From Somniosus microcephalus (Eukaryota): a DNA stretch of 64,000 nucleotides. Below, piece by piece: positions 1 through 64,000 of the stretch (the first letter of the stretch is position 1; each line of letters begins with the position of its first letter). The position numbers and the translations under genes were made by a program. Below the pieces are notes generated by a model that saw only the letters and a program-made list of their open reading frames with translations, was not told the origin of the DNA and made no database searches. The stretch lies in NCBI GenBank assembly GCA_052327205.1, contig CM126216.1, positions 89,280,001 to 89,344,000 on the forward strand, in the 5' to 3' direction.

Positions 1-360
1 CGAGAGGTTTGGGGGGGGGGGGGGGGGGATTTCAGAGCTTCAGCTCTCAAGGCATGTCTGCCGATGGTGGGGTTGAAGAAAGTGAAGGATGTGCAGGAAT
101 CCAGAGTATAGGGAGGGGCGAGGCCATGGGTGGATTTGAACGCAAGGATGAGAATATTAAATTCAAGGTAACGCTGGACAGGGACCCAATGCAGGTCAGC
201 GGGCACAGGGGTGATGGGTGAGTGGGACTTGTTGCAGGTTAGAATATGGGTAGCAGAGATTTGGATGAGCTCGAATTTGTGGAGGGTGAAAGATGGGAGG
301 CCAGCAGAATAGTTTAGTCTGGAGGTAACCAAAGCATGGGTGAGGGTTGCGGCAGCAGAT
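1..360 (-). mobile_element. L2-clade LINE fragment (same family as 46988-47830)
   Basis: Shares agggaggggcgaggccatgg...ggatgagaat..ttaaa and gcagcagag.tttggatgagctc...ggaggccagc blocks with 47310-47570. Confidence 0.8.
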
Positions 361-1281
361 AAATGTTTTTTAAACAGATACATATTTTAAAATAAATCAA
401 TATCATAATTTCATATTTTTGGGCCTGCCTTGTAAACTAATTATATATTTAATTTATACCTACATACAACTACCGTTAATTCATCAAATTAGTGTTCAGG
501 TTTTGGCCACGACGCTACTTCGCTAGACTTTACAACAAATGCAAATGCTTGAGTTAGAAAGCTCACTTCTTTTGGATGTGAACGAAGTGTAGCAACAAAT
601 GGTAAACTCAGACACGGGTTTACGATTTCATTACATATAGCGCACAGAGGAAATGTCCTCCCCTCCCGCCGCCGTGCCAATCCAAGTGCAGAGTGAATGT
701 GTCATCTCGGAATCCGAGCGATTTCTCTAAATATTCTTAAAACACTACACTGTTTTCAACAAGAAAGAAACTAATAGACGGGATGGCATTTACTTCTCAG
801 TTCAGGCTAAAATATTTCGATGTGCCATGCTCAGGGAGCAAGAGTACTTCAGAATGCACTCAAATCATATTGGAACCAGTATACTGCCCAAGCTCAATCC
901 TGTAGTGTGTTCATTTCAAAATAAATCCGTAAATATTTAGATACAATATGAATCAATTACTGCACCTAAATGAGGTAACAGGCACCTAAAGATTAAACTT
1001 GGAAGCTCAATTTGTGGATATTACTCATCTGATTTTATTGTCCCAACCTCAAGTCGTGCTACCATGGAAAACCAGCCTATTTGTTACAATCCATTTTTCC
1101 CACAACATCAAACTTTTGGAAATTTTCAGACAGATTTGACTTCCGTGTACTTTTCACGCAAAGAGACCTTATACACTCCAACTACTAGTTAACAGTATCC
1201 TATGAATGTATTATCCATTGAAGTAAATACTAATTTAGAGCATCGCTTTATTGATGCTTAACTATAACTGTTATTTAATCC

Positions 1282-1484
1282 TGCTCCACAAGTGGAAGAT
1301 GAGGGACGACCCGACGTGCGACTGTGGCCATGAGTCCCAGACCATGGAACACATCGCATCAACCTGCCCGCAAATATCTGTTGTGGGAGGCACCTAATTT
1401 CTCCACTCGGCATCTCAGGAGGCCATCGACTGGAGAGCCAAACTGGACATCCCATTATAAACTTTTCCCGTCATACCAAAGTAG
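1282..1484 (+). mobile_element. 3' fragment of a Vingi/Ingi-like non-LTR retrotransposon
   Basis: The frame starting at 1281 reads LLHKWKMRDDPTCDCGHESQTMEHIASTCPQISVVGGT*FLHSASQEAIDWRAKLDIPL*, a CCHC knuckle typical of the Vingi/Ingi C-terminus. A short 3' UTR ends in cataccaaagtagta, and a candidate TSD TAATCC lies at 1276-1281 and 1485-1490. Confidence 0.7.
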
Positions 1485-3816
1485 TAATCCAAAATATTCA
1501 GTATGAATCTCCTTTTGCTTACAGCTGTTTGCATTTTAGAGCTTTCTAACAATATCAATTATTTAACCGATAATTATATTATTATTATATTACTACTTCC
1601 ACCCACAACAGAATTATAGCAAGGTTGAGCCAATCCATTTTGTCCAACAATCTGGCTACTGGAATAAGATAGTAGTCATTCTAACATGTGTTTTCTATTC
1701 GTTTGCTCGTAACTTTACACAATCTCAGTGTTTGTAATGGAACAATAAAGAAATAAATATACAGGTACCTTGCGATGTTCAAAGGGTAAATACTTTGTCG
1801 GATAGACACGATTGGGTCCTCCTTGTGATTGGCTGAAGCTCGTGCTGTACGGTTACACTACACATGTAGCCATTAAAGCCACCGGATACCGTGGCCCCAG
1901 ACTAACTACTGTAGAACGCGCAAGTTTCCACAGCCCCAAGAGCTTTCTCCTTCAGTTAGTGGGGTAACCCAGAATTTCTTGGAACTAGATATACGAATAT
2001 TTCCACATTCCGAGCTTTACGTTTTCACTGATGAAGTCTTACGAGCGGACGCGCTAAACCAGACAGACCTGTGTACTGGGGGCATAATGTGTTGGGAGCT
2101 TCTACATACCGAAGGAGTATTTTTAATTGAAGAAATATAGAAGGGAAAAAAATTGACACAAGAATGTTAAGATTTTGGTCAAATGCCCCTATTAAATCTT
2201 ATTCCAGGACTGACACGTTAAAGATGTCTTAATAAGTCCATTATGGTGTAATGAATCATATAACAAAATTGTCTTGTTGAATAAATGCCAAGATCGCAAG
2301 CCAAGTTATCTGTACAATAGAAAAGGAGGCACCATAGTACTCAATCCTTCTGTTACAACCTTTCGTAAGAGAGTAACTTCGGTATTATAATATGTAAAGA
2401 ATTGAAAACATGTATATCCAACAAAACGTAAAAGTAACCCTGAGATAACTGGTATGGCATATTTGGATGCGACCAATGATATTGCTTGGGAGGAATCACA
2501 TGCTCAGTCTGTTGTGATTTTGTGCATTGCACGGAAACCTACTCCCATCGTGGATGTGCAGTCTAACAGGAATCCAGACGCGCTGGTTTGGGAACAAGGA
2601 GACGATTAAAGCACAAAGTCACCGACAGCCAAGTACTTTAATCAGCTAGAGGTACCCTTTGAGAAATGTTGCAAGAATGCTAGACTTCAACGGAGTCGAA
2701 GGTCCCAGACAACCAGTTATTACTTAATCGATTAAGATATGCAATCACCTGTACTGTTCTGGAGAATTGGAGACATGCAGCCTCTGTTACAGAGCAAGCC
2801 GAGCTGATCATCATTCGGTTATATTTACATGACATTTATTTAGGAACTTATCAAGAAAATTACTAAAAAATGTTGGATAACTTTCTAAACGCAGTTTAGA
2901 TCTATTTTCTGTGAAGGAAATGGGATTACCTACTGAAATAGGCAGTTGGTCATACTCATCTAGCGATAAGGCTTTTATAGCACAAAATCACTTAAGCTCA
3001 ATAAATTCAGATTTCATCTTCGCAGTTCACAATGAAGAGCAGATAGGGCAAAAGGTCAAGGCCATGGACAGCACGAGTGGTTGAAACCTTCCCCCGTACA
3101 GACAACAAAACCACTTCCACACGGGCGGCTCCTGATTAATACAATAAAGGGACTCTCAGGGTTTCCTGCAAATATATCTTTAATTGGGCCTGACTACCTT
3201 TAATCAAGTTTGATGAAAATATTTCACAAAAAGAACGCTGAACTTTCAAAAGTACGATTGAAAGATGAACGATGCTTTAACCACAGAAACCGAAGGCTGT
3301 CGTTATACTGCAGATACCGGTATTTGTGGAGTGTAATGTCACAGCAAAGCTGTGCCAACTGAGGTCAGTGACCACGAAGCTCTGTGCATTATTTGTGCAT
3401 TGCTCCACGGGAGGGTTTTTTTTTAAGGAAAGAGGCATTCGGCCCCACTTAGTAAACGTTATAAATACAGTTCCTAGGTGGCCCGATAGACAGCTTGGGT
3501 ACTTGGAAAATGAAGCTTAACGTTGAACTGGAGTTATACTGTACCAGAGCAAACTCAGGCCACGTTGTGATAGCCTCTCGGAGAAACACAAGAAAGTGTA
3601 GGCCATTTAGGTTAACCTGGCCGGAACAAGAGAGGAGTCTCACTGTTCGGTTTTAGTCAGATTGGGGCCCGATTCCCGAGTTATACTGTCATCTGTGCCA
3701 ATACACACCTGAGCCACTTCACATTGATGAAAAAGTGGGAGTGGGGGTGCAATTTAACCCCAAGCAGGAGTCTCAGACCTACAACTGGAGAGTGAGACTG
3801 GCAGGCCCGTTATACT

Positions 3817-3958
3817 AAATAACAACAGAAAATGCTGGAAAAACTCAGCAAGTCAGGCAACATCCGTGGAGAGAAATTTGAGTTGACGTTTCGGGTTTGA
3901 CCCTTCCAGCATTTTCTGTTGTTATTTCGGATTTCCAACGTCTGCAGTATTTTGCTAT
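3817..3958. mobile_element. Penelope-like (PLE-derived) short insertion with inverted terminal structure
   Basis: 15-bp TSD CAGGCCCGTTATACT (3802-3816, 3959-3973) and a perfect 24-bp internal IR (3817-3840 / 3904-3927). The sequence (aatgctggaaaaactcagca..tcaggca, gacgtttcgggt, ctgcagtattttgct) resembles shark Penelope-type ends. Confidence 0.7.
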
Positions 3959-4019
3959 CAGGCCCGTTATACTGCTGGCCCCGCGTCACACACTGCCCAG
4001 TGACAAAGGAACTAGTTAT

Positions 4020-4378
4020 CACAGAATCACAGAAACCCCACAGTGCAGATAGAGGCCATTTCGGCCCATCGAGCCTGCACCGACACATATCCCACCCGAT
4101 CCCCGTAACCCCTACACCAACACATATCCCACCCTATCCCCGTAACCCCACATATTTAATCCCCCTAACACTAAGGGTCAATTTTTTTTATCATAGCCAA
4201 TCAACCTAACCCGCACATCTTTGGACTGTGGGAGGAAACCGGAGCACCCGGAGGAAACCCACGCAAACACGGGGAGAATGTGCAAACTCCACACAGACAG
4301 TCACCCGAGGCCGGATTTGAACCCGGGTCCCTGGTGCTGTGAGGCAACAGTGCTAACCACTATGCTACCGTGCTGCCC
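4020..4378 (-). mobile_element. tRNA-derived V-SINE (HE1-like shark SINE) with CR1-type tail
   Basis: Minus strand: GGGCAGCACGGTAGCATAGTGGTTAGCAC (A box), GGTTCAAATCC (B box, 4313-4323), V-domain gtgtggagtttgcacattctccccgtg...ggtttcctccgggtgctccggtttcctcccac, and tail gatgggccgaaatggcct...ttctgtgattctgt. Confidence 0.9.
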
Positions 4379-5169
4379 ATTATACTCGGGCTAGTATGAC
4401 ATGCGAACAATGGGAGACTATCTCACAGCGGTGGACTGACAGCTGTTGCCTTTAGGGTGGTCTTCAGTCAAATCCTCACCTTATTCCAATTTATACTCGC
4501 AAATTTGAGTTAGTGTGCATACAAACCATTTTACAAGGACACAAACGCAATAACATAATTGGCCATGGAGTCTTTCTTGTTCCCAGGTGAATCCTGCCAT
4601 CTATTAATGATATACTAGTTAATGAACTTTGCAAAATAACTCATAACCTTGTAATAGTACAGCTCCTGTAAACATAGTCCAGTTGTTTGGCCATTCATCA
4701 AAAAGTCCACAATAGCCTTTATCCTACATCACATTGGGAAGCACGATTTTCACCTTCAAATTACATCAGAATTGCACCTCATTAGATATATGGATTTTTA
4801 GACCACACTGGAAGAGACAGAATAAAATAAAATATAAAGAAAACCAATTGGCCTACTCACATATTCTAAATAACTGACATTTCTAAGTGACTTTGGTTAA
4901 AGAATGAATCTAACTGCAGGCTTTACTCTTGCAATGTACAAGAAGTTGTGAATCCCACACCCATCTCGATCTATCATTTTCCACACATTAAACTGTCTGT
5001 ATAAATGTGGTGTTTAAAAAGAGGTATTTTCACACCATACAACTTTTAGAGAAGAATCAACTAAACCATAAGTGCACTTTACCAAAGCTGGACTAGGTTA
5101 TAAAGTACTGCAGTTCCTATCTTTTCATCTGGTACTCATCAAAGCTGCAGAATGGAGCTCTTCCCATTT

Positions 5170-5555
5170 CAAGCACCTGTGTCAGTGTTAGCATCAAACA
5201 CTCCCAGGTCAGCTATGGCACAATCAAATGCAAAGCAAAGCGCCCTCCACTCTACCCCAACAACAGGTCTCCACCCACCCTCGGAAGAGTACCACGTACT
5301 GCATCAGTCTGACATTTTTTCTATTACCAACATCAGCCATCCTGTGATCTCATGGAGTGATGTTGACAATTAGTGTAACATCAGGGATAGTTTTGAGCTG
5401 TAGGCATATGCCCATTAGGAACTGGATTGGGACTGCCCAACTTTATTTCACACAAGATCCTTACAGCCCGCAGACAAAGGAAACTTTCATCCTATCAGTC
5501 TGGCTGGATTTCGACCCAGGTCCCAAGGGTGAAACCACCGTTGTGTCACATAGCT
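5170..5555 (-). mobile_element. LF-SINE-like ancient SINE
   Basis: Plus-strand blocks cattaggaactggattgggactgcccaactttatttcacac...gctggatttcgacccagg...ggtgaaa resemble the reverse complement of the LF-SINE consensus as I recall it. B-box-like sequence at 5506-5517. A related, more decayed fragment lies at about 22875-23090. Confidence 0.6.
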
Positions 5556-6616
5556 AATAAGAATCTGAGTGCATTCCCGCTTAAACTCTGTCTAGATGTA
5601 TTTCTGTTACAAATAACCTGCCATTCATTCATGCTTCTAATTATTTTACAGTGTACAAAAATGCACCAACTTTTCAGTTAGGCGCTACCAGAAAAATGTA
5701 CTGAAATGTTGTACATGTTAAACTTTAACATGTTACTACACTGTGCATGTGTGCTTGGATGAGGTGCATAGCTCCATTCACTGGGCAGTTAATTTCTATG
5801 TTACACCACATGTTGAAATGGTTCCTCTCCATTTATATGGAGTACTTTTATTTCATGTTGATGTTTCAGTGCTCCGTGCAAAAAGAAAATACATTTGGGG
5901 AAGTCACGCAGAGGGGAAGTCATGCGGTTACAAAAGCACTTGACTATAAAGTTATAAATCTGCCTGTTGTCTCAGTCCCAAATCACTCCAGAGGACACTC
6001 ACCCATTATTTTCCACTTTTACTACCTATTGCAATTCTTCAACTTTTTAATAAAAGTCACTGTACATTTTATTATATTCTTTTAACTACCTTGCAAAACA
6101 AGACTAACCATTAAATTAAAGACTCCCCACCATGATCTAGCAAGCTTCTCCAATGAAAAGCTCAGGTACCAGATCATGAATGTCCCAAGTTCAGTCTGCT
6201 TCGAGCTAACTGATTCCAGCCAGGTGGCAGCAGCTTTGCTAGAATTGACTCCAGCACCCCAAAAATAGGGAGGAGGCAATTAGTCAGAATTACACACCTC
6301 ATCACCATCCTCAATGGACCCTGGCGGATGAGCGAGGACAAGATTGGGTTCACCTCACAGTAGCAGGAACAAAGCTAGGTGTCGACACTGTACATAAATC
6401 TGTCCAACATTTATCCTCAAATCAGTTGCCCCAAGGGATGTGGTACAGACATTGCTGATATTTTGTACCACGATGATTGTCTTGCTGCTAGACCTGGCTG
6501 CAGGTTAAAGCCAAGGTTGCTGTTTGGTTGTAACAGTCTACAAGTGGGAATTCCTAGTTGCAGGATTCCACAATGAAGCAGCAGCATCAATTAGGAGCAG
6601 TATATAGGAAAATAAT

Positions 6617-7279
6617 GGGCCGGATTTTCCGACCCCCATGGGTGCATACGAGTTGTGTACTCACCCGGAGGGGCCGCGCAAGTGCCGGGTTTAGCACATG
6701 CCGGGAGATGGGCCTCTGCGGGTGGAGTATTCCGCTTTCTGTACAACTTCCGCCCGCTGAAAACCTTTCAATATCTCACGCCTGGTAAAAGCAGCGTAAG
6801 GCCTGCATTTACCAGCATAAGAGTAAATAAAAAAAATTCACTGATTTATAATTTAAAAATACTTTTAAAAAAGGTAAGTTTATTTTTAGCCCCGTAAATT
6901 CTCAAAAATTTACATTTGTTTAATATTTAATGTCATTTTAATTAATTTTAAATATATGTGTTTTTGTTAATTTATTTAATGTTTTACTTTTTTTTTTAAA
7001 GTGATCCCCATTCATACTTTTGACAGTTCTGTGCGTACAGATGTCAAAAGTGTGAAGTGGGATTCCCTTCTTTGATTGGTTCCCCATGGCCCATGTGATC
7101 CCAGGGACACTTATGAACTGCCTGCGCCTCTGGGATACCTGGGCCTCTGCACATTTCGTAGAGCAGAGGCCCATGATCGCGCGAACCTCGGGACCTATGG
7201 AGCCAACAGGTAAGTTCATAGATTTATTCTGATCGGAGGCATCCGCCCGCACAAAGCCTCCGATCGGAAATTCAGGGCC
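6617..7279. mobile_element. Non-autonomous DNA transposon (MITE), PIF/Harbinger-like, copy 1
   Basis: 16-bp imperfect TIRs GGGCCGGATTTTCCGA / TCGGAAATTCAGGGCC. AAT on both flanks (6614-6616, 7280-7282). AT-rich centre and an internal hairpin ctggtaaaagcag..ctgcatttaccag. Confidence 0.85.
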
Positions 7280-7739
7280 AATGAGAGGATCATCAGGGCG
7301 AGAGAGAGAGAGAGACAGCCTCTGAACTGGAAGGTGGGGGGTGGTGGGTTGTGGAAGGGAGATATGAGCTGTCTGCCTTGGTGAAGGAGAGCGTGACTAT
7401 TCAAATATTGTTTGATGCTTTAGTTCATTCGCTAAATATGGACAAACCCAAGTGTGACATTTTCTTATGAATTTTAAATATGTATCAATTACAAAGTTAA
7501 AATGTATCTAAAGTTACCCAGAATGACTGTTTTTAATATATATTTTTAAAATCATGGGAGCATTCGCTCATCTTCTGACTTTAAAGTGTAACTAGGCTCA
7601 GCCAGTTTCTCATGCAAAACAGTCCAATTGTTCCTGCTATTTAGGCTCCTCAGGTCCCGCTGAGCAGATTTACAGAAGTTCAAGTTTACTCCTGGAGCTC
7701 AGCAAAGCCAACCCAGCCCCATTTATATAATGAGCCGAC

Positions 7740-10700
7740 TAGTGAGGGTGATGACACCTTGGCGGAGTGCAGTCCAGCGCACATCCACGGCACTGTGGGG
7801 AAAATGACTGCACAGGGGGGTGCAGTAAAGTGTAGAAATGCAGTGGTCATATGGGATTCGATAGTCAGGGGGATAGACAAGTGTTTCTGCAACCGCCGAC
7901 ATGATGTGTTGCCTCTATGGTGCCAGGGTAAAAAGACATCACTGAGAGAGAGTGCAGAACATTTTGAGGGGGGGGGGGGGAGAAGGAGGGGAACAGCCAG
8001 AAGTCGTGGTCCATCTGGGAACCAATGGCATAAGAAAGAAAAGGGTTAAAGACCTGCAGCCAGAGTTTCAGGAGCTAGGGAGGGAGTTAAAAGACAGGAC
8101 CTCAAAAAGGTTGTAACCTCTGGATTACCCCCAGTGCCACGCACTGGTGTGTATAGGAATAGTAGGATAAAACAGGTTCATGCGTAGCTGGAGAAATGGT
8201 GCAGGAGGGAGTGCTCCAGATTCTTAGGGCATTGGGACCAGTTCTGGGGCAGGAGGGACTTGTTCAAGGTTGACAAGTTGCACTTCAACAGAGCTGGGAC
8301 CAATGTCCTTGCGGGAAGGTTAACTAGCACTACGGGAGGAGGGTTTAAACTAATTTGGCAGGGGGTGGGCACCAGGATGAAGCATTAGAGTGGGGAAACA
8401 AGGTGCATAGAGACGACTGGGAGAGGCAAATAGCACTAGAGTAACGAATAGTTCAAAAATAGGCGGGATCAAATGCGAGGCAGTCTCAGATGGGTTTGGA
8501 GTGCATGTACGTAAATGCATGGAGCATGGTAAATAAGGTTGGTGAGCTGCAGGCGCAAGTCACCACATGGGACAATGATATAGTGGCAATAACAGTGGTC
8601 ATAATAACCAGCTTTAAAATAGTTATGAAAAAGGACAAGCATAAAAAATACTTAACTGGAGGAGAGCTAACTTCAGTGAGTTGAAAAGGGATCTTGTGCA
8701 GGTGGATCAGAGTAAAAAATTGGTAGGCAAAACAGTAATTGCACAATGGGGGGCCTTCAAAGAGGAGATGGTTCACGTACAGAGTAGATACATTCCTGAG
8801 GGGGAAAGGGAGGGCATCCAAAGCTAGAGCTCCCTGGATGACTGAAGATATAGAGATTAAAATGAAACAGAAAAAAAGAGGCTTATGACAACTGTAAGAT
8901 TAATAATATAGTGGAGAACCAAACTGAATATAAAAAGTACAGAGGAGATCTAAAAAGGGGAATAAGAGGGGCAAAGAGAGAATAGATTAGTGGCGAACGT
9001 AAAAGGGAACTTAAAGTCTTTTATAAACAAATAAATAGTAGAAGGGTAGTCAACGGAAGTGTGGGGCCAATTAGGAACCAAAAAAGGAGATCTTCTCGTG
9101 GAGGCAGAGGGCATGGCTGAGGTACTAAATGAGTACTTTGTATCTTTCTTCACTAAAGAGGATGCTACCAGTGTAGCATTAAAGGAGGAGGCAGTAGTGA
9201 TATTGGATAGGATAAAAGAGAATGTATTAAAAGGTTGGTAGAAAAGTCACCCGGTCCAGATAGGATGTATGCTCGGTTACTGAGGGAAGTAAGGATGGAA
9301 AATGCAGAGGCTCGGGCCACAATCTTCCAATCCTCCTTGAATATCGGGGTGGTGTCAGAGGACTGGAGGATTGCAAATGTTACACCCTGTTTAAAAAAGG
9401 GGGAGAGGGATAAACCTGACAATTACAGGCCAGTCAGCCTAATGTCAGTGGTGGGGAAACTTTTAGAGACAATAATCAGGGAGAACATTATTTGGAAAAC
9501 TATGGGCTAATAAATGAAAGTCTGCACGGATCTGTTAAAGGCAAATCATGTTTAACTAACTTGATTGAGTTCTTTGATGAAGTAATGAAGAGGATTGATG
9601 AGGTTAGTGTGGTTGATGTTCTGTGTATGGACTTTCAAAAGTCATTCGACAAAGTATCACATAATAGACTGGTTAGCAAAATTAAAGCCCATGGGATTAA
9701 AGGGACAGTGGCAGCATGGATACAAAATTGGCTAAGGGACAGAAAGCAGAGAGTAGCGGTGAATGGTTGTTTTTCAGACTGGAGGGAAGTATACAGTGGT
9801 GTTCCCCAGGGGTCGGTGTTGGGACCACTGTTCTTTTTGATATATATTAATGACCTGTACTTGGGTATACAGGGCATAATTTCAAAGTTTGCAGATGATA
9901 CGAAACTCAGAAATGCAGTAAACAATGAGAAGGATAGTAATAGACTTCAAGAGGACATAGATGAAATAGGCAGACACATGGCAGATGAAATTTAACACAG
10001 AAGTGTGAGGTGGTACATTTTGGTAGGAAGAATGAGGAGAGGCAATATAAACTAAATGATGCAATCTTAAAGGGGGTACAGGAACAGAGACACCTGGGGG
10101 TGTATGTACTCAAATCTTTGAAGGTGGCAGGACAAGCTGAGAAGTCTTGTTAAAAAAGCATATGAGATCCTTGGCTTTATTAATAGAGACAGAGTACACA
10201 AGCAAGAAAGTTATAAAACACTGGTTAGGCCTCAGCTGGGGTAGTGTGCTCAATTCTGGGGCACCACACTTTAGGAAGGATGTCAAGGCCTTGGAGAGGG
10301 TGGAGAGGAGATTTACTAGAATGTTACCTGGGATGAGGGACTTCAGTTACGTCAAAAGACTGGAGAAGCTGGTGTTGTTCTCCTTAGAGCAGAAAAGGTT
10401 AAGAGTAAATTTGATAAAGATGTTCAAAATCATGAATGGTTTTGATCGAGTAAATAAGGAGAAACTGTTCTCAGTAGCAGATTGGTTGGTAACTAGAGGA
10501 TAGAGATTTAAGCTGATTTGGCAAAAGAAACAGAGGACATGAGGAAACTTTTTCACACAGCTTGTTGTTGTGATCTGGAATGTACTGCCTGAAAAGGGTG
10601 GTGGAAGCAGATTCAGTAGTAACTTTCAAAAGGGACTCAGATAACTCCTTGAAGGGAAAAACATGATAGGACTTTGGGGAAAGAGCAGGCGACTGGGATT

Positions 10701-10777
10701 AATTGGATAGCTCTACCAAAGAGCCGGCACTGGCACCATGGGTCGAATTGCTTCCTTCTTGTGCCATTCTGTGATTC
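7740..10777 (+). mobile_element. Decayed near-full-length CR1 LINE in ALX4 intron 1
   Basis: ORF1 esterase remnant (AVVIWDSIVRGID). Fragmented ORF2 (YVNAWS, KSPGPD, YRPVSL, GVPQGSVLGP, FADD, PHFRKDV) with many frameshifts. CR1 3' tail ending attctgtgattc. Confidence 0.92.
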
Positions 10778-13700
10778 GAATAGTGAAGCTCCTGAACGTT
10801 TTCCATTAAAATCGCATTTTTAATTAAACAGCAACTTAGTGCCTTGCCTGGACGAATGTTGAACTTCGTTTATAAAACCGCATTATGTAAACAAGTATTA
10901 CTTCGTTCGGAGGGAAACTTCTATTTCTGATTAGCAAATACAACTCAGTCCGGAGTCATGGAACGCTATCATTTGCCATTTTTTAAATCTGTATGTGCGT
11001 GTGATTTCATGGACGAAGGTGCATCATTGGTATATAAACTACAGAGAACCCGAGAACATCAACGACTGTTACCTACTGGCGTATCATATCCCTCAGTGCC
11101 CATCCATGGGTTTGTGTAACTATAAGCAAATATAGTAACAAGACTATAGCAAATAAATGTAATGTGCTTTATCTATTTCTGTTCTGCTTTCTCCTCTTCT
11201 GTGCACTTTAAAAACATCTCTGCCGACAATAGCGGACACATCTGTTACCCGTACGCGAGGTGCAGGTCCCTGTCCTCTCTGAAGGCTGACATGAATCGGT
11301 GCGACGTGGTTCGCGCTGCCATTTGTTGCGCACATGCGAAATGGTGCGTGCCACCGCTGGGAAACCAGCCCCGTCTGACACCAAACATCTGCATTAAAGC
11401 CAGGGGGGCTCGACAGGGAAGAGCTCACAATTCCAAATGAAACTGTAAGAACAAAGAACGCGCCGTGGGCAGTTAATCCTCCCGATTATAAAATATAATT
11501 CAATCATGTCATCTAATGGGATTTTGTCTTGTGAAACATGAAGCCATTAAAAAAATCCGTGCATCTACTTAGAGTTATCGTTATAAACCAGGATTTTTAA
11601 AAATTCTCTCTTTAGTGCTCCGATCACAACGCATCTGGAGTGCCGAGGACAGTGCTAGCCACCGCAACACATAAACCATCCAGGCGCTCGAAATTGGGAA
11701 GCGAGCAATGAGATTGACCCGAGTGTTAGGGGATGAACTATGAAGAATAAAGTAGAGGCAGTGCAGAAAGGACCATGTAGAGGCATATAACGGGAGAGGG
11801 AAGGTCAACCCAGCACAGTATTTCTGGATATACTAGGCAGGAGGATAAACGGACACTCGTTCAAGGTCGTGAGGACATGTTAGCGCAGAAAATATTTATT
11901 TACACAGACGGTGCTCAACAGCTGAAGCAGGTTGGCGGTTGAGTCCAGGACACTGAAGTCACACACATATATAAAAAAACAGCTAAATGGTGTAATGGGA
12001 AAATGGTAGGATTGGTATTCTGATCAAATGGGTCAAATAATCTTTATCTCAATCTGTCTTGCAATCGATACATTACAATCGTTTTCTGGTTGGTACATGG
12101 TATGTTTCCAATGGTATGAAAGCTAATCCAAATTAAACTGTGATACGTCCCAGTAAGCGTCTGGGTACATTGCAGTTATACTGTCCCTCTGATGTGCCGA
12201 TTATTCTTTTGGCACTCTGAAAGCCGTTGCTTATTTGGTGAAGAACTGGACGCCGGCACTAGGGGGTAAGATTAAGGTGTGAAATTAAAGAAAAAGTTCA
12301 TCTTAGTTGTTGACATTTCTGGAAAGCGTTACAAAATGTACACAATTAAAACCTATTTGTCAATGTTTAAAATAACAATGTACAAAGCTATCCCCTTACC
12401 ACATTGTAATGCAAAGTGGAGTGTAACAACGAGAGAGAGAGCTCAGGAACAGGCTTTGCCCCCAACACCCGCCCCCCACCTCCCCAAAGAGAGAAAACTA
12501 CTGTCACATGCCGGATTTTGGTTCGGGCGCATCCTAAGTCACGACACAGGATGGGCAGCCAGTGTACTGCTCTACATCTGAAACCAGACAAATATACTGC
12601 AGCCTGGGTGCGACCGCTGGGGTTAAAACCAGTGCTGTGACTCCTCCCGCTATCATATGCTCAGCAGTCAGGTTCCTGATCCTGGCTTTATACTACCACA
12701 TTTGCATGAATACAAATTCTTTATGCACACACAAAAGTGACAGTGTAGGTTAGTTATACTGCAAACGTTTGCGTCAGGGCAACGCAGTTTGGGGCTAGCA
12801 CTGATGCAAAAGTGGGAGCATAACTCGTGCTGTTAGATCAGCAATCTGTCTCCCAAGTGCATTCAGGGTGCATTTACGGTGCGCAAAGCGAATGGAGAGT
12901 GAATTGCTCTCGAGTTTGCTGGTGTGGAGTTTACTGCCTCTTCCGAGCCCACTCTCGGTTCCTCTTTGCAAAGCTTAATCGACAACCACGGCGTCGTTAC
13001 AGTCCAGGGCTGTGCGGCAAAATGAAATGCCAACTTGGAACCCAAAGAGCTCCAGATTGCGCATGAACTGGGGAGAGGATCTGCAGTTGGGGCTTGAAAG
13101 CTCTGGCTGCTGGAGATTTCAAGTTCCCAATGCATTGGGGAGCCAACTGACTAGGACTCCATATTTAGGCTCCAATTTTCGCGTCAAAAGACACGCTAAC
13201 GTTATTGTAGCACACCCTTACGCCAGAGGTGTTGGTTCATCCGACAGGTAGTATCGCGCGCCACTTGCGGTTTGCACTATGACTCTGAACCAAGCCATAT
13301 TTCAGTGTGCCCAGGTGATTCACTGGACCGCGTGGGAACTCTGTAAACTCGTGTGAGAAGAGATTGGCTGCTTCTGTTTTAACTCTCTTACATGGAAAAA
13401 AATAGCCAACAGGGAGTGCAGATAAGCTGACTGAGGGCCAGTCAGCATTATAACTCGGGTCTGCCAGCAGCACAGTGCACGCCATAGGTATCAGTCTGAG
13501 ACCTTTAACTATAGTACAACAGCCAAGAAAGCCCTGCTTCTGTAAATAGGAATTAGACAGTGTCCCGGTATGTACATTAAAAAAATCACACCTGCAGAAT
13601 TTTAAACCTATGGAATAGAGGAAAGATGTTACTGAACAGGAAAGGCGTACCGTTTAGGTTATACAACACGGCTTAACTTGAAAGACCAGAACAGGACGCA

Positions 13701-16700
13701 AGAGAAATAAATGTGTGAAATAAAGAAAGTGCATTCACAGTAAAGTCAGTAAACCAGTACTTTTAATGCCTGATCTTCGATTTGAAGACGTTTTATATTG
13801 TGCAATAGTATATTTTAATATGATGTTTTACAGCTTGATTGGGTCCAGTGCGATCCATGTACAAATATTTGTACTTTCAAAAAACATAAATCGGAAGCGA
13901 AGTTTGAATCAGCTTTTAAAACATTTAGGGACTGAACTTCACATTCATCGTTTGTGAACGTTAGAATTCGACAGAGGCAATCGAGGATGAATTTCCACAA
14001 TTCTATTACAGTTAACCACAAAGTCCTTAGAACAAGTGCACTCATACCAAACTCGAGTCAAATCGAGATGGACGCAGCACCTCCAAAGTCCAATATAACT
14101 TTGCATCAAATTAAAGCGAGAGCCCAATACAACTGTACATCTCATTAAAACGCACTTCACTGCTAAGTGCAGTTTATCTCGACTATCACTTATACCACGC
14201 GTTCAATCAGATCCCAAGTGAGGATTTATAACCCGAATTCCCATTGGTAAAATAAAGGGGGGGGGGTAATATTTGGACTGGTGTATATTCTTAGTCGATT
14301 TTGAATTAAAAGGGATGAACACACGCTAAAAAATAGTATGGTAAATCCCAATCCACCCATAATCTTGCAGAATGTGAGCCATTGCACATTATAACCGGCA
14401 TGGTTACAGCGTTCATGCCGTTTTTGAAACAGACCGACAAATCCTTTTTTCTTTGTAAAATCCTCTGAACGTTTGCGTCTCTGAGAGTAGAGGTTGGGGA
14501 GAGGCTCCGCGCTGTACGTCCTTCCTGGTGTTGCGATGAGTGCCTTTCTTTGGGGAGATTGAGGACACATGGGGTAATGACGCATTTTCTTTTGGCATTT
14601 TCCGCTCCTTAAATCATAGGCTGAGCGGCGAGCGAGTTCCCGGCATCACTTTCACTTAAAAAAAAACGCTGATAAAACACACATTCACTCCTGCTCGCTT
14701 TGCCCAGGGATTCCTCCCGCACACAGCCTTTGCACAAAAAAAAAGGAATTTCTGAACTTCTGGCGAGCTGGTCAGCTGCGCCCTGCCGCGGAGATTTGGT
14801 TATTTGATGAGAATTACCGTACAGACTGAAAGGTAAGGCAGACCCCTTGTTCTGCAGATCATGAAGTCGGTCATTCTGCAAATAGTAGGGGCGGGTGGGT
14901 TGGGCTTCGCTCTTTTACGATCGGTTTTATCCTGTGCGTTTACCCTTTGAATTCAAAATCAAGCACGAATTTATACGATGACTCGGGCAGAAATTGCGTT
15001 GTAAACTGTAGGGCCTCACAGGCCAGGGTCAAGAATCTAGAACAAATCGTACGGTGTAAGCAACAAGAACACCCCACGATATACTGGACTTTTAAAACCG
15101 GAATCCCGCTGCATGAGACTGTATGTCCCAAGAGTTTAACACAGCCACTTCCTCGCTGTCAAGACAAGACGAGCGTTCGCAGGGCTCATGGAGATTTTGG
15201 ATAGTTTAACACATCCAAGGTATGACAAACCAACTGTGTGCAAGCCAGAAATTAGATGCAGAGTTATATTATAGAAATTATATATAGAAATTAAAGTACC
15301 CTTTCCTTCTTTTAGTTTGCGCCTTACGAGATGCTATTTTATCCTTTTGGAAATGACACCAGCAAAGGTTACAATCAGTTTATTTATTTCAATCTATGTA
15401 AGGAAACATTTTCAGAGGATGTTCACATCATTTCGTTTGCATATCATTATACTGATGTTTCGCAAAGAACGTGAAATATATAATCAGGGCAATAAGAGGC
15501 AATCGAATTATATAATGGTATATATCTGTACATACTTCAGGAAGTATAACTTTATTACATGGTTAAATGCACACACACCCATTGTAATCAGTATAAATTG
15601 TTGCATACTGCGTCTCCCCGCCGGTCTGTTTTGTGGTTCCATGATAAATATTCGTCTGTTTGGTGAAATATGGAATGTTAAATATGAATCGAATGAACTG
15701 GGACTTCGGACTGCTTGCAATGGGACTCCGAAAATCAGCACACAGCTTGCGTTAAAACATATGTCCCTTGCAATGACACTCTAGAAAGGGTGACCTTCCT
15801 TCATTGGATAATGATATAAAATAATGAACTGCTGCAAAAACATCTGGAAAAAAAGGACAGGCTCTCAAAGGGCTTGCACATGCTCAAGGTTTCCGAGCAA
15901 TCTCTGTTGCAGATTCATCGTCCAAACTAGTTAGGAAACAGTTTAGCAGGAAATGACGTTACTTGGTAAACAACAGAAATTTATTCAGACAATAAAACAT
16001 CTTCCCAAGGTCTTGCCAAGCAGGGAAAAGCCAATTCTTCCCACCCACTCTGTGTGCCCGACTTTCCCTTATAATGCAAGTATATCAGACATCACAAGTT
16101 GGAAAAAGTTGTACCTATGGTTTAAACTTCAACATTTCACAACAAAACGCAGATTTCATAATATATGAATGCATTATAATTAATACGGAATGAAAGGCAG
16201 GCGATAGGAATAAATGAAAATTAACTGGTAGTGTTCAACTGGCTGAGTTATGCAATTTCTCTATTATCGGTCAAGTCCACGGTAGACAAGAGACGCGAGG
16301 ACCGGTAACTAGTGGTATCTTCACTGGAACCAAGACAAACACGTTCTGTAATTTGTACGAAATAACTACAACATGTATTAATTTGGGTGGGATGGGATAC
16401 AATGTACAATTTATACCATACATTGACAGACGTGCTAGAAAGAGAATAGACTAGAAATTTTATATTTATCATAAAATAATCCAAGTTTATCAGACGTCAA
16501 GGTGCATTATTTTCCAACAGGTTACAGGTCCATGCACTGTTCCTCTGGAAACACAAGGCCCACACTAGGTTAGTAATCGATGTGCAGAGGAAGACAAAAG
16601 ATGGGATCTTGCTTTCTGCGTTTGTGCACTGAAGACCGAGCCGGCTGTTAACGACTGTAATAATACTTATATAAAGGGACGTTTCAGATAGTGCATGATT

Positions 16701-16777
16701 ATTATAGCGCAGGAATGTGCAGTGAGGTGAAGATTTGAACCATTTATGTAATAGCACAAAACAGCCTACAAGTTATG

Positions 16778-16819
16778 CTGCCTGACCTGCCGAGTATTTC
16801 CAACATCTTCTGTTTTTAT
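16778..16819 (+). mobile_element. 42-bp micro-insertion of the same Penelope-like family
   Basis: ctgcctgacctgccgagtatttccaacatcttctgtttttat, flanked by the 11-bp direct repeat TACAAGTTATG (16767-16777, 16820-16830). Confidence 0.7.
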
Positions 16820-18427
16820 TACAAGTTATGGGCTATATCGTATTCCCGCTGCAATTATACTCCCCCCCCCCCCCCAACATTTATGCAGACATTGTTTACA
16901 TATAGGCATTGCTTTAACCGAAACAAGTTAATAGTCTCACCAAGCTATGATTAGAACGCTCTAACGTTCCCATTTGCTGGGCTTTAAACTACCCACCCAA
17001 ACACAGACGCAGAATTGTGCACAAGCCATCATTGTGGGTCAGGTAGAAATGTCCAATCATTGCTTGAAGTTCGCCTCTCCTCCGGCTCGTTTTATATGAA
17101 GTAGCTTTGTCTGCAAGGAGATGCGTTAATTTTTTTGTTGGTGGGGGGTGGAAAGAGGTGAAATTGATTGGTGCATAAGTGAACTCCGTTTTCATATCTA
17201 CTGGAGAGAGTGATGGGAAATTTCCATGGAAAGGTTAGCAAGTTAAAAGTGAAATATTTGAGGGAAATATTCAGCAACAACATCCCCTTCCCAAGAACTA
17301 GCTTACCCGGAAGGCGTTCAATTTATCTGCAGGGTCTTGACTGGGGCTTGTTTGTATGGGCCCCGTGCTTTTCACACACCAGAGTCGCGGAATAGCGAAT
17401 AAGGTGGAAAGCCAATACACACACACACAGTACAGATGTACCCAGATAGTGACCGTCTTAATCTCAGTCTTGCTTTCATTCATCTGTGTCACCGAACAAT
17501 TTTAGACTTGCCCACCGATCTACATAGAATATACATCCGCGTATAGGTTTCCTTAATGAAACCGGTTTTAAGACAGACGGTGCATTAGTCCAATCCTCCA
17601 CAGACGCCGGCTCAGCCATGGGAGTTTGAAAGCTGTTTTCACTTTCAAGTTTACATTAGCCAATAACATTGCGTAGAGTTATAAATCTAAATTTATCTAC
17701 GTGGAAATAAATGTAAGAAAAACTATGGGAAGATGGTGATAAGCACTCAATCAGTACTTTTCGATAAATATTTTTAAAAGTATAAACTATGTGGGACACG
17801 GATACACTAGTCCCTTTGCATACAGGAACATACTCGAATTTAGGCAACAAAAGTCTTTATTGCTCTAATTCCAGACCATTAGTGAACACAGACTCAGATG
17901 GTGGTACACAAGAGCAGCCAAGTAAACGCTTTGCGTTATCCAGTCATTCCTGTGCACCAAGTAGAGCAGCATGTGCGGATATAGGAGCAGTAAAGATTGA
18001 CTTTAAATGGACATTCCCACTGAGAGCAATCGCCATGTAGTATGTAACTACCAGTACTACACAGAACAGGCGCCATTTTTATTGACAACATCCAAAGGAA
18101 GATTTGTAGAGAAGGGCAAAAATAGGAAAAGCGATATTGGGAAGGCGCGAATCTTTGGAAAGCTTGAAGTGGTAATCGCCTTTTAATTTTTTGTGCAGTA
18201 TTTTCTCACGAGGTCCCAATTTTTTAATGTATTGGAATTTATGGTACTTTTAATCGTTAATGGTACTTTCCTGAATATTGGAAATTGGCCGTTTTAATTG
18301 TGCCCAGCAATATTCGTTTTAGGAAGGAATGGAATCCAATACTTGAAAGGGTTAAGAGATGAAACGATTATTAAGCACAGTATTTTACTCAAGTATTCCC
18401 GTTAATTCGACTCTTGTTTGTGTTCAG

Positions 18428-18726
18428 CTAAAGACAGCCCGCTGGGAGAGTCGGAGTTGCCCCAGAGCTCAGACCCTGCCGTGATGGAGAGTCCCTACCT
18501 CAGCGTTAAAGAGGCGGCAATGAAAGGAGCCAACACCGAGCTGTCCAGTGCCATGGACAAAGGCGAGAGCGACAGCAACAAGGGCAAGAAGCGCAGGAAC
18601 AGGACCACCTTCACCAGTTACCAGCTGGAGGAACTGGAAAAGGTTTTTCAAAAGACTCATTATCCTGACGTTTATGCCAGGGAACAGCTCGCACTGAGAA
18701 CTGACCTGACAGAAGCTCGTGTGCAG
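18428..18726 (+). CDS. ALX4: ALX4 (aristaless-like homeobox 4) coding exon 2, N-terminal part of the paired-type homeodomain
   Basis: Acceptor ttgtgttcAG ends at 18427 and donor CAG|GTAAAG starts at 18727. Translates as [12 protein letters not shown]...YLSVKEA...[51 protein letters not shown], matching vertebrate ALX4 exon 2. Confidence 0.97.
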
Positions 18727-21700
18727 GTAAAGAGTGAGCGGGGATATCTCACCAGTTAATGAATGGAGAACGGAAAGTGGGGTTTGTCGATAGCATAAGG
18801 AAACACAGTACCAGTTATTTGAGCGGGGATCCGTTACAAAAAACGTTAGCATAATGAAGAGCCAGTCCTAGGAGAATCTTCGGTTCCATTCATGTATTCC
18901 CCGAGTAAACATTGAAACATCACTATTAATCAATCACTCTCCACATCGGCATTAACAAATCCGGACTGGATAAATTACCTACGTTTACTCTACATGATTC
19001 CCCTGCAATTACAGTTAATGTTTATATAATTCAACCGAAGTCGTAAACAATTTTAAATTGATAATTGTGCAGAATCCGTGAAGTATAACCAACATGCGGC
19101 TCAAGGATTAACTATGGCGTTATTTATGGGATGGGCGTCGTTCTTGCAGTGTTCCCCCCCCCCCCCCCCCCATACAAAAATGCTGCTTTGCTATTGAGGA
19201 GAGGTCACTGTGCGTACAAGAGGCAGACTGCAGAGTTAACAGTTTTTGCCCGGGTCTTGACTCTTACTGTTTTTGAAGCAGCCTCTCTAATTGAATTGTG
19301 TCACAGTTACAAACTTACCGGTGTCAGTTTTTGGAAAGTTAAAAATGCAACTTATAGTATGTTTTAAAAGTGATGCAGCGCCTGCTTTAAAAAAAACACC
19401 GAAGTACAATATTCATTCCTTATAGGGATGTTTAAAAACTTCAAATGCGAGACACACATTATTGCAATGTGCTTTACGAGCATGAACTGTCCAGGAAGAT
19501 CAGTCTGACTGATAAGGATAGGACATTACTCGGGAGAGTTAAGACGCATTGGAGTAACTTGTATGAACTGTGGTAGTAAGGTTGAGCGCCAATGTTTTAA
19601 CATTCATAGGAAGTCAATTTCTTCCCGTTTGATAAAGCGCATTATAAATATTCATGATGTGAGCGTGCTGACATGCTCCAGAAGTCATACTGCATTGGAC
19701 AAGGACAGGATCAGCATCAGTATCAGTTGAAACCAATAGAAATAGCATGGGGGGGGGGGGGGGGATGGTCCGCAGAAGCTTCATTTTGTAACATACAAGT
19801 GAATCCCGGCAGCGATAATTAAGAAACTGCTTAATTACGATTTTGCTTTACTAAATCTCAAATCAACCTGGAACAAACAGTAACGCTCTATATCTAAAAA
19901 AAAAACCCAGAAAGACGGGAAATTATCTCAGAATCTTTATTACGGTTGCACATATATTAATTTTCCTATTGGCAATTCTATACGAAATTAATTCAGATAA
20001 AATCCGATCCACAGCCGAAGGTTCTCCCTCTCTCACAGACCTTGCAACGATAAGCATCTTTACTGTACATTCGCTCTACCAGGTTTTAGACCCACTTTCT
20101 TTTAAGTCGCATAAAATACTTTTGAAAGCAAACAAAAAGTCCCCTTTCTGCAGACACCAGTTGGTCCAAACAGTCGGACTCTGTGCTGATGTGTTTGGGC
20201 AAATTGTAATAATGCAGCTTGCGAAGGCCTATATATAGAACTCCATCAAAACGGGGGAATTAAGGGCAGTCAGGGCAGGAAATTAAACATGCAATGAAAA
20301 CATACTGCAGCTTTAGGACTTTCCCATCAAGTACTCGTATTTCCGATCTTTTTGGAGATAAAAAGTATCTGCTTTCAGCCTCGAGTTTCATGGCTTCACC
20401 TTTTGGATTACCCCCCGCCCCCCGTAAAAATCTAACCTTTCACGATTTCTAAATCAAACCAACAAAGGAGATCTTTTTAGAGCAGTTTATGTCACCGTGT
20501 TTTTTTTTAAGCGTAAAAATGAGCAGGGGTTGAGGTCTCAAGCTTTCGGATCTCCATCCCAAACACTGCGAGGCAATCAGAGCACTAATCAAACTCAAAG
20601 GGCTGTGCTGATTATCTGCTGGAAAATACAGTCACTGAATGTAACCGTAATGCACCAAGTGTGCAGCGCAGAGTTGGAGGAAGTTAACGACCGCCCGCAA
20701 ATCGGTGAACTGAGACGGTAACACAATCTCTCCTGCATCATCTTATCATATGAAAAGATAAACAATGAGCTGGCCTTAAATCACCGCCAACATTAGAGAT
20801 TATTTTTAAAGCTCTAGAAACACATGAAAGCTTTTTCTTGTTTTGCTTTTCGAACGGTGGGAGGGGAGGGGGGGGGCAGTGCTGGGATTATAAACTGAAA
20901 AAGCTGCAAGGGCAGGGAAAGTTCTGGGTTTTAATAGTTCAGATAACGTTAATGGAACCGAGAGTGTCCAGCGTGGCATCGATTCGAAAGTGCACAAGGG
21001 TTTTTAAAACTCGCGACTGCACATTATTAAAGTTGCAAATGTTGATGGTTAACAGCGCATTAGCCCAAGTTGTAACTTTCCTCAGATCCCACCCACCCCC
21101 CCAGTATTACTACAACCGTTTACTTACTGGAGGCTGGACTATTCAGTCAGAAAATAGAAACAGGTTTCGAGCTGTTGATTCCCATGCGATAAATGTTGAC
21201 AAGTAGGACAGAGCTCCAACTGCATCTACAGCGCTAGTGTATCTTTATACGTTTCAGGTTTACGTCGCACTCAAGTCGACATTTGTCAAGCCAGTGATTG
21301 CTAGTAAGCAAAACTGCAAGATTCCTTTAAACTTCCATTTGTCTTGATTCTGCTTGTAAATGAGTCGTTTCCCCAGTGTTTTGCGCGCGGCGATAAATTG
21401 GATTACCGGCGTTATCTTGCCATCTCCAGTTCTGCTTCATATTAAGCCGGCCGAAGATGAAGTGATAGTTAAAGTAAACGGATATTATAGTCATCTCGCA
21501 GTGAAAAGGTTTCGACAGCGACAGGCTTTAGAGTCACATCAAAGGCAACATTTTTCTTGTTAAGAGCGAGACAACGTTAACACGCCATTAGGAAGTTAAT
21601 AATCTGCAAACGGCAGTGAATGGATACCCAGCTCGAATCAACCATTGAATAGCGTTCATTTATTTCTTCATTCTGTGAAGCGCATTGGGAGTTTTTCTAC

Positions 21701-22274
21701 AGCTACAGCAGTGCAAGTTGTCGTTGATTAAAAACTGTTTTAACTGATGGGACTGTTCAACGTTTCGAAGTGGCAATTTCAGCCTTCTACGAAATGAAAC
21801 CGTTACAAATTATTTCCAGATTTATTTTAAAATTGGCTATTTGAAAAGCATTTCGGAGTAGCGGGATCAGTAATTTGCATTATTCAATTTATAATATATA
21901 GAAAATCGTCAGCCGATACAACAGGCCTTTGAAATATAATAAAAATATAATTTTGAAACTGGAGCCTGTTATGTATACAGATTCAGCTGTGGCAACTCTG
22001 GGCAATTGGGTTAAGACCCATAAATCAAGACTTTAACCTATCGTTTTAGTAGATTTTCTGCTTGTCGCATTACTGTGATAAAGAACAGCCTATACTTCAA
22101 AGCAAAGTTATTGAAAATTCATGTCTAAAAAAAAATTCTGCCGGAGATTTCTCAGGTCAAATCTGTAATCTGAGCAAAGCATAGTCTTGGGATTGATGTG
22201 TTCGCGATCTCCCACTTGTACATATCCTGTAGAAAATGGAAGTAATTTACATGCGTTTGTTCTATTGGCCTTAG

Positions 22275-22526
<252 letters not shown>

Positions 22527-23196
22527 TGAATTAGGGGAACTGCCAATTAACTCCAGATTTTATAATGTACCTCAATTCTGTGAAATGCTGCAGCATTACC
22601 ATAGTCCTTGGGCTTATTGCATTTGACTCTGCGCTGGTTTCAAAGTTAAATAACATTGCAGCTGATATAATAACGCTAAGTATTGAATTTCCTTTCCAAC
22701 CAGCAGCACGCCAACATTCGTCATCCGCACAGGATGGAATTTGCAAAGCCGAAGCTTCTTCACAGAGTTGGGGGAAGCGAGTTACCATAAATATATTAAA
22801 ATCAGTTTAGTTTGAATTTTGCACTCGAAAGAGAGAGCGAGATGTTTGTGCTGGGGAAATGATAATTCTATTTCTGACAGTCTGTCAGCATCAAGCAATC
22901 CTTCGTCAGGAGTAGCATTGGTCAGATGTAGAATAAAACCCGGTCTACTCTGCACCAACAATTGGCATAAACTCCAACTTTAGTATTGCAGGGGCACTGT
23001 GGTTACCATTTTCTTAACCACTCAGCCCTTTGGGCTATCGTCTATAGAGACGTGACAATCAAGGTGGTTTTATACTGGCCCTCCTAGAGTTTGGATCACA
23101 TGAGATCACTATGTAGAGGATCCCTGCGTTCACATTCTAAAACATATTCTCCCTGCGTTTACATTCCAAAATCAGTTCTGATGCTAAAATAGCAGA

Positions 23197-23437
23197 CCTA
23201 CATTTTCATGGATTTACAATTCTGCCACCAGAATAATGGAGTTAGTTTTAGCACTGTATGGGGGCAAAACCGGCGATAGCACATTGGTAGCCAATTTTAC
23301 ACTCTGCCCTATTTTCTTTACCATAATTGAGTGGAGTGTAAAACGGGCGGTCACTGTCCAAGATGAATTTCACCTCCTACTGCAAAAACTGGCTCCATTA
23401 TTCTGATGCCAAAATTGTAAACCCATGAAAATGTGGG
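23197..23437. repeat. About 240-bp palindromic (hairpin) MITE-like element
   Basis: About 60-bp arms, cctacattttcatggatttacaattctgccaccagaataatggag.. and ..ctccattattctgatgccaaaattgtaaacccatgaaaatgtggg, are near reverse complements. There is also an inner IR ttttacactc / gagtgtaaaa. Confidence 0.75.
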
Positions 23438-24632
23438 AAGCCAGTGCATGGACATCACTATTTCAGGTGAACTACAGAAGTGCCAAATGTAAAAACACCC
23501 TAATACTGCAGTTATACTTCAAATACTGTTTGACACAACTGTTTTAGAGTGGGGAGAAGGGGAAGCACAAAAGTAATGCTGCCTTGTTCTACCACTCAAA
23601 ATTCAGGGAAAGTAGAACTTTGGCACTGTAACCTAGTAGAGGGATGTACAGGGCTGGAAAATACTCTGCAATTCATCTGGCAGGCCTCAAAAACTATACT
23701 GCTCAGTCACCCACCCTCAAACATTGATTCCCTGTTCTTTAATTTTTTTCCACATTATCTGCGCAAAGAGTTATGGAGGTAGATATTCACTGCTCTTCTC
23801 TGAGTAGTTAAATTAAAAATATTTGGGCACCTCCTTCCTTCTAAGCTCCAGCCTGGAACCCCCGCCCCCCACCTTCTAGAGCTTGTGGTAATCTCCAGCA
23901 TTGTATTAGGGTTCAAGTTATCCATTCCCCCAAGGATGTTGAATGCTTGACGGCCTCCCCGAGCCTTCTCTTCGCCAAAGTAAACAACAACAGACTCTTC
24001 AATCCCACCCCCACCTCATAACTGAGATGCTTTAAGCCTGGTAGTTAAATGCATGTGTCTGGGCACCAGCATTGAACTGCCAGTGAAATTCTTAAGATTA
24101 GAAAAGAGCCGAGAGGGCTTTAATAGTTAAAAAAAATTGCTCCACACAGGTTGTGGTTATTCAGATACTAATGTGAAGCTGAAGTAATGTAATCCAGGTG
24201 GTCCCACACCCAATGCTGACTGGAACATGCTGGGCTGCAGCTTTGGTGCGTTTTTACCCAAACTGCAGTATGAAAGTCAAATGTATGGCAGCAGCTGGGA
24301 GTTACACAGCGGAAGCCAGAATTTATTTAGAGAGTGTAATGCAGTCTTCAGAATTTAAGGGTCTAAACTAAAATGTCATTAAAGCATGCCACATTGAGGA
24401 CATCACGCTAACCTCAAATGTAAATAGAGTGGAGAAATGGCTTCAAAATCTGACTCCATGATCTTGGCAGTGCCAGTATAAATCAGGACCCCATGCCTCT
24501 TTACAAGTTAAAAGAAAAACTGCTCCCAGTTCTCTTTGTGCAATATATCTGTACCCCTAAACCTCAGTTCTTGTGTCTCTGCAAAGGTGTTTCTGATGCA
24601 ATGTCATACAGGAAATCTTGTTATAGTATAAA

Positions 24633-24932
24633 GACTTGCATTTATATATGCCTTTCACAACCAGAGGACATCCCAAAGCACTTTACAGCCAATGAAGTAC
24701 TTTATTTTTTGAAGTGTAGCCACTGTTGTAATGTAGGAAACGTGGCAGCCAGTTTGCACACAGCAAGCTCCCACAAACAGCAATGTGCAACAACCAGATA
24801 ATCTGTTTTAGTGATGTTGATTGAGGGATAAATAAATATTGGCCATGACACAGGGAGAACTCCCCTGCTCTTCTTCGAAATAATGCCATGGGATCTTTTA
24901 TATCCACCTGAGAGAGCAGACGAGGCCTCGGT
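24633..24932 (-). mobile_element. DeuSINE-type SINE (Deu domain plus L2-type tail), 5'-truncated
   Basis: Contains gccatgggatctttta.atccacctgagagagcagacg.ggcctcgg (Deu-domain-like) and the reverse of an L2 tail (acttgcatttatat...catcccaaagcactttac). More decayed pieces of the same family lie at about 37540-37626, 44370-44460 and 62177-62350. Confidence 0.7.
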
Positions 24933-25719
24933 CTCGTGGTGTCAAGTTGTGGCCAGTGTTGTGTTGGGAGACCTGGCCATTAGGAGACGGGTTCATATTT
25001 CCCAACTGATGTGAAAAGAGCATTTTTTTAAAATGGTAGGACATTGATTGACAAACCCAGGCAGTGAAAGTGTTAAATATAGACTATGATTCGCAACAAT
25101 TAACATGTATTGTCAAAATTTCAGTTGCTAGCCTCCATTTTAATTGAGTTATAAAATAAATGATATTGCATGCAGTCGGAGTAGATTTATTTGCACAAAC
25201 AAATAAACAATCATGAATGTGGAAAATCCAGATTGACATTTATCGCAAGACATCTGACTCCTAGGATAATATTTTTCAGAAACTTACAGCAATGTTACAA
25301 ATTTATGAATCAGTAACATAATTGGTAATAAAAACAGCAGAAACAAATTTATTTTGAATGACCTTTGTTCAGTACATTATAACCTAAAGTGTGCATTTAC
25401 ACTGTAGCTACCAGTCTTGGATCAATAGCTGCAGTTCAAGTTCCAGTCAGAACCTTGCTTGGCTCATGCCTTGCTGGAACTCCCATTTAGGAGAACACAC
25501 AAATCTCCAAAAAGGTCAGCAATTTAAATGTCAAGAGTAAATGCTCTGTAAACATTTAAATTAGGATCAGATAGGTTTCCAAAAGTACGCGCGAGGCCCA
25601 AAACACCCCAAGCACTTTGCCAAGCTGGATTGACGTTGCACTGGATTAATGGTGGATTGACACTTGTCAAGTTTAGTATTGGTGCAAAGATCAAATTGCT
25701 TGAATTGATGCTAAACTGA

Positions 25720-26830
25720 GAGAGTCAGGTGTCAAGGCACAAACTTACTCCAAGAAGACTACTTTCTCCAGGAAATTTCATTGAGGTCAAGCCCATACAC
25801 TAAATTCAGTCTCCAATTACACTAACTGCAACATCAATGAGAAGCAAAATTGCATTGCGCTGGCGCTACAGAAACAGTTAAATGCACCATTACAATATAT
25901 GCAGTCAAACTCAAGCAGTGCAAGACCACCCCCTCCAAGGAGTCTGATTCTACTTCTAGGCCCGGACACTGGATTTAGGGTGTATTTATAATACAACTAC
26001 ATCAGTAAAAAGTGGGTTTGCTTTACACTAATGCTGCAGTTACAGTGTAATGGAAGCCAAAATCAGTCACAGCCTGACCTGACATCAGAAGAAAATGGAG
26101 CGAGACACCTTGGAGGATGGAGTCGTACTCTGCTTTGGTGTCAATCTGGGCCTCAGCACCCGATTTACACTACACAAGTTTGTTAGTGCAAAGATGAAGT
26201 GGCTTCACACCAATGTTAAACTTGTAGGGTAAATGCACCCTTACACTGCCAGTTTTGCATTGGTGTGAAGTTAATGTGAATGCATCCTTATATTCCATAT
26301 GGTATCAGAGTCAAGCAGTGCAAGACTGTGCCTTCCAAGGAGTCTCACGGCTTCACTCTGCCATCAGGTTAGGCCTCAACTCTGAATTAAGGGTGCATTT
26401 TCGGTGCAAAATGAACCCATTTGCACTGATGCTGCAGTTACAGTGAGAATTTTTGGGGCCACCAGTGGGACCTCGCATGTAGTAGGTGGATCACCAGAAA
26501 ATCCCTGCAATTTTCTATTCAGTGAAATCAATGGATCAAAATCACAGGCTGCGCACTTGAGATTTTACAATAAGCCACCTGCTGCATACAAGGCCATGCT
26601 GGTGGAATGGGATCTTGGAAAATGTGGGCAGCGTGTAAATGCAGTCTGAATCTGCAGTCTGGGCTGGAACTAAAATTGGAGCAAAATGGAATGAGACTCC
26701 AAGGGAAGAAAGTCTTACTGTACATTGCTGTCAGTTCAGGCTTGGACACAATTTACACCACACAAATTTATCAGGTGAAGCCAATTCCATTTCACACCAG
26801 CACGAAACTAACAGTGTAAACGCACCCTGA
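25720..26830. repeat. Array of degenerate direct and inverted copies of an old MITE-like unit
   Basis: Repeated blocks tcaagcagtgcaagac..ccaaggagtct (25911, 26311) and atgctgcagttacagtg (26031, 26429). TIR-like agggtg(c/t)attt / aaa(t/c)gcaccct at 25977/26241 and 26390/26828. Confidence 0.65.
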
Positions 26831-27129
26831 AGGGACCATTCACAACAAAATCCAATCTGAGTTCATCATAATTCCTCGCACAGTGACTTTGCGCACGTTA
26901 ACATGATCATCCCAAGAAAGAGAAGTCCATGAAGAAGGATTTCGGATATGTTCAAAATTTTTATCCAGCATGGCCCCGCTGAACTTTGCTCTTTGGGGCA
27001 CCAACTGCAAAGACTGCATTTACGCTGTGGTTTGAGATCTGCAGTTCAGGTTTGAACCACCAGGTGCTGGGGTCAGTCAGTCAGGTCGAGAGATCAAATC
27101 CATCTACCATTGACCATACTCTCACACAG

Positions 27130-27833
27130 GAGATTGAGTTTCCGCTAGTATTAACAGCGCAAAACTGGCCAAACCAGCGCAAAAGATCAGGGAATTTTAA
27201 ACGCAAGTTACATCAAACATAAATTGAATTTCCGCAATCTTTAATGCTGGTTCAAAGTCATTTTGCTGAAGCCGGCCCCGCCCACACCCCAGATTGAAAT
27301 AATCAGCGAGTTTCCACCGATTGCACCCGTCTCAGTCGTTCGAGGAGGCTCTTTAAATTGAACTTGGTTTTTTATGCTGCACAGTCACTAGTAGGCATAT
27401 TTTAGAAGTTTTTACATATTAAATATTTAATTTACTAAGAAACTGATTAGTGTACACCAATGAAACCAGTAAATGGTTCAGTATAGTTTTTTTTACTCAT
27501 TTTCAGTGATAAAAAGGTTAGTCACAGATGCATGACTAGTCACGAATTAAAACTGCTTTTTTAGTGATAAACTCATTTTCAGCTGTAGTAATAACACTGC
27601 ACCAGGCTACCATTCTTAAATGTATCAATGAATATTTTTTAAATGCAAAAAAAAATACAATTACATTCTATTATGGTGACCGATTGCGCTGGTTCATGGA
27701 AGATTTTACATTTATCATGCAAATGAGTTCAGGCGGAAACTTGAACCATAACTTCACTTCGGAAAAACAGCGCAATTTCAAGCGCAATGCGTGTCTAGTT
27801 TCCCAATTGTGCCCAGAGCGGAAATTCTACCCC
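27130..27833. mobile_element. Older MITE-like element
   Basis: Imperfect TIRs gagattgagtttccgct / agcggaaattctacccc (13/17), with CpG-containing arms around an AT-rich core. No clear TSD. Confidence 0.55.
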
Positions 27834-27863
27834 ACCATCTTTAGTGTTGCTGCATTGGTGTGT

Positions 27864-28134
27864 CGTCGTCGTACGTGTCTTCATACTGTTCCCATACTGT
27901 TCCCTTTGGGGAACTGTATGAAGTGGTGGAAGGATTTCTGGCCGCGATTAACGCTCCTTCCGTAACCATCTTAGTACCAGCCATTAGGGTGGTTAGTCCT
28001 ATGGCGGGAGGGTTTTACGGGCTAGAGCCGGAGCTCCGACTCCACTTGCCGGGACTGTCTGGAGCGGGGTTCAAAACTCTATGCCTTCTGGCCCAGCGGC
28101 GGGGATGCTACCGCTATGCCAAAGGCCCACTCCC
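27864..28134 (-). mobile_element. Young 271-bp tRNA-derived SINE with (CGA)n tail and 11-bp TSD
   Basis: Perfect TSD CATTGGTGTGT at 27853-27863 and 28135-28145. Minus-strand head GGGAGTGGGCCTTTGGCATAGCGGTAGC (A box) with an imperfect B box gagttttgaacccc. Tail cgtacgacgacga. CpG-rich. Confidence 0.85.
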
Positions 28135-29110
28135 CATTGGTGTGTGAAAGTACAAGAGAAAGCTGCTGCAACTGTTGAGCTGAGGAAGTGACCCAATTGC
28201 AAGAGACTGGTGTGCTTCAAAGTTAGTCATTGTTAACTTTCCAGGTATAAACAGGACACATTCACTCTGGTGTAGAATTTCAATAAATACAAAAAGCTAA
28301 TTGTAAAATTAATCACAACATAGTTGTGCTATTGGGCAACTGATAAATCAAGATCCTTACAGAAACAAACACACAATTATTTCCACAGCTTCTTTGCAAT
28401 GTGTGAATTTGGGATAGAGCTTTCCCATATCAGTATTGATCATGAAATGTACCAATTCAAACCAAATACATTTGAATACCCTCCTGATTTCTACTGTTAG
28501 CATCAGTTCAGCTATTATTCAAACTTTGTCTAAAATTTCATAATAGAAATCACTATTTCTAAACTGGTTTTCAGTTTATATTTTTTATGCAAATAGAGTT
28601 GTCAAATATCTGGACAGTATACCTGGACAGTATAAGTAGACTATATCATGGGAAACAAAAGGACGATGTTAAGATATTCTAAAGTTTGGTTCTGCAGGAA
28701 ATGGCTAAACATTCTGCAGCTATTTCATGCCAAAGAAATATTTGTAGAGCTATTTTTGCTGGATAATATGACACAATGATTGTGTGTTTAATGAACTGGA
28801 GCATTTTGCAGCCAGGTCCCATTTTGAAGAACATTTCTCTCATACAGTCTGAATGCTCTTAGTAATGAGTAGTTGAAAATCAAAACCAGCAGAGCCAATA
28901 CACTGGTGGAGTAGGTTTGTGAAAAGAGATCCACACAATGGTGCACACATGTAAAGATGAGACTCTATATTTCAATGGGGATTTTAAATAGTCACAGTTG
29001 TGATCTCTCTGGGTGTTACTATAAAACAGTAATATATAGTCCATGTATGTTTTTAATTATATAGATTATAGTCTTTGTAAATCTGATAAACATTTCCCTG
29101 AAGGCTACAA

Positions 29111-29113
<3 letters not shown>

Positions 29114-29160
<47 letters not shown>
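29114..29160. repeat. Poly(T) tract, 47 nt
   Basis: Directly visible homopolymer in ALX4 intron 3. Confidence 0.95.
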
Positions 29161-29161
<1 letters not shown>

Positions 29162-32097
29162 AGTTAAATGTGCAGGGTTCTTTAGGATATTACATCCATC
29201 TTAGTCATGTTTTCCCTCACTAACGACCTGTTCGAACTTCTAAATTTGTACATAAAAAGAAACCATAAGAAACTTATGAGGAAAGCGTTTATGGTTGTGA
29301 TGCGCAGGGGAGATATCCCCCAGCCCAATCAAATGCATTAGGAGCCAGCAAAGTGCAAAATTTAAACTTTTCAAGATGCTGCAGCAGTCTGATTGACAGT
29401 CGATTCCCAGGGTTGGTGCAGACAGGGTAAAGAGCCATTTCGGCTAATGTAGGAACCATTTTATCGAGTTCGCTGGAGCAGGTGGGCTGACTGACATGTC
29501 CAGGGTGGCGACACTGGCTATTTTAGAAGCAACTTCTACTATTGGATACATGATTTGATCAGCAAATCCCATTTAGATGCCTGAAGATCGAGATGAACAA
29601 ATTCTGCGGCCATAAACAGAAAGAATCAAAGCGGGAAAAGCTGCCCACATTTTCAGATTAAGCATAATTAAAAATCACTGGAGTTGAATAAACACCTGCT
29701 AATGACCTTAACGGCATGTTTTATGTTTATTTAGTGCGGAGTTTGAGAGAAATGCGAGGAGGGATTTTGAAATGAGCTAAATCGAGACTGATTGCAAACA
29801 CTATTAAAATATATGGAGGAGCTGTGTTTATTTTTCCAGAGATACACGTAAAATAGGTTACTGCTCTAAAGTACAATGATTGACAAATGCAGAGTGTGTA
29901 ATGAGCTTTACTAAAGATGACCTAATGCTAAAAAAATACATGGTTTGGTTAGGTCGTTTACAAAACACTTTCGTTTATTTTACTCCCCCATATAAATTGC
30001 TGAGCCCACCCTATCATGATGAAGTTATAAACTGACATTTGTACAATTTGACATGCACACGGAACACTCAAACACCATTATTTAAAACCAAGTTTATATT
30101 GGCTCGTGTTATTTCGCAGAAATATATCTGATCACCCGTTATAAAGAAATTCGTTACCAAACCGGCGATCACAGTACAATGTCGAGCCCCGTTACATGAA
30201 AGCAATTTCTTCGATCATCATCCATTACACAGAGTAGGATCACTGGAGTTACAAGACGGTCCGCAATTAGCCACCAATGTGTAATCAAGGGAAAGTGCAA
30301 CTAAGTAAACTAGCAAACCAAGTAAATATTAAAGTTCCTACCCCCCCCCCCCCAAGCCGTACACAGCACACTTCAAATTAATTCATTTCAGGTCAAAGTT
30401 TACAATAGGAACAAAAGGCAAATACATTGGGAACTGTGAGGAATGCAAAGACCTTCAAACATCAGTACCAGGCCCAAATTGCATTCCTTCCCTAACACAG
30501 TCTCGTTGCACTTTACTCCCCTGCAAAGGCCCCATTTTTTCCCCAAAAAAATGCTGCAATAATGATTAAGACTTTTCTCTGTTGCTGGTCAAAATATAGT
30601 AATTTTAATACTTTTGCAAAATACGTTTTTATAATCGTTATTCGACAAAAATAATTCTATTTACTTCGGTGGTGACCAAGAGAATAGTCTGGACTAAAGA
30701 TTATTTCATAATTTCCTTCAGCACAGTCGCCTGGAAAATCAATAGGGACACCTGCAGCTCAGTGACCTGCAAGGATTGGTCACAAGTGGCTCTTGAGGCA
30801 AAGGCTGCATTATTTAAAAGCGCGATGGATAAAAATGAATATAATAAAAGTAGAAAAAGAGCAGGGACACGAGTTGAATGTGCATTGCTGTAGTGGAAGA
30901 GCTGCTGACGGGACGGGTGGGGTGGGCCGCTCCTTGTAGTGTTAAATTAAACTACCTGCGGCAGATTTCAGTCCCAGGCTAGTCCCCAATGACTAAACCA
31001 TTTCCTTTCTCCAAGCATTAACACGGGTTGCAGAAAGTCACATCGTTTAGCACTTTACCGGGTACCGTCAGATTAATCATTTGTTTATGCGTCAGGCACA
31101 AAGTCCCACACATGAACTCTTCATTAGAGGTGCTGATTTGCACCGAGAATAAATTATCTCAAACTACCCCCGTGCCACATTCCCCAGGTACCAGGTTCCA
31201 ACAACCTGTACAAGGCCAAATTCTTTCCTCCGGTTAATCCCGACAATGATTGATAGTTTACTTTACCAGTTACTGCCTCAAGAAAATTCCTGCCCCTCAG
31301 AGAGCCTTCAGGAAACAAGCCGCTTTTCGTCGCTTCCTTTCTCTGCTTTAATCATCGCCGTTTAAAGAGCTCCAGCATCACATTCCCAACCCTGCCTCCA
31401 CGCGGTAACGGCAATGGGGTGTACCAACCGGCTTTGAAAAAGAAACTCTCTTTATTGCCAAATCAGGTGCCCCACTGAATAACATGATGCTACCCGCCAC
31501 AATATACAACTGCGTATCAACCAATACTAGCGTCAAAGAGGAGCACTGATCAATCAATGGAAGTAATAGATCTCACCTGAATTCTCCTTATCCAGAGTGT
31601 AAAGCTAAATTGGTAATTACTGCCTTATTTTTCTAACATACTGTAGAGCCACGCGCCCAGGTGGCCCTGGAGATGGAGCACGCGCCACGCCTTCCGCAAC
31701 CGGTGGGCACCGCAGGGACTGGAGTGCATCACCACCCCCGGCCAACCAAATTTCAATTTAATTTGTTAAGTTTCATTTAATGTTTTATTAGTTACAGTTT
31801 ATTTGGTTTAGTGTGCATTAAAAGAGTACTGTAGCGCCAAAACAAAATAGCCAGACTATTTCAGTTACCAGGGAAACTTTAATCCCTCACTTGTGCTGTT
31901 GCTAATCAGGTTTGTGGTTTCTCCAAATTATTTGGATCTTCCAGTTACCCAATTGATTTTCAACAGAAAGGCTGAACAATTTAAATAGTAAACAATTAAC
32001 TCGCCTCTTTGAATTCTTACCTACACGTTGACAAGTGTTCGAATGAAAAATTAAGAGGAATACCAAATTGAAAAATAATATTTTAATTATTTACCAA

Positions 32098-32198
32098 CAA
32101 GGGTATTAAGGGTTAAGGAACCAAGGTGGGTAGATAATGGTGTGATTGAATGGTGGAACAGTCTGGAGGAACTGAATGGCCTACTCTTGTTCCTATGT
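32098..32198 (+). mobile_element. Short CR1 3' tail fragment
   Basis: aagggtattaagggtta...gaatggtggaacag...ctgaatggcctactcttgttcctatgt, homologous to the 3' UTR at 60810-60940. Confidence 0.75.
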
Positions 32199-33241
32199 AA
32201 ACCCCATCAGCACTTTCAGAAGCTTGTTGTGGAGAAATCTAACATTTTCATCTTCGTACCCTCCCCATCCCTGGAATGATATTCCTCTCTTGCTAGGATA
32301 CCAACACCAAGGCCACTTCCTGTTCTGTAGCTATATTGCATAAAATTTATAACATTTTGGTCATGAAGGCTAGATGGCACAGTACTTTGTAACAATGTCC
32401 TTTCATTCTTGGACCAGAACTTGAATCTAGTCCAGACTATGGGAATTAAACTCTCCCTTCTCTGCCAGTTTCTCCCTTCTCTGCCAGTTTCTATGAGGCA
32501 CATTTCCATAACACAAAATCAGGCAGTGTGGCAGGAACTGCAACCACATTTAATGAAACATATAAAAAAAATGTACTGCACCTGGAGGTCCTATATTACG
32601 ATTCAGGTTAAGGAACAAAGACTTCACCTAGCCCCATAATACTGACCCCAAGTACTGAAGGCAAGTGGAATAGTGCTCCACTCCCAATACCAACCTATAA
32701 TAGGAAAAGTGCTGCATATAAATCTCCATGTTGCGTTATGTCCTTTTTTAAACTTAGCTCATTAAAAAAGTCACAGACATCCTACACATGGACTTCACAC
32801 AGAGACAGGGTAATGCTACAGGCTCTATTTCTTCATAATGCATCAGCAATGGTTCTCAAAATACAAGGCAAGGGGATGTCAAACTATTCAAACCCAGTGC
32901 ACCTAGTGAGCATGTATATTTACCCGAAGATAATATAAAATGTGTAATATTTAGGTGAGCATGTCTTCCAAGATGGTGTTAAAAATTTATTAGAATTCTG
33001 CACTCCTAGAGTAAGCAGACTCTTAATAGTGGTAGAAGTGTTCCTTTGCAACAGACGTACTGCACATTGACTGTGATCCACACTAATAGGATGTTGAACA
33101 ACTAGTTTAAAAAAAGGATTATAAAGTATTAAAATAAAGTACACTTAAAAACTAACCAGAAGAAAAATAAGAGAGAAAAGAAAATCCAACGTGAATATTA
33201 TGTAGGTTGATTAACGTTTGGTCTGTTTATTTTTCTTCCAG

Positions 33242-33571
33242 ATACAAAACCCATCTTGGATCAGTAACAACGGTGCTTCCTCTCCGGTGCCAGCTTGTGT
33301 TGTGCCCTGTGAAACGGTAACATCTTGCATGTCCCCACATGCACACGCACATGCACATGCACCAGGTGGGGTGTCTGACTTCCTGGGTGTTTCTGCCCCT
33401 GGCAGCCATGTGGGACAGACACACATGGGTGGTCTCTTTGGCACTGCCGGGCTAGGGGCTGCCATCAACGCATTTGACATCAGTAATGAACCAGATCGAA
33501 AATCATCCAGCATTGCAGCCTTAAGAATGAAAGCCAAAGAGCACAGCGCCGCTATATCTTGGGCCACATGA
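33242..33571 (+). CDS. ALX4: ALX4 terminal coding exon 4, with OAR domain
   Basis: Polypyrimidine tract and ttccAG end at 33241. Encodes IQNPSW...[10 protein letters not shown]...[13 protein letters not shown]...[27 protein letters not shown] with TGA at 33569-33571. The OAR motif [12 protein letters not shown] and the ISWAT terminus are ALX4-typical. Confidence 0.97.
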
Positions 33572-35120
33572 CCGACATAACATTACATATTCAAACACTG
33601 AAAATAATACAATTATTACATAATGCTGGACTAAGGACATAACGCAACATGGAGATTTATATACAGCACTTTTCCTATTATAGGTTGGTAGGATTAGAAA
33701 TGAGGTTTACTTCAACTTAAAAATATTTATATTATACCCCCCTTACTGTACAAGAGCAACCCTGAAAACTATTCAAAATCCCAAGTTTCATTTGAAATTG
33801 ATATCCTTTTTAACAGGCAAGCTTATAAAAGTCTATGGTAGAATGGCATCTTTTCTTTTTAGGGCCAAATGTGTAATTAGAATTCACCAAACTCCAGAGG
33901 AAATTGCAGAGAGCTTTCAGTTTTACATAAAATTGTGTATAAGGGCAGTCGATGGGCTGAAGTTTAAAGCACATACTTATTTTATAGAATGGCTTGTAAA
34001 CTAATTTAAATGATTCTCCCACTGAATAGATGAACAAGACATTGTTCTGACAAGATCTTAATGACAAAAGGTAAACACATCCAGACTGTAATACCAATGA
34101 GTTATGATGCAAGAAAACCCCTTCACCTTGTCCTGCGTAGGTTTGAATTATTCCAATTAGATACTGAACATCCTGCAATTTTAGTAAACATATCAATTTA
34201 TTCTAATTTTCATAATTAAATGAACTTTTTTAACAAAGGTTTCTGAATACAAATTATAACCAATTTCTTTTTGTTTCTGCCAAACTACTTAGGTTTAAGC
34301 GATATTGGCTGCAGGGTCTGATGAGTGCCCCATATTGACTATGGTACAGCGACTAATTGGTTTCCTTGCCCCACTGTCAATCTATTAAGTTCATTTTGTT
34401 TTAATAGAACATTTTATTAAAGTAAACTGGATATCAAGTTCAAATCAATTAAGTAGTTAATCCTTTAAAAAATATTTACTTGACTTTAAACGTTAAAAAC
34501 CTATGTGTCTAGTCCTGGGCACTGACCTATAGTAGCAACAGTAGTTTAAGATCTTGCAGTTTACACAATTTAAAAAAAAAGACAAGTTAAGAAAACGTCT
34601 TACAAATAAACAAAAAAAAAATCTTTTTTATTGTGTAATATGCTAAGTATACCAAAAGTGAAATGTTATACAGTTTTAAATGTAATTATCTTTTGCAACA
34701 ATCACGCCCATTGTTATTACTTATACTACTGAAGCAGAAGGTTGAAGTTCAGAGTAATATATCTGTTTGGGTGTGTTGTGTACTTTTGCCGAGAGGAAGT
34801 CTCGAGAATATTACTGTTATAATTTGTTGTAAAATATTTTAACCTTGTAAACTCCTTTAGCTTTAATTGCCTTGTTTTAAATATAATTGTAGGAAAGGGT
34901 GCAAGTAGGTTACATTCAATAAAAAGTGTTACTGCATCCAAAGTAGTGTTCATCATTACTGTGAGAATTTAACAAACTCATAATTTGCCTGTGTTGTATT
35001 GTTTTATGAGTAAGTTATTGCACTTGGAATAATGTTTTGCATAGATGTAATTTCTTAGGAAACTGTAACAGAGTGGGTCAGAATGGCGTGTATTGTTTTG
35101 ACAGGTATAACCAATAACCC

Positions 35121-35126
35121 AATAAA
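35121..35126 (+). promoter_or_regulatory. Candidate ALX4 polyadenylation signal
   Basis: AATAAA about 1.5 kb after the stop, followed by a U/GU-rich tract (ttgtctttttcc). Other AATAAA at 34605 and 34918 are alternatives. Confidence 0.35.
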
Positions 35127-38100
35127 GAATTTGTCTTTTTCCTACTGAAGAAAAACGATTTTCTTTGCAAGGAATGGCGATGAAATGTGATCATGATAGC
35201 TCTGAAGTCTCACATTAATTGGAGTGGACAAAAATACCAACACTGCCCTTCTGAACTGCTGACAGAGTACAGAAAGGATTACAGAACTTATATTAACAAC
35301 AGGTGTCAGAAGATGTACACCAGTAACCCGGAATATAGTCACTTACAAAAACAGGCCTTCTCCAGAGGAAGTTAAACATAGTAACCTGCACCTATTAATA
35401 TTCCTTCTACATTCTTCACTTTTTAATAAACATTTGAAAGAAAATAATGTGTCTTCAACTGTACAATTTAAAGATGATCAATTTAAGAAATAAGGCGTAG
35501 TTCAAATTTGTCAACAATGCTGCAAACTACATTACGCATAAAAGAGAAAATGTAATTAATTTTGTTTTATTGCCTGCTTCACAAATTGATGGCAGATAAT
35601 TTCCTGTCAACACATCTGGAGTTGGGCTGCAAACTGCGTCAGCTGTAGCATTAATGTAAAGTAACATCTTGGTTAGGTTAGATTGGAGAAATACTTACAG
35701 GCCTGTGATTATCTTATAGTAAATGCATCCATTAGCTGGTCTAATCACAGAACTAACTTAATTACTGGGTGCAATATTAAGTGAATTTATTTAATAAATC
35801 ATTTACAGCTGGCCACTCAATGACTTACAGGAGACAGTTCTGTTCATTTATGAAATATGCACAACCAGTAATTTATATTTAACTAACAGGCACTAGTCAC
35901 AAATAACAAAGTACAATAAAATTACAATGACATTTGGCATAAATAAACTGCAAAATACAGACTGAAAATGATACAGGACCATACTGGAGATAGATTTTGC
36001 CATTCAGACGTGCAGAGACTGTATCAATGGCAGCAATGGATGATCTGTATGCTTTGTGAAGATGAAACCTGCAGTACAATTTTAGGATTCAATGTGGATC
36101 ATATATTTTATGCACCTATTCAATTTCCACAGAAAAAAAATGACTGAACCACTAATTATTTAATCTGATGTGTGTAAATGTCTAGCAAATCACTTGGTCT
36201 TAGTGTCAGGTCTGTTCTCAATCTTATAACTGAACAACTTTTGAGAATCGCCTACGAGTTCATGGTTTTTGCCTATTTGACACATCTAACTTGCGGTTGG
36301 ACGACTTTCTACTCTCTCCCCAAGTTCACCACTTCTGACAAGTGACAGGTGCAATCGTACATTCCTCATTGGCAACATCATCAGTATTTCTGTTTGAAGA
36401 TAGGATTAAATCAAGTCTTTACAAGATAGATAAAGATGAGGAAAGCCAATTGACCAATTTTAGCTCACCCAGAAAAAGCCTACCGAGTGTTTAAATTTTT
36501 TTTAGAGCCATATTTGTACAATGTGCTCAGTGCATTTTGCTTCAATGTCTTAATCATCTCTTTAATAGGATAGTTAGATTCCATACAAGTTCAAAATATG
36601 GGATTTTTTATCAGTAAGTCAGCCTTTAAAAAAAATAAAAACTATTTCCCTCCTACCCTGAAGATGCCAACTCTTGCTTGGCTACAGTTATGCCAACAGC
36701 CTTTTGTTATAATGGCTAACTGGCAATTCTTCATGCCTAAACGTGGACAACATGGCTCAGTAGGCCATTCATACAGGGTGGGCCTCACAGCAAGTTCCAA
36801 CAAATATACTTTCCTGCAGGCATCAACAGATAGGAACATGAACCTGGCTGATTTCCCCTCTCCTCAGCTTAGATCAATTGTAATGGGGTAATTATTGTTC
36901 TGGCTAAAATCAGCTAATTTGGTACAGAACAGGAATCAAAACTGCAACCATTTGGCCTGGGTGACTTTGTACTATACCAGGTGGTAACCCATTGGCTCAT
37001 CGGGGGAGCTTTATATGTCTATTAATTGTTGAGCACGATTGAATGTATATATCCGGGATTGGGATTTTATAAACATAGCTGCTTAATTTTGTGACATTTC
37101 AAACACCGCTTCTTATGCACAGTCTGCTAAATAAGGGGGTTAAATTGTCTAAACCACAGTATGAAATCCAGGCTATTATTAAAGATTTCATTGAATAATA
37201 ACTATAGTTCTTCAATAGGATTCAGAGAAAAATAGGATTCAGAGAAAAGAGTAATTGTAACAGTCAGGTATATAACTTGATTTTAGTGATACACATAGCA
37301 GAAAAAAGGACATTAAAAACAGATTCCTACAATTTGGCATTGGTTTGGTGAGGGGGCCATTTTTACTAAAATTCTGGAACAAATTCCTGTAAATGCAATT
37401 AGTTTTGTAATCAAAGAACTTGTAAACAGTGTCAGCAACTTTGTAAATATTTGTCTCTCCTAGCCAACAATTCTCCTTCAACCGCTGCCACCTAAAAACA
37501 GATGGGAGGTTAGTGGTGAAGAATGGCAGTTGTGTTTGCCTACATAAGTCACTGTACTTCAAAAAGTAGTTCATTTATGTAAAGTACTTTGACGTGTGAA
37601 TATGAAAGGAGATGTATAAATGCAAGTGGTTTTTATGCTACTAAAAGGGATGGAAATGCGTTAAGTTAACTGAAATGTTGTACAACTCATAATAGCAAGC
37701 TGCAAGCTCCCAGTATTTTCTTTTACATTGTTGCTAGCTAACATTCATATTATATTCACTATAAACTCAAGTTATGCAGGCACCTGTACTGCTGGTCACT
37801 GACGGTGGGACAACATGAAAATAACAACTGACAAAAGTTGTCTGATATAGGAATAATGTTCATAAAGCCAGTATATAAATATCAAAAACTGAGCACCAGA
37901 TTGACTCCACATTTTGACCCTTGTAATGCACGGTACGGATGGTATTGTTCTTCATTTGCCTTCAATGATTTTTACCCATTAATCGTCTCAGAAATATTGT
38001 GCACTACCCTGTCCTGTGACAGGAACACATTGTGCCTTGACACTACACGACAACTTTGAAACAAAAAATGAAACTCAGTTAACCTTAAACGCTTCCTGTA

Positions 38101-40128
38101 CTGGGCCACAGCTTAGAGACTACTGCAGAATAGACTCCTAGGATTAGACAATTAATAGCTGGATTGTGTAGTGTTAAAATGGAATAAAGCAGCTGCTGGA
38201 AAATATTACACAGTATACATGGCTCTATAAATCATGAACATTCTTGGTTTCTAACAATGATATCTATAAACAGTCATCAATAAAAAAACAAACATTCTAA
38301 CCAGAGTGCTGTTCAACAGGCTGCTCTTTGGAAGAAAATATTAATTAAAAAGAAAATGTGCAAAAAGCTTCACCAGTCCAAAGCTGCTGGGTGCCTGTAT
38401 TATCTCAGGAAGATCCGATTGCACCAGATGGTCCACTGTAACTTTTGAATTTGCTAAATCCCTCATTTTATTGTGTGATGTACAATACAATCAGTATCTT
38501 AAGTTTTCTTAAGGTGCTTTCACATGTGCTGCTGGCTTCCCACGGCACAGGTCTCATGCAACTGCCTAAACGCCAAATGCAAAACTGCCCAACTTATCAC
38601 CAGCAGCCTGGGAGATATGCTAAAAATGGGTATTCCAGGCAACTAGGCTAGCGAATCGCAAACAGTTTTACATTCCGCTTGCAGCCAGCCATGCGAGGCC
38701 CGTGCTTTGAGAATCCCCGGGCTTTAGTGCGGGTCTTGTGCAATATCAGAGCACAGTTACAGTAGCAATGTCATTCAGCAAAACGTGGTTTTAATTTTTA
38801 AATGATCTTTTGTCCCCACCTCAAGGCAATGATTCATGCTGGTGTATGGCTACATGGGCGGCAGCAGCCTTCCAGCACCTCACAAACACTGGCAGGATAT
38901 CTGACTTGGGGTTTGGGTGGGGTGCGGCGGGGGGGGGGAAGGAAGGAAAGAGAGGAAGAAAGAGGGAGCATCAATCAATCGTGCCCTCCATTCAATGTCC
39001 AAGCGGCTGCACATTCCAACAAGGGTCTCTGGATAGTGATTGTGAGAAGAAGCACTGCCTGATTTGGCTTGACCCCCACCCTTAATTTAAGAACACTGTG
39101 TTCTCTCTGCCCCGCCTCCCATTCTTGCTAAGATCAGCTAACCTGCTAGCATCACAGTTTGTACAGCTCACTATCACACTGCACAATGTGTGACTCACTG
39201 AGCAACTGGAAGGGCCTAAACTATTCTTTTTAACAAGATAGCAATCATTAAGTCGAGAGACAAAATGTTACCTAATATAGGTTAATAAAATATATCACCT
39301 CAGTATTCCTAATAAAATAATGCACTCTCAAAACCATTATTCCATACTGCTAAAATGACCAGAAAATAAAATATAGACACCAAAGATAAGGGAGTATTGC
39401 CATTATCATCAGCAACAATTATTGAGAAGTTTTGAGGAGGACACAGTATTTTCAGGAGAATGTTGCAGCTACAGTGTTGAATATGACCAGCATAGACTGA
39501 AAACATTTTATCGTGTTCCTATTGTAACAAGTTCATTTGAAACATTACTGAGTGCTATACTGGGGGAATAAACAACTTGGACATATTCTGGTACAATGGC
39601 ACAGCAAGCATGCAGTATTACGACTGTAAGCACATTAAAAATGGAGCTTGTCAGTACATGATTCAATGTTAGCTAGTTTGGAAACATAATAGGCAACAAA
39701 TCCTTTTGATGTCTGAACCAACAACAGAGGAAGTTTTCGATATGCTGTCATAATAAAATGACAGAGCAATGGCATAATCAAACTGTATTGTGGAGTCTTG
39801 TTTGAGTTTTTGATCTTCCAATAGTCTGCATAATACATTTTTTGTCATGACGAATCATTAAAATTCAGTCATTTAAAAACAGGAAAGCTTTTTTTGTCAT
39901 GATGAACTATTACAATTCGGTAACGTTCAACGCTTTTAAAAAGGTCGCATTGTTCTTCTGCAGTTGCATCTTCTTAAGTTAATAAACTCCATTAAAGAAG
40001 TAGGAGAAGACTCTTTGAATTCCAGATCAACGGTTCCAAATCATACAACTGCCGGTCCTTACTGAAACAAGGTCTTGCAGCATAGGGATGGTGCACTTGA
40101 AGGGACCACAATTTTGAACACCAGTACT

Positions 40129-40311
<183 letters not shown>

Positions 40312-41023
40312 CTAATAAAACACTGTCAGAACAACATCTGCACAACCAGAGGTCATCACAAAGCCGATATGGTAACCAATAAAATTGCAAGCATTCCTTA
40401 AGCTCTTTACATTGATGCTTTTAAAAGTTAAACAAGACAGCATCTCAACGGTAATATTTTGAAGAGTCACTGAAAAGGCAAATATTCACAAATTTCCATT
40501 TGAATGAATGCACGAGTTTCTGCTAAATTATTTTACCGTGGTTATAAGAGTTATATTTTATTCTCCAGTAAGGCTTGTAGTAAAGAAAGGTGAAATTTAA
40601 CTGCAAATGGAGTTCATGTCTTCAAGGCGGTCTCAGGCACGCACAACAGAGTGGAAGGGACAGTACAAGCACGAGACTCTCCAGCAATTAGAACAGTGAA
40701 ATAAAACTGGGATCTCAGTCTCCAACATGGTTCTGCCCATTCTGATGTACTCACTGAATCTTTTTGACATACACCTGCCCATCTAAACTATGCAAGGCAT
40801 TGTGAAACTTAGGACACTATTGCTTACAAATGTGAATGGATTCAAACAATTCCTACATCATTAATTTAGGTAAACTTGGACAGAACTTTCTTTTCTGCAG
40901 AAAGCAGTGACTAACATTTTCCAAGTGGGCTGTAAATCTGGAACCAGTCATGCATGTTTTTCTTGGGCACTTCTGAAATGGCAGACACAAGCTGTTAAAT
41001 ACATGGGAGGAATGGAGCACTTA

Positions 41024-41146
<123 letters not shown>

Positions 41147-41796
41147 TTAATCCAGCTAGATGTTCAAGCACGCCTGCAGTGTAACGTGAGAGCACCATCC
41201 TTTCAGAACATTTTGCTCGAGTTCCATCTGGCTCACTAAGGCATATTTCAACTCACAAGAGGTCAATAAAATTACTAGAATGGTTTCACATTCACTGAAA
41301 GTGTGTGATGACAACCCATTAAAACCCATTTAATGATTGTTTTCACACTTCTAGGTGCCTTGTACAAGCACTGGTTGCCTGTACGATCATAAGGTGATGA
41401 AATGTTGCTTCCCCTACTTTGATATGGCCTTATTAACCTACGTCTGTTTTCTCATTAAGTTGACTGACAGATTCTATGAATATTTAGAGACTGTAAAGGC
41501 GACAAAGTTTATAGCACCCAAGTGGCTTTATACAAACCCTTCTAAGTTGCAATGCTCTTAATACGGACTTTACAAAGCAAGTCCCTTTTCAACAGTTGCT
41601 ACTTACAAAGCAACATTAAAAACTTAAAAAATAAGGTTTGAAAGTTTTTGATAAACAAGACATATCAATAATTTCTGCATCATTTATGTAATTAGAATTT
41701 AAATTTACACTCTCAATTTCTAAAGAGACTTAAAATTCCAAAGTGATCTAAATCTATTTTAGTTTTAGTACAATTTTAATTATTCACATTATACTA

Positions 41797-42039
<243 letters not shown>

Positions 42040-42621
42040 TTATCTTTAAATGTGTAATTTATTAAGAGTTAATATGGTGCTCATTATTCTTGTATACTTT
42101 AAACATAAAATTGTTAAAACTTAATATTTTAAATGTTCTTTGAGCTACAATTTTGATCACGTGCAGTGATCAAAAATTTGATCAAGCTTCTTGTAGCTAG
42201 GCATGTATTACTTGCCATGTGTGCGGAGCGATTCAGACCTGTCTGGATTTAAAATGACCCTAGTAACTATGTCCTCCCACCAAGCAACTTAAAATTAATG
42301 CAAGGAAAGGTGCTTAAGGGCAGAAGAAAAATGGAAAATAAAGATACTAAAAAAAAAGTGCTGAAAAAAAACTAATGAACAAAAAGAATGAAAAAAATCA
42401 TGGCTAATAAGTAACAAGGGGAGGGGGGGATGTTCGGGCAGGAGATGGAGAAGGTGGTAAAGGACAAAGCCATCCAGTTTTTGAATCAACTTCTGGTAGT
42501 GAAGAACTGCTGAGTGACATTTAGTCGAAGTATACATGCTTCACTGAGGCCAATAATGAGTAAGGAAGTAGATCCATGAGGAACAATTGCGTTTGGCATA
42601 GATTTTGTTTCTCTGCACGGA

Positions 42622-43356
42622 TTGACAATTTTAAAGGGGGTACAGGAACAGAGCGACCTGGGGTACATGTACACAAATCTTTGAAGGTGGCAGGACAAGT
42701 TGAGAAAGCATATGGGATCCTTGGCTTTATTAACAGAGGAATAGTGTACAAAAGCAAGAAAGTTATGCTAAACCTTAATAAAACACTGGTGAGGCCTCAG
42801 CTGGAGTATTGTGTTCAGTTCTGGGCACCACACTTTAGGAAGGATGTCAAGGCCTTGGAGAGGGTGTAGAGCTGATTTACTAGAATGGTACCAGGGATGA
42901 GGGAATTCAGTTATGTCGAGAGACTGGAGAAGCTGGGGTTATTCTCCTTAGAGCAGAGAAGGTTAAGAGGAGATTTGATAGAGGTGTTCAAAATCATGAA
43001 TGGTTTTGATAGAGTAAATAAAGAGAAACTGTTGTTTTCAGTGGCAGAAGGGTCGGTAACCAGAGGACTTGATTTAAGATGATTGGCAAAAGAAACAGAG
43101 GCGACACGAGGAAACCTTTTTAAAAAAAATAAACACAGCGAGTTGTTGTGATCCGGAATGCACTGCCTGAAAGGGCGGTGGAAGCAGATTCAATAGTAAC
43201 ATTCAAAAGGTAATTGGATAAATACTTGAAGGGAAAAAATGATAGGGCTTTGGGGAAAGAGCAGGGGAGTAGGATTAATTGGATAGCTCTACCAAAGAGT
43301 TGGCATTGGCACGATGGGCCGAATGGCCTCCTTCTGTGTTGTATCATTCTATGATT
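42622..43356 (+). mobile_element. 5'-truncated CR1 LINE (same subfamily as the 7740-10777 copy)
   Basis: RT C-terminal remnants LVRPQLEYCVQFWAPHFRKDV and LEQRRLRGDLIEVFK. Long near-identical stretches with 10060-10770. Tail attctatgatt. Confidence 0.92.
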
Positions 43357-43959
43357 GCAAGCCTCAATTCATGCTGAACACCAGAACCCTATGAAAGGAA
43401 ACAAGAACCAGTGTTGCTTTATGAAAATTGCGCCAAACTACTGTGTTCCCTATCTGCACATTCCTTATGAAAATTCAGTAATACGTCAGTGGATTGAAAC
43501 GGCACTCACTAAATGCCAGTATAAAGGTGACTGAAGGCCAACTGTTCAATTTCAGATTCTCTGCAACCAGGAGCTAATTAATAAAGTGAGGCCGAAGGAG
43601 ATACAAGCAAAAGTACACCTCCCACAGATTTGTCCTCTTTTAACTAAGAGGTATGTATTCGGGGGTGGGGGCTGCTTTGTAGGGAGAATGTTATGCTGAG
43701 CATGAATATTTACAATCTGCACTTGCATAACAACATTTTAAACTCGAATATCCAGTCGGCACATTGTTTGCCTGCGCATACTACGCCAATGCAAAGAGCG
43801 TTTAAACACATGCAAAAGGAGAATGTTTGCCACAGCCTCTTAAGCAAGCAGTACATTTAACCAAGTTATTTATGTGAGCGATGTGGATTAGAAACAGGTT
43901 TGCCTCTTGTGGGACAGGACTCAACAATTCCCACCAATTGTGATACAGTGTATTACATT

Positions 43960-44190
43960 CAACTTCAGACTCAATTACTCCAATGCTCTGTTTGGCCTTC
44001 CTTCATTCACCCTCCATAAACTTCAGCTCATCCAAAACTCTGCTGCCCATATTCTATCCTGCACAAAGTCCTGCTCAACCATCCTTGCTGGCCTACATTG
44101 GCTCCCAGTTCCCCAATGCCTCAAATTTGAATTCCCATCCTTGTTTAAATCCCACCATGCCCTCACCCTCACCCTCCTCCCTGAATCTTC
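43960..44190 (+). mobile_element. L2-clade LINE fragment
   Basis: Encodes RLNYSNALFGLP..LHKLQLIQNSAAHIL..LHWLPVPQCLKF, an L2 ORF2 C-terminal signature. Confidence 0.75.
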
Positions 44191-44588
44191 TATTCCTTTG
44201 AATGTGACCTCTGGCAGACCCACCATTGCCCTTCAATATGGTGGCTGAAGATCAATGAAGAAGATGAAGTAATAGTAATACTAACTCTCTCATCAATGTT
44301 CCTAGTTTCTTATCTAGATCCATGTTGTATCCTGGGTTCCGTGACTTTTGCTTTAATTAGAAGTCTCATTTACCTACATAACAATAATGATTACACTTCA
44401 AAAGTAATTCATTGGCTGTGAAACACTACAGGACGCCATGATGACATGAAAGGAACTATATCCTGTTTTTGTTCCTAGTGTAGAAGTTCTCCTGATTCAC
44501 ATCTCATAAAATGACCATGAGAATACATCTCTGTCATATTGTTCGAGTACTCAAAACATGTCCTATTCACCGCCTCCAATTTTCAGAC

Positions 44589-46960
44589 AGAACATAAGAA
44601 CGAAGGAACAAGAAATGGCCAATCAGCCTAATGAGCTACCTCCATCATCTTGGTCCTTTTTCCAGGATGTGTCTAGACTTTAAAAAATGTATTTAATTTC
44701 CCATCCTAAACTGTCTGCTCTTTGAGTAGAGCTAGCATTTATTGTTCTAGATCGAAGGCTATTCTATAACTTGATGACTCAGCATCAGGAGAGTATCCTT
44801 TTAAGCTAACGGTTTTCTATGTTTATAATTGCGTCTTGGATTACCTCTCGGTTTTATACAAATCACTTCGCTTCATTCATCATTTTAACTAACTGGAGTC
44901 ATATCCTCCTAAATCTTTTTTCTAATAGGAATACATTTAACAGTTTGGTGCTAAAAAAAAAAAATTTTCATCGCCCCTCTCTAAATCCTTTTAGCTGCAC
45001 CTATATTTTTTCTTAAACTTGTTGATCACAGTACTCCATACGGGGGTCATACTAATGCTTCATAAAGTGTCAGTAACACTTCCTTGGGTTTATATGTTGC
45101 AGATCTGCTAATAGATTCTAGTTGCAATTTTTGTAACCATTGCTATACATTATCATCATATTTCCAATGTTTGCTGAAAATTTACATCTAAATCTTTTTG
45201 CTGACTCAACTTAATGATAAACCCATCTATCTGTAATGTTTTCTATTTTAACACCTGTTATCCTAGTTACCTTACATTGTTCATTAAATTTCATTTGCAA
45301 TTCATTGCCCGATTGTTACGTGTTTCAGATCTTTCTGAATTTGTTTCCTGTGAATATCTTGAATTCCAACACAGCTCGATAACTGAAAAGTAAAAATGCA
45401 GTTTCTTCAGGTCTTTCGCAAGTCTAAGAAACAGACACCTCTGGGCAGGGAGTTAACTTTCAACTTCGGCGGGGCTGAAAAACTGCCGATATCAGATCGG
45501 CTGCTCGTTATAAACCCTGCCTGATTTTCCTTTCCATTGAAGTCTGTGGAAAAGAAAATCAGGCAGAGTGTGCTTTGGGCAGCTGATCGGATAGCACCAG
45601 TTTTCCGCACCTGCTGGTGTTGAAAGTTACCCTCCCACCTCTGATGAGTCTATCCTTGGTCGTTCTTCATCTATCGATATTCTTGGCCTTATTATCTCCT
45701 CTGGATAAAACTGTGTCCAACAAGCTCAGTTTCCTCGATCAGGCCAAATACTTGTACTCCCCTTAACAAACTTCAATATTATTAAGCCCAACTCCATCAG
45801 AAGCTTTTCTAGCATTTCTCTTGCAATCATGGACAGGATGGAAAAAAAGCAATATGCGATCCCTGACTTAACTCTAAGCTCTAATCTCTCTCTTCCCCGC
45901 CCCCCCCATTGCCACCTTTCTTCCTATTCATTAGTTTATCAATATTATTACTATGTTAGTGCTCCTTTAACTTTTTTTCTCTTGTTCCTTTTAGGCTTGA
46001 AATACACTGTTGTACATTTTCTTGCCCCTCCCTACGTTTAGAGTATTGAAACCAAGGCTGATTTCACAGTCTGCAATTTTAATTAATTCTTTCTCAGTAC
46101 TGCAAAGCTGAGACTCCTTACTTCTTCCAGTCCTTCTTTCAGTTGTATAATCCTCAGGCTTTTAAACATTTAAGTTTGGCATCACCAAATCAATTCTTCC
46201 TGATTTACCTCACCTCTTTTATTCATTTCAACATATGTGGTGTCCTGCACCATGGACTTTGACACCTTGATTCTCAGAAAAAAACTGCAAGATGTTCTAC
46301 TTTTAGTATAGTCATCAAGGCCATCTATCAAAATTACAAACAGCAGTCTCCAGTGCTGTTCCTTAGGTACTCCGGTCATAACTGTCCACTTCGAATAGGA
46401 CTGATAGAACAGTTCACCACCCTTTTTTCTTACCATTTAACTAATCTAGATTTCAATTTACAACATCTGCCTTTAATGACTTGTAAAAGAAAAATCAGAT
46501 ACAGTTCACTGTGAAGTTCATTCACTCAACTATTCCTGGATTAATTCCATCTCGCGCCATCATCTTATGAATATTCAAACACTGCAGTTTTTATTAAAAG
46601 GAACCATTTCATAGCAAATCATATTCCCATGTTCTCCATGGGCACACTTCCAATTAATGGGAAAAAAATTAATATTTTCTACAGTAGAAGACAATGTCAC
46701 AAGTCACTTTTTCCCCTTCCTTGAAGAGGACAAGTTGTTCTTAAATACTTCATCTATTCTGAACCCATCCAAATAACTCAATTCCTCCTAATAGCCCTCG
46801 CAAATTCTGTTACCAATTTTCCCTTATCGATGTCGCAGTTTTAAAATTTAGTTTAATCTGTTTACCCATTTTCTCATCCCCTAGTCTGCTTAACGCTTTT
46901 AAAGAATTTCTAATCTTCCCTTATACGATCTTCAATTTCCATATTTAACTTCTAGATGCT
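44589..46960 (-). mobile_element. Very old, fragmented CR1-like LINE, interrupted by a MITE
   Basis: Tail-like agaacataagaa at 44589. Degenerate RT motif WTVMTGVPKEQHWRLLFVILIDGLDD (ORF 46182-46436), resembling GVPQGSVLGPLLF.IFINDL. Boundaries approximate. Confidence 0.55.
45449..45634. repeat. About 186-bp palindromic MITE
   Basis: Termini taactttcaac / gttgaaagtta, inner IRs gaaaaactg / cagttttttc and ctgcctgattttc / gaaaatcaggcag, around the centre tttccattgaagtctgtggaaa. Confidence 0.75.
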
Positions 46961-46987
46961 ATATATTTAATTTGCACTTTCTATCTG

Positions 46988-47830
46988 AATACAACAACAA
47001 CGTGCACTTATATAGCACCTTTAACGTAGTAAAACATCCCAAGGTATTCACAGCAGCATTATCAAACAAAATTTAACACAGCCACACAAGGAGCTATTAG
47101 GACAGATGACTAAAAGCTTGGTCAAAGAGGAACGTTTTAAGGAGTGTCTTAAAAGGAGAGAGAGGCAGAGAACTTTAGGGAGGGAATTACAGAACTTAGG
47201 GCCTAGGCAACTGAAGGCATGGCTGCCAACTGAGTGATGAAAATCGGGGATACACAAGAAGCCAGAATTGGAGGAGCGCAGAGATCTCGGAGGTTTGTAG
47301 GAGGTTACAGAGATAGGGAGGGGCGAGGCCATGGAGGAATTTGAATACAAGGATGAGAATTTTAAAGTTGAGGCATTGCCAGACTGGGAGCCAATGTAAG
47401 TCAGCAAGCACAAGGCTGATGGGTGAACGGGACTTGGTCCGAGTTAGGATACGGGCAGCAGAGTTTTGGATAAGCTCAAGTTTACGGAGGGTGAAAGGTG
47501 GGAGGCCAGCAGAAAGAGCTTTGGGATAGTTGAATCTAGAGGTAACAAAGAGATGGATGAGGGTTTTAGCAGCAGGGCAAAGATGGGCGGAGGTGGAAGA
47601 AGGTGGTCTTGGTGATGGAGGGGATATGGGGTCGGTAGCTCAGCTCAGTGTCAAATAGGATGCCATGATTGTGAACGGTCTAGTTCAGCCTCAGACAGTG
47701 GCCAGGGAGAGGGCTGGAGTCGGTGGCTAGGGAATGGAGTTTGTGGCAGGGACCAAAGACAATGGCTTTGGTTTTCCCAGTATTTAATTGGAGGATATGT
47801 CTGCTCAACCACTACTATGCCAGCTAAGTA
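46988..47830 (-). mobile_element. L2-clade LINE 3' fragment
   Basis: Minus strand encodes LADLHWLPVWQCLNFKILILVFKFLHGLAPPYL (L2 C-terminal signature) and ends in ggtgctatataagtgcac(gtt)n. Confidence 0.85.
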
Positions 47831-47980
47831 CAATTATAAATAGTAGGCTTCTATCCAGTGCCCGTCCATCACACCTCTGTACAGCAAAAATTAGTGATTG
47901 GCTAAAAAGCAGTTTGATTCAGTTATTAAGTACCAATGAGGAATAAGTAAGCAACAGAAAACTGAGCAGTCAAAGCACTT

Positions 47981-48209
47981 TGACATAAATCTGGTCATTC
48001 ATGTGGAAATGACTTGTGAAATAATACTGGGCGGCCTGCTGATGGCGCTGTCCAGGGAGAGTATAAATACTCGGGGTTGGGCCCAGCTTGCTCAGGACAT
48101 TCTTTAACAGGAACTAGTGAAGGACACAACTAGACCTCCATGTTGTAAAACAGTTGATTAAAGCTTTGTTTAACGCTTAGACCAAGTGCCTAGTAGTTTT
48201 CTTACGTCA
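47981..48209 (+). mobile_element. Solo LTR (229 bp)
   Basis: TGAC...GTCA termini, 5-bp TSD CACTT (47976-47980, 48210-48214), TATAAA at 48062, ATTAAA at 48157. Confidence 0.8.
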
Positions 48210-48803
48210 CACTTTTCTTTCTGAAAGCTCCGAAACCCCAAACTCTTCCAGTGCTCCAAAATACACAAAACCCCAGTGTTTCCAAACTCTAGGATCCCTC
48301 ATCCACCTTGGTGTGCTACCAGACCATGCATGAGTACTCCTAAACCTCAGCACTTCCCAGTACTCCTAGACCAACCCAACACAAAATGTTTACTCTCCAG
48401 CATCGTTCACCCTTGCCCGTTGAGAGATCCTGGATAGCATCGCCCCTGCAATTACACTCAAGGACCAGCTCCATTGAGTGGTCCAAGCCGTGGACCATAG
48501 TTCTCTGATACCCCAAGAGTACTTCCAGATGGCAATCACTGCACCCCCCAAAAATTCTCCCAGGCCCCATTCTTCTGTGCCCACTGTCTCCTACACATCA
48601 ACCTGTGGCTCTATCACTCCCTGTATCTCCACTCCTTTCCAGCTCAAGTTCCCAGCTCCCATTTTATCTTACATGTGTTCCACCACTTTCCGGACAGCCT
48701 CTGTCTGCCTGATTCTAGTATCTATCTTCAATCTAGTAGATGGCGCCTACCATCCTATTGTGTATTCTGGGCTTTATAAAAGTTGAGTATACAGGCAAAG
48801 TAA

Positions 48804-49200
48804 CTTAGAACCATATGCTTACAGCACAGAAGGAGGGCATTTGGCTTGCTGATCCTGTGCTGACTCTTTGCTACAATGATCCAAAATTAAGTCAGCGGCT
48901 TTGCTCGCTCCCAAAATATTTATCCATTCGGTTTAAATGATGTAATGGTTTCTGCCTCAGCTACACCATGTGGCTAAGTATTCTACTCTCCAACAGCACG
49001 GTGTGTAAATTAAATTCTTCTAACCTCGCTCCTCAATTTCTTAGTGACTATTTTAAATTGATGACCCCTCATCACTGATTTTTCCCCACCAGAGGAAATA
49101 ATCTCTCCCTAGTCACACTATCAGAATCCTTCATAATGTAAAAAAATTAATTAAATCTCCTCTTAATCAGCTCTGTTCCAGTGGAAATAGTCCCAATATT
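48804..49200 (-). mobile_element. Old CR1 3' fragment
   Basis: Begins with the reverse of a CR1 tail (ttacagcacagaaggagggcatttggc...ctgtgctgactcttt) followed by degenerate RT C-terminal sequence. Confidence 0.55.
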
Positions 49201-49344
49201 TCAGGTCTCTACTTGTGCAAGTGTAACACAGATTGGGACAGAAACAGTAAAAAGGAGGCAATTGCAACAGAAAAACACACACAAAAAGAGAGAGAAAGAA
49301 TGAGAAAAAGATTCAGAGACAAAGAGAACACAATAAGAACCAGA

Positions 49345-51125
49345 GCCATACAGAGGAACAGGAGGAGGCCATTCAGCCCCTCCAGCCTGTTCCGCCATTC
49401 ACTGAGATCATGGCTGATCTGCGACCTAACTCCATATACCCACCTTTGGCCCATATCCCTTAATACTATTGGTTAACAAAAATCTATCGATCTCAAATTT
49501 AAAATGAACAATTATCTAGCATTAATTGCCATTTGCGGAAGACAGTTCCAAACTTCTACCACCCTTTGTGTGTAGAAGTGTTTCCTAATTTCACTCCTGA
49601 AAGGTCTGGCTCTAATTTTTAGACTGTGCCCCTAGCCCTAGACTCCCCAACTAAACAGGAATAGTTTCTTTCTATCTACCCTATCTGTTTCTTTAAATAG
49701 CTTTAAAACTTCGATCAAATCACCCCATAACCTTCTAAATTCTAGGGAATACAACCCTAATTTGTGTAATCTCTCCTCTTAATTTAACCCTTGGAGTCTG
49801 GGTATCATTCTGGTAAACCTACACTGCACTCCCACCAAAGCCAATATATCCTTCCTAATGTGTATTCACAGTACTCAAGGTGTGGTCTAACCAGAGCTTT
49901 GTATAGCTTCAGCATAACTTCTACCCCCTTGTATTCTAGCCCTCTAGGTATAAAGGCTAGCATTCCATTAGCCTTTTTGATTATTTTCTGTACCTATTCA
50001 TGACATTTTAATGATCTATGTGCCTGGACCCCCAAGTCTCTTTGGACCTGCACTGTTTTTAGCTTTTCACCATTTATAAAGGACACTGCTCTATCCTTTT
50101 TAGGTCCAAAGTGGATGACCTCACATTTGCCTACACTGAAATCCATTTGCCACAGTTTTACCGATTCACTTAATCTGTCGATATCCCTTTGTAATTTTAT
50201 GCTTTCATCTACACTGTCTACAATGCCGTCTATCTTTGTGTCATTGGCAAATTTGAATATGTGGCTTTCTATGTCATCATCTAAGATGTTAATAAATACT
50301 GTGAATAGTTGCGGCTCCAACACAGATCCCTGCGGGACACCATTAGTCACATCCTGCCAATTAGAGTACCTGCCCATTATCCCTACTCTCTGTCTCCTGC
50401 TGCTCAGCCAATTTCCTAACCAGGTCAATAATTTGCTTTCAATACTATGGGCTTCAACCTTAGTTAACAGTCTTTTATGCGGGACTATCAAATGCCTTCT
50501 GGAAGTCCATACAAATAACATCCATAGACATTCCTCTGTCCACTACTTCAGTCACCTCTTAAAAAAAAAAAAAATATCCATCAGGATTGTCAGGCATCAC
50601 CTACTTTCAGAAATCCATGCTGGCTCTCTCTGATCAGCCAAAAATTTTCAAGGTGTTCAGTCACCTTATCCTTAATTATAGACTCTAGTAATTTCCTGAC
50701 AACAGATGTTAGGCTAACTGGTCTATAATTCCCTGGTTTCCCCCTCTCGCCATTCTTAAACAGCACAGTGACATGTGCAATTTTCCAATCTAAAAGGGAC
50801 AGTTCCTGAATCGAGAGAACTTTGGAAGATTATAGTTAGGGCATCTGCAATGTGCTCACCTACTTCCTTTAAACCCTGGGATGGAAACCATCTGGTCCTG
50901 GGGATTCATCACTCTTTAGTGCCATTATTTTCTTCATGACTGCTAGTTTGCTTACGTTAATTTTATTAAGTCCCTGTCCCCCGATTCAATATTAGTTTCC
51001 TTGGGATTTCCGGCACTGGCGCAAAGTAATTATTCAACATGTTCGCCATTTCCTCATCATTGACAATATCACCAGTATCAGTTTTAAAGGGGCCAAAATT
51101 GTTCCTGATCACCCTCTTTTTCCTA
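49345..51125 (-). mobile_element. 5'-truncated decayed CR1 LINE
   Basis: Minus-strand RT remnant (GVPQGSVLEPQLF..FANDTK..KCEVIHFG) and CR1 3' UTR (reverse of ggccattcagcccctccagcctgttccgccattc). Flanked on both sides by GA-rich sequence. Confidence 0.9.
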
Positions 51126-52435
51126 ATAGGCAGAAAAATGATAAAGATAAACAGGAAGACAGAAAAAACTAGAGAGTAGGAAAGAATGAGACACACATTA
51201 GAAAAAGAGAGACCATTTTATTTTTCCCCAGGAGCAACAGCACAGGAGATCAACTGTATTATAACACACTGTGCATGAAATAGCATAACGTCTTTTTTCA
51301 TTATAAAGCAGCATGTTCTTTGACACCATGAGCAATGCCACAAGGGAGCCACTAAAATATAAGGTTTCGAAAAGCATCAGTCATACTTTAGATGTGATAT
51401 ATGCTAATTTCTGTGCAATACTTTTAAACAAAGTATTTTTTTTTTTTTTTATAAAAAGGAAGCTAATTATTTCCAACTTGGAGAAACTTCCCCAGCAACG
51501 AAAAATGCCTTATACTGGCCTATGGAAGTCCCCAAGAACTTCTAATTCACCTCAGCATGTTTAACAATTAGATACGCTGGCCTTAAATAGACTGGTCAGG
51601 TCATACACACCTGCCCACAAGTAGAATAATACATTTTGCATTATGAGGTAAAATGCTCCTCTCTCTAAAAATGGTATATTCTCCAAATTTTTACAGGAAA
51701 TCAAGGGTACTAATACTGTTCATTTTTGTTTCGCATTTTTCCTCAATTTGGTGTATTCCCTGATTTAGTCTCCCCTTTTGATCCTTATGGCTTTCGGTCT
51801 TCTTGAAATCTGGTATTAATTTTATTAACTCTGACATATAGTCACACCACCTATGCCACAATATCAAATTTAATGATATTTTGATCATGGTACCCAAATG
51901 CTCACCTACTGTTGAAATTTTCACCACCTCCGTCTCACTACTAAACATTAGGACACTTAATTCTTTGCTACTCTTGGTTATGACATGTTGTCAAGAAGTT
52001 GTCTTGCATTAGTTCATGAACTTCTCTCTTTGAAAGGCCCGTTTACCCATTTCACTGTACATCATGGCAACAAGAATTCTCTCATAACAGTCATCCTCCA
52101 TTTTCCTTGGTGCCCTTTAAATTTGTTCAAATATTTCTACATCTACTTCTCTTGTCCTGGAGATCTGTAGTCATTTCCAATTTGTACTTTCCTTTTCTTG
52201 GTATCTCAGATTTTCCAGAAAACTGACTTACCCCTTCCTTCATCCAAAATTAAATGTTGTTGTTTTGTTGAATTTCAGATCTTCCTTCACAAACCAGACA
52301 AACCCTACTTTTTTTTTATTTTTTTAAAAACAATTTTGGCAAAGTTCTGGTTCTTTGTGGAATGAAATGTAAAATGCATTTGAAACTTGATTTCTTCCAG
52401 TTAATCAATGATGGCAATATAGTAGGAACTAATTA

Positions 52436-52627
<192 letters not shown>

Positions 52628-53109
52628 CTACACACAACCAGAAATTCCAACCATTATTACTGGCTTCATCTAGGATAGAAAAATCTATTGATCCAGTTAT
52701 TAACCTCAATTATCCATTATAAATTATCGGCCAGTGACCTGAATTTACCAACTCCGCATGTGCAACATTTGTTAAATAAACATCGAAATCGGATTTTACA
52801 TTTTATTTCTGCCATTATTACATTGTCACTAGAATTAAAATAAATCACAATTATTGCATACCAATTTTTGCAATCCATTAGCTTTTTAAGCTTCCAATAT
52901 GCAAGCTATCCTCCTCAGGCAGGTGGGCAGTATGGACTAATTCAGTGCCATTTCTGGGGATAATGTCTACATTTTTCCTTCAAAAAAAAAACTAGCTGTA
53001 ACTTCTGTACTCACTTCCTTATCTACATTCATGTCTTGAAGATAGTGACTTGTGTTGGGGTATGGCTGAACAGGCCCAATGTCTGCCTTCTGGTACTTGA
53101 CCCAAATGC

Positions 53110-53420
53110 CTAGTCTTCATGTTTGAGTCTGAAGTCAAATGCCATCAGGCCATTCAACTGCAAAGGATAGAACAGCTGAGACTGTACTGTCTTCATCCAA
53201 AGTCCACACACAAGTACTTTTCAGCAGGAGACATTGGGTAACAATCAGCAGAGAATTGTCAAAAATCCTCCCCCCCACCCCCAGGTCACCGAAGCCAACT
53301 GCAGTGCTCCACCACCACCCACCTGAGAGGAAGTCAGCTAACTCAGCAGAGACCAGTATCAAACTTGGGATCTTCCTGGTCTACAGAACTCAGTAGCACA
53401 CTAGACACGGCACTGATGCA
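53110..53420 (-). mobile_element. Ancient tRNA-derived SINE, family unassigned; related copies at about 6160-6350 (+), 36840-37008 (-) and 39115-39215 (-)
   Basis: Shared block tcagctaactcagcagagaccag..tcaaac.tggga.cttcctggtct (reverse: B-box-like cccaagtttgat plus ctgctgagttagctga) recurs in the four places. Confidence 0.55.
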
Positions 53421-55001
53421 CCAATTCTCCTCTTTCAGATTTGCAAACTGATCCTAAGGAAAGGTCTACGTGTGCAAAGCATTAATTTTGTCATATACAT
53501 GTGGTTTCACATTTCACCAAGACAATATACAATATAAATGGTTTATATCAAATTCATTGATGTTCAGATTGTTCATCAGAAGCACCAAGCGACCACATGG
53601 CAGTGAGGGGGGAGTGGTATAACCTGGTGTTGTCCACTCGCACTGGTTACTGGTATAACAATATAGCTTCAATATCTTTTCAAGCATTTGAACCTGGGGT
53701 TATTGCCCAGACTAGTAGCTAGCAGGCTGCTAAATTCAAAAAGCAAAAAAAATATATGCTTAATGTGATCAACAAAGCATGATTTAAAAAAAAAAAAATC
53801 ATAATTGCTACATCTAACAAAAACTGGTCCCACCTCAAAGTTCAAGTTGGAAAGTTTCACAAATAATTTCTAAATGCAGCTGCCAAAGTGAATTAAAAAT
53901 ATAATTCTAATAATAGGACATTAAAACAGAGCCCAATGGAGACACAAAGTAGTATGTCTCAACTGGTGGGCTTGAGCGCAACTACAAAATCAACAAGCAA
54001 GGTTTACTGTGCACTGAATGCGTCCATCTCCTCCCTCAATAACACGAACACTCCCATTTTAAGAAAAATACAGCGGAGACATGAGGAGACGGGGCTTGTG
54101 GCCAAGAGAATACCTGTGAATTTAAAAGTGCTCGTCTCAATATGAAACTAACGGAGGTACAAGAAAGTAGCAGATTCTAACAGTCACAACACCAACAGTT
54201 GAATACTTAACTTATAATAAGTTCATATAAAAGCAGTTCAGTATCAAAGGCGGAGTACATGTCATTAGCAGCTGCATACAATTAGACTTCTACACCAGCA
54301 CTTCATTTGTCAAATGTTAAGTGATGAGCAGTCTGAGCGAGGATTACAGCATTTGTTTAGCATCATTAGCATGTTTTTAAAAAAAGTACAACTAAACAGA
54401 AAACAAGCACACGAACCAAACCAAAGCACTGTTTAATGGACTCTTAATTGCTTCAAAGACTACTGTGTAGATTAAAGGATCAGTTTATGATTACAAACAT
54501 AGGCTTTACCATGGCAGACCGGATCATAATTACCAAGTCAGCTGCCCTTCAATCAGAATCTGCAATTAACTGGCTTTTGTCAATGTTTTTTCGCATGCAG
54601 TTTCCCACTAACTTTCATTTCATATGCAGAACCACATTATGAAAGATTCACAAAGTTTTATTTGTCTGGTAACTAGAAACATAACACGAAAAAGGGATCC
54701 TGCAGAAAAGGGTGTTCATGGAAAATTGGAAATATGCGATACTTGTATTGTACCTCAACATGCACTTTAAGCAGGTCCTAGAGGTGAAGCGGGGACAGTG
54801 AGCGAGAGAGTAGAGTGAAGGAAGTTAGATTAGAAACTATGCTATCTTCACGCATTTGGAAAATCATGCATCCCTCTCCTTTAAAAGGAAAATTGGCAAT
54901 AGGAGTCGTTAGCTTATCTGACTTTTCTTTGGCTGAAAAATGGCAATGTTTTACTAAATAAATGAGCCATTAAAGCTGCCAGATTGTCATAGTTCACTAT
55001 A

Positions 55002-55245
55002 GTCCTTCAGGGAAGGCAGCCTGCTAACGCCAACCTGGTCTGACATGCATGTGACTCCAGTCCCACATTACGTGCTTTATTATTAAAGCCCCCTGAAGAA
55101 GCCTAACAAAGCCATTCAGTTTAAAAAAGAAAGCAACCATTACAAAGCTGCAGCGATTTAAGAAGATGGCCCACCACCATCTTCGCAGGACAACTAGAGA
55201 TGGGCAACAAATGTAGTTATTCCAGCAACTACATTCCCAAAATAA
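55002..55245 (+). mobile_element. Decayed shark-type SINE body with LINE-derived tail
   Basis: ccttcagggaagg...cctggtctg...gtgactccag body, then gcagcg.tt.aagaag..ggcccaccaccatctt...gatgggcaacaaatg tail. Confidence 0.65.
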
Positions 55246-55370
55246 CACAAAAATATACACTTTTTGGCCAAATTAGTAAATCTTTATTGGTTTCGTGAGA
55301 GACAAAAAATACAGTACCTGTATTTGAAAAAGACTAACTATATGCATTCTGTGTCAGATGGACGATTAAT

Positions 55371-56074
55371 GGCCTGTATTTTCCGATCGGAGGCTTCCTG
55401 CGTGCGGAGGCCTCAGATCTGGAAAAAATCTACGCCCTTATCTGAGGGCTCCAGAGGTCCGGCCATTTCCGCTCCTGGGCCTCTCCACGACGAAATGCGC
55501 AGGGTCCACGTATCCCAGGGGCGCATGCGGTTTGCAAATGTCCCTAGGATCATGTGGGCCACGGGGAACCAATGGGAGAAGGGAATCTCCCTTCATACTT
55601 TTGCCAGCTTAGAAAAAACATCAAAACATTAATTTTTTAAAAATCATGTTTTTAAAATGAGTTAAAATTACATTAAATTAAATATTTTAAACAAATATTT
55701 AATTTTTTGAAAAAGTTTTTTTTTTTTTTAAAAAAACGGCTAAAAATAATTACCTTGTTTAAAAGTATTTTAAAATTAAAAACGAGTGAATTTTTTTTTT
55801 TTTTTTTACTTTTTTAAACTCTTATGCTGGTAAAAGCAGGCCTTACACCTGCTTTTACCAGACATAAGATTTCTATGGGTTTTCTGCGGGCGGAGGGTCT
55901 GCAGAAAGCGGAACTCTTCCCCCGCAGAGGCCCTTTTCCAGAGAGGATTCTTGACAGATCGGAAGTGCCGGTTTTCAGCGCATGCGTTTCGCATGCCTGA
56001 AACCGGCACTTGCGAAGTCCCTACGGGTGTGTACACAGCTTGTACACACCTGTAGGCATCGGAAAATATGGGCC
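55371..56074. mobile_element. MITE of the same family, copy 2, inverted relative to copy 1
   Basis: TIRs GGCCTGTATTTTCCGA / TCGGAAAATATGGGCC (14/16). AAT on both flanks (55368-55370, 56075-56077). Internal sequence is the reverse-complement homologue of 6617-7279. Confidence 0.85.
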
Positions 56075-56964
56075 AATATGTTGGTTTACCGTCTGTCTGC
56101 TTTTGAACTAGATAGTTGTGGGGGGTTTTTTTGGGGGGGGGGGGGGGTCTGTCCTGTAAATTTGATAATCAAAAACAGGACAGAAAAAAAATCCATTTTC
56201 AATTGCTGCCTGAATGCAGGAGCGTGTTCTCTGGTTTCCTGAACGCGCACAGCATTTAGGTTTCAATAATGGCTTCTCATCCGTATATCCAGAACCCTGT
56301 CCCCCATAAACCTGGTTTTAGACCAGGAAAATGTGGCCTAACATGTAAGCTGAAGCTCTACAGGTGAACAGAATGTTCCTTTCTAAACTAGGCACCCTCA
56401 AGTTAGCAGGCTTTGAGTCAACAGCATTCAATTTATTCTTGCTTGAGAAACTAAAACCTGTTTTTATTCTTTGACTTTAAAAATGGCTCTGTAACATGCA
56501 ATCCAAGTCAGAAGCAACTATCCTCCCCCAAGACTTCAACAAACTTTAAAGCCCTGGAATCCTCTGACAAGATCATTCACTTTTCTTCTCTGCTGACAAA
56601 ACTCAGACCAGGGGTTCTGTCACATCAGAATACATTTCTGTTCATCACATAATAAACTCATAGTGTAACAGCTGTTAAAAGCTCTAAGTTAATGAGAATG
56701 ATCATTTCAAGGGAAGATTTGTGCTAGTGCATATATTTAGACTATCATCCAATTGTTAATTAGAAGTATGAGTGCACGGTTTAGTCTGTTAAAGCAAATA
56801 AAACTGATTTTTAAGTTACAATTTAGAAGCACATACATGGATATGGTTAGTTTAAAAAGGAATAAGAGGAGTACAGTATACATTGGTCTAAGTAAGCTTC
56901 GGGAAAACAAAAGTCGATAAATAAACTAAAACTAGAAAATTAAAAGTAATATAAGGGTTAAGTC

Positions 56965-57912
56965 ATGGCAGTAGAGCTCGGACCTGTGTCATGCTCCTCC
57001 TGTAACATGTGGGAAATCAGGGACGCTTCCTGTGTCCCTGACGACTATGTGTGCAGGAAGTGTGTCCAGCTGCAGCTCATGTGGGACCGCATGACGGCCC
57101 TTGAGCTGCAGGTGGACTCACTTTGGAGCATCCACGATTCTGAGAGGGGTGTGGATAGCACATTTAGTGAGTTGGTCACACCGCAGGTTAAGGCCAGCGT
57201 AGACAGTACATGGGTGACCAAAAGGCAGAGCAAGGGCAGGAAGGTAGTGCAGAAATCCCCTGGGGTTGTCTCCCTTAGCAACAGGTTCACCGCCTTAGGT
57301 ACTGTTGTCGGGGGGGGTGACACATCGGGGGAAGGCACCAGCAGCCAGGCTCATGGCACCATGACTGGCTCTGTTGCAAAGAAGGGAGGGAAAAAGAGTG
57401 GCAGGGCTATAGTAATAGGGGATTCGATTGTAAGGGGAATAGATAGGGGTTTCTGTGGTCGCGACCGAGACTCCAGGATGGTATGTTGCCTCCCTGGTGC
57501 AAGGGTCAAGGATGTCTCGGCGCGGGTGCAGAACATTCTGGAGGGGGAGGGGGAACAGCCAGTTGTCGTGATACATGTTGGTACCAACGACGTAGCTAAA
57601 AAAAGGGAAGAGGTCCTACAAGTAGAATTTAGGGAGTTAGGAGCCAAACTAAAAAGTAGGACCTCGAAGGTAGTAATCTCGGGATTACTACCAGTGCCAC
57701 GTGCTAGTAAGAGTACAGAGAACAGGATAGTTAGGCTAAATACGTGGCTTGAGCAGTGGTGTAAGAGGGAGGGTTTTAAATTTTTGAGGCATTGGAACCA
57801 GTTTTGTGGTAGGTGTGACCTATACAAAAGGGACGGTCTACACCTGTGCAGAGATGGAACTGATGTTCTCGGGGTAATTTTTGATAAAGCAGTTCGGGAG
57901 CATTTAAACTAG
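56965..57912 (+). CDS. CR1 ORF1p: CxxC..CxxC zinc finger, leucine-zipper-like region and SGNH esterase domain (315 aa)
   Basis: CSSC-x16-CRKC at the N-terminus. SGNH blocks IGDSIVR, PGA, HVGTND and DGLH are all intact. Confidence 0.93.
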   Translation: MAVELGPVSCSSCNMWEIRDASCVPDDYVCRKCVQLQLMWDRMTALELQVDSLWSIHDSERGVDSTFSELVTPQVKASVDSTWVTKRQSKGRKVVQKSPGVVSLSNRFTALGTVVGGGDTSGEGTSSQAHGTMTGSVAKKGGKKSGRAIVIGDSIVRGIDRGFCGRDRDSRMVCCLPGARVKDVSARVQNILEGEGEQPVVVIHVGTNDVAKKREEVLQVEFRELGAKLKSRTSKVVISGLLPVPRASKSTENRIVRLNTWLEQWCKREGFKFLRHWNQFCGRCDLYKRDGLHLCRDGTDVLGVIFDKAVREHLN

Positions 57913-60854
57913 TATGGCAGGGGGCTAGAAACCTATGTAGTGAAATAGAGGAAAGTGAAAGGCAGACAGAAATAAATGATAAAAGGGTGAGGAACAAAAA
58001 ACAAAGGGCCAAACTAATTCATAAAAAATGTGAGCATAAAAAAAGCCTGAGGGTTTTATACCTTAATGCGAGAAGCATCAGGAACAAGGTAGATGAATTA
58101 GCTGTGGAAATAGAGGTTAATAATTATGATCTAATTGGGATTACGGAAACATGGTTGCAGGGTGAGCAGGGCTGGGAGCTTAACATACAGGGGTATTCAG
58201 TATTTAGGAAGGATCGACAAAAAAGAAAGGGAGGAGGGGTAGCATTGCTAGTAAAAGAGGGGATAAATGCAATTGAAAGGAAGGATATTAACTCAGTTAA
58301 TACAGAATCTATATGGGTGGAGCTAAGAAATAGCGAGGGGCGAAAAACATTAATAGGAGTGGTATATAGGCCTCCAAATAGTAAAATAGAGGTTAGGGAG
58401 GGCATCACGAGGGAAATTAGAGAAGCGTGCAATAAGAGCACAGCTGTCATCATAGGTGACTTTAACTTACATATAGATTGGACTAGCCTAATCAGTAAAA
58501 ATAATGAGGAGGAGGAATTCCTTGAGTGTTTGAGGGATGGTTATCTGGATCAATATGTCGAGGAACCAACTCGGGAACAGGCTATATTGGACTGGGTACT
58601 GTGCAATGAGAAGGGACTAATCAGTAATCTTGTTGTACGGGGACCCTTGGGTCAGAGCGATCATAACATGATCGATTTCTCACTCGAAATGGAGAGCGAA
58701 GAAATTGACTCAGAGACTAAGGTCCTGAATTTAAACAAGGGGAATTATGATGCCATGAGACGGGAACTGAGTAGGTCTGAGTGGACAACGTTCCTGGGAG
58801 GACTGGAGGTAGATAAACAATGGCAAACATTTAAAGATAGAATGACAAAATTGCAAAAATTGTTTATACCAATCTGGCATAAAAGGAAATCTAAAAAGGT
58901 GACTCAACCGTGGATAACAGGGGAAATTAGAGACAGCATAAAATCCAAAGATAGGGCGTATAAAATAGCCAAAAAAAGCGCCAGAGCGGAAGATTGGGAA
59001 CAGTTTAAGATAGAGCAAAGGAGGGCAAAGGGCATAATCAAGAGGGGCAAAATAGCTTACGAAAACAAGCTGGCGGAAAATATAAAAACTAACTCCAAAA
59101 GCTTTTATAAGTATATCAAAAGGAAAAGACTGGTGAAAACCAAAGTTGGTCCATTGCAGTCAGATACGGGGGAATATATAATGGGAAATAAGGAAATGGC
59201 AGATCAACTAAATGCATACTTTGGGTCAGTCTTTACGAAGGAAGACACAAAAAACCTCCCTGGGATATCGGGAAAAATAGGGACATTGGCAAAGGAGGAA
59301 CTGACGCAAATCAATATCTCTAAGGATATGGTGTTAAGGAAGCTAAAGGGATTGAAGGTGGACAAATCCCCAGGGCCTGATAACATGCATCCTAGGGTAC
59401 TGAAGGAGGTGGCCCTAGAGATAGCGGATGCACTAAGGATGATTTTTCAGAATTCATTAGACTCGGGAACAGTACCGATGGATTGGAGGGTAGCTAACGT
59501 TACCCCACTATTCAAAAAGGGGGGTAGGGAAAAAGCAGGTAATTACAGACCTGTAAGCCTTACATCAGTTGTGGGCAAAATGCTGGAGTCCATCATTAAG
59601 GATGAAATAGCGGAGCACTTAGCAAATGGGGACAGGATAGGACAGAGTCAACATGGATTTACAAAGGGTAAATCGTGCTTGACTAATCTATTGGAATTTT
59701 TTGAGGGAGTAACTGGTAGAATAGATGGGGGAGAGCCAGTAGATGTGGTGTACCTGGACTTCCAAAAGGCCTTCGATAAGGTCCCACATAAAAGATTAGC
59801 ATGGAAAATTGAGGCTCATGGGATAAAGGGGAAAGTTTTGGCGTGGATAGGGAACTGGCTGTCAGATAGAAAACAGAGAGTTGGAATAAACGGCTCATTT
59901 TCTGAATGGCAGGCAGTAACAAGTGGGGTACCACAGGGATCTGTCCTGGGCCCCCAGCTGTTCACAATTTACATTAATGACCTGGATCAGGGAGTCGGAT
60001 GCAGCATTTCCAAATTTGCAGACGACACTAAACTAGGAGGGGGGGTGGGCTCAGAGGAAGAGACCAGGAAGCTCCAGAGCGATTTGGACAGACTGGGCGA
60101 TTGGGCGGATAAATGGCAGATGCACTATAATGTGGACAAGTGCGAAGTTATCCACCTTGGGTGCAGGAACGGGAGGGCAAATTATTATTTAAATGGCAAT
60201 AGATTGGGAGAGGGGGAAGTACAGAGAGACCTGGGTGTTCTTGTACACCAGTCACTGAAGGCGAGCATGCAGGTGCAACAGGCGGTCAAGAAGGCAAACG
60301 GTATGCTGGCCTTCATAGCAAAAGGGTTAGAATACAGGAACAGGGATACCTTGCTGCAGCTGTACAGGGCACTGGTGAGACCACACCTCGAGTACTGTGT
60401 ACAGTTTTGGTCGCCTCATCTGAGGAAGGATGTTCTTGCCATGGAGGGGGTGCAGCGGCGATTCACCAGGCTGATACCAGGAATGGCGGGAATGACCTAT
60501 GAGGAGAGACTATGTAGTTTAGGGATGTACACACTGGAGTTTAGAAGATTGAGAGGGGACCTCATAGAAGTGTATAAAATTCTGACAGGTCTAGACAGAC
60601 TGGATGCAGAAGGAATGTTTCCCTTGGCGGGTGAGAACAGAACTAGAGGACATAATTTAAGGATAAGGGCTAAACCATTTAGGACAGAGATGAGGGGGAA
60701 TTTCTTCACTCAGAGAGTGGTGAACCTGTGGAACTCATTGCCACAGAGGGCAGTGTACGCCAGCTCATTAAATATATTTAAGAGGGAATTAGATATATTT
60801 CTACGGGCAAAAGGGGTTAAGGGTTACGGAGAGAAGGCGGGGACGGGATACTGA
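57888..60854 (+). CDS. CR1 ORF2p: APE-type endonuclease plus reverse transcriptase (stop-to-stop open frame; no AUG until 58668)
   Basis: APE motifs YLNARS, ITETWL, VYRPP, GDFN and SDHN. RT motifs YRPVSLTS, QHGF, DFQKAFD, GVPQGSVLGP and FADD. The frame opens after TAA at 57885-57887. The 'start' at 57987 in the ORF track is a GTG. Confidence 0.95.
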   Translation, partial: SSSGAFKLVWQGARNLCSEIEESERQTEINDKRVRNKKQRAKLIHKKCEHKKSLRVLYLNARSIRNKVDELAVEIEVNNYDLIGITETWLQGEQGWELNIQGYSVFRKDRQKRKGGGVALLVKEGINAIERKDINSVNTESIWVELRNSEGRKTLIGVVYRPPNSKIEVREGITREIREACNKSTAVIIGDFNLHIDWTSLISKNNEEEEFLECLRDGYLDQYVEEPTREQAILDWVLCNEKGLISNLVVRGPLGQSDHNMIDFSLEMESEEIDSETKVLNLNKGNYDAMRRELSRSEWTTFLGGLEVDKQWQTFKDRMTKLQKLFIPIWHKRKSKKVTQPWITGEIRDSIKSKDRAYKIAKKSARAEDWEQFKIEQRRAKGIIKRGKIAYENKLAENIKTNSKSFYKYIKRKRLVKTKVGPLQSDTGEYIMGNKEMADQLNAYFGSVFTKEDTKNLPGISGKIGTLAKEELTQINISKDMVLRKLKGLKVDKSPGPDNMHPRVLKEVALEIADALRMIFQNSLDSGTVPMDWRVANVTPLFKKGGREKAGNYRPVSLTSVVGKMLESIIKDEIAEHLANGDRIGQSQHGFTKGKSCLTNLLEFFEGVTGRIDGGEPVDVVYLDFQKAFDKVPHKRLAWKIEAHGIKGKVLAWIGNWLSDRKQRVGINGSFSEWQAVTSGVPQGSVLGPQLFTIYINDLDQGVGCSISKFADDTKLGGGVGSEEETRKLQSDLDRLGDWADKWQMHYNVDKCEVIHLGCRNGRANYYLNGNRLGEGEVQRDLGVLVHQSLKASMQVQQAVKKANGMLAFIAKGLEYRNRDTLLQLYRALVRPHLEYCVQFWSPHLRKDVLAMEGVQRRFTRLIPGMAGMTYEERLCSLGMYTLEFRRLRGDLIEVYKILTGLDRLDAEGMFPLAGENRTRGHNLRIRAKPFRTEMRGNFFTQRVVNLWNSLPQRAVYASSLNIFKRELDIFLRAKGVKGYGEKAGTGY

Positions 60855-61025
60855 ATTAAAGGATCAGCCATGATCTCATCGAATGGCGGAGCAGGCACGA
60901 AGGGCCGAATGGCCTACTCCTGCTCCTATCTTCTATGTATCTATGATATCAGTGAAACCCATTAATTGGCTATCCTACATTTAAGAGATGTCACTCATTC
61001 TAACGGAAAGAAGATCTTTGCAAAA

Positions 61026-61260
61026 TGTGGTAAACCACTGTTTGTATTCCTGTTTGTCCTGTTTGTATTCCACTGTGTACATGCCTGGACATGCCTCGGC
61101 TGACTCCTCCCACAGGTCCTAGTATAAAGGTGACTGCTCCCCAGCCCTTCGTATCCTGGACCGGTCGACCACTCGAGGCAGACCTCCATTCTGTTGTTAA
61201 TAAAAGCCTTTAGTTACTCTTCTAACTCTCAGTCTTTTATGAGTAATTGATAGCGCATCA
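61026..61260 (+). mobile_element. Solo LTR (235 bp)
   Basis: TG...CA termini, 5-bp TSD CAAAA (61021-61025, 61261-61265), TATAAA at 61123, AATAAA at 61199. Confidence 0.8.
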
Positions 61261-62625
61261 CAAAACCACTGCAATTGATCAGTTATCTTCCAATGTACAA
61301 CACAGTGCCATTCACCACTTTGCAAGTAGGGATTATTGAAGTGAGTTAGACAGGAGGGCGGATTTTTCTTGATGAATTTCCAAGATGATATCGTTTAAGT
61401 AGGAATGCAAAAAATGTTAGTCAATTTGTGCTTGTAATAAAAGGTAAAATAAGGTCAGCTTACGTTTGAGCAAATTTTGCAATTTCCCACAACTATTGTT
61501 AAAAAACAGACCTAGTCCCAAAATGCCCAATAAACCAGTTTGAAATCCTCTTCCTACTGAATGCAAGCCTGCTAGTGCTAATTTGGTTCTTTGATACTTC
61601 AGGATAGTGACTGCTAAACAGGCTGAATGCAGATTTTAATTGTGTTTAAGAATAAGGTTGGGCAGTGGTTCTCAAAGACTGTCCAGCTATGGTGCTCAAC
61701 AGTAACTGGACTTGCGCATAATATATATTTGCATGGTTAAAAACAGTCTTGAGCTTTTGCATACTTTCTTTTCAAACTCATTTGCTGTATCATTGCAGTA
61801 AAAAGGAGGCTTTAGTTTATCGCTCCCTCATTTGAGTGAGAAAGAGATCCAACGTAGGTATCACAGAAAACAATGCCATTTTAGAGCATAATTTATTTTT
61901 GGGGTCATTCAAGTCGCCTAACATGACATAATAGTTCCAAAACATGATCAGTTTAAAAAAATATATGAATGACGAGGTCTACACTAGCATAACTCGCATT
62001 TCCTAAATTAGATTATATTGTGCGATATTATTTAACGAGATTTCTTCCAAATGTATCAAAATCAAAGTACTATAATCCTAGCGTGTCATTTTTAACAATT
62101 GTGCTGTAAAACTAACTCATAGTAAGAGAGAAAAAGACAACAAATACAGGTAGGGTGCAGAACTCGCAAGAAAGGTTTGCATTTTATATAGCATCTTATT
62201 ATGTCTCTTAGAAACAGCCCATGTATGACATGGTGCATATACAATGAATTATTGTACTGAATTACTTTTGAAGTGTAGTCACTGTTGTTTTGGAGGCAAG
62301 GTCAAACACAAACAGCAATGAGATGATTGAGCAGTTTATCTGTTTTTGGTAGTATTGTACTCGGAGGACTCACTACAAAAATCAGACCACAGAGATGGTG
62401 GATAGGCACTCTGCTCTAGCTGTGGGAGAATGCGAGATCGGTGGAATAGTACAAGCTACTGAGTGTGGACCCAAACAGTCGCCATGGCATCCCTATGAAG
62501 CAGCGGACAGCCAGATGCTTTCTCATCCTTCTCGGTCTCCTTAATCTCAAGGGGTTATGCTCACTCACTCACTCTATGACTCTCTTAGCTTATGCCCTCA
62601 TTTCCTGAAGATCCATCACAGCAAT

Positions 62626-62654
62626 GGGGGGGGGGGGGGGGGGGGGGGGGGGGG
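62626..62654. repeat. Poly(G) tract, 29 nt
   Basis: Directly visible homopolymer. Shorter G/C runs occur at 11-28, 7967-7980, 16862-16875, 19155-19171 and 19749-19764. Confidence 0.9.
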
Positions 62655-64000
62655 AGGTGGGGTAGAGGACGATAAAGATGCTGATGAGTGGGTAGGAAGT
62701 TTTTTTTCTGGTGGATTATAATGTTGACAATAATGATCTACCCAAGAGCCAGCACAGGCACGATGGGCTGAATGGCCGGTTTCTGTGCTGTCTCATTCTA
62801 TGAAGAGGAAAATGATGAGGACCTGCCACACAAGTCCCTGGAATAAGACAGGGCCCCATATTCCTCTAACCCAGTAACATCCCCTGCTTTATTTGTTTTC
62901 TCACTCCCACACACCAGCTCAGATTCTTTCATGGGGGTGGGACGAAGGTAGAGGAGGTGGTGTTAATGAGGATGTGGCATTGGTTGATTCACAGAGCACA
63001 AGGGAGCTGGGAGTCGCTGAAGATATCCAACCTTCCCAGCAGAGGGTACGGAAAAGGCTGTTCTTGGATTTGGAGTTGTGGGACCCAGATCTCATTAGGT
63101 ACTTGAAGAGAAGGATGCTCAAGAAATGTCACATGTACATGGAGGCTCTGAGGTTAGTCTCAGAGGATGTGCGGCAACGAATAGGTATCACTTTGGAGTC
63201 TCCGGCCCTCATTTGTAGTATCAGGGAAGGCTTTTCTTTATTGCGTGCATCAATACAGCATTTAGCAGTTTTTCTGGAGTCTGTGGCGGTTCTCCTCCTC
63301 ATAAGTGGCCTGAGCCCAGTAGATGCCTCTTCCTCCATGAAAGCATACAGCCCTGGTTGCAATGGACAGAACCTTGCAATCAAGCTTTCAGACACTTGAG
63401 ATGCAGATCACTTTCTCTCGAGGCTTTCAGGATCAATGGCAGATATTCCAGTGATCAGTGGACAACAGATCCATGGCCCAGAAAAATGACAAGGCTATAG
63501 TCGACATGTACCTGCCATTTCTCAGAACAGCAGCACATGCCAGGCTATCTCCTCAGAGCACCATACAAGTGGCTCGTAGGAGGAGATACCAGACTGCTCA
63601 GGCAGACGGTCAAGAGATGCAGCCAATAGAAGGCCCTTCCCAGAAGCAAGTTGCTAAGAGAGGAGGGCCACCTCGGTTGCAAAAGCTTTTGGCACCACAA
63701 GAGATGCTGACAGTCTCTTGTGATACTGGACTACAGGTCGTAACTAAGAAGCACCAGAACAGGAGAAAGAAAGGCTCCTCTAGACAGCCAGAGGAAGGAC
63801 AGTGTGAAGGAATAGGATGGTTAGTAATCCTCTGGAAGTGGTTGCAATAAAAGAGAAGATGCATTTATCTCATGCTCATGTATTCATGGAGATGTAGCCA
63901 TACAAGAGGTGGAACTTATTTTGTGCTCATATATTCATGGAGATTGTAAAGACTTGTAGGGGTCAAGTAGAAGCATAACAGGTCTGAGGTTCTAAGAATA

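Follow-up and report, generated by a model that had tools for sequence, protein, structure and literature searches.

How does a ribosome enter the second open reading frame (ORF2) of a CR1 retrotransposon whose first start codon lies beyond the endonuclease? The question arises from a LINE copy in the 64,000-nucleotide stretch of Somniosus microcephalus contig CM126216.1 analysed here (the window). The copy occupies 56844..60945 on the + strand, its start being set by comparison with other copies and its end by the 3' loose ends of reads at 60945. ORF1 (56965..57912, +; 315 aa, ATG 56965 to TAG 57912) encodes a CxxC-x16-CxxC zinc finger and an SGNH esterase (PF13472 at aa 150-298) and has the C-terminus H-L-N-stop; its profile matches PDB 4c1b (E 8.7e-40), the LINE ORF1 esterase structure of zebrafish ZfL2-1. 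ORF2 lies in the -1 frame relative to ORF1, opens after the TAA at 57885-57887 and continues for 988 codons to 60854, as predicted. It contains an APE endonuclease (58047..58664, +; PF03372, codons 60-259, with LRVLYLNARS at 58047) and a reverse transcriptase (RT) domain (59523..60155, +; PF00078, codons 546-756). This is the domain set of an esterase-type CR1 element, the CR1 label being based on an ORF1 esterase tree made by a quick method and on a by-eye match of the junction to published shark and ray LINE/CR1 sequences. The original prediction of an intact element holds for the two reading frames but not for the 5' end, which is truncated at ∼56844 within the 5' UTR; in pairwise comparison, 21 other copies extend further upstream, by up to ∼570 nt. 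The first in-frame ATG of ORF2 was indeed found only at codon 261 (58668..58670, +), 3' of the endonuclease.

ORF1 ends CAT TTA AAC TAG, placing the slippery heptamer T_TTA_AAC (57903..57909, +) in the X_XXY_YYZ register with the stop codon (57910..57912, +) directly 3' of it, exactly as had been proposed. The TAA at 57885..57887 (+) closes the -1 frame five codons 5' of the heptamer and so bounds the entry window. Conceptual translation across the heptamer gives a zinc finger-esterase-APE-RT fusion of 1296 aa, the size that had been estimated. Canonical heptamers occur in register three times in the 315 codons of ORF1 and five times in ORF2 of this copy, so that the terminal position in a single copy is only a ∼1% coincidence; the case is carried by the comparative data. 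Since one of the in-register sites within ORF2, at 58730, is also TTTAAAC, the signal must comprise more than the heptamer. A separate open frame of 1001 codons, considered as an ORF1-ORF2 fusion, was rejected as a truncated copy inserted in frame within another element.

The family of the window copy is very young, with 1541 junction copies in a shark-type genome, and TTTAAAC is present in all of the first 100 copies listed. Sixty sampled copies, 99.4-100% identical, all carry TTTAAACTAG; 57 of them are open for at least 260 codons with the first Met 3' of the endonuclease, and an AUG before the endonuclease, the observation set in advance as counting against the prediction, occurs in 0/60. 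The junction is thus the state of the family and not decay, and an artefact of assembly error or decay was rejected on the copy counts and on the identical junction of the sampled copies.

The same heptamer is shared at the end of ORF1 by the shark, fish, amphibian and reptile CR1 elements examined; the junctions of published consensus sequences were found by motif within a 400-character stretch. TTTAAACTA is invariant in 13/13 shark and amniote-type lineages, and the adjoining stop is TAA or TAG in each, although these representatives are mutually related and counts across them are not independent. A published lizard CR1 has TGA at this position. Between shark and amniote-type elements, 216 of 644 four-fold sites (34%) are identical. 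A codon test on 12 representatives gave 17 invariant amino-acid columns, of which two are Trp and 13 use 2-4 codons; the terminal Leu (TTA) and Asn (AAC) are the only non-Trp invariant columns with a single codon, against background usages of 15% and 34%. The free variation of these two codons that would speak against a frameshift site is therefore not seen across lineages. Within the conservation profile, which covered 24 nt upstream of the heptamer, the codon before TTA specifies His, Asp, Gly, Ala, Cys or Ser and its third base is always T. Genome-wide, a search pattern with no constraint on the wobble base or on the choice of Leu and Asn codons returned 39,483 sites, 36,749 of them with exact TTTAAAC. 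Retrieval blind to the junction gave the exact heptamer in 20/30 and 22/30 shark loci, and, among the 19 metagenome loci extending to the end of ORF1, in 12; a scan of viral contigs gave no match, and one of genome contigs gave one weak locus. The heptamer is conserved far beyond what the protein requires.

We consider it very probable that CR1 LINEs with an esterase ORF1 make their endonuclease and reverse transcriptase by programmed -1 frameshifting on U_UUA_AAC, giving an ORF1-ORF2 fusion. The conservation, the AUG-less family and the codon test appear to bear out the gag-pol-style reading first proposed for this junction. Further evidence comes from the linker between junction and endonuclease (57909..58046, + in the window copy), which by frame reading is free of both AUG and stop codons. 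Its modal length is 201, 192, 144, 129, 165, 159 or 195 nt in the seven families with at least three copies and 150 nt in the window copy's family, a multiple of 3 in 8/8 families, so that the -1 frame is preserved. The AUG-free linkers are stop-free, a property of just 1-6% of shuffles in a test of four representatives.

The linkers also bear on termination-reinitiation, in which translation would end with ORF1 and resume in the -1 frame from an AUG or near-cognate codon close by, the conserved bases forming part of a restart signal. An in-frame linker AUG is present in five of eight shark families (in one of these, in 5/9 open copies; in one, at codon 6) and in all five open amniote-type copies, in four of which it is codon 3, two bases past the stop. 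Reinitiation is therefore possible in those families, where it may operate alongside frameshifting; SART1 is known to use it, L1 has been proposed to, and a frameshift stimulator was not found. However, three families, that of the window copy among them, lack any AUG 5' of the endonuclease; in the window copy's family no start codon overlaps or lies near the ORF1 stop in the ORF2 frame, the first near-cognate codon being the GTG at 57987 (codon 27). Candidate starts lie at positions unrelated from family to family, and a restart would explain neither the wobble T nor why the reading frame between the heptamer and the first AUG is maintained in 8/8 families. As a general explanation, we regard reinitiation as unlikely.

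The conserved bases might instead be kept for another reason: the C-terminus of ORF1 may be constrained as protein, the bases may also encode F-K-L in an ORF2 with an upstream start, or they may form an RNA- or DNA-binding motif. L-N is invariant at the protein level in vertebrate CR1 ORF1s and overlapping frames can freeze codons, but teleost L2-type esterases, including that of the PDB 4c1b element, end without L-N. Against dual coding, the -1 frame is closed by a stop at the same distance upstream in 9/9 shark representatives, with no start codon between that stop and the heptamer. Nor can a protein constraint account for one and the same wobble base in codons for six different residues, and such explanations, which we hold to be very unlikely, still give ORF2 no entry.

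In two RNA-seq runs from a close relative (depth ∼75 and ∼100), no indel, substitution or joint was detected at the junction at a threshold of 1% and 3 reads, the reads coming from many copies and both strands; the RNA is colinear across the junction. Correction of the frame in RNA by splicing, editing or polymerase slippage is thus highly improbable, for although the CAG/G past the stop looks like a 3' splice site and a rare isoform could escape detection in such pooled reads, the unspliced junction is kept in 60/60 sampled retroposed copies and the three-base runs are not long enough to cause slippage.

The frameshift reading had come with the remark that no convincing downstream pseudoknot was visible, and the searches agree. 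The methods used, which were local folding with shuffles, a simple stem scan and a duplex scan, revealed neither a stem, pseudoknot or long-range partner that is conserved nor a stem-loop or pseudoknot starting 5-9 nt downstream. Of the features of a canonical -1 signal, the junction has a heptamer in register, a second ORF that is open in the -1 frame from the heptamer, and conservation beyond coding need, but not the downstream structure. Downstream folding z-scores ranged from -2.0 to +1.6 in 14 representatives and were ∼0 for the window copy's family; G-quadruplex mode was positive in 5/14, with that family negative, and the best long-range partners differed from family to family. A hairpin just 5' of the heptamer in the window copy was discarded (z -0.6, not significant, not conserved). 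A candidate stimulator is the G run 11-15 nt 3' of the heptamer (57920..57924, +), of which 57920-57922 are invariant in 13/13 representatives and the next two G in 12/13. The arterivirus nsp2 frameshift site has a C-rich motif ∼10 nt downstream. That site is stimulated by nsp1-beta and PCBP, and it offers a possible analogy in which a short homopolymer-rich motif replaces RNA structure; unlike it, the CR1 motif is G-rich.

By frameshifting, then, most ribosomes would terminate at the UAG and release ORF1p. In a minority, tRNA-Leu would leave UUA and re-pair with UUU while tRNA-Asn shifted from AAC to AAA; reading would then continue as ...EHLN-LVWQGAR..., yielding the fusion at a low, fixed ratio as for gag-pol. 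Because no RNA structure was found, we ascribe the pause, with less assurance, to slow termination at the adjacent stop together with the G run, which would lie close to the mRNA entry channel and might perhaps be bound by a protein.

More distant, unnamed ORF1s have Q-G-N or S-K-N as their last residues, and these ends, read from protein only, would match G_GGA_AAC and A_AAA_AAC. The two classes fall in one clade, in which 21 of 40 rows end otherwise. DNA for them was not found in viral contigs or the host genome, the G-N type having been sought in the latter with one short query, and an atlas search with the G-N group gave SGNH clusters only. We tentatively suggest, without quite favouring it, that the LINE clade which dominates in most vertebrates has relied on -1 frameshifting, from before the split of sharks and bony vertebrates onward, to make its polymerase in the form of an ORF1-ORF2 fusion, that the structure-free signal of heptamer, adjacent stop and G run is a new kind of stimulator, and that related lineages swapped among the three most shifty heptamers.

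The -1 site of the coronavirus IBV is U_UUA_AAC (PMC5009743). Retroviral gag-pol and coronavirus ORF1a/1b share with CR1 the heptamer, register, -1 overlap and order of structural protein before polymerase; the CR1 site differs in its directly adjacent stop, its non-LTR host element and the absence of a detected pseudoknot or stem. It had been argued that gag-pol frameshifting contrasts with studied LINEs, which use termination-reinitiation. This holds for SART1 and L1, but the contrast is incomplete because ORF2 translation in Dictyostelium TRE5-A and TRE3-A is said to require a -1 frameshift (figure legend of a review, PMC5911963). These are APE-type non-LTR elements like CR1, with an unrelated ORF1 and an amoebal host. 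SART1, with its stop-start UAAUG, and mammalian L1, whose ORF2 is translated by unconventional reinitiation (PMC5972666), likewise have a bicistronic RNA and low ORF2 output (PMC5972666, PMC3894237, PMC3708506); they make a separate ORF2p, whereas the window copy's family has no AUG near the stop. CR1 subgroup 7, with ORF1 type IVB, has the same zinc finger and SGNH esterase in ORF1 and APE and RT in ORF2, and the consulted part of PMC4120745 does not mention a frameshift for it. A literature search that stopped short of the first descriptions of turtle and chicken CR1 and of the Repbase annotation gave no report of -1 frameshifting for CR1.

LINE ORF2 translation has been termed an open question (PMC3894237), and CR1-group elements are described as the dominant retrotransposons of most vertebrates (PMC13343379, abstract). 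A signal of 30 nt makes the question directly testable. If the frameshift is real, the working CR1 enzyme would be a gag-pol-like fusion tethered to ORF1p, CR1 ORF2 annotations beginning at Met would be wrong for many families, and vertebrate genomes would contain, in tens of thousands of copies, a frameshift signal that lacks any evident RNA structure.

The junction between ORF1 and ORF2 of the CR1 LINE in the window (about 56844 to 60945, forward strand, as are its features below) is most likely a programmed -1 frameshift. This copy was described as intact in the original prediction; both ORFs are indeed open, but the start of its 5' UTR is missing. ORF1 (56965-57912, 315 aa) encodes a CxxC-x16-CxxC finger and an SGNH esterase, its best matches among named homologs being from sharks and rays, which suggests that the host, with a 6.45-Gb genome, is a cartilaginous fish, and the open frame of ORF2 (57888-60854) encodes an APE endonuclease and an RT. 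The window sequence bore out that the ORF1 tail, CAT TTA AAC TAG, holds the heptamer TTTAAAC (57903-57909) in slippery register with a stop immediately 3', that ORF2 is in the -1 frame relative to ORF1, and that its first ATG is at 58668, 3' of the endonuclease. All eight ATGs within 57850-58100 are short and out of frame. A second in-register TTTAAAC is present within ORF2. An older, decayed CR1 of another family (7700-10780) has TTTAAAC-TAA and the downstream G-rich motif at its junction (8344-8353). TATA-like and AATAAA motifs, seen by eye in a short stretch 3' of the LINE (61040-61230), could mark an LTR-like fragment.

A pattern leaving six heptamer bases free matched 1,541 copies of the window-copy family, the first 100 listed all carrying TTTAAAC, and the junction is 100% identical across at least 40 copies listed. 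Sixty copies fetched as best matches (99.4-100% identical) all contain TTTAAACTAG. These were checked for a family AUG before the APE domain: in 57 the frame stays open for 260 codons or more and its first Met lies 254-255 codons from the junction; the other three have an earlier stop. This junction is the one an active family carries.

Across the same genome, Leu(or Phe)-Asn-stop with codons free, plus the downstream motif, matched 39,483 sites (control, 2), 36,749 with exact TTTAAAC. Since this pattern presupposes the ORF1 end, loci were also fetched via upstream esterase features only. Retrieval by the DGLHL motif (n = 30) gave 20 loci with the exact heptamer ahead of the first stop and 10 with single substitutions, indels or rearranged copies; retrieval with a second-subgroup protein (n = 30) gave 22 exact, 3 TTTAAAT, 2 rearranged and 3 not located. 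No family using other codons was found among these 30 + 30 loci. With duplicates removed, the junction was located in 102 of 141 loci. Modal distances from junction to endonuclease motif were 201, 192, 144, 129, 165, 159 and 195 nt in seven families of at least three copies each, and 150 nt in the window-copy family. All eight lengths are in the -1 frame, for which the chance is (1/3)^8 if they were free and independent, but the families are related; the count leaves out old singletons and clusters of two copies, most of which were off frame or could not be located, and the off-frame ones fit decay, as expected. A 1001-codon open frame (locus L240) was considered as a fusion and rejected, being rather a 5'-truncated copy in frame inside another element's RT-like ORF.

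A metagenome scan by N-terminal esterase motifs gave 48 loci, with one genome locus 49. The ORF1 end was reached in 19, comprising 12 with TTTAAAC, 4 decayed variants, 2 ending ahead of the junction and 1 (L093) of a different lineage. We call these sequences amniote-type because the best-fitting query for the metagenome loci clusters with ORF1s of alligator, snake and monitor. A motif search of the PMC13343379 supplement, covering 400 characters per sequence and giving range, not frequency, placed the motif at the ORF1 end in elephant shark, stingray, sawfish, catshark, dogfish, bowfin, halosaur, coelacanth, bullfrog, alligator, crocodile and bearded dragon; in the same text, three synonymous variants matched non-CR1 rows only. 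The junction site is real and conserved across jawed vertebrates. One row of that supplement labelled Crack (AldAff_Crack-2), with an esterase ORF1 end and an identical junction, may be a CR1. In the distant esterase LINE L093 (2600-2956), ORF2 overlaps ORF1 by ~80 nt in the -1 frame; an imperfect G_TTA_AAC stands at 2642, ten codons ahead of the ORF1 stop, and an in-frame Met comes later. Protein record P0009, named Pseudomonas aeruginosa SGNH hydrolase, has 57% identity to the window ORF1 and an L-N end, and is probably host DNA within a bacterial assembly. CR1 ORF1 sequence also lies inside ray/sawfish gene models (P0026, P0056, P0099, P0036; RPS24, TMEM204, ABHD14A-like), P0036 continuing via F-K-L into endonuclease.

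Reinitiation in place of the frameshift could work in some lineages, as in-frame AUGs occur between junction and endonuclease in five of eight shark families and all five open amniote-type copies, four of which have the AUG two bases 3' of the stop. However, the AUG positions vary (3, 6, 13, 15, 18, 21, 42) and no such AUG exists in three shark families, and reinitiation is an improbable explanation of the junction.

Codon conservation was assessed in 12 representatives (8 shark, 4 amniote-type; L184 was left out for an upstream indel). The original prediction would have the Leu and Asn codons fixed across lineages, and so they were: of 17 invariant-residue columns, 2 are Trp, 13 have 2-4 codons, and the remaining two, the terminal Leu and Asn, have a single codon each. 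The column preceding Leu holds six residues, every codon T-ending, and four-fold site identity is 64% within sharks and 34% between shark and amniote-type groups. Both TTTAAACTA and a GGG 11-13 nt 3' of the heptamer are invariant in an ungapped profile of 13. The heptamer is conserved beyond coding need; that some other constraint acts on the junction bases is very unlikely. All nine shark representatives have a -1-frame stop exactly five codons 5' of the heptamer despite differing ORF1 residues (window 57885-57887), which may serve to clear early-shifting ribosomes; the distance is 2 or 37 codons in amniote-type copies.

Among 150 representatives at 50% identity, the protein ends in L-N in 57, G-N in 10 and K-N in 3. 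For the 142 distinct Asn ends, the codon of the residue before the final pair can end in T in 106/107 L-N, G in 19/19 G-N and A in 5/5 K-N cases, and 11 fit none of these classes. At the protein level such ends would match U_UUA_AAC, G_GGA_AAC and A_AAA_AAC, which the available part of PMC5009743 counts among the shiftiest heptamers. On a quick tree of 85 hand-picked ORF1 esterases, G-N and K-N rows are confined to one clade, where 21 of 40 rows have other ends, and L-N is absent from teleost L2-type esterases. Four further ORF1 records (P0219, P0222, P0230, P0248) have R/S/T-K-N just past the esterase helix, 10-13 residues ahead of the stop, compatible with A_AAA_AAC lacking an adjacent stop; 6 of 22 ORF1s of this kind have any such candidate.

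Between roughly a quarter and a third of each of two raw RNA-seq runs from a close relative was analysed; the junction was covered at depths of ~75 and ~100, by reads from both strands and many copies, with no indel, substitution or joint. RNA-level correction of the frame is extremely improbable, since these reads rule out any common form that is spliced or edited, though they are no proof of a full-length sense mRNA.

The frameshift reading is weakest on the stimulator. In keeping with the lack of a convincing downstream pseudoknot in the original prediction, downstream folding of the window-copy family was no better than shuffles, duplex comparison of representatives gave no long-range partner common to families, and a G-quadruplex was predicted in only 5 of 14. 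The adjacent stop and G run are the only conserved stimulator candidates; the accessible part of PMC5009743 reports that in pea enation mosaic virus a stop 3 nt beyond the shift site matters. In its working the CR1 junction would resemble the gag-pol sites of retroviruses and the 1a/1b sites of coronaviruses, but no counterpart to their structured stimulator was found in the folding and duplex comparisons.

We found no report of CR1 frameshifting in the accessible literature; the CR1 papers of 1997 on turtle and chicken, Repbase notes and further supplements may mention the overlap. The available portions of PMC3708506, PMC3894237 and PMC5972666 describe SART1 stop-start coupling, L1 reinitiation and 2A skipping as non-LTR routes and call ORF2 initiation open. 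A -1 frameshift in Dictyostelium TRE5-A and TRE3-A is stated in a review legend (PMC5911963, in part), with no such statement in the available text of PMC5006619. 'CR1' is absent from the first 300,000 of 449,034 characters of a large frameshifting review, and the accessible text of PMC13343379, PMC2734521 and PMC4120745 contains no passage that uses 'frameshift' or 'overlap' of the junction.

The site, its register, the open frame without AUG, the conservation and the colinear RNA are direct observations, and on these the predicted frameshift is favoured over its rivals. Tandem -1 slippage at the heptamer would very probably yield a minority 1296-aa fusion, while the remaining ribosomes would terminate. 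As the window-copy family spread very recently and has no in-frame AUG ahead of the endonuclease, that domain must be made without one.
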